NCBI GenBank assembly: GCA_051294905.1
Contig: CM119383.1
Location: 11,656,001-11,720,000, forward strand
DNA from: Botryllus schlosseri
Lineage: Eukaryota
DNA: 64,000 nucleotides
Direction of reading: 5' to 3'
In this document: positions 1 through 64,000 of the stretch, one piece after another
Position numbering within the stretch: the stretch's first letter is position 1
How the letters are laid out: each line of letters starts with the position of its first letter
Made by a program: the position numbers and the translations under genes
Notes under the pieces: model-generated
Database searches by the model: none
What the model saw: only the letters and a program-made list of their open reading frames with translations
Told to the model about the DNA's origin: nothing

Positions 1-383
1 AATGACGCACCCACCTGTCTCTTATACATACAAATCGGCACGTACGACTGTATAAGAATATGCAATTATGAAGGATATATAACTACCTACATCGCTTCAT
101 TAATTTTCCATTTCTCGCACAATTCTGTACATTTTCCCGCCGGGTCATACAGACGCTGAAACTCTGGGGTAGCGTGGAGACTGGAGAGGAGACATGGCGA
201 AGCAGACACGATAACCTAAAAGCAATTCCGTCACGTCTATCGGCATAGCACCTGAATGGTGCGGACGACAATAAAACTGAATTCCTTCCTTTTTATACAA
301 CAAAACGACCACTCCAATAATAGCTTGATCACTCACTTCCAATGAAAAGGTGCACACTGCACATAAAGCAATAAAATCTTAAA

Positions 384-410
384 CTGTAAAATTAATGAAT
401 TGACTTTATT
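384..410 (-). promoter_or_regulatory. Putative PSME4 polyadenylation signal (AATAAA, 405-410) followed 20 nt downstream by a splice-acceptor-like ttttacAG (384-385)
   Basis: tttatt at 405-410 on the plus strand, 168 nt past the PSME4 stop. The minus strand then reads gtcaattcattaattttacag. Confidence 0.5.
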
Positions 411-577
411 CCATAATCTTAAAAATCCATTCAAGAAAAATACGCGACTTGAGAGGAAACAGACGAGACAGAGAAAATGAAGCAAAATGAAAGAAATCCG
501 AGATAGCACTGATTCTTATAAAACGCACCCACGACAAATCCCCAAAGCATACATACACAAACGCAACAGAACCGACT

Positions 578-3500
578 TCAGGCGTAATAACACGGCGATA
601 CCAATAGATCCGTGAGAATACAAAGTTGGTCATCGGTGAACTTCAACTTGTCCAGATGCCATGAATCGTGGTGCGTGCGTCGGAATTCAGAAAAGGTCTT
701 TTTGACAGTGCTCTGTAAGATTGTGTTATCGCAGCCGTTATAAAAGACTGGGAAGAGAACAGGTATCGATTTAACTTACTTCGATTGGTTGCGGGTCGTG
801 AAGATGATTGCTCAGATCCATGAGTAGATCAGGAAGATAATCCGGGATTGAGTAGGAGTTTGATAAAATGCAAGCGCTTAACGCCAATACGCCCGAGTGC
901 CGGCTGCGAAGTTCTAGTGAAAATATATCAATTTATGAGTAAAGGAATAGACTGGAAATTTGAATCCGAATTTATAATCAATAAACATATACAAAACATG
1001 ATTCGTAATACTTTTTTGATACTCTGCTTTTCCCATTTCTTGCGGCTTCTCTCTTTTCTTCTGCTTAACACGAATTTTGCGATTGCAATCGATAAACTGT
1101 GTCAAATTCTCGTCGATTTTCAAAAATCCGCACTGCAGGAGCCCGCCTAGAGTTTTTGTCGCCATTTCACGAACCTTTGAAAACGATAAAATCGAACTGA
1201 AAAACTTGGCCGAATCCATGCCCAGTCTCTAGAGGTGGTAGAAGTAAATCAGCCTTAATAGTCAAGTAGAAGTAGCAATCTACAAGACAATGTCAACGGA
1301 AGTAGAAAATGAGTGCTGCGAAAACTACTCAAGTAAGTCAACTCAGAAACTGAATTTGGAAGACGGATTGCAAAATTTTACCTGTTAATCGGAGGTGGTA
1401 TATTTTCGAAATTTCAGGATGTACCTACTACCTACAACACGAGATGACAGATGTCACTACAAATAGGCGCAATCTTCGATTATACATTCAGACTGAGATA
1501 AAGGGGCTATTTTACACGACTCTTATGACAATTTCACTGACACAAACATATCACTTTACAATTCCAAATTGTAGACAGTGAAATTGTAGAAGTGGAAGTG
1601 GGGGCAGTCTAAATAAAACCACTAAGTGAGTAGCGGAAGTAGGCAAAACTTACTCCATTACTGCATTTCTCATGAGTACAGCGATTTTTTTTACATGTCA
1701 AAAAAAGTAAAAATTTAGTAAAAATTGTAGCTTTAGGTAAAAAAAGTCAAAATTCTTTACAAAGCCAAAATTTTTTTGCAACCCCACATTTCGTTTGTAT
1801 CGTAGATTTTGCACTGTCAGTGAACTTATCATTTGACATTTTACAGCTTGTAGCCTACTTAATAGGCCTGCCGTTGTAGAAGGCCTATTCTCTGCTCATT
1901 GTGAATCATAAACATTCAAATGAAACAAATAGGTTGACAAGGTGTTATGCTCAACGTACCGCAATATCCTAACTGAAGCAAGACTTGCGTGGGTATTCCA
2001 TAGTTCTTATATCGAGAAGCACATGATGAAAAATTGTGATGTCGACACCATTGTCGGAATGAAGCAACACGGTTTGTCACCAGCAGTGTAGGCACAACTT
2101 CAGTGTTGCCAGCCAACAACTGCTGCTGTTGAACGTACTTTCTCCATTCTTGGCAAGCTACTTAGTAGGGACAGACACATTCTACCAGAGAATGTAGGGA
2201 AGTATCTTTCGTTGTACTACAAAAATTTTTGATCATTTCTACCATAATATGTGATGTAACTACTGGAATTCTTCATACGGCCAGATTTCATTTAAATGAA
2301 GTTTTTTCATGTAAAATTTGTCAGTTTTCGAGTCAAAAAAGTATTTCAGGCCAAACTACTTCGTAAGGACAGACAGTTCCAACCAGAGATGAAGATAAGT
2401 AGTACAATTCCTACATTTCGTGGGAAAACACCTAATTTGCATACGTTAGTCGGATTTTTTTAAGGTAAAAAAATGTCAAAATTTTGATTTTTTAGGTCAA
2501 AATCTTGCGTTTTTTAGGTAAAAAAAATCGCCCTACTCATGAGGAAAATCGAAGCATTGAATCTAATTCCCGCAGCCCTACCTCCAGCTGTTCATCCGCG
2601 ATCAGCTTCAAAATAACATCTCTCAAAACCGTGACGCATCGCGGGCGCTCCTTCAGAGTGAACAGGTTGTTGTAAATGAAGATTTGCAAAAATTTCAACA
2701 CTGTGTAACGCGCGTGCCACGACGACAAGCCCGAAATCTGAAGAACAAAACGACAGTGAAGGGTCTCTACACCGTCCCAGTCAAAGGAAGCGCCCCGCAA
2801 AGTACCTCCTGCACGGTTTCCATTGCAAGAACGAGTTGCTCGGGCGGGCAGTAGCTCTGCGCCAGGCACGAAAGTGATCGTTGCGTATCGTGATGAAGCT
2901 CTTCGTCCGGGCCTTGTGTGTCGACGGGAGACATCTTGAGACACAAACAACCAATGAAAATTTGCTACAGAAAACTGTGAAAGTCAAATCATTCGATTTT
3001 TCAAACGACGCACAAAGCAAATTTCCGGATGCTAAATTCACAAATACGTCTCGAGTACGAGTAGAGGTGCCCAGTAACAAAATGTTTCTACTTTTTTGAG
3101 CACTCGAGTATATTTCGACTACTTGCTCAAGTGATTGCATTTTTAGACTACTTAAGTAATTTCTACTTCTCAGAATTTACCACGTATCAAGAAGCATTAG
3201 ATTGACTTTACATCGCTGTTATCATCACTGTCGACCCTATATCGCGATAACCAGGATTATCAAATTTATATCTAGTTAGGGAGCTCTTGTCTTATCATGA
3301 ATTAGCAGCTCCTTTTGCTCTAGAGGTCATTAATACCACCACTACTCAAGCTCCTGTACTTTTGGCTGCCCTTCTGCAAAAACAGTTTCAAAAATATCAG
3401 GGTTACGACGTTCTATGTGACATTCACACCCTGCACACTAGTGACCCTGTACATTTCGCTTTTAGATTTAACCGGGCACCGTTTCCAGATAACCTTGCAT

Positions 3501-6500
3501 ATTAGAGGTAGCAGTTTCCAAACGCAAGGAATGTTGGGTTGGAAGCTGCTTCTTTGGCCGGATATGATGAACTTCATCAGCGTTTTCAACAAACGAATCG
3601 CCGAATTCCTTTCCTTATCGACCGCAGAAATGGAGTCTTCTGAATCCATGTCTTCCACATCTGAAAACAGGCAGGTTTTAGTATCCGAGTATATAAACAA
3701 AACAGAAGATGTGCCTGACCTGTCTTTGCGTTAGAATTTTGAAGCCTCTTGCTGTGGGCAGGGTTTCTTGTCGGTGCAATACCAACACTTTCATCCGACG
3801 ACATGAGTTGGTTGTTCAAGAACTCTTTCATTGCTGTTTTTTTGTCTGATAAAAAAAATACGCCATTGGCACTTGAAGTAACACCGCGAGACCAATGGCG
3901 AGAGTGTAGCTCTAAAAGGTGAAAGTGACCCGATAAATTGCGTTGAAACAGAGAAATGTGTTACGGGGTAGAAAATGTTTCGTATCATAAGTAGGGCAAG
4001 TTTTTGTTGCAGTTAAATCCGTGCAAAGTTGCATTTATTTTTGAAAAAAGTTGAAAAGTTGCAGAAGTTGCATTTTGACCACATTTTGCTCGGTTGACTA
4101 AAAATAAAAGGTCAATTTTCCGGCTCAGCTACCGAAATACCCGTAAAAGCGTTACTTCGGTGCTGATTTACGATCCGTGGAAAGTTGCATTTATTTTTGA
4201 AAAAAGTTGAAAAGTTGCAGAAGCTGCATTTTGACCTCATTTTGCTCGGTTGACTAAAAAAAAAGGTCAATTTTCCGGCTCAGCTACCGAAATACTCGTA
4301 AAAGCGTTACTTCGGTGCTGATTTACGGTGTTTCAATCGAATTTGGCGGTGTATTTCACCAAAATTGAGTTGCAAAAAGTTGCATGGAAAAAATGGACAA
4401 AAGTTGCAAAAAGTTGCACTATAAGATTCCTTCAAACAGCTTAAAACAGCATTCTACATATCTTACGAGTATTTAGGAAGCTGCCGGAAGCTGTAAAAAA
4501 AAGTTGCAAAAGTTGCAAAAACTTGCCCTAATTATAAGGTGTCAGTGTGCCAATTGTCACCGCGTCACATGACCGTGTGAGATATTAGGAGCTCAAATTT
4601 GTAGATTTTACGCGACTACTAAAAACACTGTCAATTATACACCGAATACATGATTATTGGGTATTTTTCGACCAGACCAAATATATCTAGCTTAGACACA
4701 ATGCTGAGCGTCGATCAATTCAAGTCTTCCCGGAAATGTTATTATTTCTATTGACTTGACTAGCTTCGTTCTGAATGATGTGGATGCCATGGTTTCAAGT
4801 CTTCAACGGCGGGAAAAAGTATCAAGACAACAATATCAGTGCCATACATAAAGTAATCCCCTACCATTACTCGAACCATAATATTTTGATACATACTCCT
4901 TCCGATATGACTACTTGAAACATCGAGCTCAAACATAGTTGTTACGACAGAAAAAAGGCCCGTCAATAATTCACGAAAAAATCTCGCCGCCGACGTAGCA
5001 CCGACCTTCATGGGCAAACGACGAATCCGACAGAATCTTCTGAAGACCGTGCTGTAGGTTGATCATAACATTTTGAGGTATGTCGACCTCCATCTCCAAG
5101 TCCAAGTCTTCGGCCGAAGAAAGAGACGTTAAAAGCTCATGTGACGCCCCGAAATTCGGAATCGCTAAATGTATAGCAATTTTCACCGACGGCCGATTCG
5201 ATTTCAAGGACTCGAGCACTCAAACCAGAGGTAGTCAAAATTGTCATCTTCGCTACTCATGTAGAAGTAAGAGTAACATAAATTTATACTCGAGTACAAA
5301 TAGAAGTAGTGATATCCAAGCAAGCATAAGATAAGTATTTTAGCCTCAGTTTCAGTTAAAAACTGTCAACTAGACTTAAAATAAAATTGTAACCACTTCA
5401 GTAGTTCTAGCAGGCAAAACCTACTAGGAAAAGTATGAGTACTTTCTCACTGACCACTGCAGACTCAAACTGACCTGAAGTTCCTGAAGAAGATGCTTTT
5501 GTATCTGTATCGGACTGGACCGCAACTGGAAGATTCGCTTCGACCAGCAACGGAGACAGACGTTGAAACACACGCCTTATGAACGCGTCCCGCTTCGGCG
5601 CGTAAAATCCGTGGTTTCCGAGTAGAGTGCAGTCGGGAAGGAATATAGTTGCTAGTACGCTGAAATATTATTACAGTAAAGTATGTTATTCGCCAAGCAG
5701 TATTTTCTAGTGATACACAATGAGCTAGGCACCAGGGATGACCAAGGGTTTATGCCCAACGAAAATAGTAGTTCCCTAACGTCGAATCTTTGGAATTTTC
5801 CAGAGGCTGTCAATGTATTCATCATTGCTATTCTACTTCAGTAGAAGTTTAGGTAACACGAATTACATTTCTACTCTTTTCAGCCCGATTATTCGCCGTT
5901 GACATCATATTTGGTAATACGTTTGTTGATATACAATGTCCTATCGAATTCTCCAATAAAACCTAAAGAGCCTCTTGGAGGTACAGAACTACTGTATATA
6001 ATTGAATAGTATATTCATATTGAAATAAACTCAAACATATCCAACTGACACTCGTCAAAGGTAATCGTCAGCAACTAGTAGAGAATTCAAAAGAACATCG
6101 TATCTTCACAATCGTATCACAAAATATGACGTTACCAGCATGAAATTTCGAATACGAGAGCGTTCAATGTACTATTTTTAGATGGTGCATGAACTCTTTT
6201 TGTTGACACACCCTTGGCTGGTGTATTTTGATCAAAGTCGACTCCAAGGCACATAAATGAAAGTGTGAACGGCCCCTCCCAACGACGTGAAATCTGTCGT
6301 CTCGATAATTTTTCGCACAAGCGGGATTATCCAACAAATGTTTGCCAATGGCAGAATTTGTGGCCTTTGGTTGTTCCGCATCAATCTTCAGCGGATGAAT
6401 CAAGGGTCAAGGTCCTGATCACTCCCGACGAGTGTCAGCCAAAAATATTTGGGTTCATTCCAATATGAATATACTATACCTATGACGATTGCATACATAA

Positions 6501-9500
6501 AAGTGACGCAAACTAAGTGTAAAAATCAAGTATTTTTCTGCTTGGATATACAAGTACTTCGTTACTGACCAGTGACCACCTCTGGAATCTTCACAGAAGC
6601 AATATTCTCATTAAGTCAGGTGCATAATATACAAAGTCCAGAAGTAATAGCCTATGTTACGAATATTTCATAAACATGATGGATGAATCCAATAACGATG
6701 ATAGGATGCCATCCAAAACCACAACAGCAACCAACGAACAACCAATACGGTATTCACCTTCCCAATTTATCTCGTACGATCTTATACTGGTGGTCTAATT
6801 TTGGTTCGACATCGGCCAGTATCCGATGCATCAGCTCTGCGACTCTCCATTCCTGCTGTCGAATACCGCCCTGAACAAAAACAAATGCGGAAACTGGAAA
6901 GTAGTTTTAGGATATGCTCGCATCATTTTCGTCCGTGAAATTGTCACAACAACCGAGCAAAATAGCCCCCAGTTTCACGGTAACTGAAAATAAGTCCCAA
7001 TAAATCGCCTGTTTGGGGTGCTATTAGTAGGTCTGGGCAAAATCTAGTGCCTGTGTGATTCGATTCCCGGTAGAGTAGAGCGTTAAGCTTCGGGTCAAGA
7101 CGACTATTTGTGTACCACCTATTATAACATAATAACACTAATAACGACTTGAAAAGTGCAACATGATTTCGCAACTCTGGACCATGTCATTTTCGTAGCG
7201 CTTTGCGACGATTTTGAGGGCTGATCGCTACATGACGCTAATCATTGCCCAATGAATATTTGTAGCCTCATATAACATGTTTTTGTTGTTGAATTACGGT
7301 CGAACGAGGTTTCGAGGCTCCAGCATTGGGAATTAAGCATTCACCATCTATTTCTTGTTGATAAACTGATAACACTTTTGATGTGAAGGCATCAATTACA
7401 CAAGAAACGTACCATGAGTAAATACAATCGCGCTCCATCCATATACGATCCGCCTTTTCCGTTGATCGGGTCCTTCACCAAAAATTCCAGAAACCAATGC
7501 AGCTTTCGAGGGTCGCGATTTTGCTGTGAAGAGTGTAAAGCGTCACACGATAAACAGGACATTGGAACGTGCCGTGATAACAGATGGGGTAACTACCGTG
7601 ATGTGACCGTACGCGGTGAACCAGTCCTTCTGCGTTTCGGCGCTGACGTTGTCGCGAGCCGTTTCCAGCAGAGGCAGCAGCCATTTCCACAAGGCTTCGA
7701 CCTAAACAACAAAAACGCTAGGAAAACGGGGTTTTCAAATGCGTTAGGCACATTGTCTGCTCCGGTACTTCATCATTTTTTCACTTATTATTAGGGATGG
7801 TGTGAACCTCTGAAAGGTTCAGGTTCGTGTGAACGCGAACCTTTTCAAAAGGTTCTGTGTGAACACGAACGTGAACCTCATGACATGACGTGACGTCATA
7901 TTGCTAATTCCAACCCTTTTTTTCAATGAAGTGATAGCCCATATTAATGTACACGATACTTAGCGACGACTTGGGCCACATAATGCAACAATTCTGAAGT
8001 CCATATTGGCGTTTTAAACGTCGCTAAATGTATCAACTGAGGCAATCGAAGGATATAATACTCCCATAAAATCAATATCTTTCGTCGCTTTGCCAACAAT
8101 TTCGACGAGGACTTACCAGGGAATATACGCTTATCCCTCATCGGCAGGCCGTGTTATTTTTGGCATATGCCAAAACTGCCAAAAATAACTTATTTTTGGC
8201 ATTTTTCGATTTTTATTTTTGGCAGTTTTGGCATCGTCCTCTAAATAGATAGTTTTAGCCTCGAATTAGTCACAAAAACGCTTTATTTGGGCTAGTTTGT
8301 CAAAAGACACCACAAAATGTGCAGCATCCACGTATAATCAGTGCCAACAAACAATAATAAGAAGAAAAAACCTAACGATTTCATAGGTTAATAATACCAA
8401 ACGAAACCACAAAATGTGCAGTAGCCTATCCATCGGAATCGGTGCCAATAAGCAAAAAAATAAAGAAAAGCCTAACAAACACGCTCAACAGCTGATTGTT
8501 ACGGAGCTTCAAAATCTTTGAAGGGCCGAACCGGCTTCCATTCATCATGAAAAGAGATCACTTCGCCAGTGCCATCGATCTCATCGCGGAAAGAATTTTC
8601 TTCCTGATCCTTTTCCAGGAGTTTCCTGTGTTGTCTCTCAACACATTCTATTTAGTAGCCCGACTATCATTTGTCCTTCAGTCTACCGATATATTTTCGG
8701 ATGACTTTTGTCACTTCAAGTGGCTTTAATATTACCAACTCGCATGGAAGAGTCCTGGGAAGGTTAGCTTGTTTAAAAACATTGACGCAACAAGACTGTC
8801 TGGCAAAACGAGACTATCCAGCTCAGAAATAGCCAGACAGTTTGTTGCGTCACAATGTTCAACTCGATCACAATGCACAAATCGTGGTTGATTTGGGGGG
8901 TTCCAGTTCCATGAGCAGAATATAATTTATCTTTCAATAATCAGTATACTGCGGCAGCTTCTCATTGATACCCGTATTATCAAATTTAGCGCTCAACAAG
9001 CCGGTCCAAAATGGTCGTAAAATTGCCTTTGGACAAATGGAAAGTATGACGTAAACCAAATGCAGTCAGCCGTTCAATTTCACTGTGCTTTCACCCCTAA
9101 TGGGTGGGCTGGACCCAGATTAAGAAACCTGCCTTTCACAAACGCTCTTCTTGCTTGTAACGCAGTCCTGTTAACACAACACCATGAAAGAAATACACTA
9201 TTTGGCAGGCTGTGTTATTTTTGGCATATGCCAAAAATTGCTTATTTTTGGCATTTTCAAATTTTTATTTTTGGCAGTTTTGGCATCTGGCACCTGAAAT
9301 GCCAAAAATAACACGGCCTGCTCATCGGTCTAGGCCAGACCGGACAATGATTTCGGTGTCTGAATATTGTTACGTTGATATTGAGCAGAGTGTAAAATGG
9401 GTTTCTATACTTACTACCGATATTACCTCATTAAGAAGTTATGCAACAGTAGCCAACTCCACAATCGCACAGATTTGGTTTTAATGATGCAGTAAAGATA

Positions 9501-12500
9501 TGAAGTCAAGATTGACCCCGTACGCCTTCTCGAATATTTTACATCAGTAAACGATATCAATCTTATTGATTGGTTGAATAAGCATCCTTCGCTGACCACG
9601 TATTTCGCTTGTGATGTTGTGTGATTGCGGGTCAAGCTCACAGCAGAGAGTCACTAAATATTCACAAACGGAAAACTGGATAACTCGAGCAAACTTTTGT
9701 AACAAAGCAAGTAAAAATTTTGAGATTGTCAAGGTGCATGCTCATTTAGTGTTGATTTTTAATGCTGCCAACGCCATGCATAGAGTGGCCCGCAGTTGAA
9801 ATGCAATAAATTTAACCAATGATGTTATAATGAAGTGAAAATTGCAATATATGAAAAAGGTTCACAGTGCAGAACCTACCAAGGTTCTGTTGTGAACGCG
9901 AACCTCTAAATTTCCGAGGTTCACACACAGAACGCGAACGTGAACCTCACGTTCACACCATCCCTACTTATTATTGCGGAGGGACGCAAATATTTGATCG
10001 ACCGATGTCACAGACACCTTTGTACATCCTAGACCTCCACTACGAAAGAACACAGACGTGGGGGTTGAAACTCGCCTTTTCGAAAGTCCAATGCTTGGAG
10101 CCGATGACCAAGCCGGACACAAATTCTGCGACGCATCTCTGCGAGCTTTCTTGCGGGTCTTTCGCGAGCTCTACTATTTCGCTTTGAAACAGCGGCAAAA
10201 TGGAGTCGCCAAAATTCCGGAACACGCCCTGAAAGAACAAGGAATTCAGATTTCGTCTCGGTATCGATGTGGAATATTCCACACGTAACGTTCATTGCTG
10301 ATGCACTGCACTTCGCCCGATGACGGCATCCCACTTGAAATTGAAATAAATTACATTGAAACAAAATAACAGAGTACATAATATAATTATATTTGTGATT
10401 GGTAAAAATTGAGAAGACTTGCAACAGCTTTCCGAGGCATTAAATGATAGTTTAAAAAGTAGTCACCGCTATTGCCATAAATTAATAACACATAACCATG
10501 AATAAGATTCGATGGCGGCTACCTAATGATAGGATAGGGTGTGGTTTTCAAATGTTTTTGTTAGTCAGTTCGGTGATTGTAATGAGGTGATTCTCAAAGA
10601 TGCAGCAAATAATGGAATTGCGATATGGTTATAATCAAGTGGCAGTGCAAGGCATAAGCAATACCCGGTAATATGGAACACTGTCAGTGCCAAGTCTGCT
10701 AATATGCAGTGTTGGGATGACTCGAGTCAACTTTTTCGTATGACTTGACTTGACTCGAGTCACTCTGCCAAAATGACTTGACTTGACTCGGCGCTTCAGA
10801 CATGTGGATTGACTCGTGACTCGGAGCAAAATTCACGAGTCAATTTCAAGTCATCAAGTAAACTGGCTCGATTAAATATCGGTGTCTGGTGTATGTTCGG
10901 ATTGTTCGCGATACGCCGATGCCACTTGCGAGAATAACCATTCATTCACTGATTGTACGTTTCAATGATCCTCCATTGTTACATCACAAATAAATTGACC
11001 GCAAACGAAATGATCATAGCTTACGGTGTAGTAGTAGTAGATTAATCTAATTCTAGTAGCAACGCATCTCTGTTTCTTAGACGGCTCAGTGCTTACATTG
11101 CGCAGCGCTCACCTGTACCAACCCTATTGTATGATTTAAATCGAATGAATATAGTTTATGCGTTTATAATCTCACGGATGTGTAGATGGATGGGTTGTGT
11201 ATTGTACGATATCAATTTGTTTCAATTTCCCGAGGCTTCGAATTCGATCTTCAATTTTGGATGAGAATAACAGACTGTAGCATGGAGCTATACAGTTACT
11301 CACATATTTTATTACCAGTTCTACGTATGCGTGAGTGACACAACACCTCTTTACATGTATTCAACTTTATATTCGTTATTTCATTCAGGATAAATGGCCA
11401 ATTAATCTGTACTTCACGCAGCGAGCAAAACTTTGAATCATCACTCAAGCTTCAAAAATTCAATTTGACTTGAACTGTGACTTGACTCGTGACTTGACTT
11501 GACTCGACTTGACTCGAGTCACCTCCAAATAACGGGTGACTTGACTTGACTCGAGTCACCTTCCAAAATCGATTGACTTGACTCGAGTCAAAATGTGCAA
11601 TGACTCGAGATGACTCGTGACTCAAAGGTAGTGACTTGATCCCAACACTGCTAATATGTATTATAAATTTGACATTGTGAGAGTCAAATGCATTTGCGCT
11701 AGGGCTATTGAAGTATGATGCTTTGCAGTACCTTGAATAACTCAACTCTCTTGGCGTCGTACTTGTCGCGACCTTTGATATTTTCCAACGCGTGATACTT
11801 TAACAAGAGTTTCACAAACGACGGGTCCATGAATTTGTTGAATATCTCTTTTTCCCCCTTAACAAGATATAGCCCCTATATTAAATGTACATACGCATCC
11901 AGACATCGACCTACGTCAGGCATTTCTTCAATCGTCCTATCCAACTTGTAGCTGCCGTCGTACAAAGCGTACGTCTTCAGCTGGGACGGCCATTGGTAAT
12001 ACGACCAATGGGTTTTCTCGATGAAAATTGTCGAGTCGTACTTTTCGGCTGACGTCGGCAGATTTGCAGAGTCGTACTGCATGATTTTGTTGTCGGGACG
12101 GTCGCCGGGAAGGACTTCGTCTCTGTTAACCGGGATTCCGCCTAGGATAAGCAAATTTCAATACGAGTTGTGCAAATTTAACTCATGCAAGTCCCATATA
12201 CAGCTAACCTAAAAGAGTTGTTTTGCAATTTACTGAAGCCAATCCAAGTTTCGCAAATACAATAATTTCAGGGTGGTTTCAATACTGTTTCCCCATTGTT
12301 GGAGCCGCGAAACCTCAGCTAGCAGCAGTTCAGCATCAAAAAACATGCTGTACGTGGCTATACTAATATTTATGGAACGACATTTCTGCCAAGTAGTACT
12401 CAAATCAACCCTGACAATGCTCATAAAGCGCTACTAAATAGTCATAGCACAGACAAACAAAATTATTTTGGCCGTGTAACTGCCATCATTTTGAACATTT

Positions 12501-15500
12501 CAAGTCACCAGGTTATTATTTCTATGACATCATGATAGGTGGTACTGGAATGCCAGGGTTGTACCCGAGTCAAGTCGAGTCATTTTCAATTCCCTACAAG
12601 TCAAGTCCGAATCCAAGTCAGCGATCAGAGGGTCGAGTCCGAGTCCAAGTCATTGTGCTGACTGCTTATCTTTCAGTTTAAGCCTTTTAACCCACTTTTC
12701 ATTGCTTTGTTTGGTGATATCGAATGGTTCGCATTTATAATACTCTGATTTTCCTCACTTTTAGCAGTTTCTGGTCGCATTTTCAAGTACCAGTACCAAT
12801 AGACGAAATCCGAATAGTGTTGTAACTTAACTATTCTTCAAAATTACAATGAAATGTCGGTCTTGGCCGTCTGAGTCTCGAGTCATATGACTTGGTTCGA
12901 GTCATGCGCAATGACTCGAGTCCAAGTCGAGTCATGACTCGAGTCATTACAGCCTTAAAGGGGCATTGCGCTCAAAAAATGATGCGGTCTCAAATTGAAG
13001 GGCAAAACGAAAGAAAATTTTTGGCTTCAGCTGTTTTCTTCAGAACGCCACCGTAATGGAGCAGCAATTTATTGAAATTTCCAGAAACACATCCGGCTGC
13101 AGCTGTCGCGGCTCCGGGTCATTTCTTAACCCGTTACATGGCACGATGACTTCATCGGCGCACTTGCTCGGCACGATTAGGTAGTCACGCAGAGGACGAA
13201 CTTTAGATAGTTGTCAGTCGATGTTATGAAGGAATCATGTGTTGCACACCAAGGCGACGCTCAACGTACGGTGTTAAGTCAGGAGGATTTGTGTCTGGAG
13301 CTTGTCATGACTCTATAGTATTTGCCAGTTGACTGATACTGAGATGCCATTACAGTTGTATATTGATGCAAAGCTATATTGATACAGCTGTCATTTTCAA
13401 GATGAATTAATGACTGCACAGTGCACAACCTTAGGAGTAGTGGTCTTGCGGAAGAGACAGACACAGGATATTTTGCATCATTTACCCATGGCATTTCAAC
13501 TATCTTGATACGGTCCAGTTTACTTGTTCAAGACACAGATGTGTAGATAGTCAACACGAAAATATCACTATTTCATTCCCATCAAAGTTCCAATATTGTT
13601 GTGGAAATTTTTATCGTAACATTGTTGTTCTCAGTTTCACAAACGAATCTTCTGTCTCCGTCAGTTCATTCATGCAATTCCTTTGACACGTAGATAACGT
13701 AAAATTTGTTAAAATTATTAATGGTATGGAAGAAGATCTTGATGTTGAATTAACTTCAGATGAAGATACAGATGTAGAAGATTTTGATGATATCACGGTA
13801 TTTGGTGAGAGCCTGCCGTATCAATTCGAGCCACAATATTCAGAGGAGGAATTCGCCCCTCTTGTTGCAACTCTGGAAGCACAAACTCATGTCTCTGTAA
13901 GTATTGTACCTGTGTTGCTTGAATGCAATTTATCAATCTCATTGTATTGGTCAAAGGAATCGTCAGAAAACCAGAGTCAACTTCGGACACTTGACAATGA
14001 ATGGTGTAGTTGCTTGAACTGTGCATGCATGCCGAGCCAGAATGATCGCGTCTGCTGCTGGGAAATACAACAAATAATGGAGCTTCTGGGAATGGAGGGT
14101 CGACTTGCATAACAGAACATGACGATTTTATCCTACATATACAACCTTCCATTCTTGAAACATATTTCAAAGTGAACAGAAAAAACTGGAATAATAACAA
14201 TCAACCACATGGTCCACATGGTCCTTGCCAGCCTGCATTGTGACTGCTATAAGGCAAAAGTACCCTAGTGATGATGGACTGTGATTGATAACACTGCAGC
14301 TCTGCATATAAGTCTAAAGCAGTTCAGTTGCTGTATAAGACAGTGACCTGGAACTGTTTGCATTCTATATTCCACCAATGGCTGCTGTGCCTGATACATC
14401 ACTACTTTGCTTACTCGTTATTTATTAAAGATTGTGCATTTTTAATAAATAATAGGAATATATAGCCAGGGTATTACAACGGGGCAGTCAGGCAGTGGAA
14501 GAATTAAATTGGGCTAGTAAGCTACGCAGCACTGCACATGTCATACAACTCGAAGATGTGCAATAAGAGATGTATTGATATCTCAGTATCGTTCTAGAAT
14601 GACGTTTTGAAAGTAATTCCTCTTTGGGGGGGGGGGGGGGGGCTGGTTCTGGTGCAATGCAGACTGGATGCACACTTCTTGAAATGTTACTGGGGAAGTT
14701 GATGCCTGTGCGATTCTCAGTAATTCGCCTTAAAAAGCTCTTTCACATAGTGGTTCGTTGTCTTTTCATACACATTTTTCAAGATCCCCTCTTTTGCTGA
14801 CAGAGAGTAACTTTTTTTGTATCGTAGAACACCTGCTTAAACAAATATAGAGTAACTAAATACCTTGACTTGCAAACCGTCACACAGGTTGAAAAGCACT
14901 TTATGCTGTAGTCGTTTTTCGGGATAACAGTAATTTCTTATCCACAACACGATTACCACCAGTCAGGGTTCCCCATGAACATGACAAAATTCATGACATT
15001 CAAAATTGGTGTAGGATTCGGGTACTGTAGGAAAATTCATCATCCCTAACAAAAATCCAACGGTACGCAAACCTAACCTGAACCCACGACTCCGCAGCTG
15101 ACCCTAAAACATATATATTCATTATATTGTAATCTTACTATTTCCCAAGCCATAATTTTACGATACCCTCGAACCCTCATCCTATGATTTTCCAACCTGA
15201 ATGCGAAACCAATTATGACCGCTCTGAATTTTGAAATGTTCAGAGGGCACACTGATTGGTGATGGTAATGTTTTAAACATAACATAAGAATAGGACAAGA
15301 TCTATTACTGCCCTCAAGAAATAGAATACACTAGGCCCGATTAAGAGAAAAATCTCCTGACTGAACATCGTCCGTGGAACGCCGTATCTACACAACCTTG
15401 GCGTGTAAGACATATTTGCTTCATAACATCGTGTGACAACTATCTGAGGTTCGTCCTCTGCGTGACTGCCTAATCGCGCCGAGCAAGTGCGACGATAAAG

Positions 15501-18500
15501 TCATCGTGCCATGTAACGGGTTAAGAAATGACCCGGAGCCGCGACAGCTGCAGCCGGATGTGTTTCTGGAAATTTCAATAAATTGCTGCTCCATTACGGT
15601 GGCGTTCTGAAGAAAACAGCTGAAGCCAAAAATTTTCTTTCGTTTTGCCCTTCAATTTGAGACCACGTCATTTTTTGAGTGCAGTGCCCCTTTAATACTC
15701 AACTCGGAATCGAATTGCCCCGACACTCGATTTTGACCAGCCCTATGGCAACACAATCTAACCAGATTATCGGTCAAACGTCATAACAAGAATGTAAAAC
15801 ATCGCGAACTGCTCCACAACTCAACTTCGGAACAACACTTGTCTCACACCCAATTGCATTACAAGTGCCTTACTTATTTCCTCCGGCGATTTGTAGACAA
15901 TTTTCCGTTTCCTCTCCTGCTTTTTCAGTATGCTCGTAACGGGACAGATGCACAACTGACGGAATAGCAGCGTGTCGTCGACCAGACCAGCGGTAACGAA
16001 TCGGGTTACCCTGCTGGGTAGCGGGACGTCCCAGCGAATGATGAAATTGATGCAGGCCACGCCGAAATTTCGCTGGATCCAAGATCTGAATATGAAAAAG
16101 CATTAGCAACGTTCCTGTGTGACCAGCGAATGTAGAACAAATGCAGGATAAATGTGAGAGGACAGTAGGTGCCAAGTCTAATGTAGGGTTATTGTGAGAG
16201 AATACCATCGACATTGGTGTTGAACAGGTATTAGTATATCATATTGAAATGAACCCGAATATTTTCGGCTAACACTCGTCAGCGATATAATCGTCAGCAA
16301 AAATAGTAGAGAATCGGAAGAGACGTTGTTCGGCATCCTCGACTAGTTCTGACAATCACCCCTGACGTGTGTCAGCCGTAAATATTCGGGTTTATCTCAA
16401 TACGAATATGATATTCAAATGTATATTGAAGTTCCGTAGTACCTCCAAGAAGTTGTAAATTGGTGTTACTTTGGAAACCGATTGAGCACACCCGGATACC
16501 ACGTTGATCTTAAAATCTCGAGAAACCTGTGATGTTTTATTTGTCGAAATTTTTGTTATCGACTTAGGCCACTTCACTTACGAGTATCTTTAGGATAGGT
16601 TTACGTCATTTTTAGAGTGAAATTGTCATGACAACTGGCCAAAAGAGCCTCTGTATCACGGTTACTATAATATTTCCCAAAAATTTCACCATTTGTGGTG
16701 TCGATCAGGTCTTTGGAGCCAGAGCAGGAGCAAGGAGCCGAGCCCCGGTGCCGTGCATTTTCAGCGGAGCCGGTTGTTTGAACGGCAGCTCCGGCTCCGC
16801 TGTATTTCATAAGATGCTTGTGTTTGTGCTAATGGTTGAATTCACATAATTGTACGATAACCGTTCACAAGATCAAGAACTGCGGCCTCGTCGGCACCAC
16901 ATTTTCCAACTTACCAGTAACCATGTTCATACATAGGCACCAAACCTGGGTAAGCTGGATTTGCCGCGCTCACTCGATCCGTAATTATATAATTATGGGT
17001 ATACCCGCAATTTTGTTTTCAGCACAACACCGATTGCCAATTGTGTTGTTCGAAAAATAATGAAAACCATGCATGTCAAAAAACGGGATTGATGCTTATG
17101 TGAGCTGAGCAATTTACCTAATTGATAATGAGACGAATATATAAGCGACGCCAGAGAATAAAAACGTGAACTTGCTACACAATTCGATTTGGCGGCGCGC
17201 ATTCCGCACACTTAGAAACATCGTCTCAATTCTGAATTGGATGAGCAAATGCACTACCTTGGTTGATAGTTTTTTAATCATAGCGCCAAATTAGACAATG
17301 TGTTATCGTTTATGCCTGTGAATTGAAATTCATTCCAGCGCATGATCGCTATTGATTGTGTCCGAACCCTGCCCTGGTGTTGAATATCAGAGGGCAATTA
17401 GTGATTGGATGATCTTTCCAATTGGTAAACATCAGTTTTGTGTATTGCTTCTTGTCGACTTGATCACTCGTATTCTTGAATTGAATATCACTTGCGAGCT
17501 TGTATTTTAATTGGTTACTGACTTGTACAGTGTACATCGTTGATGGAACACCAGATTATCAGTGGCACTAATTCTGAGTTTATCGAATTCGTTTAAAAGG
17601 GAACCTACATTCCACTAAACTTGATCGACGACGGACGAACTGGTAACGAGCGCACCATTATCGAATTTCAAACCATTGGGTATATTTGGTAAAAAGTGAA
17701 TTTCTGCAAATAAGGTCGCGACGTGCGCTCATTTCTGCAGAGCATAGGCGCTGAACTCTAATCTTCTCTAGGTATGCGAGATCGATGACGTCACAAAGGG
17801 ATGACGCCATAGTGCGCCAGAATTGGCAAATAAGCCGACTCGCAAGCGTTCAATATCACCTGGCACTTGTATATGGTGACAAAAATACGATATGATTAAG
17901 CAGGCCGCGTAGCCAGCCGGCCGCTTGCTGAATTGATTGAATCCATTTCAAATTTACCAAGGTAGCATCAGTTTATTATGGTTAAGAACATGCACCAATG
18001 CCGATAATACATCGATCGGATCAGCATCCTTGTGTAATATACTCGACGCATCACGCTACCATAAGATTACCAACGCATGCGGCTGTGTAGTCAATTAGCG
18101 AGCTCGCAATCTCCGCAACATATTCGCCAACACACGCGCCGACAATCGGGAGATTTCAATCACTCCGCCTCGAGAACAAACGAATACGCATCTTCGGCGA
18201 CGGCTAATAAGGTTGCAGGAATTATTTTCCCAAATAGAAAGTCTGTTCTGGACTTTATTCATTAGTGACTTTGATTTCATAGGAGTTGGAAGTTTCAATA
18301 TCAAGAGCCTGCAAGACATTTTCTGAACGTTCTGTTTTAGTATTAGCGTTAGTCAAAATCAATTACGCCGCTGTCTGTTCACGGTCAGTATGTATTTCAA
18401 TCAATTCCGTCCATGTTCATTGTTCAATGTCTGAGCCAGTCTGACATCACAATCACAGAATAAGCGATAGTTCCGGCCGGCGCATAAGATATCATGTTCC

Positions 18501-21500
18501 TTCATAGCAGGAGATGACAATCGCAACATTTCGCGCATATAGAAATTGATATCTTTAGTATCGAGTTCTCGGTCTTGTTGCCTCGCGTTGCGTCTTCTGA
18601 CCACTCGCGTTTGATAAAATATTCAGGCGCATAGCCGAGTTGTTATGGAGTGTGTTCTATAATGGAATCCGCATCGATTTCAGGTGGTTCAAACCTTTCT
18701 CAAAACTCAAGCCTTGACTCGCATCTTCTGATGGTTATTGGTTATGTTTAAGTATTAGCGGAAATCAAGTACGCATGTACGCACAAGTCACACATTTTTG
18801 CGGACATTCGATGTCAGTAAGTTTCGTGATATCAATCTTTAATCACAACCGATAGATAGGAGCCAAAGCATGCTAGGCCGGAGACGCGATAGTTAGGCCG
18901 GCAATGATATACTTCGAACCACGCAGACGCAATTGTGTAGGCCAACGATGTTATCGTGCGCAGGCCAGTGATGGTATAGTGCGCACCGGGCCTATTGCAG
19001 ATGCGATTCATCAAGCCAGCGGAACTAGACCTGACGGAGACGCGATAAATCAGGCCTGCGACGATTGCGCGCGGTTATCAATGTCCTAATTTCGCAATCA
19101 TCTCAGCGTCGAGATCGCGTTGCATTACATTGTGCACAAACGATTCTCGCAAATTGGAAACGCGCTTCCGGCTAATTGGCCGTGGCCGCGCGCAACACTG
19201 ATAAAATACGGACAACTGAATTGTAACTGAAGGACGGAGTTTTGTTAAGCGCTTGAACGTATTGCTGCCGGTTTACTTACGTGTTCAGCAGCACTACGAA
19301 ACGCTTATTTCTAAATCGATCAATTCACCAGCCAGTCAGTAACAGACCAAACCGAATTCTGGGTATGCCGCATACCCAAAAAAAATCCTAGGTATGCGCG
19401 GCATACCTAGCATACCTGAGTTCAGCGCCTATGCTGCAGAGTGAAACGAATCGCACCATTTCAAGATTAAATTGGACTGCATGTAAAACTCACAGAGGTC
19501 CAGTTTCGAGCAATTGCAGCATATCCGACACCAGCTTTTCGTACAGCCGCAAGTTCTCTTTGTAAAGCGAGTCGCACCTTTCTTCCACACCACTCAGCCG
19601 GACACTATCAACGTTTGGTGCGCTCGATGACGTCAACAAATTTGAGGCGGCTTTAGTAGAACCGTCGCTTACCTAATAACACAAGCAAGGTAAAATGGAC
19701 GAAAACAAATGCGCAAACAGAGGCGGCCAAAGTAGCCATCGTTGGTACTCAGGCATACTTGGCATTGTAATATTCTACTTAAATACGAGTAGAAATAGCA
19801 GTTTCAAAGAAAGTGAGAAAATAAGTATTCTAGGCCGAGTTTTGCTTGAAAAATGAGTTAAAAAGTTAAGTAGCATTAGTATTGTCTAAAATCACACCCA
19901 CTTAAGCAAGAAATACAAGTGGGCAAAACCCACTTGAGTACTTGGAAAAAGTCAAAGTACGCTACTTTGTTACTATGAATACTCTTCGCGACTAATGCAA
20001 AGCGATTAATGACACTACAAATCAGTGCAATCTTCAAATACATAATTAGTAAACGTGATAAAGGCGCTATTTTACATTTTTTTCATGGCAATTTCACTCG
20101 TACTACTGAAATCTCCATACTGTTTTATACTTTTCAAAATCAAAACCTGCAAAAAGGAAGCAGTTTAAGTTCAAAAAGTCTTGCCTGGAAAACTGTTACG
20201 TAGAAGTAATCAAAAGCATAACCACTTGAGCAAGTTGTTCAAGCAGTCAAAATCGACATGGAAACTCTGAAGAAGTAGATGCACCTTGTTACTCGGCACC
20301 CCTGCGTACCAAGTAAGAGTTCTCACCTCAACATGGATCGCAATGGTGCTGTACGTGGTTTGGATTTTGACCGACATCTTCTCGTATAGTTTCACCATAG
20401 ACGGGCGGTCCGATTTCATTGCTTTTAAAATGGCGGGCCACGTCTGACTTATGACATCCCATTCGTGAAAATACGCCAAATAGTAAGGGTGCTTTCCAGA
20501 TGCTATAATAAAAATAGGAAGCTCTTTCGTTGCTTCATTCTTTCGACGAAATAAGCGACACACGCACAGGTTAAGGTGCATCCAGTAGGACCACACAATA
20601 TCAGGTCCCAGTAATACCATTGAATGGCATACCATAATTAACATCAGATCTTGCAATGTTTTAATGTTGGAAATGACTGTATTAGTACATTGCATTTGTT
20701 GATCAGTCGAAAAACTGTCCTCGGCAGTAATTCTATCCTACATCTCCAAATATCTCATCACAAATCAGTTCCGAAACCAACCTGAGTCGGCCACCATATC
20801 AGAGCAAATAGTGCGACTCGTCAAATCTTCCGGATATATCGTTCCAAACGACCTCGAATCCATTTCTGTCACGGAAAAGCTATCTCAACAAACGTTTTGA
20901 AGGAGTCCAATTACCAATCAGTCATATCACGGCAGTTTAGAGACAGCAAGGTGTGATGCAGAAGAGAAGAAATTGGATACCGTGCACTCCAAGTTATCAG
21001 TAAAAGAGAATTGTATACGGAAAAAACGTTTCTAATCTGCCAATTCTTGACTCATTCTTTATATTATGTCCGTTACCGCATGTCGCTATAACACAACCAT
21101 GCGTTCATCACGGCACCACGAGATGTGCGCAGCATTATTTCTCATCGACTATTTGTTAGCTTGCCACAAAAACGAGGGAGTTACCCGCCTTTGCATTCTC
21201 TCCCAAGCAATCATTCTATAAGTTCAGCAACTCTTTGAGTATAAAATCTGATGCTGGAGGATTATTTGCTATCGCCCATTGCGAACCATTATTGACAGTG
21301 TAAGATAACATTCTGCGATCGCTCAAAACTTTAACAACAACACTTGATAGCGCTGCAGAAGCTGCCAGTACTACGGCCGCATCACGCTGACGTCGACATT
21401 TGACACTTTTGAAGAAAAAAATATCAAATACGTGGTCTTCGAATTGTTGTTGCTAACATATTATCATTACCATTCGGGCAGCAAATTACTAGGATTGGGC

Positions 21501-24500
21501 AATTCTGAGTAAAATGCCAAGCTTCGAGTCAAGTCGATTATTCGAGTACCAAATATCATAACAGTAGTACTAATGACTCAATTATTTCTATGAATATTTG
21601 TAGATTTGTGTAACATATTTATCGATGTTGACTGTTGATGTTGAGTTATGGCCAACCAAGGTTTCGAAACTCCAGCAGTGCAAATAAAGTAGTGAAACAA
21701 TAATTTCTGACAATAAAATGATATTCTTGGCGCAGATTCGCAGATGCGCAGATCCTAGCAATCGAATCCTGGAGCCTAGCCCTACAAATTACAAAGTGCG
21801 TCAATTCAAAGAAGTGTAAAAAAGTTTGAAACCTCGGAGAGGAATGAAGATATCATGCAAATTAAAACGCCCGACGCCATACTCACTACGCGCCGTGGAG
21901 ACCAGATATAATTAGCAAAGAGGATAGGCCAATCATCCACTGACCTCCTAACATGAGATGAAAGGCCCCCTTCATGAGCTTGTGGTCTTCGACTGGGTCT
22001 TTCGTGAGCGCCTCGAGGACCAGCGGCAGGAAGTGTTCCTCGGACTTGTAAGGCGTGCCTTTGAGAGCGCGGAAGAACGCGCGCTGAGCCTGAATCCTCA
22101 CCTGCGGAATAGGATCGAAATTGAAATGTGATGCTTTTCATCACGTCCGCGATCATGCACATACAGTGCTTGTATCGGACTGTATAAATAATATTGAATT
22201 TCAATTTCAGGTGACCCAGGCTTGCTTGCAAACAGGACTTCACCTCAAGGCAGCATCACCTGTAGAAACCACACATTCGATTTTGACAAAATCTCACCGC
22301 GCTGTAATGCGACATGGACAGCTTCACCAAGTCCATCATACCGTCGTGATTGATCTGCCTGTATTCCTTACGGCGATTCGCAAAAGTGCGCAACTGATGC
22401 TGAAGAACCACCCTGTTAATGACGAGCAGGCGCTGGTGCTTTTTTCCGCCGCGCATCTGCAGACAGGCAGAAATAATTGATAGAAATGACGAGCTGAAAA
22501 CAGGTACGCGCGTACCAGGTCTCGCATCGCGCGTTTCCCGTTCATGTAAATCTGCCAATGCTTGTCGAATTCGGCCCGGCTGGAGTCCTGAATGGACAGG
22601 CAATCGCAGTAGATCGTGATGATCATGGATATGGACTGAAAAAAGAAAGTGGATAGATAGGCCTAACTAGTGAACACAGTATGAATTAGTATTCCTGCAG
22701 GTATCATCCAGAGGTGACCACAAGCGGAGTGTCAAGAACTAAATTAAGATATATGAAGCATTGCAGATTTACGTTAGTCTGATATTACTGAAAGGTGCAC
22801 TGTTAAAGCCACGGTTGTAACCAAGTCACAAGGTTCAGAGTCGTAAGTCAATCTCACTTTTATAGTTTTGACTCTAGTCAAGTCGAGACAATTGCAATTC
22901 ACCACTGGGCAAAGTCCGAGTCCAAGTCAGCTAGTAGAGGGTAGAGTCCGATTTATCGTGTTTTGACTCGAGTCCAAGTCATTATGTTTTCTGTTCAGTT
23001 TTCAGTTCAATCCAGTTCAACCAACTTTTTTCCACTATGCTCGAGTGATATAGAATGGCTTGCGTTCATAATATTGCAACTTTGCTCAGTCTTAGCCGTT
23101 TTTGGCCCTAATTACCGGGTATCGGGACTGATAGACGCCATATCAATAATGTGGTGACTTTACTATTCTCCGGATTTACAATGACACGTCTGTCTTGGCC
23201 GTCTTAGTCTCGAGGCATATGACTTGGTTCGAGTCATTCATAATGACTCGAGTACAAGTAGAGTCGAAACTAAAATTGACTCGAGTCGAGTCATTTTTCG
23301 CATTTGAAGAAATGGCTTGAGTCAAGTCGAGTCATCAAAAAATTGCGACTTGGTTCACTTACCTTGACGTCATCTTCTTTCGTATCCATGATCTTCCACA
23401 AGGCGGCCCGCACTGTTTCGAATATGTCTTGCCTCAATCCACGCGTCGTTTCACTCCGTTCTTCCACTACTTTTTCATATTGCGTCAAATACGACAGAGT
23501 CTTGACCTGCCACGTGGTGAGATTGCTAACATTCTTTCTGCCCCTGAAACCAAACACACATTCCTTAGAGGTTTCCGGAAAATTTCAGGATTTACAGTGA
23601 ATCACTACAACACTGGAGCATGTAATGAACAGGGGTATCCACTAAAAAGAAGGTAATCGTTTTCAGGACAATAAAATAGGATTTTGAAGATGTCAAGTAA
23701 CATGCCACTGTCTTGCATCGAAATTTCGACAATTTAGGAATTTAATAAAAATTGAGACCGCTGATGTTTTGTACAATGAATAGTAGCAGAGGACTAAGAT
23801 TGCTGTGCTGCTAAGCAGGGTTGTAACCAAGTCGCAAGGCTCCGAGTCACAAGTCAATCTCACTTTTATAGTGTTGACTCGATTCAAGTCGAGTCATTTT
23901 CAATTCACTACCGAGTCAAGTCCAAGTCATGGTATTATGACTCGAGTACGAGTCCAAGTCATTGTGTTGACTGTTCAATTTCCAGTTAAAGCCTTGTTAA
24001 ATCCACTTTTTATTACTGTTTGGTGATATCGAATGGTTCGCATTTCTATTATACAAATTTCCTCACCTTTCAAGTCGAGTCGAGTCGAGTCATTATAACC
24101 TTGATGCTAAGATGGCATACTTTTGCACAATGAGGAATGTGTATAGCCCAATGCAATTGATGTCCCATTGTACTAGCGAGACCAATGAATTACGGCCATC
24201 ATGCATCTACTAAGTGTAATATTTCCAATTGCATAAATTTCATCAAATAAATTTCAAAAGCTCTAAAACTCTATAAAAACCAAAGTTTTGATTTGGACTC
24301 CTTCCCAGTCTGTATAAGCAACCTCCACCCTTCATACGTACGGTAACAATAACTCACTTTATCTCAACTGGTTCGTCATCGGCCAGAGGTATGAGCTGGC
24401 CCGCGCCAACCATAAGTTCATTGACGATAGTCAGACTCCTCAACAATTCGTCCTTTGTCAAATCCTGAAGAAAATAGGAGATTTTGCATTATGATGTCAA

Positions 24501-27500
24501 GAAGACTGAAAGAAGCACTGATCCCAACTAGAGATTGATATATTACAGGACAGCTATATTTGGTTTGAGAAAATATTATGTAGAAATGGAATAATCTGAA
24601 ATATTTACGACAAGATTGTATCAGTCTGATTTTAGTGAATATATAAAGAAAACAAACCCCAATATATAAATGAACGTACACATACACACTACACTAAACG
24701 CACACACTAGGCCAGTGTTTCCTAAAGTATGGGTCGCGACCCAAACATGGGTCGCGGAGGGTCAGAAAATGGGTCGCGACATAGTGATTCAAATCTGTCA
24801 AAATTCAATTTTCTTAGTGGATTATTGCATTATCATTTCATCATACGCATTCATTCATACGCTCCTTAGTGGATTATTGCATCATAAATGGTTTTCTAAG
24901 AGTTTCAATGGCAGCGCAGTTACACTAGGCGTACCGAAACTACTTAGCCAAGTGGCTGCTAAAAAGACTAGGTTAAGATTTGTTGATCACGAATGTATTT
25001 TGGAGTTGAATGGTTTAGTAAATAGGTCAGTGTAGTACCAGTAAGGCTTGATAGTATGAAAGTTTAGCTTTTCATAGTTCAAGAGTAGTACTAGACTAGA
25101 GCCTAAACTTCAAATTTATCTATTCACTCTGAAAAATTAGCAGAGTGTAAACACAAGAAATACATTTTTTTATGTTTGAGGTTTGGGTCGTGAGGTGATC
25201 ATGATACTCAGATTTGGGTCGCGCTCAAAAAAGTTTAAGAACCGCTGCACTAGGCCAACTACAGAGCAGCTAGCATTGAAGGCAAGACAGCAGTACATAA
25301 AAATTTCGACCTCTTCGCCAGCAGCGAATCCCTTGAGACGCTTCAACTCGGCTTGCAAAAATTCGTCGAGCATATCGAAAGCGAAGTTGATTTCCTCCTC
25401 ACTCGGGATGTGCCAAGCCGTCTCGAGCTCGCGGGGAGAGATGCAGTGTCCCCAATTCTGAAAAACGTACGTTTCAACATGCATATCAACGAGCCCGGGT
25501 TAAGACTGAACTGGGACAAAACCGGAGCGACACGACAGCACACTTGAAACTGCAAACAAAACAAGGAAGAAACGTACATGGACGGGTAGCTTTTCATTCT
25601 TCGTGCTTGGATTCAGGCTGCTGTGATCCGTCTCATAGAACCGAGTCAAATTATACAACAACTTGCCCGCCAGGCCGGCTGCTTGCTGGTATCCTCGTTT
25701 TGCTTTCATTTCAAGGGTCAGCCTCAACACGTCCAGTAGTTGTTCCTTATATCTGACAAAGAGTGAGGAAATGATAGAAACGGCGAGATAGAACCGTGAA
25801 ATATCATTACTCGAGCACGAATTTCCCAGAATGCTTGCATATTCCCGACAGCACGACCAAATACCAGTGGAGTTGGTTGTCGACCTTCTCTTCATCTTGG
25901 AGGCCCGGGTTTTCTGAAAGGAAGTATATTGTCTGGTAAAGATTATGTGTGCGATGATCTACGATCCGTATGTATTTTTGTCACAGTGGGGAGAGATCAG
26001 ATATTAGGTTGGACTGAAACAATAAACTGTGTAAACTAAATCGGAAACGTGTTTACATCAAAGCCTGTATATCTATGTACTGTGTGTAGCCTATGTGAGT
26101 CGTACGCATATAAAACATATGAAACCAATGTGAGATTTACAAGTAATTCTGCATAAACTTGGATTGGCCAATTTGAATGAATGCTAAATCCCAACTACCA
26201 ACTCCAGCATTACTGTTTTTGTAGTAGTATAGTTGAAACGGGGTTGTAATGACTCGAGTCTGACTCGAGTCACGATTTTCTGATGAGACCGACATTTCAT
26301 TGTAATTTCGGACAATAGTAACGTACCCAGACTATTGGGATTACGTCTATTGGTCCCGGTATTCAAAAATGCGACCAGAAACTGCTGAAGGTTGGGAAAA
26401 TTAGTATGCAAACAATTCGATATCACCAAACAGAGTTATAAAAAGTGGATTTAACAGACTTTAACTGGAAACTGATCAGTCAACACAATGACTTGGACTC
26501 GGACTCGAGTCATAATACCATGACTCGGACTCGACTCGGTGGTGAATTGAAAATGACTCGACTTGACTCGAGTCAAAACTATAAAAGCGACATTGACTTG
26601 TGACTCGGAGCCTTGTGACTTGGTTACAACCCTGAGTTGAAATCTCGTTTGTTGCCATTGATACAGTAAAAATTACACGGCCTGTCGTTGTAGTCCTCAC
26701 TTTCTCACACATCCATTTCGATTTGTAAATAAAATTATAACACCACAGAATATAGTTTAAACTTTTGGCTTGGAAAGCCGGTATATTTTCTACTTCTAAT
26801 GTGCCCCTTGGAAGAATATTTTCCCACTCCTCGTCAAGGAAATTTAGGCGGTTCGCGATTAAATTAATCAAACCTCAGTCAACAAAAAATACACATACGC
26901 ACGATACAGAGTTTCGAATTAGACACAACATTTAGGAAATTAGGATTGATGTAGAACAGATTTCTACCTTCTGAAACTGAAATTTTATCATTATCAACTT
27001 ACCCTCAAATAGCCCAATAATCTCTCTCGTAAAATACGGAATGAATTTCTTGGACGCGAGCTCCGGGTTTGCTCTAGCAGTCGCGCCGCAGACATGCATT
27101 ATCGTGCCCAGCGAGCCTGCACCGTCCAGAATGCGAGATGCCATGAATTGGAATATTTTGTCCATAGAACGCTGAAATTTAAATGTACAGCTTTTACTTG
27201 TGTTTACGTTCTAAATTTGAGTCGTGACATCGCTGACCAACACAATAGTTCGATAATATAGGAATTCACGTTGTCGGTAATGTTAAAATGAAGTTCGCCG
27301 GCGATCAACGTTAAACACGAATTTACAAATAGGATATCATGATTTGTTTGTGATCTATTATTACTAGGGCAAGTTTTTGCAACTTTTGCAACTTTTTTTT
27401 ACAGCTTCCGACAGCTTCGTAGATACTCAGAATCTATGTACTATGGTGTTTTAAGCTGTTTGGAGGGATTTAATAGTGCCACTTTTTGCAACTTTTCTCT

Positions 27501-30500
27501 ATTTTTCATAGCCAATTTTTACTGTAACTTTTATCAAAAATTGCGTAAAAACGTAAAGGAGTGATTTAAAAACATACTATAACTATTTCTGTATGGTGCT
27601 ACTCTCTTCGATTCGCATAACAAAGAGCTATATGATGGGTTAGCTGCATCTCACTGTTATCTATGACACAATGGAGAGAAGCTGAACTCCCCCTGCCAAG
27701 CACGACCGTGCCCGAATAATATGTAAATAGATCGCTTTATTAATTCTGTCGTTTAAATTTGAAATAGTTTCCCATTTCACGAACGCTCAGGCAAGACCGC
27801 CGAAAATTACATTTTCACTGGGTCCTCTTCTTCAGGCTATTGATTTTGTTAAAGTCGCCAAGAGTGAGTTTTTCTGTAATGCCCTTGGTCAAGTTTGCGG
27901 ACCTAGGGGGGTTTGGTGTGTGTTATTCTACTTGTTTCAAGGGGAGGGGGTTATCGCTATGCTGTTTGGAATTTTGGGGGAAATTATTCCCGCATTGCGT
28001 AATTTTCTTGCTGTGTGCCGGGAAAAAATGTAATTTTGGGAGGTTTCGTCAGACCGTTAAATGGCGAAGTAACAAATTTGACAGCTCTGCAGAAACTAGG
28101 CTATACAACGGAGCATTTCAAGTGTCTCATACCCTACTAATTCAACAAAATTATAAATGCAACTTTTGTTAAAATTAAATGCAACTTTCTCGTGATTTTA
28201 GTGCAACAAAAACTTGCCACAATCATTACCATTCATAGTTTTCAAAGCTTCGATCACAGAACTTGATTCGCACTCCGTTACTGAGCACCTCTGCCTGTAA
28301 CCCTAACAATAGGGTGGTTCAAAAATAACCTTTTTTCCTGAATCTTGCAGGTTACTTGATTAAATCGTTAGGTTGCCTTAAAAAACGACGCACACCAAAT
28401 TTTAATTCATTCCAACCAATATTCGCGGATTTCGTAGAGTTTGAAAATTTTGAATTCGCCTAGAAATGCAAAAAAAAAATTTTTTCAAATTTTTCTGCCA
28501 ACTCCATGAAATTGTTGCGCTGTCTTCGAAAAAGATGCAAAACAAATTTGACTTAATTCGAAGCCGTAGAAGTGGAGTTATTTCAGTTTTTCTTTGATAA
28601 TTCTGGGAATATCCTTGATTGGTGGATCATCTCAGAATTATCATCAAAAAACTTGAATAACTCCGCTTCTGCAGCTTGGAATTGAGTCAAATTTGTTTTC
28701 CATCGTTTTTGAAGACAGCGCAACAATTTCATAAGGTTGGAAGGAAAATTTGAAAAAAATTTTTTTTTGCATTTTTATGCAAATTCAAAATTTTCAAACT
28801 CTACGAAATCCGCGAATATTGGTTGGAATGAATTCAAATTTGGTGTGCGTCGTTTTTTAAGGCAACCTAACGATTTAATCAAGTAACCTGCAAGATTCAG
28901 GAAAAAAGGTTATTTTTGAACCACCCTACCTAACAAGGTAGCACATGAAGCCTACCTTATAGATCTCTGGGGACGACTGATTAAGAATGATGGCCACTGA
29001 TGCCCCGATACCCCCCATAATCACGCCTTCCATCATGCTCCATTTCAACTCCACGTCGTTTCCAGATTCGACGGCTTGCGTCGAATGTTCTCGGTTGAAA
29101 GACTCGATGAGCGTAAAAACCCTGAAAGTGTACCGTGAAAATAAGATCTGGTGCTATTTTTAGACAAGTAATAGAATCTCGCTACGAGTCACAATCGTTT
29201 TGTGGGGTACGAAAACTACACCGCTTCTATGAAGTTGTTTTGATGAAATCAAATCTATGTAACTAAAAGTATTCAACAAAGGTGGTCGAAGTACTAAAGT
29301 AGAAGTAAAAGCAAAAGAAATACCGTGAATTTCCACTCATTTGGAAGTAGCTATATTCAAAACATGCTTCAAGTACCAGAAAGCGAGACGTCTCAAAATT
29401 ACTGTAGTAACTAATTTCAAAACGTGAATTCGGTTGAGGCGTTTCCTAATTTTACCTATCAATCTGCCGTGGCTAATTTTGAATCGAGATATGTACCATC
29501 GCAGCCAAATACACAAATTGGCTAATGACAACGCAAATTAAATGAACTGGTCGAAACAATATTCAGTTCAGATGATACAGAAGCTATTTAACTCCAAAAC
29601 GTGATCCAAACCTATACAAAAATTCATCACTGCTCAACAGAATCAGAGTCTACGAAAGTAAGTAGTTTACTACAAAAACCATTCAGTAGTATTCTAAAAG
29701 CAAATCCACTTAGTCAAGTATTATGTAGTAGTGAGAAAGTAATGCTACTTTACAGAATGTCAAGAGCAATATATAATTATATGCTATTCCCAAGATTTTA
29801 TAATGGAATAAAATCACCAGATGGCATGCAACAATTATCGTGTGCGGCCAACACCCTTAGCATTACCTGTCCAAAAATAAAATCACAAAATCCGGCAATT
29901 CGGTTGTAGCGAGGCATAGATTTCGCAGTCTCTCCGGCATGTCTGCTTCCCGGCTTACTGCGTCGCTGCAGTCGGCAATGGGCATGAGTGAGAAACAAGT
30001 CGTAATGAAGTTGATACCGGCCTGCGACAAGAAGAGTAATCGGTGAGTAATCTCAATGCAGACAAGCAAACGTTACAGCGTTCTTACAATTTTCAAAACA
30101 GTTTCGGCAACTATGATTATATTTACTGCTCAATGAGAGTCGTGAATATACATAGCCACAATTGAACTAAAACTAGATACTTTTTTATTCATCGTTATGG
30201 TTCATGGCTGTTTGACTTTTTTACGGGGATTGGAATACTTTGGAGATGTGGTCAAAATGGTCAGCATTGCTACTCAAGTTGAACTGATGCCATAAATTTC
30301 TACTTAATTATAAGCTTTACTAGCAATTTTTGAGATATGTCAAAGCTACTTGAAGCGGAATACATTTACTCTCATCACACTGGTCAACACATATTTTTAA
30401 GCAGACAAAGTAAGAGTGGTTTTGGGGGTTCTGAAGGGCACTGATTCCGAATATGACCTTAGTTTTTTCAAATTGGCTCTTGTTGTGGAGATAACCCATG

Positions 30501-33500
30501 GGGCTGTTTTGACCAAAATCTCCCATTTTCGCGGTAATGACTAGATATAAAATCGGCTTAGTGGTACTATAAAGTTTAGAAATTCAATCTACTTGTTATT
30601 TTTACACACAGAACACTATATTAAATCAAAATACAGCAACAGCACTATATTTTGGGGTACTAGATTTATCATAGTTACAGACTTTCACGGAAATCATGTA
30701 CATAAATAAACTCCAGTCATGTATAGAAGTATTTACCTAGATACTGAAATAACGTGGCATTAATTCAATCAGTTTTACGTCAACCACCTATTGTAAATTT
30801 GAAATAATCAGTATGGATACAATATTATTGATATATTTTAAATCGAAATTGTAAGCTATTTAGTGCAGTTTCTCGAAAGGTTCCGGCAACGGTCTGACAT
30901 AATATGATCAATGGTTCATCTCATCCGCCCTGGTATCTTTCTATTGTTGTTCTGATGTCTTGTTAGAACCTCTCCCCTCGCTAATCAACATGATGATCGG
31001 GAAATATATCAAGATGACTGAACAGGAAGTGAACTTTTATGCTCATGTTTGTTCCAAGTTTTCGATATGCAGATACGAAATTTCGGACCAACTGTTTGTA
31101 GTTGGGTGCTTTGTGATCAGCTAAAAAGTTTTTACTACATCTTAGGAGAAATTACATGCTGTGAACTCCTCCTGATGTGAAATTGGAATCTTTCATCGGT
31201 ATTCGAATATACCAGATACCAGATTTAAGCTTCTCGATTAATAGGGTTACTAGGTATACCCACTTCGTTGACTCAGTGGGAAATTATCCATTTACCAGTC
31301 AAAAGAAATGAGACACATATAAGTATTGTAGTTAAGCCTCTCAAGGACAAATTTTTTAGTTTTATACTCCTCTTTTATCTTGGTAGAATGACCAATTGAT
31401 ACAGGAGAAGATGAATTTCCGTTTTGGAAAAATATAATTTTTAGGCTTGACAAAGTGCTTTTTTGACAAACAAATATTTCGCATCATGCCATGTTAATAT
31501 TGATAGAATGACTGAGAATGACATGAGGGTTCTTCATAGTCAATAAGCCATTTATGCGCAATATAAAATTAGAAAAAACTACGACTTTCTTCCCACCAAG
31601 TGAAATATTTCAGGGTAAATACAGTAATTTTGAGCTTTTTTAGGGGTATAAATATCTTCTGACAGAGAGCCAATCTGACAAAACTAAGGTGATATTCGTA
31701 ATCAGCAACCTCAAAAACCCCAGAAACGGCTCTCAGATGTTCTGCCTAAAAAAAAAAATTCATTTTGTTGGCCAGTGTTATTAGTCGACCCTTATTTTGC
31801 TACATTTGGCAGCAACGGTCTTACAAATCTTACCATAGACTTTGGCATGTCGTTTGAATCGATAGTGGGCAGAGCGCGGAACAAAATCGGTATGACGTGC
31901 GCCCGGCCCTCCGAGTACCACTTGGACTCGCGCATGACCGCGCGCATAGAGGAAACCAGCGCAGACAGACATCCTTTTAACTGGTGGGGTTCGGTCAAAG
32001 TCTCCAGCGCCGTGTACGATCTGCAACCGTACATTTCAATTTCAGATACAAGGATGTACAATTGAACAATATATTTAAATTGAAATGAACAAAGTTGGCA
32101 TACCAAGTTATCTCTACTAGTTGCTGACGATTACTCCTAACAGGTTTCAGCTCAAAATATCTGGGACGATATCAATACAGCTATAGTATTCAATTGTATA
32201 TTGAAGTTATGTACCTCCAAGCATAGGCGCTGGAGGCTAAATTACCGTAGGTATGCGGGGGCGGTGACTTGACAACGGGGTGACGTCATGATTTGGCAGA
32301 ATGGACAATAGGTTATGCTGTGTAAATGCTAAATAATTAGACTTGCAAAACTTTAATATCAACAATTACACAGTCGCTTGTCTATAGTGACATACTTTTT
32401 CAAAATTCACCAAGGAACCATTTAATTTATTAGGGTTAGGTACATGCGTTAATGCCTATAACACAAGGATCAGGTATGCTTCCTCATGTTGATGAGCTTA
32501 CGCATACCGTATGAGGTACTATATATAAGCCAGTATAAGCTCCACTTTCTCACATACCATAAGAACTGCATGCGAAACAGCGAGGCAATTTCGATACCAG
32601 CGAGATGTCATCAATAAGCAAAACGCAACTAATTTGAAACCAGCAGATTTCAATCGCTCCATTTACCATACAAATGAATACACATCTCAGCGGGAGAGCG
32701 ATTACGAGTGACCTCCCGCTGTACTCTGCACTTTTGATGGTCACTAATATCTAGGTCGTGATTTTGTCTCAACTCAACTTCTTTAACAGTGAATCAATGT
32801 GTAACTATGACTAATTTGCCCCAATAAACAACATCATGTAAACGCAACTACCACGCTCACAAACGCAACTACCACGTTCATTATGTATAAATCGTACAAT
32901 TCACCATCTAGTTTAGGCGATTACATGCATATGTGACTTGTTGGTATGCCACATCACCCAAAAATTTACTAGGTATGCATGGCATACCAGAATATGTACA
33001 TCTCTATTATTTTCACGCTGAATAATCATTTGAGAAAGACTGTCATTTCATCTCGACTGCCCGCTCACATTTCCCAGCTCGACAGTGAGCGTTACGATGT
33101 AGCATTGGGAAAAATAGCGGTCCTTACTTTTCCAACAAGTCAGGCAATATGAGTTCCGGTCTGATATTGGCCAGCAACTGAATCGTGCGGCTCGGCGAAG
33201 TAGAGTGGTGCTTGCTGTACAAAGCCAAAAACGTTGCAGGCTTCACGATTTCTACGAATCTCGTGATTTCCGAATCGGTGAGTTTGTGCGATTCGGGAGT
33301 CTGCAAAAACCAACAGGAAGTAACGCCACGGAATTGCGACGCCAACCGAAAAATTTACCTGTCCATGCCAAGTTTCTTTTTTATACCGCTCCTTGTGAAT
33401 ACGATACACAAACTTGTAACACAAACTTGACAGGAAACTCAACAGAGACGGCTAAAAAGATGAGCATAACACTGTAATGAATCACACATATATGCAGAGA

Positions 33501-36500
33501 CTTCTACTATACTATAGGAATACGATGTTATATATTTTTGTCCTTGATGTTTTTGCGGCATATACACACCGACTCATAATGTATATACACGCAATCTGTG
33601 CATATACATACCATGAGTGCATGATGCGAAATGCATTGCGCGTATGCCGCTGGGCAAGGAAGATACAGATATAGCCTTGCAAGGCTTTGTAAGATAATAC
33701 AAACAGCAGCGTATTTTAATCTTGGGATCTGATGAAGTGGCAAGGTTTTTATAATATGGCAGAACTCATATGCAACACCATAAATATATCATATATGCAA
33801 CCACATAAATGCACGAGATGTATGTGGCACAGTATACAAATCTGAATTCATAATAATAATGATTCATTATACAACAGTGTAACTCTAATGCCAGACCTGA
33901 TACTAATGATAACCAATCGTAGTACCGTAATTCATATAGCCTTGATAGAAAAGAATTATCAAGAACTCACCGTCCAGTAGCCGTGATTTGACGGGTAATA
34001 GTACGATTCCATAGCCTTGAACATGCCGGCGATATGGTCCAGCACCACTCCTGACGACGGTCCGCCCTGAATGAAGAAAACAAGGCGTCATTGTCGCAAA
34101 CAAAATATCTGAACCAGCGCGAATCTGTAGATTGACAGCTGCATCAGGTGCACAAGTGAAACTGACAACGGGTATGAGCTGTGCTAGAAGAGTCACCTTG
34201 TCACTCACCGCCAATGTTACAGCAATTTCAAATTATCACCAGCAGCGTAGGAGTGACAAATGGATTTATAATTTTCAAAATTTTTTGGGGTGATTGCACT
34301 TACACAGAATTCGGAGTAAAAATGTAGGAAGTTGATGACTAAAAACAGAGAACAATGTAGTTTAAGAATTTTTAACTGTAGTTTCAACACTTGCCTTTCA
34401 AGGATCCCTTAAAACTAACCTACGGACCCTCAAGGGGTGAACCCCAGTTCAAGCCATAGTGGAAATATTCGTCTTAGTCAAAAACCAGTACGTACCAACA
34501 TTGCGACAATCCATCGCGGTATAGCATCCTGTAACAGACTTCCGGGTAGAGACACCATGGCCACATTGTTCTGCTTCCCGACAGGAAGTCGGAATATGCG
34601 CAGAAGCCTTGTGAATATCTGAAATTGTTTTGGATCGGTCGGGTGACTCCGATTTGCCGTCAGTGATAATACATGGTAGCACGTTACCTTGTCACAGTGG
34701 GGCGCCCAGTCGATGTGGCCGATATTATGCAGAGCCAGCCTCGCAAACATCACAATCAAATTCTGTAATAACAAAGGAATTGTCATCAGTCACTTTATAG
34801 CTCAATCCATAGTTCCACACAATGAATATAGCAGCAGTACAGGACAGAGATATCAAGAAGGTTTTGCCCATATTCACTGTTTGGTCATTATTGCTATAAT
34901 TGGTTATGCTTCAATTCTGAATAGCAGTTACGGTATCAGCTTTATAGGAAAAACTGGGCTTAGAATTCTTACTTTTTACTTAATTGGAATCGCTATTTCT
35001 ACTACTTGTAGGCCTACTAGAGTATAAATTTATGTTACTTCTAGCTTTACACGAGTACGAATGAAGAACCACAGATTGCTGATATATTTATTTTCACTGA
35101 AACGTTATCAAGTGACAATGCGCTACAGTGTAACTCAATTCTAGGTGTGAACTGTGTGATGCTCTTGAAATAACAAGCTACAGCACACATTGAGAAGTGG
35201 ACGAGTACGATGCTGCAGTCGACCCAGCTGATTTTTTATACTGATTGCATCTGCATCAATTTTAAGAATCTGTAGAATCTTTAAAAAAACTTTGCATAAT
35301 TTGATTTGCCAGCAGAGATAATCAAGTCTGTTGCAAAAGTCGTGTAGAATTTTTTCAAAATTTTGCAATTTACTAAAATTGATGCAGATACTATAAAAAC
35401 AGTTGCGGGAGTTGCAAAATTGTATTCAATAGAGTTGAACAGACTGTAATGGTCCCAATACAGGTCACATAAACTAGTTGATTACCTACTTGCCATGTTT
35501 AGCTGATGCACTGACACAATCTTAGTGTGTAAAGTAGGCCAAGTCAATTTGGTGGTATTTGATGATGTAGCATGGACCTCATGAATAATTTGAGTAAGAG
35601 GCCATTCATTTTGACTCGTGTCATTTTCAATCCAATTTTATACAGCTGTTTCTAGAAACTAAGTGTTGCTAGAGGCACAAAGCATGAGATCAGAAACTAA
35701 ATGCAGCCAGTTTTTGTAGGGTGGTGATTGCCTCATAATATCACAAGTTCACGAATCAATTCCACAATCACAATAAATCAATTGATGTTAAACTTGTTTA
35801 TCGTAACAGAAATTGCCTGGAATATTACTTACAAGCTCAAATGACGGACCATTGTGTATCGACTCCCATATATTAAACAATTCCTTAAACCACAATCTCC
35901 ACGAAAGATCTCTCTCTTCTTCTGAAACTGCTATCGTAGGCAGGAACCAATCCATATACTTTAGTCCTTCGATGACCGTCATATCATACGGGCATAAGAG
36001 AGGCTTGAAGACGTCGAGCATTTCTTGTGTCGAGTTGGAGGGAAAATATCTGAAAACGAGGGTTATATTTAGCATAGTTTTAATTTTAGTACTTCCAGTC
36101 CGCTGATTTTTTATTTCAGATGTGACGACCAGTGAGTAAAAATGTATGATTTTCATTTTCTATTTTCATTTAAAAAAATTTCACCCTCGGCCTACTAGTA
36201 TTGCTAGTATCTATAGCCAAACACAACTGTGTTCATCAGATTTTTTCAAGCTTTTTTTTCTGATGACATTGTTGGAACAGAGTCTCGGGGGAGGAGGAGA
36301 GCAGATTGTCCCCAAACTTTGCAACATGCTAGAGCCGAGACTTCAGGTACATATTATTACATATAGGATTCAAAGTGAGAACTCACACTGAACAGGTTGA
36401 AATGACGGATTTCAAATGCGAATCAAGAGAAGATGGGAACCATTCTAGGCCGGCTTCTGCCCATTTAGAATCCAACAGTCTCTTTGCAAGACCGTACAAC

Positions 36501-38028
36501 GGACGCCACTCGATGACAAGGTCCGAACGTGATAAGAGCTTCCGTTTTCTGAAATCAAATATTGATCAAGTGAACATTGTGCATGTCTTTATCGGATAAA
36601 AATATAATCTGATGATTATTGATTATAATTATTATTGACAGAGACACTGTGTATGTTTGTCTGAAGAATTTGAAGAGATTTGCACATATAATAATATCAG
36701 TTTCCATTCAACATACAGAAATATAATGATACTGAAGTACTTGTAGAGATGGAGATGTAATAATTCTACACACTGTTTAAATCCAATATGTAGGCCTACC
36801 ACACCAAGACGACAATAATTGTCAAAATCGCTATTAGGGTCAAGAAGAGAAGCTACACAAAAATCACAAAGTTTACCAAGTTCGTGCAATCAATAGACCA
36901 ATGCACTATAAAGCATTTTTTCTGCAGTATTACCACAAATGATAGTTATATCGGAAATATAACCAAGATTTTAATACGAAATCCGGAAAATTTATTCACA
37001 TTTTTCATATTACACAAGACAGACCGCCATACATTGAATGCAGAGCTTGATACCGTCACATCTTTACCATGGTTGATACGCAAAAAATGAAACATAGAAG
37101 TTATTACTTGAGTAGTTTCAAAAGAACAGGGAAAAATATCTCCAGAAGCGACCCTTCCACATTTGGCATCGTGATCAGTTCAATGTACAACTTCACGAAT
37201 AGAATGTGATCTTCCTTGGAAAACTTCAGTCCATACAGTCGGATATATCTGGATGAGAAATGCCAGTATAAAATGGTAGAAGGAAAAACTTAGCGAGATA
37301 AGGCAATAGAAATTTGTTGATGTAATTATTTGAAGAGATTCTTAGAGGTACAGAACTTCAATATACAATTGAATAGTAGGCTATGTTCATATTGTAATGA
37401 GTCATCAGCAACTAGTAGAGAATTGAAAATAAGATTGTATATATATCAGCAATCGACCAATCGTATCGCAAAATATAATTTATGCAGATCAACACAACTG
37501 GAGGCAGTTAGTAGTGTCCTTAACAGTAATTTTCAACTATTTGCGATACTCAAATCTTGCGATTTTGCCTATTCCTCCAGAGTACCGGTATGTCTTATCT
37601 GGCGAACACAAAATATTTTTATGGTTTGTGTTGAATTCGATGTTATTAATTAAAGAAACAGGATAGGAATAAAACAAAATATATAGATGTATGCTAGATT
37701 TTATCTTAACATCACGGATATTATTAGTAATAGTAACAGTGTTACCGTAAGCAGAAAGAACACAAGTGGTCAATTCTTGAATAATATATTATGTCACTTA
37801 CTTCAACAGTTGTTTTGACCAATGCGTGACACCGGGTCTGAGTTCTTTTGCCAAGACTGATCTTGGAAGGTTATATTTGATAAGTGACAGTGCAACGCTC
37901 GACTCATTGTCAATTTCCGAACTGTAAGGCAGCAAATTATTGTAAATGGTTTCCGATTGGGGTCGGAAACCAAGTATTTTTTCTCTTTTCTCATCACATT
38001 CTTCTTCCATCAGATTATCTTCATCCAT
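578..38028 (-). CDS. PSME4: Proteasome activator complex subunit 4 (PA200/Blm10), complete, 37 coding exons, about 1867 aa
   Basis: Manually spliced exons in transcript order: 37802-38028, 37108-37248, 36387-36548, 35833-36049, 34688-34762, 34496-34618, 33971-34066, 33359-33451, 33128-33300, 31834-32020, 29867-30021, 28956-29121, 27003-27171, 25811-25913, 25578-25752, 25311-25457, 24358-24464, 23363-23543, 22516-22635, 22298-22456, 21945-22101, 20327-20502, 19494-19672, 15874-16085, 11915-12141, 11732-11857, 10076-10228, 7597-7701, 7413-7523, 6758-6870, 5475-5659, 3494-3660, 2806-2934, 2582-2737, 1012-1174, 780-913, 578-712. Total 5604 nt with consistent phases. Translations follow vertebrate PSME4 collinearly: [118 protein letters not shown]. 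The exon 16 donor (25310) and exon 35 donor (1011) are the least certain. Confidence 0.96.
1677..2535 (+). mobile_element. hAT non-autonomous element with transposase C-terminal remnant
   Basis: 8-bp TSD ctcatgag (1669-1676 and 2536-2543). TIR tagggcgattttttt (left copy tacagcgattttttt). Internal frame from about 2008 to 2232: [70 protein letters not shown], matching the hAT C-terminal PxTSxxVERSFS motif. Confidence 0.85.
3992..4530. mobile_element. hAT-type MITE (TIR tagggcaagttttt) with internal tandem duplication of about 157 bp
   Basis: TIR tagggcaagtttttg / caaaaacttgcccta. TSD atcataag / attataag. Many AAGTTGCA subterminal motifs. Two copies of the atccgtgcaaagttgc...gatttacg unit at about 4016-4170 and 4173-4328. 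Confidence 0.85.
5960..6480 (-). mobile_element. 5'-truncated Penelope-like retroelement: GIY-YIG endonuclease C-terminus plus terminal repeat, with an inverted terminal-repeat copy at the truncated end
   Basis: ORF 6164-6403 reads [59 protein letters not shown], which I recognise as the C-terminal endonuclease region of Penelope-like elements. The repeat at 5965-6130 is present inverted at about 6410-6480. Confidence 0.8.
7792..9966. mobile_element. hAT-type non-autonomous element (2175 bp) in PSME4 intron 27
   Basis: Perfect TIR tagggatggtgtgaac / gttcacaccatcccta. Perfect TSD cttattat (7784-7791 and 9967-9974). GTGAAC/GAACC subterminal repeats. Confidence 0.9.
8145..9320. mobile_element. 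hAT-type element (1176 bp) nested inside the 7792-9966 element
   Basis: TIR caggccgtgttattttt / aaaaataacacggcctg. Perfect TSD ctcatcgg (8137-8144 and 9321-9328). TTTGGCA subterminal repeats. A second left-end copy starts at 9206. Confidence 0.9.
10707..11650. mobile_element. hAT-type MITE (TIR cagtgttggga) with GACTCGAGTC subterminal arrays
   Basis: cagtgttgggat / atcccaacactg. Perfect TSD ctaatatg (10699-10706 and 11651-11658). Confidence 0.9.
12554..12954. mobile_element. GACTCGAGTC-family MITE (TIR cagggttgta), right end abutting the Kolobok-like element
   Basis: Starts cagggttgtac and ends gactcgagtcattacagcc. Internal sequence is shared with the copies at 38790 and 49402. No TSD recovered. 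Confidence 0.75.
13726..14277 (+). pseudogene. KolX-like (P2X7 cytoplasmic ballast/nanor-like Cys-rich domain) pseudogene
   Basis: Motifs in order: [28 protein letters not shown] (from 14002), CITEHDDF after a frameshift near 14095, [18 protein letters not shown] (about 14225-14277). Probable 60-nt GT-AG intron at 13897-13956. Confidence 0.75.
14530..14845 (-). pseudogene. Kolobok transposase C-terminal remnant
   Basis: Minus-strand [34 protein letters not shown] followed by [26 protein letters not shown]. This resembles the recalled C-terminal pattern of Kolobok transposases (..PxKEELVxxHxSR). No catalytic core seen. Confidence 0.55.
16225..16460. repeat. Inverted pair of Penelope-like terminal-repeat fragments containing hammerhead-like cores
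   Basis: catattgaaatgaacccgaatattttcggctaacactcgtcag (about 16240-16282) is inverted relative to ctgacgtgtgtcagccgtaaaatattcgggtttatctcaatacg (about 16362-16405). Same family as 5965-6130. Confidence 0.75.
16250..16290 (-). ncRNA. Candidate minimal type I hammerhead ribozyme
   Basis: Minus strand reads CTGACGA gtgttagcc GAAA ATAT TC gggtt. Both core boxes are intact, the stem III loop ATAT is palindromic, and the predicted cleavage is after UC (16257). The 5' arm of stem I is mutated in this copy. Confidence 0.5.
17743..19433. mobile_element. hAT-type non-autonomous element (1691 bp)
   Basis: Perfect TIR cataggcgctgaactc / gagttcagcgcctatg. Perfect TSD ctgcagag (17735-17742 and 19434-19441). 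GGTATGC/GCATACC subterminal motifs. Confidence 0.9.
22810..23355. mobile_element. GACTCGAGTC-family MITE, diverged copy ending about 8 nt from the PSME4 exon 18 donor
   Basis: Starts cacggttgtaaccaagtcac and is collinear with the 38790 copy. No TSD seen. Confidence 0.75.
23816..24103. mobile_element. GACTCGAGTC-family MITE, internally deleted (288 bp)
   Basis: cagggttgtaacc ... cattataaccttg. TSD ctgctaag / atgctaag. Confidence 0.85.
24713..25247. mobile_element. hAT (Buster/Charlie-like) MITE
   Basis: TIR cagtgtttcctaaa / tttaagaaccgctg. Perfect TSD cactaggc (nnnTAnnn). GGGTCGCG subterminal motifs. Confidence 0.85.
26239..26634. mobile_element. GACTCGAGTC-family MITE (396 bp)
   Basis: cggggttgtaatg ... 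ggttacaaccctg. Perfect TSD agttgaaa (26231-26238 and 26635-26642). Confidence 0.9.
27365..28221. mobile_element. hAT-type MITE related to the 3992-4530 element, opposite orientation, longer interior
   Basis: tagggcaagtttttgc ... aaaaacttgccaca. TSD attattac / atcattac. Confidence 0.8.
28310..28928. mobile_element. Foldback (near-perfect palindromic) hAT-type MITE, 619 bp
   Basis: tagggtggttcaaaaataacc ... ggttatttttgaaccacccta. The arms are reverse complements over about 300 bp, with a centre near 28610-28630. Perfect TSD cctaacaa (28302-28309 and 28929-28936). Confidence 0.92.
30378..31777. mobile_element. Old TIR element of about 1.4 kb, superfamily unassigned
   Basis: About 100-bp imperfect inverted repeats: cactggtcaacac...caaattggctct (30378-30480) versus agagccaatctgac...gttggccagtg (about 31667-31777). 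No clear TSD. Confidence 0.6.
32110..32220 (+). repeat. Penelope-like terminal-repeat fragment
   Basis: ctctactagttgctgacgattac...ttgaagttatgtacctccaag, the reverse complement of the 5965-6085 repeat. Confidence 0.65.
32222..32990. mobile_element. Degenerate relative of the 17743-19433 element
   Basis: Starts cataggcgctg. Ends with ggtatgc/gcatacc motifs. A short internal stretch (about 32640-32690) resembles about 18150-18200. Right TIR not found. Confidence 0.5.
37340..37480 (-). repeat. Penelope-like terminal-repeat fragment with the hammerhead region deleted
   Basis: gaggtacagaacttcaatatacaattgaatag...catcagcaactagtagagaatt, matching 5968-6090. Confidence 0.65.
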
Positions 38029-38789
38029 TTCTCACTAGTAGTGAACGGTGCAACCAGTAACCAGTTACAGCCTAATACAAAAGACTTCTATATGAAAACA
38101 CCATCAGTACAGTGATTTCCAGTAGATTTTAAGGCGAAAATACAATGAAACAGTAATCTTGTAGTTGGCGAACATGCAGCAGTCACGAAAACGCTATATA
38201 ACACCCGAATTCGAATAATGAAACGGATTGTTTGGCGACTTCCATCATGATATTTCGTTCACGGCAGCCAATCGCAGCTGCTGGGCTGCACTCCACTGCC
38301 TAATGTGTGGATGAACATGCAGAGTCACGGTTACTTTTACGCTGAGTCATCAGCTTATTCACTCGTATTTGTTTCTTACTTCATTATGTCGCAAGCGCAA
38401 CTTTATGGCGCGTTCTGGAACGACTGTATTTGTATAGTCTCTATAGTTCAATATCCATTGTCCTTTGGACTCCTTCCTATCGTTTCTCTGTATCGGAATA
38501 ACCTTGTGGTGTTTTGAAATGACGAAAGTATTAACAAACTGAACTGACCTTGTTATTAACGAATGAATGTACCAGATTCGGGTTTATTCTGTTCCACAGT
38601 TCAGGTCAGTTTTTTTAATCATCATGACACTGGACAATAGACATTTTTGACTACTCCCAGATTCCCGTCGACACACTATGCCGCAGTCGTAGACCAACTA
38701 TTAGACTTGAACCGAGAAGAGCGGGCGTGATATTCAACTTCGTGAAGATATGTAGTTATGACGGATTTTCAGCTCAGTTCAGTTTCTTA

Positions 38790-39374
38790 CAGGGTTGTAA
38801 CAAAGTCACAAGGCTCCGAGTCACAAGTCAATCTCACTTTTATATTTTTGACTCGAGTCAAGTCGAGTCATTTTCAATTCCCACCGAGTCAAGTCCGAGT
38901 CCAAGTCAGCGAACAGAGGATCGAGTCCGAGTCATGGTATTATGACTCGAGTCCGAGTCCAAGTCATTGTGTTGACTGCTCAGTTTCCAGTTAAAGTCTT
39001 CCTAAACCCACTTTTTTAACTCTGTTGGGTGATATTGATCGAATGGTTCACATTTATAATATACCAATTTCCCTCACTTTTAGCAGTTTCAGGTCGCATT
39101 TTCAAGCATCAGTACCAACAAACGAAATCCCAACAGTGTGTTGGCTTCGAAATTACAATGAAATGTCGGTCTGAACTGTCTGAATCTCGAGTCAATGACT
39201 TGCTTCGAGTCATACGCAATGACTCGAGTCCAAGTCGAGTCAATACACAGATTGACTCGAGTCGAGTCGAGTCATTTCCGTTTGAGAAAATGACACGAGT
39301 CGAGTCGAGTCATCTGAAAACCGTGACTCGAGTCTGACTCGAGTCGAGTCATGACTCGAGTCATTACAAACCTG
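38790..39374. mobile_element. GACTCGAGTC-family MITE, full length (585 bp)
   Basis: cagggttgtaac ... cattacaaacctg. Perfect TSD gtttctta (38782-38789 and 39375-39382). Confidence 0.9.
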
Positions 39375-40244
39375 GTTTCTTATCAACAATTTCATCCGAT
39401 TAATACAATATATGATTGATATAACAATGAAAACAATCGGAAGGTATGGAAACAACATATTTGCGAATTGAATTTAGTGACTGGATAATCAAAAAGGTTA
39501 TAGTGCCTCTATCAGGACCTTACAGTGTTAAAATTGCCTCTGCTATGTCTATGGAGTTTTCATTGGCTGCCTATGATTCTTCGCCATTTGTCGGACTATT
39601 TATAGCTGGGGTCGGCAACCTTTTGTACGGTGGTAACGCAGCGTGTCAAAATATGTCAATATATCAAAATATTGGCGTGCGAAACATTAGTTTTGTCATA
39701 TTTACCGTCGCGAACTGAAGGAATCCAAACCAACCACATATCTGAAGCTGACAACGGCGATTCCAGTCCCTATGGTCTTATCAACATTGATCGTACCTGT
39801 CAACATGCGGCGATTGTTTTATTACAAGATTTTATCGCCGCCAATCATTTTGGCAGCGCACTTTATTCACGGAGTCGTGTTGCTTAAGACATGTCTTGGT
39901 GTCTATATTGAGCAATGCACAACCTTGAAGTATATATTATTATATACAAGCATCTTGACGGCCTCATTCGATATAAGACATCGTTCATTCATAATTGCTA
40001 ACACGGTCTCGGTCGGGCTCATTTCTGTATATTTTACATTGTTTTTCTTCATATGTTAAATGTTATTATATTTCTCAGGGGGGTGCCTACATTAAAATCA
40101 AGAAATCATGCACCAATAAATCGCGCGAAGCGCGGAGAAAATTTCAAGATGTATAAAATCTGTCCCACGTCCTGCTCTATCTTGACTTAGGAAATAATTT
40201 TGGGTCATCTTGATATCTATTTTTAATATTTCTGTTTTAAATAG

Positions 40245-40400
40245 CTTCTTGGAGGTACAGAACTTCAATATAGACTACAATTGAATAGCATATGCTATTA
40301 AACATATGCTGTATAGGCCTATTATTCATATTCAAATGAACCCGAATATTTTCGGCTGACACTGATCGTCAGGGGTAATCGTCAGCAACGAGCGGAGAAT
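40245..40400 (-). repeat. Penelope-like terminal-repeat fragment with hammerhead-like core
   Basis: Minus strand taccc CTGACGA tcagtgtcagcc GAAA ATAT TC gggtt (40339-40377). Stem I ACCC/GGGT is intact. There is a 3-nt insertion in stem II relative to the other copies. Confidence 0.7.
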
Positions 40401-41400
40401 TGGATTGGATTCTGTTTTACCAATGATATATGTTGCAACGGACCGTCTAAACGCACATTTCCTATCTCCGCCCGGTGCTGCGGGGCCTGCGAATATCGTA
40501 GGCCCCGGGTGCGGTTTCTACGCTCGTATTGAACTTCCCTCGAACTGTGATATAATAATATGATCTCTCAGTGGTGCGTGGGTTTTGGAACATATAAAGA
40601 CCAACGCATAATTGGTTTCCAGTTGGATGGATATCTATGTCATACCTTCAGCCCTCTCGCTCAGCGACATGGCAAGCACAGTCTTCTTTCCGCTTAGCGA
40701 ACAGTGCCCCTCAATTTCGATTATAAAGATACATGGATCATTATACTTTTTTCAAAACTCCCTATTGAGAAATCTTCATTAATTGCAATTTGAATAGGGA
40801 CTTGAAAGGAAGAAGCGGCATAGCTCTTTACCGAGCTATATGAACTTGTCTATTCAGCCGATCGATGCACATAAAATATTTCTTGCTGTCGCGTGTTTAT
40901 ACTGCCACCTCAATACCTCCATAGCTCTCCAAATTCACAGGCACAAGAAAGCAGCATGGGCAGAGTCAACAGTGCAACCATAGATCTGCGTGGGAAATAT
41001 TAATACATTCACCCATAGGTGTAGCCAGGGGCCAAAGGGGTCGTGCCTCCCACCTCCAAATTTTTCAAAAAATCTCGTAAATTAACACAAGGTGTGGAGT
41101 ATTTTTTAGCAGATGTATTCAACTTGAAATTTTGCTTCGCGCATTGCGCGATATATATTGTGTGTTGATTTTTAAATTGTTGAGTAGGCCTACCCGCCTT
41201 CCGACAACTAACAATGGAAAAAATGGGCCTGAATATAAATACGCTTGATATACAGAATGTAGGCTAATCTAATTGTATTCGTGTGTGCTGCTGCTGCCTG
41301 CGGTTGCGGGGTCAGTTTTTCGGCGCCAAAATACAAAAGGAAGATGAATAAGTTTTAACCAACACGAATAATTGCGATCCAACTATATTATAGATATAAC

Positions 41401-42709
41401 CAGCACCGTAACTGCCGCACCCCAAACCCCCCAATTGGGGGGGGGACGAGCTCGAAGGGGGCCCAAAATTATTTCGTGAATTAGCATGAATCATATTTTT
41501 TGAAAATTTATGCAATTTTTCAAAACTTTTTCGCGCGGTGCGCCAGTCATCTTTATTATTGGGTATTGGGCCATTAACGCGTCACGACCCACCAATGCAT
41601 ACAATCAAGTTTTAGGCCATATAACATGCGACTCCCAGAAGTGTGCCAGAACGATCGGCCGCGTGAGAACCTTTGGCCGAAAAGGTCTATGCCCTTATGC
41701 TGACCGAAGACTTCGTTATATAGCCTATACAAAATACATATAGGTTTAATTGTCCATAGGCGATTAAATGACTGGCGCCGAATGTCCCCGTCTTTGCAAT
41801 GTGAACCTCTCAAGACAAATATACCATCCCACTGGGAAAAATTTTATGCCAGTGAAGAAATACCAATTGGAAATCGTGTGCGTCTCTTAGTTTAGAACAG
41901 GGATAGATAAAACTATATCCCTGGTTTAGAAGCCTACGTTTGGGCGATTCTATATTTTTTGAAATAGCAGACTGGACGTCACGAAATAACATCATGTAGC
42001 GAAGTCATATCAACGGGTCCGCCCGCCCGAAGATGTTTAATTATTATTTGCGGGCCCTCTTGTTTTCAAGACACTTCACTCAGCTCTACCGGTAAATCTA
42101 ATTACGTGAGTATAGAGAGGACAATAAATTGATAGCACAATATATATGCAATCGCCGAACTGATTGACCGATTTTAGCATAAATTATCGAAACTTTTCGC
42201 GCTTGGCGCTGGCTCACAATACAGTACAGATGATTTCGTGACAAACGCGAACAACGTGATGGGGGGGGGGGGGGTCGTTTTATCACCCTATGGGAGCCCA
42301 AGACCCACGTTTTTGGGGCCAGACGAGGTGCTGTTTCGTTCCTGCCAACGGGTATACGTCCGAAGATGTTTAATTATTTTGAGTGGTCCTACCTTTTCAA
42401 ACACACCTCACACAGCTGTACCGGCAAATCTGATTACGTGAGCAGAGAGAAGATTAAAATTCATAACAATATGCAATTCCCGATCATACTGACCAATTCA
42501 ATCATGAATTCTAGAAATTTTCCGCGCTCCGCGCACAAAGGCGACAAAAGCTGATTCACTAAACAAAGTCCTAATGAATATGATAAATATAGCGGTAAAC
42601 AGTGTATTGCCAGAGGATGGTCTGGGGGGCTTCGCCCCCCAGAAGTTAGGTCTATAACCCTAGACCAAAGTTTTTGGGGGGCCTGACGAAGTTCGTTTCT
42701 ACGGCCCTG
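41401..42709. mobile_element. hAT-type non-autonomous element (1309 bp) with internal direct repeat of about 85 bp
   Basis: TSD gatataac (41393-41400 and 42710-42717). Imperfect TIR cagcaccgtaa / tacggccctg. Direct repeat ccgaagatgtttaattatt...attacgtgag at about 42025-42110 and 42360-42441. Confidence 0.7.
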
Positions 42710-42764
42710 GATATAACTATAAACTATGTAGATCACGTATGTCCGCCTAAAATCCAATCAACAC

Positions 42765-43005
42765 CTGATCTATTGATGTCACCTTCCATGACATATGTAC
42801 CCCTATTTTTTGTCGCTTGCTTTTTTCTATACTATATTCTTTTACTTTTCATTCAGTGTGCAATTGTGCATGTCTCCATCGCATAGGCCAAGGTGGGTGT
42901 CTGATTCCATATAGACTACTCCAAGTCGCTTCGACACCTTCCTATCTTTTTATTGTATCACATTTTTGTGGTGTATTGAACTGATAAAAATGATGATGAT
43001 GATTA
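42765..43005 (+). mobile_element. 3' UTR fragment of the L2/CR1-group LINE also present at 53850-54400
   Basis: Matches the reverse complement of 53900-54030 (ttttcattcagtgtgca, catcgc.ataggccaag.tgggtgtc, agactactcc). Ends in a (GAT)n tail. Confidence 0.7.
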
Positions 43006-43149
43006 ACACGTAAGCAATCAATCAATAAATCTTACGTGCGATACTCACTATCAGTAGTGGCTGACGCAACACTAAACAGAGCTACGCAAAGGCACGAAGA
43101 GATGATGAGATTATTGGATCACCCCACTCGGTTGCAAGGGCAAGCTCAG

Positions 43150-43400
43150 GCCATTCATACATAAATTTCGTGCAAGATAATGTAATGGTGATGCCTCCGG
43201 CTTCTTGATCGGTAGGACTATTGGTTCGATCCCGGCCGGATCAGACCAAAAACTCGAAAACTGATATCCGCGGCTATCCTGCTAGGCGCTCAGCATTCAC
43301 GCATGACATAAGGAGAAAAAACATGAATGCAGACTAGCAACTAGGTGACCTTACGATGGTGCAAGCGAAAATGAATATCATCTCTCTCTCTCTCTCTCTT
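43150..43400 (+). mobile_element. tRNA-derived SINE, possibly with a Meta-domain-like core
   Basis: B-box GGTTCGATCCC at about 43222, followed by ggccggatcagaccaaaaactcgaaaactgatatccgcggctatcctgctaggcgctcagcatt, which resembles a recalled conserved SINE core. (TC)n tail at about 43381-43399. Confidence 0.55.
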
Positions 43401-43433
43401 TGTCTCGATAAAGGACCTCAGTCAGGTGTTCAG

Positions 43434-43712
43434 TACTGATGACCATCGGGTCGGAGTGTATTCGGAGCGGAGTTTTCACTGGTTAAAATGGTATGATTGG
43501 CCATGAGCTATCTTAACCTAGGGATCTGGCAAGGCATTTTCGTAGAGCAGTGTCTGTAGTTCACACAATTGGAGTCTCCAAATATGGATGTTTCGGATAC
43601 TTGACGAGATTCTTCGGAGTATCTCGGAGTCTGGGATTGAGTTCTTCGGAGGGAGTTTTCCTCGGTGACTAAAGTTGTCGGATTCTAGATAAGCACTATC
43701 CGCTCATCACTG
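43434..43712. mobile_element. Small hAT-type MITE with CGGAGT subterminal repeats
   Basis: TSD gtgttcag (43426-43433 and 43713-43720). Degenerate TIR (tactgatgac / ctcatcactg). Confidence 0.6.
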
Positions 43713-43734
43713 GTGTTCAGTGGTTGGTTACTGG

Positions 43735-44039
43735 CAGAGATGGCCACACTCGTCCGGGGAGCCGGAGTATGAGTTCAGGATTTCATCCATTTTCAACGTA
43801 GCAGGACTGGCTCCGGATTTTATATTTGCGTTGGCGTCGCTGAGCTATTGGTTTGGTTTTGGTTAGCGTTCGGATTTTAGCCGGATTCTTCCGCTGATAC
43901 ATGAAAAATTTGTATGATTTTGGCCGGATTTTTCCGGACTCCGATGCGGCAATTCACGAACCGGATTTTTTCGTACTCTGAGTTTTCAATATCCAGCCGG
44001 AGCCGGATAAATTCGGATCCCGGAATTCGAGCATCTCTG
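43735..44039. mobile_element. Small hAT-type MITE with CCGGA subterminal repeats
   Basis: TIR cagagatg / catctctg. Perfect TSD gttactgg (43727-43734 and 44040-44047). Confidence 0.8.
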
Positions 44040-44679
44040 GTTACTGGTCAGTAAATCGAAATGTGTTTCAGCACTAGGTGTGCTAGCGCTGAAGGACGAG
44101 TTTTTACACAAATCGCAGTTTGTGCAGCTTCAAGTATAGATTGCGGCCTTGCATGATTATATGCAAAACCTTGAAGCAGGCTGTCTAGATTGCAGTATTT
44201 TTGCTGTCGTGGAATGTAATGTTATCTAGTTTCTTACGGAAGACCAGTTGAGCATATCAAGATTGTCGGTACTGGTCACGCTGTTTGATATACTGCATAA
44301 AATGAGTGAAACTGAAGACTTGCGCCACGGCATGAAAACTGACCGAACCAGAAAACTTGCCCCCACGTCGGAAAGTCCAGTCGAAGCTGATTTTCAAGTG
44401 AAATTCACAGGGTCAGTCAAGACGGCCTGGCTGGCTGCATTGAACGCACTTATACAAGTAAATGTTTAGCCTATTGATAAAATTTCATCACTTCAAAACA
44501 TCACAAGACTGCAATACAACGAATGACAGGAAAATGCCGAAACGACGAGGAGTGGTCTTCAGATCAGACAACCACCTGGGCCTAGCTAGGCGATATAAAG
44601 AGGCGGCAGGCACACCGAATGAAAGTAAAAAAAAGATAATATAATGTGGCCGGGCGATAAAATCGGGTGGCCAGTGACG

Positions 44680-45200
44680 AAAGGCGAGATCGTCCAGATC
44701 GATATGTCAGGTTGTGGTCCGGTAAATGGTGAGGGCTGACTAGTATTTATTCAGCAGAAATTGGTTGTATTTCGACTTGAATGTGGACATGCTCGATGAC
44801 TGTCGGATAGCCAGAGAGATACTGTTACACACTTCAGGTCCGGCATATTCGATAGAGCAATGATATTTTTATTCAACCTTATGATATAGTTACATGACGT
44901 GGATGCGCGTGTGTCTTATTTATTCACTTTTGATACCGAGGTAAAGAAGTCATTGAAGTTTTCATGGCAGTAGCCGCAGTGGAACTGATACATAAACTAG
45001 TTGCAATTTCTGGTTTCCGTATATCTTTTATGTTTGTGAAACCGAATTATTTGAGCAGTGATTTGTTTGACACACATCCTGGTCCCTTTGGGGCCCTGGA
45101 TATAATACGGAGGACCTGATGTTGTAGTTTTTGTAGCGGCTTCAGTGCAGTTTTACTGGCAGCACAATGACAGGCAAAGTTCGGTAGGCCTACCTCATAG
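44680..45200 (-). mobile_element. 5'-truncated L2/CR1-group (Crack-like) LINE 3' end
   Basis: Minus-strand AASKTALKPLQKLQHQVLRII, typical of the post-RT region. 44680-45040 is a diverged copy of 54020-54380. Confidence 0.75.
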
Positions 45201-45932
45201 CCAGACTGGAAACAGTGGTTGTTTTCAGCAATAAGTTGCGCTTGACAGAAGGGTTTCTTGCGTAGAATAATTAAGTAATTGAACGAAAAGTGGTGCATGA
45301 CGTTGCCAATAATTCCGCTATGACCGCGTTCAAGTACCCCGAAAGCATGAGAGGGAGAATTGTTTATTCAGTTTAGCAAACAAAAAGACAAATAGGCCTA
45401 CATGAAAACAAAAGACCGCCAAGCTTTGTGTACTACTGCAAAACTATCGCGAAGGGATCGGGAAATCAATGATTATTATCAAATCAGCTATACTGCCTGA
45501 ATATACAATTGTTGCATCATAGAAGTCTGCAATTACTTTGATTGCCCTAACATGAACAAAACAAAACTCGCCACCGGTCAGAAGATTGTACTCTGATAAA
45601 ATGTGAGGCGCTGTCATGTTTTGAGACCCTTTCGAACTTGGAAATTGAAAAATTTTGCATTTATGCTAGTGATGTTGGTAAGATGACATATTTTCCGAAC
45701 TTATCAACGTGATGGTTTCCATGTCACAGACGCCCTGGATGATCTCAATCATCTGGTATAGTGGCACTGATGGATTTTCACCTTGGAAATTTAGTCATTC
45801 TAGTGCTAGAGCCTATGGTGTTTATGCGGTATAATTTGATGAAACATAAATGATGTTGATCAACAATCCCTTGCAATGGTGCAAAACACAAATCCGGTTT
45901 CGGTCATGTTCCAGCTATATATACCTCTAAGC

Positions 45933-46607
45933 CAGGGGTGGCCAACCTGCGGTCATAGAAGGAAATTTGTGCGGCCGTGGACACGTAATTCAATTAGTAT
46001 GTGCAGGCAGCCATCAACATGCAATTTGAATTTATGAATTGCCGCGCGCGATTTGATGTGACTTCATTTTCCTATTTTAATATAGTAGCGCTCTTTGCAA
46101 TCAGAGCCCCACAGTACACATTCGAACAGCGGGGAAAATGATGCGCGTCATATAGAAATACCAACTCGGAATCGTGTGGTCCTCCCTATACCGACAATCC
46201 TGATGGGAGGTCAAGAAATTACAGAATGCAAAAAAGTGACTAATAACAATTGACCCAGCCGAAGATGCATCATCAACATCATTTATAACTTTCCCTAAAT
46301 TTTCGAAAACACACCTCCATCAACTCCACTTGTGAATCTGATTACATGGGCTGAGAAAGGATAAATGTTTGATAGTACTATGTAAAACTACTACCGGTAA
46401 CATTAATGCCGAAAATCTGAAAAAAATCACAATAACATTTCGAGTGACCACTCACAATTTCGGTGCGTATAGTAAGCCTATATGATTAAATACAATAGTC
46501 CGGAAATGGACATAGACAGTTTAACATGTGTATTTGGCGTCCAGCTACTTCATTACCACTATGCCGTGGAATGCGGCCGTGAATGGCAGAAAGGTTGACC
46601 ACCCCTG
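45933..46607. mobile_element. hAT (Buster/Charlie-like) MITE (675 bp)
   Basis: TIR caggggtggccaacct / aggttgaccacccctg. Perfect TSD ctctaagc (nnnTAnnn). Confidence 0.9.
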
Positions 46608-46915
46608 CTCTAAGCCTTGAAAAATACAATTTTATTGTGGAAACAATGACTGGCATTGGATGGCAGTACGGTGACTTATTATAAATGTATATTTTATTAT
46701 TTTGTTGCACCAGAGTTCTGTGCTTCAGCCTGCAATTCGCTATGAATTTTGCTTCAGTTTAATATTATCTAGCCGTGAATTTTTGCCAAAAGCACTGAAA
46801 TGTGGCTGGCTATTCGATTTAAGCAACACTTCAAGTATGTGATTCGATTTTGCCTTCCTAATACCTGTTCTTATGCTTAGGTAAATCGTGAAGCTAAGGC
46901 TAAATAAACTTGGTC

Positions 46916-47395
46916 ATGGCTAAGCCTGACGTGGACTACACTCGTCACTCCTCTATCATGGGGCAGAAGCTGTACACCAAGTTTCTTGGGCCGACAAAAA
47001 ATTTCAAGCCTAACTGGGCATACGACATGCCCGAAACACTGAATCCAGAAAACTGGAAAACGATCACACCATCTGATATGAAAGCTCATGAAGAAAGGCA
47101 AGCTATTCGTGGTCGCTTGCGCAGGGAATTCTGGACAAAGAAGTATCACCCTGTCAACTGGAAGTACTTTAACCCGATAACGTCTGATCCTATGTATGCT
47201 AAATTTCAACGAGCGAAAAGTGTGTACTTTGTTCGAGATGCCTTCAAGCCAAAGAGTTTACCAGGAGTGAAAACTATTTTTCAAATAACATTTGCTGTCA
47301 TTGTCGTACCATCGGTATTCTGTGCTTATCTTTATCGTGATCTCAAGTCTCAGGCGAAATTTTCCTCCGCCCTTGACTCCAGGGTTGCAAAATAG
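46916..47395 (+). CDS. NDUFB4: NADH dehydrogenase (ubiquinone) 1 beta subcomplex subunit 4-like, single coding exon, 159 aa
   Basis: PETLNPENWKTITPSDMKAHEERQAIRGRLRREFWTKKYHP aligns with recalled human [40 protein letters not shown]. One C-terminal hydrophobic segment (IFQITFAVIVVPSVFCAYLY). First ATG at 46916. AATAAA at 47439-47444. Confidence 0.8.
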   Translation: MAKPDVDYTRHSSIMGQKLYTKFLGPTKNFKPNWAYDMPETLNPENWKTITPSDMKAHEERQAIRGRLRREFWTKKYHPVNWKYFNPITSDPMYAKFQRAKSVYFVRDAFKPKSLPGVKTIFQITFAVIVVPSVFCAYLYRDLKSQAKFSSALDSRVAK

Positions 47396-47496
47396 ATTTT
47401 GTGCGAGTTGCGTGTATTTGAAATTTTCTCTAAATGCGAATAAATGTGGGAAGATAACTTTGCCTGGCAGATATATAGTTTCAATTGAAATAACCT

Positions 47497-48813
47497 ATGC
47501 CACTGCGAAATCTGACACGAGGAAAATTTCTGACACAAATTTTTTCATTGTCACAGAGACCACTAAGTCTGTGTTCGAGAGTAAGTAAACACTTCTCAAT
47601 CGCATTGCAGCAATAATGTAATGATCTCCCTTCGTATTTAGACATGGAATGAGTGCAACCTTGGTAAACTCAATCACATAGCTATTGCTGTCCCGGATCT
47701 TGGTAAGTCTGTCATGTACGGCGAGCAAAATCGATTCAACAGTATTACATGTTTAGTGTGATCAGGGCTGTAAGAGAAACTTTCGTCTGACAATACTTCC
47801 ACATGGACTTTTCAGATAAATCATGACTCAGGTTATTTAGTATCATCAACATACGACTAAATTGCATTAGTGGACCCGTACTATGTAGTTAGTTCAGAAG
47901 TTATCAATGACTTCAAAGTAAAAGTACTGCCAAAAATTTTAGTTGACAAGTAGTAGTGATTTTCAGGACATGTCAAAACTATATGAAGTAGAGACATGGG
48001 ATGGATAGTCTCTAATGATTGGAATAGGTTGGCCAAGTGTCACAGACGTTTTTGAGTTGAAATTGCAAGTTGTATCCTCCTAAAAAATCGCTCTGATACT
48101 GCTAATAGGTGAAATTTCCTAGTTCCAGTCTGTTATTGTGATATGGGTCTGCATTGTCCACTCGCTATGCCAATCTCACTGTAAAGTGATGCAAATTTAT
48201 CCAACACACGATTTTCCATTTCACAAAATTGTAAATGTTGCAAGTAATTTTCCTTGAAACAACATGAAAGTAGAAGTAGCCTCAAATATGTTATACTTGC
48301 AGTTTCTTATTACAAGGGAGGTGGTGTTATAGTTGATAGTTTCATTATTATTCAGTTTCGGTATCTACGACTTGATAACATTCTACCTTCATCAATTGAA
48401 CAGATAAAGCCACTGCTTTATATAAAGATGTACTGGGCGCAGACGTCAGTGGCAAACAAGATTTACCAGAGCATGGGGTCACCACTGTTTTTGTAAATTT
48501 ACCGAACGCAAAATTGGAGGTAGGAGCTTTGTGCGAATAACTCAACCAAGTTGCTTACCGAATGTTTCTTAAGCTTCTACATCCATTTGGAGAAAACAGC
48601 CCTATATCTGGTTATCTGGAAAAAAATAAGAGCGGCGGTCTCCACCACATATGTATTGAAGTTGAAGATATTGCTGCTGCTGTCAAGGTGTTGAGAGAAA
48701 AGGGTCTCAGAACATTAACGGATGAACCCAAAATCGGTGCACATGGAAAACCAGTGATATTTTGCCACCCAAAAGACTGTAATGGAGTATTACTGGAGCT
48801 TGAGGAGGCGTAA
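47497..48813 (+). CDS. MCEE: Methylmalonyl-CoA epimerase, mitochondrial, 4 exons, 166 aa
   Basis: Exons 47497-47580, 47642-47702, 48404-48519, 48574-48813, all GT-AG with consistent phases. Motifs LGKLNHIAIAVPDL, LPEHGVTTVFV, GGLHHICIEV, KIGAHGKPVIFCHPKDCNGVLLELEEA. Arg/Leu/Ser-rich acid-free N-terminus resembles a mitochondrial presequence. Confidence 0.95.
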
Positions 48814-49401
48814 AATCATATAAGTAATGATTCAATTGTGGAGATCTTGCTGTTCAAGATGGCTTGAGTGCTTCATGATCCAATATACATGGTGCTGCAT
48901 GTGTGATTTGTGGCCAATATAGTCTCTTCAGCTATAGACGTTTTTTAGAGTCGGCCTTCAACGATGCGACATGTGAAGATAATATTTCATTATGGTTATC
49001 AAAAACAACTGAAGTTACCTGGTGATGCAAGTCTGAAATGAAGTTTTCTGGGACTATCTTTTCGTAGCATCGCAGTCCTGTGGTGTTTTGAAATGATGTA
49101 AATTCTCAATAAACTGATACTGATATTGTGCTGACGACACTGACATGATGGTGGGTTTGACCATAGTGGTTCATGTCTATGGTTTGACTATAGACTACTA
49201 ACCTACGGAGGTTACTAATCTATAGCTTGACATAACATAATTATGTCGGTATGGTAGCATCTGGACTACACGTTGCCGGTATGCGAGCGGGCGAACAACA
49301 TAGTAACCGAGACAGAAGATATGCTATGCTGATAATTGGCGAAGTTGCAATTGCTAACGTACCGGTAACGATATTGATTTATACTGACGATTGCTAAGAT
49401 G

Positions 49402-49963
49402 CAGGGTTGTAATGACTCGAGTCATGACTCGACTCGAGTCACGATTTTCGGATGACTCGACTCGAGTCATTTTCTCAAAATACGGAAATGACTCGACTCG
49501 ACTCGAGTCAATCTGTGTATTGACTCGACTTGGACTCGAGTCATTGCGCATGACTCGAAGCAAGTCATTGACTCGAGTTTCAGACGGCCAAGACCGACAT
49601 TTCATTGTAATTTCGAAGCCAATACACTATTAGGATTTCGTTTGTTGGTACTGGTGCTTGAAAATGCGACCAGAAACTGCTAAAAGTGAGGAAAATGGAT
49701 ATAATATAAATGCGAACCATTCAATATCATCAAACAGGGTTAAAAAAGTGGGTTTAGAAAGACTTTAACTGGAAAATTAGCAAACAACACAATGACTTGG
49801 ACTCGAGTCATTATACCATGACTCGGACTCGATCCTCTGTTCGCTGACTTGGACTCGGACTTAACTCGGTGGGAATTGAAAATGACTCGAGTTGACTCGA
49901 GTCAAAAATATAAAAGTGAGATTGACTTGTGACTCGGAGCCTTGTGACTTGGTTACAACCCTG
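49402..49963. mobile_element. GACTCGAGTC-family MITE, full length (562 bp)
   Basis: Perfect TIR cagggttgta / tacaaccctg. Perfect TSD ctaagatg (49394-49401 and 49964-49971). Confidence 0.93.
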
Positions 49964-50100
49964 CTAAGATGTTACAACATCTTGTAGATTTGGAAACGAA
50001 ATACGCACGCAAAGATCCACTTTCAGTCTTATATCATTAGGACTTTGCTTGGTTGTTCTCATGAACTAGATCGTTACTGCGACCAACAAAGAACATTGTT

Positions 50101-50158
50101 TGAGTCATGTCTAATTAGTAAGTACTCTTCCTCCTCCCGCAAGTGATTTCTGACGTCA
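50101..50158 (+). promoter_or_regulatory. AP-1 (TGAGTCA, 50101-50107) and CRE/ATF (TGACGTCA, 50151-50158) consensus sites upstream of MAP2K4
   Basis: Exact consensus matches about 360-415 nt upstream of the MAP2K4 ATG. Function is unproven. Confidence 0.35.
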
Positions 50159-50516
50159 CTAATATGCCAGATGATGTCGCTGTTGCAGCCCGATGTTTGT
50201 GTGTGTTTTAGAAATGGAAATTAGGAGAATAGGCTGGTTCGCGTCGTAGCGGTTTTCATGAGATGTTTTTGTCACGGCTCAGCATTCAATTTTACCATGC
50301 AGCGAAGGTACATTTTGTCTTGCTTATATACTGTCTCCTCTCTATGCTAGATTAGCATCTCTTTGCTCAGCCTTGGCAATGTTAGAGCAACGATGTTATG
50401 CAAATATCTGCTGTAGTAATTGGATCATTATTATATCTCCTTTATTTCCTAGGCGTTGCTATCATGTACCTTGATTACCTTTCGATTAGCCGCGCTTTTG
50501 TATTACGACAGTGATA

Positions 50517-53500
50517 ATGAATCTACCTTTAAATTCGGGCGGTGGGCGAGTTCGCCGAGGTTTGAATCTTCAGTTTACACCACAGAGTGGTAATGGTCCT
50601 CCTCGACAGCAGAGACCGGCTTTTCCGCTGCCTCCACAAATTCCGATAGCTCCGCCGAAGCCAGTCACGCCAATCCTAACGCCAGAGAGTTTGTCGAGCA
50701 TTGGAAAATTAGTGATAGAAACAGCGGTAAGTATATACTGGCCTCTGGGCCTGGCATCATCCCCAGAGGTGGTCAGTATATTTAAGTACTCACCTATCTT
50801 CGGAATACTCGGTAGGTTTTCCTGTTTATACTGTAGTTACTCGAGGTATTATGTTTTTAGACTACTGCTATACTTGACAGCTGTATTTTTCGAAAAATTG
50901 GCATGACATGATATGGTTGTGTTTAGGGCTATGATTTTACATCAAAAGACTTGATTGATGTTGGGGAGATTGGAAGAGGGGCCTTTGGTACTGTGAACCA
51001 GATGCGACACATCGAAAGTGGTAAACTGATGGCTGTAAAGCGAATTAGATCCACTGTGGAGGAGAGAGAACAGAGGCAGTTACTGATGGATTTGGATGTG
51101 GTTGGTAGTTTTATATGGTTGTTGAATGTAGCGCCTTAGTTTCAAAGGTGTTTGATTGCTACTGCATTGTTATAGTTAAGTGCCCCGGTTTGTGCGTACA
51201 CCACAGCCTATGAATTAGTAATTGGTAGTCCTGTTTCATACTCCGGAAGTTTGACTTGCCTCTATTACTAAACTTTATGTGTGCAAGATTCGTACGATTT
51301 AAGGATTTCTATTTCTGTACAATCTAATTGTATTTGTTACTCTTCTTGGACCGTCTGCATGATTTGAACAAAGCCATAGCTACCTGATTATCATCAATAT
51401 TTAGCATTCAAATCAGCGTGAGACCAAAATTCCCCCAGGCTAATTATGTGTTTTCAATGCTTTCTCCAATATTGAGATTGAAATTTCTATTTCCGGACTA
51501 TCTTATTGAGAAAAGTTTCTCGCAAAAAATAATATTATCGAAATCAAAGCGTCTATTGATTTTGAAGAACTTTTCTCAATTATCAGTCCAATAGCAATGC
51601 ATACACAATATCAAACCTGAAAACGATAAGGATGTAATATGATGTTTTGGGGCAATTATTGATTTAGCTTGTTTATAGCCTATAGTCTCATTTGGTGTAA
51701 GTACTTGCATGTTTTTCTGTCTACTTTCTGTACATGACACGTCTATTCCATTGTAGCCTTACGGACTGTACTGTGTTGCAGGTTATGCGTAGCAATGACT
51801 GTGTCTACATCGTTCAATTCTACGGCGCACTCTTCTGGGAAGGAGATTGCTGGATATGTATGGAACTCATGTCGACCTCCCTTGACAAGTTCTACCGCTT
51901 CGTATACAGACGACAGAATAGTGTAATCCCCGAAGAGATATTGGGCAAAATAGCTGTTGCAACGGTAGAGGCCCTCAATTATTTGAAGGTATGCTGATGC
52001 GACTGATATTGTTCGCCTATGTTGATGCTAGTGATATGCGAATCGCAGGCAGTCTGGTAGCCAGTGCATTGTTTATTTTTGGCTAATATTTCTCCACTCC
52101 GTATACTTTCCCTAACAGCACTGCAATATGTTTAATGTGTCTTCAGTTTGTTCGAGCTTAGCGTCAGTTGTATATTATAGCTTATTGATAGTTATCATAA
52201 AGATTTGCTGGTTCAGTCCAACGAGCAGCTTGCTTAGTAATGGTATTTAAGGTCTGACCATTTCATAATTTGCTAGTATTGGAGCAGGGAGATGTTTGCT
52301 GGTTAAACACGCTATGCGGAAGACTGCTCATTCTTGTTTAATCAGCATGCCTGCTTATTTTCCCTCACCGTGTCACGGTTGTATCAGATTTTTCGGTATT
52401 TCAATGTTTGATCTATTCCATTTTGTATACAAGTTACTTGATTTGTCGGTTTCTACTTTCATAACTATGTCATGTAGCGTTGATCATTATTGGTGTTGAT
52501 ATGTGTAGATATTCCTTGGCGATAATCGCTAGGTAGGCCTATATGATTGCATCGCAGATAGCTGAGCTAGACATCATGATCCTTTGATTGGATAAAACTT
52601 ATTACAATTCTATGGGGTTTTAGATGGGAGTGAGTGTGGTTAGAGATAAGTAGTATTTCTATGGCATCTAGAGATTTAATATGGTCTCTAGACTCAAACC
52701 AACATGACTTGTTGTATTTGTGGCGTTGGTGACATGTCTGATATCTTAATAAACCAATTTATTGGCCATATTATTCAAAACACATACGCTCCTTCAAGAA
52801 AACGAAATTTTAGAGCATTGGTGATCGAACTGTAGTATTGACATTCACAGTTCTTGATCGTAGTTGGTGTTTTGACTTTTAGTTTTTTATGAAGTTGAAC
52901 TGGTAACAAATGGGTAGATATGTCAGTACATCACTGCTATGTCGTTGTGATGGGTTATGATTGAATACTTGGAATCTTGATACTTGATCAAATTACTAAT
53001 TATAACGTGACTTTGTGGATGTGATAGTTATTCAACAACTCATTTACTGCATACTGTTTGATTGACTCCTAATTCATTTTGATTCATACATATTTCAAAG
53101 TATTCATGTCAATCTATGCCATGAGCATGAGTCGTCACTTTGGTGGCCTCTTTGTTTCAGGAAAAGCTGCAAATCATCCATAGAGACGTGAAGCCTTCCA
53201 ATATACTAATCGACAGACTAGGAAATATTAAACTGTGCGATTTCGGAATCAGCGGGCAACTAGTGAATTCAATAGCAAGAACTCAAGACGCTGGCTGCAA
53301 GCCTTACATGGCACCGGAGCGTATAGACACGAATCAATCACGAGACGGTAAGGATTGTAAAAGCCATTCAATTGCGTTCCATGTGGCTGAAATGAAGTTT
53401 TCGTTTAATGAGATCGGTTGTCTTCAACTGTGGCCTTTTCTAGCAGTTCTGCGCAAGTGCTAATAAAACTATGCATTTGTCGAATCAATGATTAAAAACA

Positions 53501-56309
53501 ACGTTGCAGGGGTTGTTTAGAAAGTTTTTGTAGCACGATTTGGTTTTACAGTCATTAACAATGTACACACATAAGGTTAATTTGGAGATATAAAGATGTT
53601 TTGAATTATATTACACCTGATTAATCCATAATCGGAAGATTATGAATGATTTATGTGATACCGGTATCCAGAAGTAGGCTACCTATGCTCTTAGGGAGCA
53701 TGGTAGCCTACTCAGTAAGTTTCGCCAACTTGCACTGATTAGGCTACTCCAGTCAGTGGTTATGATTATAGACTAGTTCTACTTGGCAATTCAATTGAAT
53801 TTATTGCTAACAATTTCATCATTTCGATACGCCACAAGACTACGATATAATCATAGAAATGTGAAATGTGAATCATAGAAATGTGAAATGACCCGGAGTA
53901 GTCTTGGAAATCGGACACCCACTTGGCCTATAGCGATGTAAAAAAGGTGGCATGCACACTGAATGAAAAGTAGTAGAAGATACTATGAAAAGACAGGCGA
54001 CAAAAAGAGGTGGCATGTGTCGGAAGGCGAGATCGATATGTCGGGTCGTGGTCCGGTAAACTCGAGGGCTATCTAGTATTCATTCAGTAGAAATTGTTTG
54101 TATCTTGACTTGTATGTGGACATGCTCGATGACTGTCGGATAGCCGACGAGATACTGTTCCACTTCGCAGTTCCGGCATATTTGATAGAGCCATGATCTT
54201 TTTTGTCGACCATATGGTAGTTAGACGACGTGGACGCACATGTTGTACTTATGCACTTTTGATACTGAGGTAAAGAAGAAGCCATTGAAGGTTTCGGGGC
54301 AGTTATCGAAATGGAACTGATACATAAACCTGGCAATTTCTAGTTTCCTTGTATCTTTCACGTTTTGGACACCGAATCTTACACACAATGTTTTTTTTTT
54401 TGGCAAAACGAGGCCTACAATATTTACTTTCACTTAATTTAAAATCGCTACTTGTAATTAAGTAGAAACTTATGACGTTACTTCTACTTACCAATGGTGT
54501 TTACTTTGAACTGGTTCTGGTGATGTCCATGTTCTTCGACCGAGTTCACCGATTGTTATAATTTGCAATGTTTCAATATGACATATTGCGATCTGACGCA
54601 TTGAGATGACTGACCAATGACCATGTTGTAGTTTGTGCCGACGTCGTCAATTCTTTTGCAGGTTATGACGTCAGGTCAGATGTGTGGAGTCTTGGAATCA
54701 CGATGATTGAATTAGCGACAGGGAAGTTTCCTTATCCAAAATGGAATAGCGTGTTCGATCAACTTACTCAGGTGGGCGCTTTCTTGGTAAATCTATGGCA
54801 TGTTTTGATCTGGGTATCGTGTACGTACGCTATTGTTGCTTGATTTGGACTTACAATTTTTCATTTAGGCTGTGCCATCGCACACAATTTTTTATTTAGG
54901 CTGTGCCGTCGCACATAGTTCAAAGTATTGGTAAATGGCAAAGTTTGTTTTCAGCATAGTTGAATTGAGCCGTTTATTGTTTTTGTGCTGTTTTGCTGCT
55001 GAATTTATAATGAATTTGTTCCCACTCAAGGTTATTTACACTGTGTAGTGATACATTCTGGTATGTCTTTGTGTGTGTAATCTGATCCATCCGCACCAAT
55101 GTAATAGAGACTGTGTGATAAAAGAGGTGCGACTACAATTTTTCACTGTCTCGGGGTCGGGATATAGCAATTGATTATGTCTGCTTATGTGCGGATTCTT
55201 TATCAAGAGTTATTTTTGTTTCAAAATATCGGTGGTACTGCTAAAGTTGCTATTCGACTGCAATATCAAACGTTTCATGGATGTTTCTATAACTAGTCAT
55301 TTCCACATTCACCGACTTTACTTGTGATGAGCGTGCGGAGGGTGAGGCTTGATAAGCACGAAAGGGAAAATATCATGATGTTAGGATACTTCCACTGCTG
55401 CTTGCCAGCCTTTCAGGCAAAACTACATTTTACGTTTTGTATTTGAAGAGATGGAAGTAGTTAGATGAGTTTGCATCGCTTCATAAGTGAGATTGCGCCT
55501 ATTAGTGGGCATCAATCATTTTGCGGTAGTTGTGAATATGCATCCTTCAATTTCATAAGTAGGCCTCTCCACCTCCGATCAATTTCTAAAATGTCCGACT
55601 TCCTGACCGAATCTACTTTTTTGCTCGACTTCGGTACTTTTCAGACTTTTCATTTTCAACTTTAACTTAAAGTAGTTTTTTCACTTTTTTACAACTCTTG
55701 GTGATATTGAATGCCTCACATTCATGATATACAAATTTTTGTCACTTTACACAGTTCTGGCCCTACTTTACTGACGCCAGTACTGATAGATGAAATACCA
55801 ATAATGTAGTAGCTTACTATTCTTCGAAATTGGAACGAATTGCCTGTCTTGGACGTCTGAGTCTTGAGTCATATGACTTGGTCGAGTCATGCGCAATGAC
55901 TCGTGTACAAGTTGAGCCAAGTCACCAAATAATCTCAAGTCGAGTCATTGCAACTCATACCGTACATGTTACTTCTACTCAAGCAATGTTGGCTGCTTTG
56001 AACGCTTTTGGATTAAATGTGAGATGTTTCCATGTCTAATTTCAAAATTTTTCACCATCTCAGGTTGTCAAGGGAGATCCACCCACGCTGTCGAATTCCG
56101 ATGACCGCTTTTTCTCGGAGGGCTTCACCAATTTCGTCAACACGTGCACGATCAAGGACCCGGACCGGCGGCCGAAATACGACCGGCTCATCCGCATGCC
56201 CTTTCTCGAGCACATGATGCGCCGAATGGTCAACCTGTCCCAGTATTTTTGTTCCATCTTGGACGTTATGACGGATATGGATTTTCGCGGAAGTTCGGAG
56301 GACACCTGA
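50517..56309 (+). CDS. MAP2K4: Dual-specificity MAP kinase kinase 4 (MKK4/SEK1), 6 exons, 377 aa
   Basis: Exons 50517-50726, 50927-51100, 51782-51988, 53161-53347, 54662-54771, 56064-56309 (1134 nt). Motifs: docking site [109 protein letters not shown]. Confidence 0.96.
53850..54400 (-). mobile_element. 5'-truncated L2/CR1-group (Crack-like) LINE 3' end in MAP2K4 intron 4
   Basis: Minus-strand [22 protein letters not shown] and [39 protein letters not shown], followed by a 3' UTR shared with 42765-43005. Confidence 0.8.
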
Positions 56310-56705
56310 TAACGTAATTGGTTCTGACGCGTGTTTTTGTGTTGTCGCTATTTTATCTTGTGACGGATTTTTACAGATCGTTTCACCCCACTGTTGATCC
56401 CCACCCGCCGGGTCTAGTGTACTTTCTTATCCTCACCGAGAAATGTTCCCCGTGGCTGTGACCATCAACAATCAATGTTCTCTGTGAGAAAAATTTATGG
56501 TATTTCAGCTGTGTTCTCCATGAAACTTGATATCTGCACTTCAGAGATCCACGCGCTTGGTTTAGAGTTGCGTGGTTGGTGTATCATAGGAGCATTCATA
56601 AGCCTTACCCTCAATCCTAGCCTATTCTAGTGTAGATATAACACTTGTGATCTTCACCGAATCACCGTTATCACGAACGACCAATTATAAAATTTTTTGG
56701 AGAAC

Positions 56706-57233
56706 CAGGGTTGTAACCAAGTCGCAATTTGTTCCCGGTCGCAAGTCAATCTCATTTTATCGTTTTGACTCAAATCATGTCGAGTCATTTCAATTTACTA
56801 CGGAGTAATGTCTCTGGCTCAATTGTCCAAGTACCACTAGGCAACTTGGTACTTGGTTTGAGATATCGATAATGTGGTAACTTTACTGTTCTTCGAAGTT
56901 TCAATGAAATCCTATCTTGGCCGTCTGATACATCGCCAATGTATACTGAACTGCTCCGAGTGCTCATGCTAATGCTTTACGCATCCCGGAAACTTGAATG
57001 TCATGCAACAGTGATAGGATTATTGCATCTCTAAAACTGTGGTAGCAAATATTAGGCACGCAAGATATGACTTGAATTAAGTGATATAGAACCTGTAGTG
57101 GTGTGGCTTGCTCGAGTCATGCGCAATGACTCGAGTACAAGTCAAGTGAATAAACAAATCGGCTCAAGTCCAAATTTAAGAAAACGAGGACTCCTGTCAC
57201 CAAAAAATTGGGGCTTGAGTTATTACAACCCTG
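56706..57233. mobile_element. GACTCGAGTC-family MITE, old diverged copy downstream of the MAP2K4 stop
   Basis: cagggttgtaacc ... ttacaaccctg. TSD tggagaac / tggacaac. A further fragment lies at about 55840-55955. Confidence 0.75.
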
Positions 57234-59126
57234 TGGACAACACAGGTGATGATCACGTGGAATGCCATATATTTTTGACATGTTCACAGTTAATACAGAT
57301 TGATGTTGGTTATGGGGAGGACTTCTCAGTGGGGATAAAAATGTATACTATACCCTTCCCCCTCTCCCATTTTGCTGACACGCGTCATGCCTGTAGAGGT
57401 CTCCGAATCATGTTCTATTAACTGGGAGCTCTTTCGGTGATAGTCTGTGAATGTGCAACGTGTGCATTTGGTAACATGCAGTGTTGGATTCGACTTCATT
57501 CTTCCCTTAGTACTGCCAAAGTAAATGAAACTTTTTTGTCGTTTGGATTTATGATCATGTTTTGAAATGCCCAGTATTGCCATGTATTGGCACTGATTTT
57601 CAAACGAGGCCCGTTGAATACCGCGAATAATCGATAAATTTCTCTTTTTGCCGTTTTACAATGTTTGAATTTTGAGGGGGCCAAATTTTACAGTGCATGT
57701 CATGTTTTCATTGTGATGCATCAAAGGCGTATTCCGAATGATTTAGGTACTTCCCTCATCGTGGTGCCTACCGTTGTAGTTTTGTCCGTTGATGGCCGAG
57801 TGCATGGTCTCGGCTGTGTGATTTTCTGTGGTATACCCGTTACCTAGGTGGTTTGTGTAATGATCTCACCTCAAAATTAGACAATGGAAACTCCGTTACT
57901 TGTTCGCCACTACTTCTCTTTTCTGAACATTGATATTGGTTACATTGTTGCTTCATACCAGTGCACTATAATGGTTAAATACTGAGCATACCAGTTTGTC
58001 CAGGGTCTGACACTGGAATATACAGCATTTAATATTGGCCATTGCATCATTGCAGACGCAGATTTGTTGACAGGATTAATTTGATTTCTTGAAAGTCTGA
58101 CTTGAATATGCCGAATGCACTATATACTTGGGTCTGTCGTGATCCAATCCTTTATATTTCGTTATGAAAGTCTTCTTTTATCTTTGGGTGCAATGTTCGC
58201 AGTGGAACTTCAGACAAGCATCGAATATAGCCCCGGTTGAATATCTTTTTCACGTCATGATCTTCGTTGACGTTTGCTGACGTGATGACCCTTTTCATTA
58301 GCGTCACGCTGTGGTCGCATTGTTCCAAATCGATATTTTCAATTTCAAGTCACAGTTATTGTCGTAATAAAAACAAAGCAGCATAAAAATGTAATGTATT
58401 GTATTTTGTCATTGGTATGTCAGATCTCAGTTAACGGGCCTTTGCCACATTCTGTATTATTTGCTGCGGTAAAATTCGTGGAAGGCAGAAGAGCGTACAA
58501 GTAATACTACCTATAGGCAGAGTCGTGATTGGGAGAGAGAGAGAGAGAATGAATGCATTCGGTCTATGAAAATACATAGATGCAGGAATACAAAACAAAG
58601 TATAATTCAATTTAGAACCAGGCTGTAGCGAAGCGTTCGGGAGGGCTAATCTCCCGAGAGACCCGTCATACCATTACTTGAGTGCTGATTTCCTATATAT
58701 CAGTCCTATTTTCACATACATTTAACCAAAATTTTCAAAAAAGGGCAAATTATCAAAAAAAGAGGACGTACATGGTAACCCCTACAAAACGTAATTGACG
58801 TAATATTTTCAAACTTACTCGATCGTCGTCGTCGAATTACTAGTTCAGATAAAAATCGCAGCCCTAGAGACAATGTCCGGCTGATCAGATAACGGCTAGT
58901 AACTCTGCCATGGGCCAACACTTAAAACACCCTGAATATGCCAAATCTTATGGCAGCAATCAATCTATATACAGTAGTTGCTTGTGGTGGCTGCTAAACG
59001 ACACTGTTCTCTGGTTCTCAACGACGAACCGGACAAAGTTATTCAGTAGATGCTACCAGAATGTGACACGCCAGCCTAAATTTGGTGAGAACTGAGCAAT
59101 GAGCATGTACATTGTACAGTATATAA

Positions 59127-59736
59127 TAGGAGCGGGCGACATACGGCCCGCGGACAGTTGATGTTTTTGAAACGATGAAAATATTGATAAACCTGATTGA
59201 TTGATCGATTGATTCCCGTCTTACATGATAATGTGGCCCGCTGCCCCAGTCTGCCGATATCCGGCCCCCACTACTTGCTTAAACGTCAAATTAGTGACTG
59301 CGTGTGACTGTGTGCGCACTGCGAAGCGTGCGAGAGTAGAGCTTACACGAAAGTTCATCGTAGCGAGAAGGCTTTCATTATCGGCATTTACCATGTACTA
59401 AACCCTAATGAATTGATATATTGGTAAATTTTGGGTACCTGGCTAATCGAACGTCTGGAAATCTTAATTATGGATTGCACCGTGTGATCAGAGAGAAGCA
59501 GACATGGCGACAGCTGTATGACAATGCTGTTCTCAAATCAACATTGTTTTCGTCATTATCGACGAGAAATGGCTTTGAAATGACACTGCTGTCGTTAAAA
59601 TGCATTCATTAAATACAATTTATTCCTTGTATATGTTGATAAGTGGGCGAATAATGTATCGATTCAGCAATCCGGCCCGCCAAGTACTTAATTTTCCTAT
59701 ATCCGGCCCGCTGACTGGAGAAGTTGCCCGCCCCTG
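59127..59736. mobile_element. hAT (Buster/Charlie-like) MITE (610 bp)
   Basis: TIR taggagcgggcgac / gttgcccgcccctg. Perfect TSD gtatataa (nnnTAnnn). GGCCCGC subterminal motifs. Confidence 0.85.
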
Positions 59737-60347
59737 GTATATAAGGAAGCAATGTAAAATATTCAATGATATCGGTTTTCTGCTGCTGTAAATTTACTGC
59801 ATTCGTTAGCTACTCATTTTCTCCGGTGAAGTTTCTTGCCGCGAGAGGACGCAAAAGACGGCTTCGAAAAAGCACTCCAAGAATGTCAGTATGTCGCTCA
59901 CAGTGCCGCAGGGAGGATTAAGACAGACCGAGAAAACTTTTCAGGAATGTGGTGTGATAAATCCTCTCTAAAGCCCAGAGAATTTGTCACTTCGCCGAAT
60001 ATCGTGCTTAGGTGCATATTATGTGAGACTTTCGACGATTATATCTTACGCACTGGCATAGAACAGTGGTGTTGAAGACATGTCATCCAGTGCCGTACTA
60101 TCCTATCTCGCTTTATTATAGCAGGTTGAACAAATTCACACTTACTCACGTTCGGTATTCGAAATCGCGCCGGGCCTCAGCTGTTTGTAAACCGGAAACA
60201 GATCTCATCGCGGCGTGTGTGGGATTTAGCAGAAAAACTGATGAAGTTTCATGTGAATTTTCTTCAGTTCAGAAACAAATAAATATTGGATGATATAACT
60301 GATGTAAACGTTACTGTTTTGCTAAGCATGCACGGCAAGAAACCAGG

Positions 60348-63210
60348 ATGAGCAATGACGGACGTACATCAAACGAGACTGGCCTTTCTTCTAAATTGAA
60401 AAGAACTTTAACCTTACCATTGCCAAGAAAGAAAAGCGGTGGACCTAAATTTTTCGTTGAAAGCGCTAGACAAGGACGAAAAAGTAGCCAGAGAAATGAA
60501 AATGGCAGTTCGTCCCGAAGAGTAGCTAGGACATTATCAAGGAATGGAATTAAAACAAAGGTAGGTCTACCGCATGCCTCGGCTTTTCCAGAGTCTTTGT
60601 GATTTCCATTGTTCTATAAATTGATTTCTTTTTCAACCAAACTATTATCTGTTATTTGCCATGCACCCAGCTTCTTTTCTTTTGAATTTACTGTGGATTT
60701 CGTTCATGTATTGTGTAGCGACATATCGATGCGGTGCTTCAATCTCTCAATATTTTGAAGCCCGATTCGGCTCTGTGCCTTTAAGAATCAGTTGTCAAAA
60801 TATATATCCACCATATCTAAAACGGTCAAGTTAATGCTAACTGGAAATGTCTTGAGATTTAAGTGATTCCAAATCCTTATTTATTTCCTAGAATGTATCC
60901 CAATTTTACAAGTTGAGGCCATTATATGGCTGTTGGTCAATGTACAATCCATCTTGAGCTTATGTTTCAGCAATAGACCTATCACAATGCGTCTGTGATC
61001 GGAGGTTTGAATTGGAATATTCCAAAAAGATCACGTTTGGAACCGCCGAATGTATACTGGCATTCTGTGTTCTACTTCTACTCTCGTATCTATAACCTAT
61101 AGCGCAACTATGATCCAAACTCAAACGTGATCAAAGTGGTCATCTTTGGTACTAGAGTATAGAAGTATGAGTAACATCAGCAATTTCTACTCGAGCACGA
61201 GTAAGTGTAATGACTTCAAAATGAGTAAAAAAGTAATCAGCCTTGTTTTTCCTAAACAACTGAAAACTGAAGTACAAGTGGGACCATTTTAATGACTAAC
61301 GTGGAGCAAGAAAGAAAAATCTACTTGATTACTCGGAAAACATAGAAGTAGCCCAATTTTTTATGACCACCCTTTGATACAACCCGCTGTTGTAATCATC
61401 ATTGATACTCGAGTAGAAGTGGTGATTTACAAATAAGTAAAAACTAAATATTCAAAGCCTACGGAAGCTAGAACCACTGAAAAGTGCAAGTATAAGTGAA
61501 ACTAGCATAAAATCATAACCACTGAATAGTAAGTTGAGGAATTAGGCAAAACCGACCAAACATTCTGAAAAATTACCTGTGTTCAGAACTTTGAATCTGA
61601 AGACGTCACGGACGAAAGCTACCAGGAAACCTTGTCGAGAAGTTCGGTATCTGGGGATAGCCGGTCCGAATCTTCCGCAACCAAAGACGCAGTGGAGGCT
61701 GCTTCCGATAGCGGCAAAAACGGCAAAAAGCGTCGTTACCGGAGATGGCATTCGGACGCGTTGGCCAAGTTCAAAGACGTACGCAAACTACTTAGCGGTT
61801 CGAAAAAGAACATCAGCATATCCGACGTGTTGAAGACGGTCACCCTCAACCGAAATCCGTCCGAAATTTTGGGAATATGCATCAAAGAAATCGAGAGAAG
61901 CGTCACGCCCGAGAACAGAAGCAACAGCGACGTACGCCAATCGAGCGTGATCGTGTCTCGCTTGATTTCCGGCGGAATCGCGGAAAAATACGGCGCCTTA
62001 CAAAAAGGCGACGAGATAGTCCTTGTTAATAATCGCGACGTCAGTCAGTTGACGATAAAAGAGGTCGCGGCATTGATGGATTGCCATAAGCACCTGGTGC
62101 TGACGATACGCTCTGGTGCTAACCATTCAAACAATAACAATATCTCTGACTCCGATCAGGAAGACAGTATCGCGCTAGTGCAAAGAGTCTGCCACAATAT
62201 ATTCGAAGAAAATTTAAACACGCCCGATAGTACAAGCGAATCTGTCGCATCCAACAAAACTGTCCGCGCGCACCCCATTCCGAGTATTTACGATAACAAT
62301 ATCCCGGCTTTGCTAGACCCGATATTGTCAAAACTTAATGATAAGGCTAGTGGTAGTGAAAAGCAAGCGCTCGAAACTGAATATAACGAAGCCTTGCATA
62401 TTTTACTGGACGCGATCAAAAGCTTTGAAAATCCACGTAAGACGCCGCAATCAATTATGTCTGCTGTCGCAGAAAACACTGGTTCTGATTTATGGGGTGC
62501 CGCGAGTCCAGAGAACTCGCAAGAGCACAGCCCGTCCGGTCTGACCGACACTGCCAATCGTGGCACCTTATCGACTACGCCGCACTTCCCAAGCTCGCTA
62601 GATTTGCCGGATATTCCCATATTCCCAGTGCTTCAGTCTGAGGTTTCGATTAGCGAAGAAATTCGAGTAGACGGAATGTCACAAAAGTGTAAGTCCTACC
62701 GGAGGTCCCACTCGTTTTCTACGTATCCGAGCGAAAGCACACATTCGAATAGTAAGTTCACAGCCCATACGCCGTCGCTAAGAGAAAATAGGCATCGGTT
62801 TGTTGGGAAATTGTCAAGGTCCGGTTCGCGACGAACTTCCGACAATAAAATCGATGAAATAGAATGCCGGGACGGCGGCAAATCTGCGTCGCAGTCTATG
62901 CAATCTGATCTCGATAGCCAACGCCCAACCACCCCCGGGCCTCATGCGGCAGCACAGTCAGAGCGCTGCTCCGGAAGAGGTGATGGAACTACCGAGAATA
63001 TTTCCGAATGTGAAAACACTGACGTAAACACCGGGAGCGTATCCAGCCTTGCGATCGAAAATCAGATCAAACGCCAAAATGGTTCGCAACAAGATCTGAA
63101 GACCGCATCACGAAGCCCAGATGAAAACAGTGCAAATAACTTGTTTAAAATCGAGCATTCCTCGGGCATCACTCCAAATACGACTGTGGAGACCATGACT
63201 TCGACCCCAG
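60348..63210 (+). CDS. PDZ-domain protein, 5' part (exons 60348-60560 and 61587-63210), continues beyond the window
   Basis: Exon 1 ends AAAG|gtaggt. Exon 2 starts ttcag|AAC in the same frame as the 551-aa ORF and ends CCAG|gtaaga. PDZ: TVTLNRNPSEILGICIKE...VIVSRLISGGIAEKYGALQKGDEIVLVNNRDVSQLTIKEVAALMDCHKHLVLTIR, followed by a Ser-rich low-complexity region. Confidence 0.8.
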
Positions 63211-64000
63211 GTAAGATTATATATTTATTACCCGATTGCGTGTGTAATGTTGTAGAAATTTTTACTCGCAGATGTTTTGATCGTTAGCTTATTACTGAAG
63301 GCAGGTGTTATTGAAATCTGTGCCTCGATACAGTCGATAGTACTGTGAAATGTGTTTCTGTTACAGTTCATTGCCTGTGGACCTTTTACCAATACCTTCT
63401 TATTTAGCAGATTGGTTGTGATTACATTCTGAATGTAAAATCGCAGTTCAGTATCTTGTATCATGAATTTCGTATTTGCCATATGTGTAGTCTGGCCTTA
63501 ATTTCAACTCAATGATACTCAAACCTCGTTAGTGAAACGTACCAAACAGAAATTGATAGCATAGCAAACGATAGTAGACATGATTTATTGTTAGTGCAAT
63601 ATAGATACCGATGTGCTTCATGTCACTATTGCCTTCATGGCACCATTTTCTTTTGTAGGCTTTAAAGGAAAACTAAAATGATCAATTTCTTAGTTTTTGG
63701 ACCCGTAGATAAAAGATTGTATCATTTTACAACCGTGTAGGTGACAGATCGGAAAGTAGCCTACGTTGAGCGCAACGTAATTTGCAGTAACTGCTGTCTC
63801 TTGGAAAGTCACTTTCATACTGCAATTACAGTAAATTGCTGTGCTTTTACAGGCCAAATTGTAGCGGCATTTTTGCTAACACCCTACAGTATTTACATTT
63901 GATGCTATCAAATAAGTCATGATTGGATTGTCGCGAACGCGCGGGATTCATAGCATGACATTTTTGTTCCGGTACTTGAAATATTTGCTGCGGGTTGGTC

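What the first reader, a model, noticed from the sequence alone, without database searches (positions are those of the whole stretch)
12959..15691. Kolobok-type transposon carrying a P2X7-ballast-like (KolX) gene inside a PSME4 intron
Seen: TTAA on both flanks, AG...CT termini, unusually long inverted arms (about 270 bp strong, about 330 bp with indels), and two convergent coding remnants. The plus-strand remnant has WCxCxxC...CC.E...CIT.H..F...[14 protein letters not shown]. The same order of motifs occurs in the C-terminal ballast of vertebrate P2X7 (recalled WCQCGSC...CC...CITT..F...LPSCCRWRIRKEFP). Established: Kolobok elements duplicate TTAA and encode a transposase plus KolX, which is homologous to the zinc- and guanosine-nucleotide-binding P2X7 ballast. 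Inference: a mobile reservoir of this domain in a probable invertebrate chordate bears on how jawed-vertebrate P2X7 acquired its tail. The very long TIRs may define a distinct subfamily.
Basis: partly seen in the sequence, partly recalled or inferred. Interest (0 to 1): 0.7.

Follow-up and report, generated by a model that had tools for sequence, protein, structure and literature searches.

The report
Dead Kolobok transposon carrying KolX relic
A 2.7-kb dead jumping gene of the Kolobok type sits in an intron of a sea squirt's PSME4 gene and carries a broken copy of KolX, the accessory gene whose relatives gave vertebrate P2X7 receptors their tail. That link was published in 2022, so this is a new lineage record, not a new kind of thing.

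Summary
The element is real. It has TTAA on both flanks, AGGGG...CCCCT termini and 300-nt arms that are 94% complementary. It lies in an intron of PSME4, which runs on the minus strand.

The plus strand carries a spliced KolX/P2X7-ballast-like gene that is dead. It has a one-base loss, a 9-nt duplication and a deletion of at least about 330 nt. Pfam P2RX7_C is the only family hit by two separate pieces, in the right order, but both hits fall below Pfam's cut-off. A better-preserved copy (P0001) and a bridging protein (P0003) strengthen the link.

I found no transposase and no second, convergent coding remnant. Stop-free stretches in the 3' half are at chance level.

Contig depth suggests tens of KolX-bearing copies and roughly 2,000-3,000 short derivatives sharing the arms. 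RNA reads come from other copies and look spliced. TTAA plus the terminal AGGRR motif plus KolX is the published signature of Kolobok (T2/Kol0).

This is a new member of a known kind; the P2X7-tail idea is already in print (Kojima and Bao 2022). First readers of this scan noted three other Kolobok/KolX elements elsewhere in this genome; these are unchecked.

The parts
12955..12958 (.). Left TTAA (target-site duplication)
   Evidence: Sequence. In a contig of run X5, a family left end abuts a TTAA that belongs to an interrupted arm, so the TTAA comes from the target (joint 15520 to 12955).
12959..13254 (+). Left terminal inverted repeat. It begins AGGGGCATTGCG, and weaker pairing continues to about 13296.
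   Evidence: Contig depth is about 500-2,000 times that of the single-copy flank.
13297..13725 (+). Upstream non-coding region of the KolX gene
   Evidence: From 13552 onward it aligns with the independent copy L001 (about 94% identity by my count of the mismatches shown).
13726..13896 (+). KolX exon 1 (57 codons, contains [14 protein letters not shown])
   Evidence: 86% identical to P0001. The same motif occurs in P0002 and P0003.
13897..13956 (+). Intron 1 (GT..AG, 60 nt, no stop codon, so gene callers read through it)
   Evidence: Sequence. RNA depth is 0 at 13917, against 79 at 13875 and 22 at 14027, while DNA contigs span the intron.
13957..14087 (+). KolX exon 2, first part, in the frame of the ATG ([10 protein letters not shown]...VCCWE)
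   Evidence: Pfam P2RX7_C, profile positions 65-100, E 0.07. P0001 gives E 3.7e-4 over the same part.
14088..14224 (+). KolX exon 2, second part, shifted by one base ([10 protein letters not shown]...[14 protein letters not shown]). The G run at 14088-14090 is one base shorter than in L001. There is a 9-nt tandem duplication at 14205-14222.
   Evidence: Alignment with L001. Other copies and RNA reads carry one extra base at 14086/14087.
14225..14284 (+). Tail of the last exon in a third frame ([19 protein letters not shown], stop at 14282-14284). It is joined directly to exon 2 by a deletion of at least about 330 nt. The deletion removed the end of exon 2, intron 2 and the start of exon 3.
   Evidence: L001 diverges here and continues into an intron and an exon reading YIAWSYRHIGYW. 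Pfam P2RX7_C, profile positions 169-186, E 0.024.
14285..15343 (.). Non-coding 3' interior. It holds AATAAA at 14445-14450, a G17 run at 14626-14642, and an internal inverted repeat at 14946-15023 / 15195-15272.
   Evidence: no family hit of weight; ORF lengths at chance level. Contigs of other copies span 14875-15338.
15396..15691 (-). Right terminal inverted repeat. Its reverse complement begins AGGGGCACTGCA, and weaker pairing starts at about 15344.
   Evidence: Depth is about 800-2,900 times that of the single-copy flank.
15692..15695 (.). Right TTAA (target-site duplication)
   Evidence: Sequence.

Best explanation
This is one decayed, non-autonomous copy of a Kolobok-superfamily (T2/Kol0-type) cut-and-paste DNA transposon. 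A Kolobok DDE transposase supplied by another element would have bound the long inverted arms and inserted the element at a TTAA in a PSME4 intron, duplicating the TTAA; this step is inferred. Besides its arms, the copy carries the lineage's accessory gene KolX, a small intron-containing gene for a zinc-cysteine 'ballast' domain like the C-terminal tail of P2X7. Here that gene is a pseudogene, which is shown. The copy has no transposase and is not detectably transcribed. Other copies of the family are transcribed and spliced. The arms alone have multiplied into a large family of short derivatives. What KolX does for the transposon is unknown. The most likely role, by inference only, is a zinc- and perhaps guanine-nucleotide-binding accessory or regulatory factor of transposition.
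For: Structure:
- 300-nt arms, 94% complementary, flanked by TTAA, with termini AGGGG...CCCCT.

Published diagnostics:
- Kolobok makes TTAA duplications and has 5'-RR...YY-3' termini, unlike piggyBac. Its Kol0 lineage encodes KolX, which resembles the P2X7 ballast (PMC9587614).
- Xenopus T2-MITE/Kolobok elements share a TTAA target and a terminal AGGRR motif. One full-length family begins AGGGGAAC (PMC6004289).

KolX:
- Two separate pieces hit only Pfam P2RX7_C, in the right order: profile positions 65-100 and 169-186.
- The better-preserved copy P0001 hits the same family at E 3.7e-4.
- P0003 matches the window piece at E 5e-4 against 1.8 billion proteins, and at E 2e-12 in a pairwise comparison. 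P0003 itself passes the P2RX7_C cut-off.
- The tail [10 protein letters not shown] keeps the P-x-C-x5-R spacing that I derive from human P570, C572 and R578, residues listed as conserved in PMC7016195.

Family:
- Interior depth is about 6-60 times that of the single-copy flanks, and the arms about 500-2,900 times, in two samples.
- Contigs join arm to arm (13231>15318, 13234>15443, 13472>15404).
- One contig shows a family end inserted at a TTAA inside another copy's arm.
- RNA reads carry other copies' letters and skip intron 1 (all).
Against: - There is no transposase or fragment of one in the copy, and I could not retrieve an autonomous partner.
- The window's own Pfam hits (13.5 and 15 bits) and P0001's (about 21 bits) are below the 23.5-bit cut-off. 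An unrelated chance hit at E 0.0012 appeared in the same kind of scan.
- Direct sequence and small-profile searches of solved structures did not reach P2X7.
- I saw no empty site for this insertion, and TTAA is palindromic, so at this locus alone it could be read as part of the arms.
- The depth sums of contigs are only a rough proxy for copy number.
Confidence: 0.8

Rival explanations
1. A non-autonomous TTAA-targeting element with long arms, of unresolved superfamily, picked up a host ballast-domain (ZCD) gene by DNA-level capture. On this reading KolX is cargo, not a native gene of the element.
For: - The gene keeps its introns.
- No transposase is present.
- An earlier, unchecked note of this scan describes another long-armed TTAA element in this genome carrying an unrelated gene relic.
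- Stand-alone ZCD genes exist in many animals (PMC7016195).
Against: - TTAA plus AGGRR termini plus KolX together are exactly the published Kol0/T2 signature.
- The KolX region is present in tens of copies and in an independent environmental contig with the same upstream sequence. This fits a native component of the family.
Confidence: 0.1
2. A piggyBac-superfamily non-autonomous element. piggyBac also targets TTAA, and a few piggyBac families encode a KolX-C-like protein.
For: TTAA flanks. [quoted passage not shown]
Against: - The termini are AG...CT, which the same paper gives as the feature separating Kolobok from piggyBac.
- Those piggyBac proteins lack most of the seven conserved cysteines. 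This remnant keeps WCxCxxC, CC, C-I-T-x-H and LPxC.
- No piggyBac transposase domain was hit.
Confidence: 0.05
3. Not a mobile element: a local inverted duplication that happens to be bounded by TTAA.
For: There is only one copy in the 64-kb window.
Against: - The arms and the interior are multi-copy in two samples.
- Deletion derivatives and a nested insertion exist.
- An independent copy occurs in an environmental contig.
Confidence: 0.01

Closest known systems
Kol0 lineage of Kolobok (for example Kolobok-1_XT), which encodes a transposase plus KolX (Kojima and Bao 2022, PMC9587614)
   Same: TTAA duplication, RR...YY termini, and an accessory gene similar to the P2X7 cytoplasmic ballast with its cysteine cluster.
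   Different: This copy has no transposase, and its KolX is broken. Tunicates are not among the hosts that paper lists for Kol0 (vertebrates, annelids, cnidarians, sponges). The arms are 300 nt long. The KolX sequence is divergent and scores below Pfam's cut-off.
Xenopus T2-MITE / XKol elements (Hikosaka et al. 2018, PMC6004289)
   Same: TTAA target and the terminal AGGRR motif; one frog family starts AGGGGAAC, and this element starts AGGGGCAT. Short non-autonomous derivatives are abundant alongside rarer long copies.
   Different: The host is different, and there is no sequence similarity beyond the terminal motif. The frog paper's main text does not mention KolX.
P2X7 cytoplasmic ballast / ZCD proteins, including zebrafish nanor (PTHR36981; Rump et al. 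2020, PMC7016195)
   Same: The order of motifs, the cysteine cluster, and the P-x-C-x5-R spacing that I derive from that paper's residue numbers for the last conserved block.
   Different: It sits inside a transposon instead of being a host gene. The A549-W559-equivalent block is deleted in this copy and seen only in L001. Direct sequence searches did not reach solved P2X7 structures.
piggyBac families encoding a KolX-C-like protein (mentioned in PMC9587614)
   Same: TTAA target and a ballast-related open reading frame.
   Different: Termini are AG...CT. The cysteine cluster is retained here, whereas those proteins lack most of it.

Membership tests
Kolobok superfamily | [quoted passage not shown] | tested here: met
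   TTAA lies on both flanks. A second junction in run X5 has a family end abutting a TTAA that belongs to the interrupted arm. I did not see an empty site for this locus.
Kolobok superfamily | Termini 5'-RR...YY-3' (T2-type AGGRR) | tested here: met
   AGGGG at both ends. The criterion comes from PMC9587614 and PMC6004289.
Kolobok superfamily | DDD/E transposase with THAP and H2CH motifs | tested here: inconclusive
   It is absent from this copy: no Pfam hit on any frame, and ORF lengths are at chance level. The family's autonomous partner could not be fetched, because no tool here searches this genome as a whole.
Kol0 lineage | Second gene, KolX, similar to the P2X7 ballast with its conserved cysteines | tested here: met
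   - Collinear hits to P2RX7_C only (E 0.07 and 0.024).
- P0001 at E 3.7e-4, and P0003 above the cut-off.
- P0003 links to the window piece at E 5e-4 database-wide.
- The motifs WCxCxxC, CC, CITxH and LPxC are present.

Caveat: the window's own hits are below the curated cut-off, and the gene is broken.
Kol0 lineage | Transposase falls within the Kol0 clade | not testable with these tools
   No transposase sequence of this family was available.
piggyBac superfamily | Termini of the CCY...RGG type (from my own knowledge) and a piggyBac DDD transposase | tested here: not met
   The termini are AGGGG...CCCCT. No transposase domain was hit. PMC9587614 uses the termini to separate the two superfamilies.
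P2RX7_C / ZCD domain (PF20478, PTHR36981) | Score above Pfam's gathering threshold | tested here: not met
   Window pieces score 13.5 and 15 bits and P0001 scores 19.9-20.9 bits, against a cut-off of 23.5. The pieces could only be searched separately.
P2RX7_C / ZCD domain (PF20478, PTHR36981) | Conserved P570, C572 and R578 block, and A549/Y550/W559 block | tested here: inconclusive
   The first block is kept with the spacing I derive from the human residue numbers ([10 protein letters not shown]). The second block is deleted in the window and only loosely recognisable in L001 (YIAWSYRHIGYW).

The most novel reading that the evidence does not exclude
The family may still be alive or partly domesticated in sea squirts. 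Spliced KolX transcripts come from other copies, and the 300-nt arms have multiplied into a few thousand short derivatives. That would make this a long-armed Kol0 sub-lineage in the sister group of vertebrates. It would be the closest invertebrate material for testing what KolX does and how a P2X4-like gene captured it.
Probability: 0.3. Interest if true: 0.4.

Novelty: new member of a known kind. Interest (0 to 1): 0.25.

Why it matters
It adds tunicates to the hosts of KolX-bearing Kolobok elements. Neither paper I could read on the ballast domain or on KolX mentions tunicates. It also shows that the family is abundant and transcribed there. This is useful for annotating the genome, and it gives anyone studying KolX function or the origin of the P2X7 tail another lineage to work with. 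It does not change the published picture, and this particular copy is dead.

Tried and rejected
- **Word-index protein searches.** The window piece, P0001 and P0003 gave nothing or only self-hits. I could not build a deeper ballast profile or a phylogeny with nanor and P2X7.
- **Solved structures.** Sequence and small-profile searches never reached P2X7; they returned only chance hits.
- **Structure prediction.** An AlphaFold model of the natural exon-2 stretch of P0001 came out at mean pLDDT 48, so I ran no fold search.
- **Other copies.** An exact-pattern scan of JGI metagenomes for the arm found nothing. Look-ups of the two small ORFs inside the arms found no record. There is no other copy in the window. 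Findings look-ups by sequence were blank, as the operators had warned.
- **Paralogous empty site.** I looked for one in other copies of the abundant repeat on the left flank. That repeat ends two or three bases before the TTAA, so none exists.
- **L002.** This locus holds P0003 but is a repeat-dense region with no clear element boundaries, so I dropped it.
- **Gemini_mov hit.** The hit on 14292-14462 (E 0.0012, below cut-off) is a hydrophobic chance match.
Full report
**What is in the sequence**

The element runs from 12959 to 15691. TTAA lies directly outside each end (12955-12958 and 15692-15695). The ends read AGGGGCATTGCG... and ...TGCAGTGCCCCT.

The repeat finder gives arms at 12955-13254 and 15396-15695. 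They are 300 nt long and 94% complementary, with 2,141 nt between them.
- A direct comparison shows 18 mismatches in 296 nt and a 167-nt perfect block at 12986-13152.
- Weaker pairing continues to about 340 nt across an 11-nt indel.
- The four mismatches in the outermost 27 nt are all transitions at CpG or TpG positions (my reading).

**Setting**

Three minus-strand stretches hit PSME4-specific Pfam families:
- 10043-10291 matches HEAT_PSME4 profile positions 152-211.
- 11879-12157 matches HEAT_PSME4 profile positions 53-105.
- 25173-25499 matches HEAT_PSME4_mid.

The element therefore lies in a PSME4 intron, upstream of the exon that ends near 12157. Its KolX gene is antisense to the host gene.

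On the left, the element sits two or three bases beyond the end of a very abundant dispersed repeat. The right flank is single-copy.

**The plus-strand gene**

- An ATG at 13726 opens exon 1 (57 codons, with [14 protein letters not shown]).
- A 60-nt GT..AG intron occupies 13897-13956.
- Exon 2 then reads ...[28 protein letters not shown]....
- The reading frame breaks in the G run at 14088-14090.
- It continues in a second frame as [39 protein letters not shown].
- It breaks again near 14225 and ends in a third frame as [19 protein letters not shown], with the stop at 14282.

The exhaustive protein search found P0001, 86% identical at E 1.4e-61. P0001 is encoded on L001, a 1,019-nt environmental contig. 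L001 is a second copy of the same family, about 94% identical to 13552-14217 by my count of the mismatches in the alignment. Comparison with L001 shows four differences in the window copy:
- It lacks one G in that run.
- It has a 9-nt tandem duplication at 14205-14222.
- It has lost three bases near 13994, in frame.
- It has lost at least about 330 nt. In L001 those bases hold the end of exon 2 (GRRLSNK), a second intron and the start of a third exon reading YIAWSYRHIGYW.

P0001 is itself not pristine: one cysteine of the cluster has become tyrosine. I could not settle the splice phase of its second intron.

**Is it a ballast/KolX domain?**

The pieces were searched separately.
- The first piece hits only Pfam P2RX7_C (profile positions 65-100, E 0.07).
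- The last piece hits only the same family (profile positions 169-186, E 0.024).
- The middle piece hits nothing.

Each hit alone is weak and below the 23.5-bit cut-off. A chance hit at E 0.0012 to an unrelated family turned up in a similar scan. What carries weight is that two independent pieces pick the same one of 24,736 families, in the correct order. Three further results add to this:
- P0001 hits P2RX7_C at E 3.7e-4 to 7.7e-4.
- P0003 is one of only two other proteins that match the window piece at E below 0.001 among 1.8 billion (E 5.2e-4, 30% identity; pairwise E 2e-12). P0003 itself passes the P2RX7_C cut-off at 23.7 bits.
- The tail [10 protein letters not shown] keeps proline, cysteine and arginine at the spacing that I derive from human P570, C572 and R578. 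Rump et al. list these residues as conserved across animals (PMC7016195).

I rate the homology as very likely but not formally above threshold. Direct searches of solved structures did not reach P2X7. A predicted model of the exon-2 stretch was too poor to use.

**No second gene**

Nothing on the minus strand, or anywhere in 14285-15395, hits a Pfam family at a level worth noting. The longest stop-free stretch there, 85 codons, is reached by 35% of shuffles. The 135-codon minus-strand ORF over 13796-14200 is the antisense of the KolX coding region. The copy has no transposase and is non-autonomous.

**The family**

I laid contigs of two samples of the same species, and of one run labelled as another organism, on 11700-17200.
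- Single-copy flanks have a summed depth of about 16-22 in X1 and about 128 in X5.
- The interior (13356-14827) reaches 122-1,179 in X1 and 1,559-7,722 in X5, roughly 6 to 60 times the flanks.
- The outer arms reach 41,708 and 58,129 in X1, roughly 2,000-2,900 times the flanks.
- The inner arms reach roughly 500-800 times the flanks.

The tool warns that these sums are not copy numbers, so I take them only as 'tens' and 'a few thousand'.

Contigs join the left arm straight to the right arm (13231>15318, 13232>15449, 13234>15443, 13472>15404). This is what internal-deletion derivatives made almost only of arms would give.

One X5 contig runs from 15520 to 12955 with four shared letters. In it, a family left end AGGGG follows the TTAA that belongs to the inner part of another copy's arm. 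That is a second insertion at a TTAA, and there the TTAA clearly comes from the target.

Run X12 is labelled organism B, but it matches a 321-nt single-copy flank without a mismatch. It is therefore not independent evidence from a distant species.

**Expression**

Raw RNA reads (X23, unstranded, about 6% of the run read) cover 13724-14275 at about 14-29 per orientation.
- Almost all carry letters that differ from this copy; at 13875, for example, 32 of 32 and 47 of 47 reads do. They come from other copies.
- Depth is 0 at 13917 inside intron 1, although DNA contigs span the intron. This fits splicing.
- 30 of about 86 reads carry the extra base at 14086/14087.
- Reads piling on the G17 run at 14626-14642 trail off in poly-G and look like a sequencing artefact.

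**Comparison with what is known**

- Kojima and Bao (PMC9587614) state that Kolobok makes TTAA duplications and has 5'-RR...YY-3' termini, unlike piggyBac. They state that the Kol0 lineage encodes KolX, which resembles P2X7 residues 476-595, the ballast with seven conserved cysteines around two zinc ions. They also conclude that P2X7 arose by fusion of a P2X4-like gene with a KolX gene, and that nanor is a domesticated KolX.
- Hikosaka et al. (PMC6004289) define frog T2-MITE/Kolobok elements by the TTAA target and a terminal AGGRR motif. They list a full-length family that begins AGGGGAAC.
- The element here begins AGGGG at both ends, so three independent hallmarks agree.
- Neither paper, nor Rump et al., mentions tunicates. 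Full-text searches for Kolobok with tunicate or Ciona gave no description of such elements.
- First readers of this scan flagged three other Kolobok/KolX elements on other pieces of this genome, and a TTAA-flanked element with a THAP gene. These notes are unchecked and I could not read their sequences.

**Verdict**

The interpretation as a Kolobok-type element with a KolX relic in a PSME4 intron is the best reading, at about 0.8. It is short of proof because no transposase is on hand. It is a new member of a known kind.

Noticed in passing
window 12563-12952: This is a very abundant dispersed repeat, rich in the palindrome GACTCGAGTC. Its summed contig depth is roughly 12,000-22,000 times that of the single-copy flank. 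At least seven other copies, 72-81% identical, lie in this window, for example at 22876-23265, 38851-39242 and 49521-49902. It ends ...CATTACA, two or three bases before the element's TTAA.
   Followed up: partly
window 16116-16299: This is a second very abundant repeat, about 10,000 times the single-copy depth, with sharp boundaries at 16239 and 16282 in many contigs and RNA reads.
   Followed up: no
window 12206-12341: A single-copy contig of another sample (X5) skips these 136 bases. This looks like an insertion/deletion polymorphism in the PSME4 intron.
   Followed up: no
window 15692: A single-copy contig of sample X5 aligns from exactly 15692 onward, and its first 30 letters do not match the element's arm. 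This may be an allele without the insertion. The one reads call allowed did not show those letters.
   Followed up: no
window 14946-15023 and 15195-15272: This is an internal inverted repeat inside the element (78 nt, 72% complementary). The bins that overlap its two arms have higher contig depth than the bin between them and than the KolX region, so this part may also circulate on its own.
   Followed up: no
window 14626-14642: A run of 17 G attracts 320 RNA reads that trail off in poly-G. This is most likely a sequencing artefact, not expression.
   Followed up: partly
L002:10001-10408: P0003 is a ballast-like protein that passes the P2RX7_C cut-off. It lies in a repeat-dense stretch of a 1.46-Mb contig of an unnamed eukaryote. 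A DDE_1 (pogo-like) transposase gene sits 3 kb away, but there are no clear element boundaries.
   Followed up: partly
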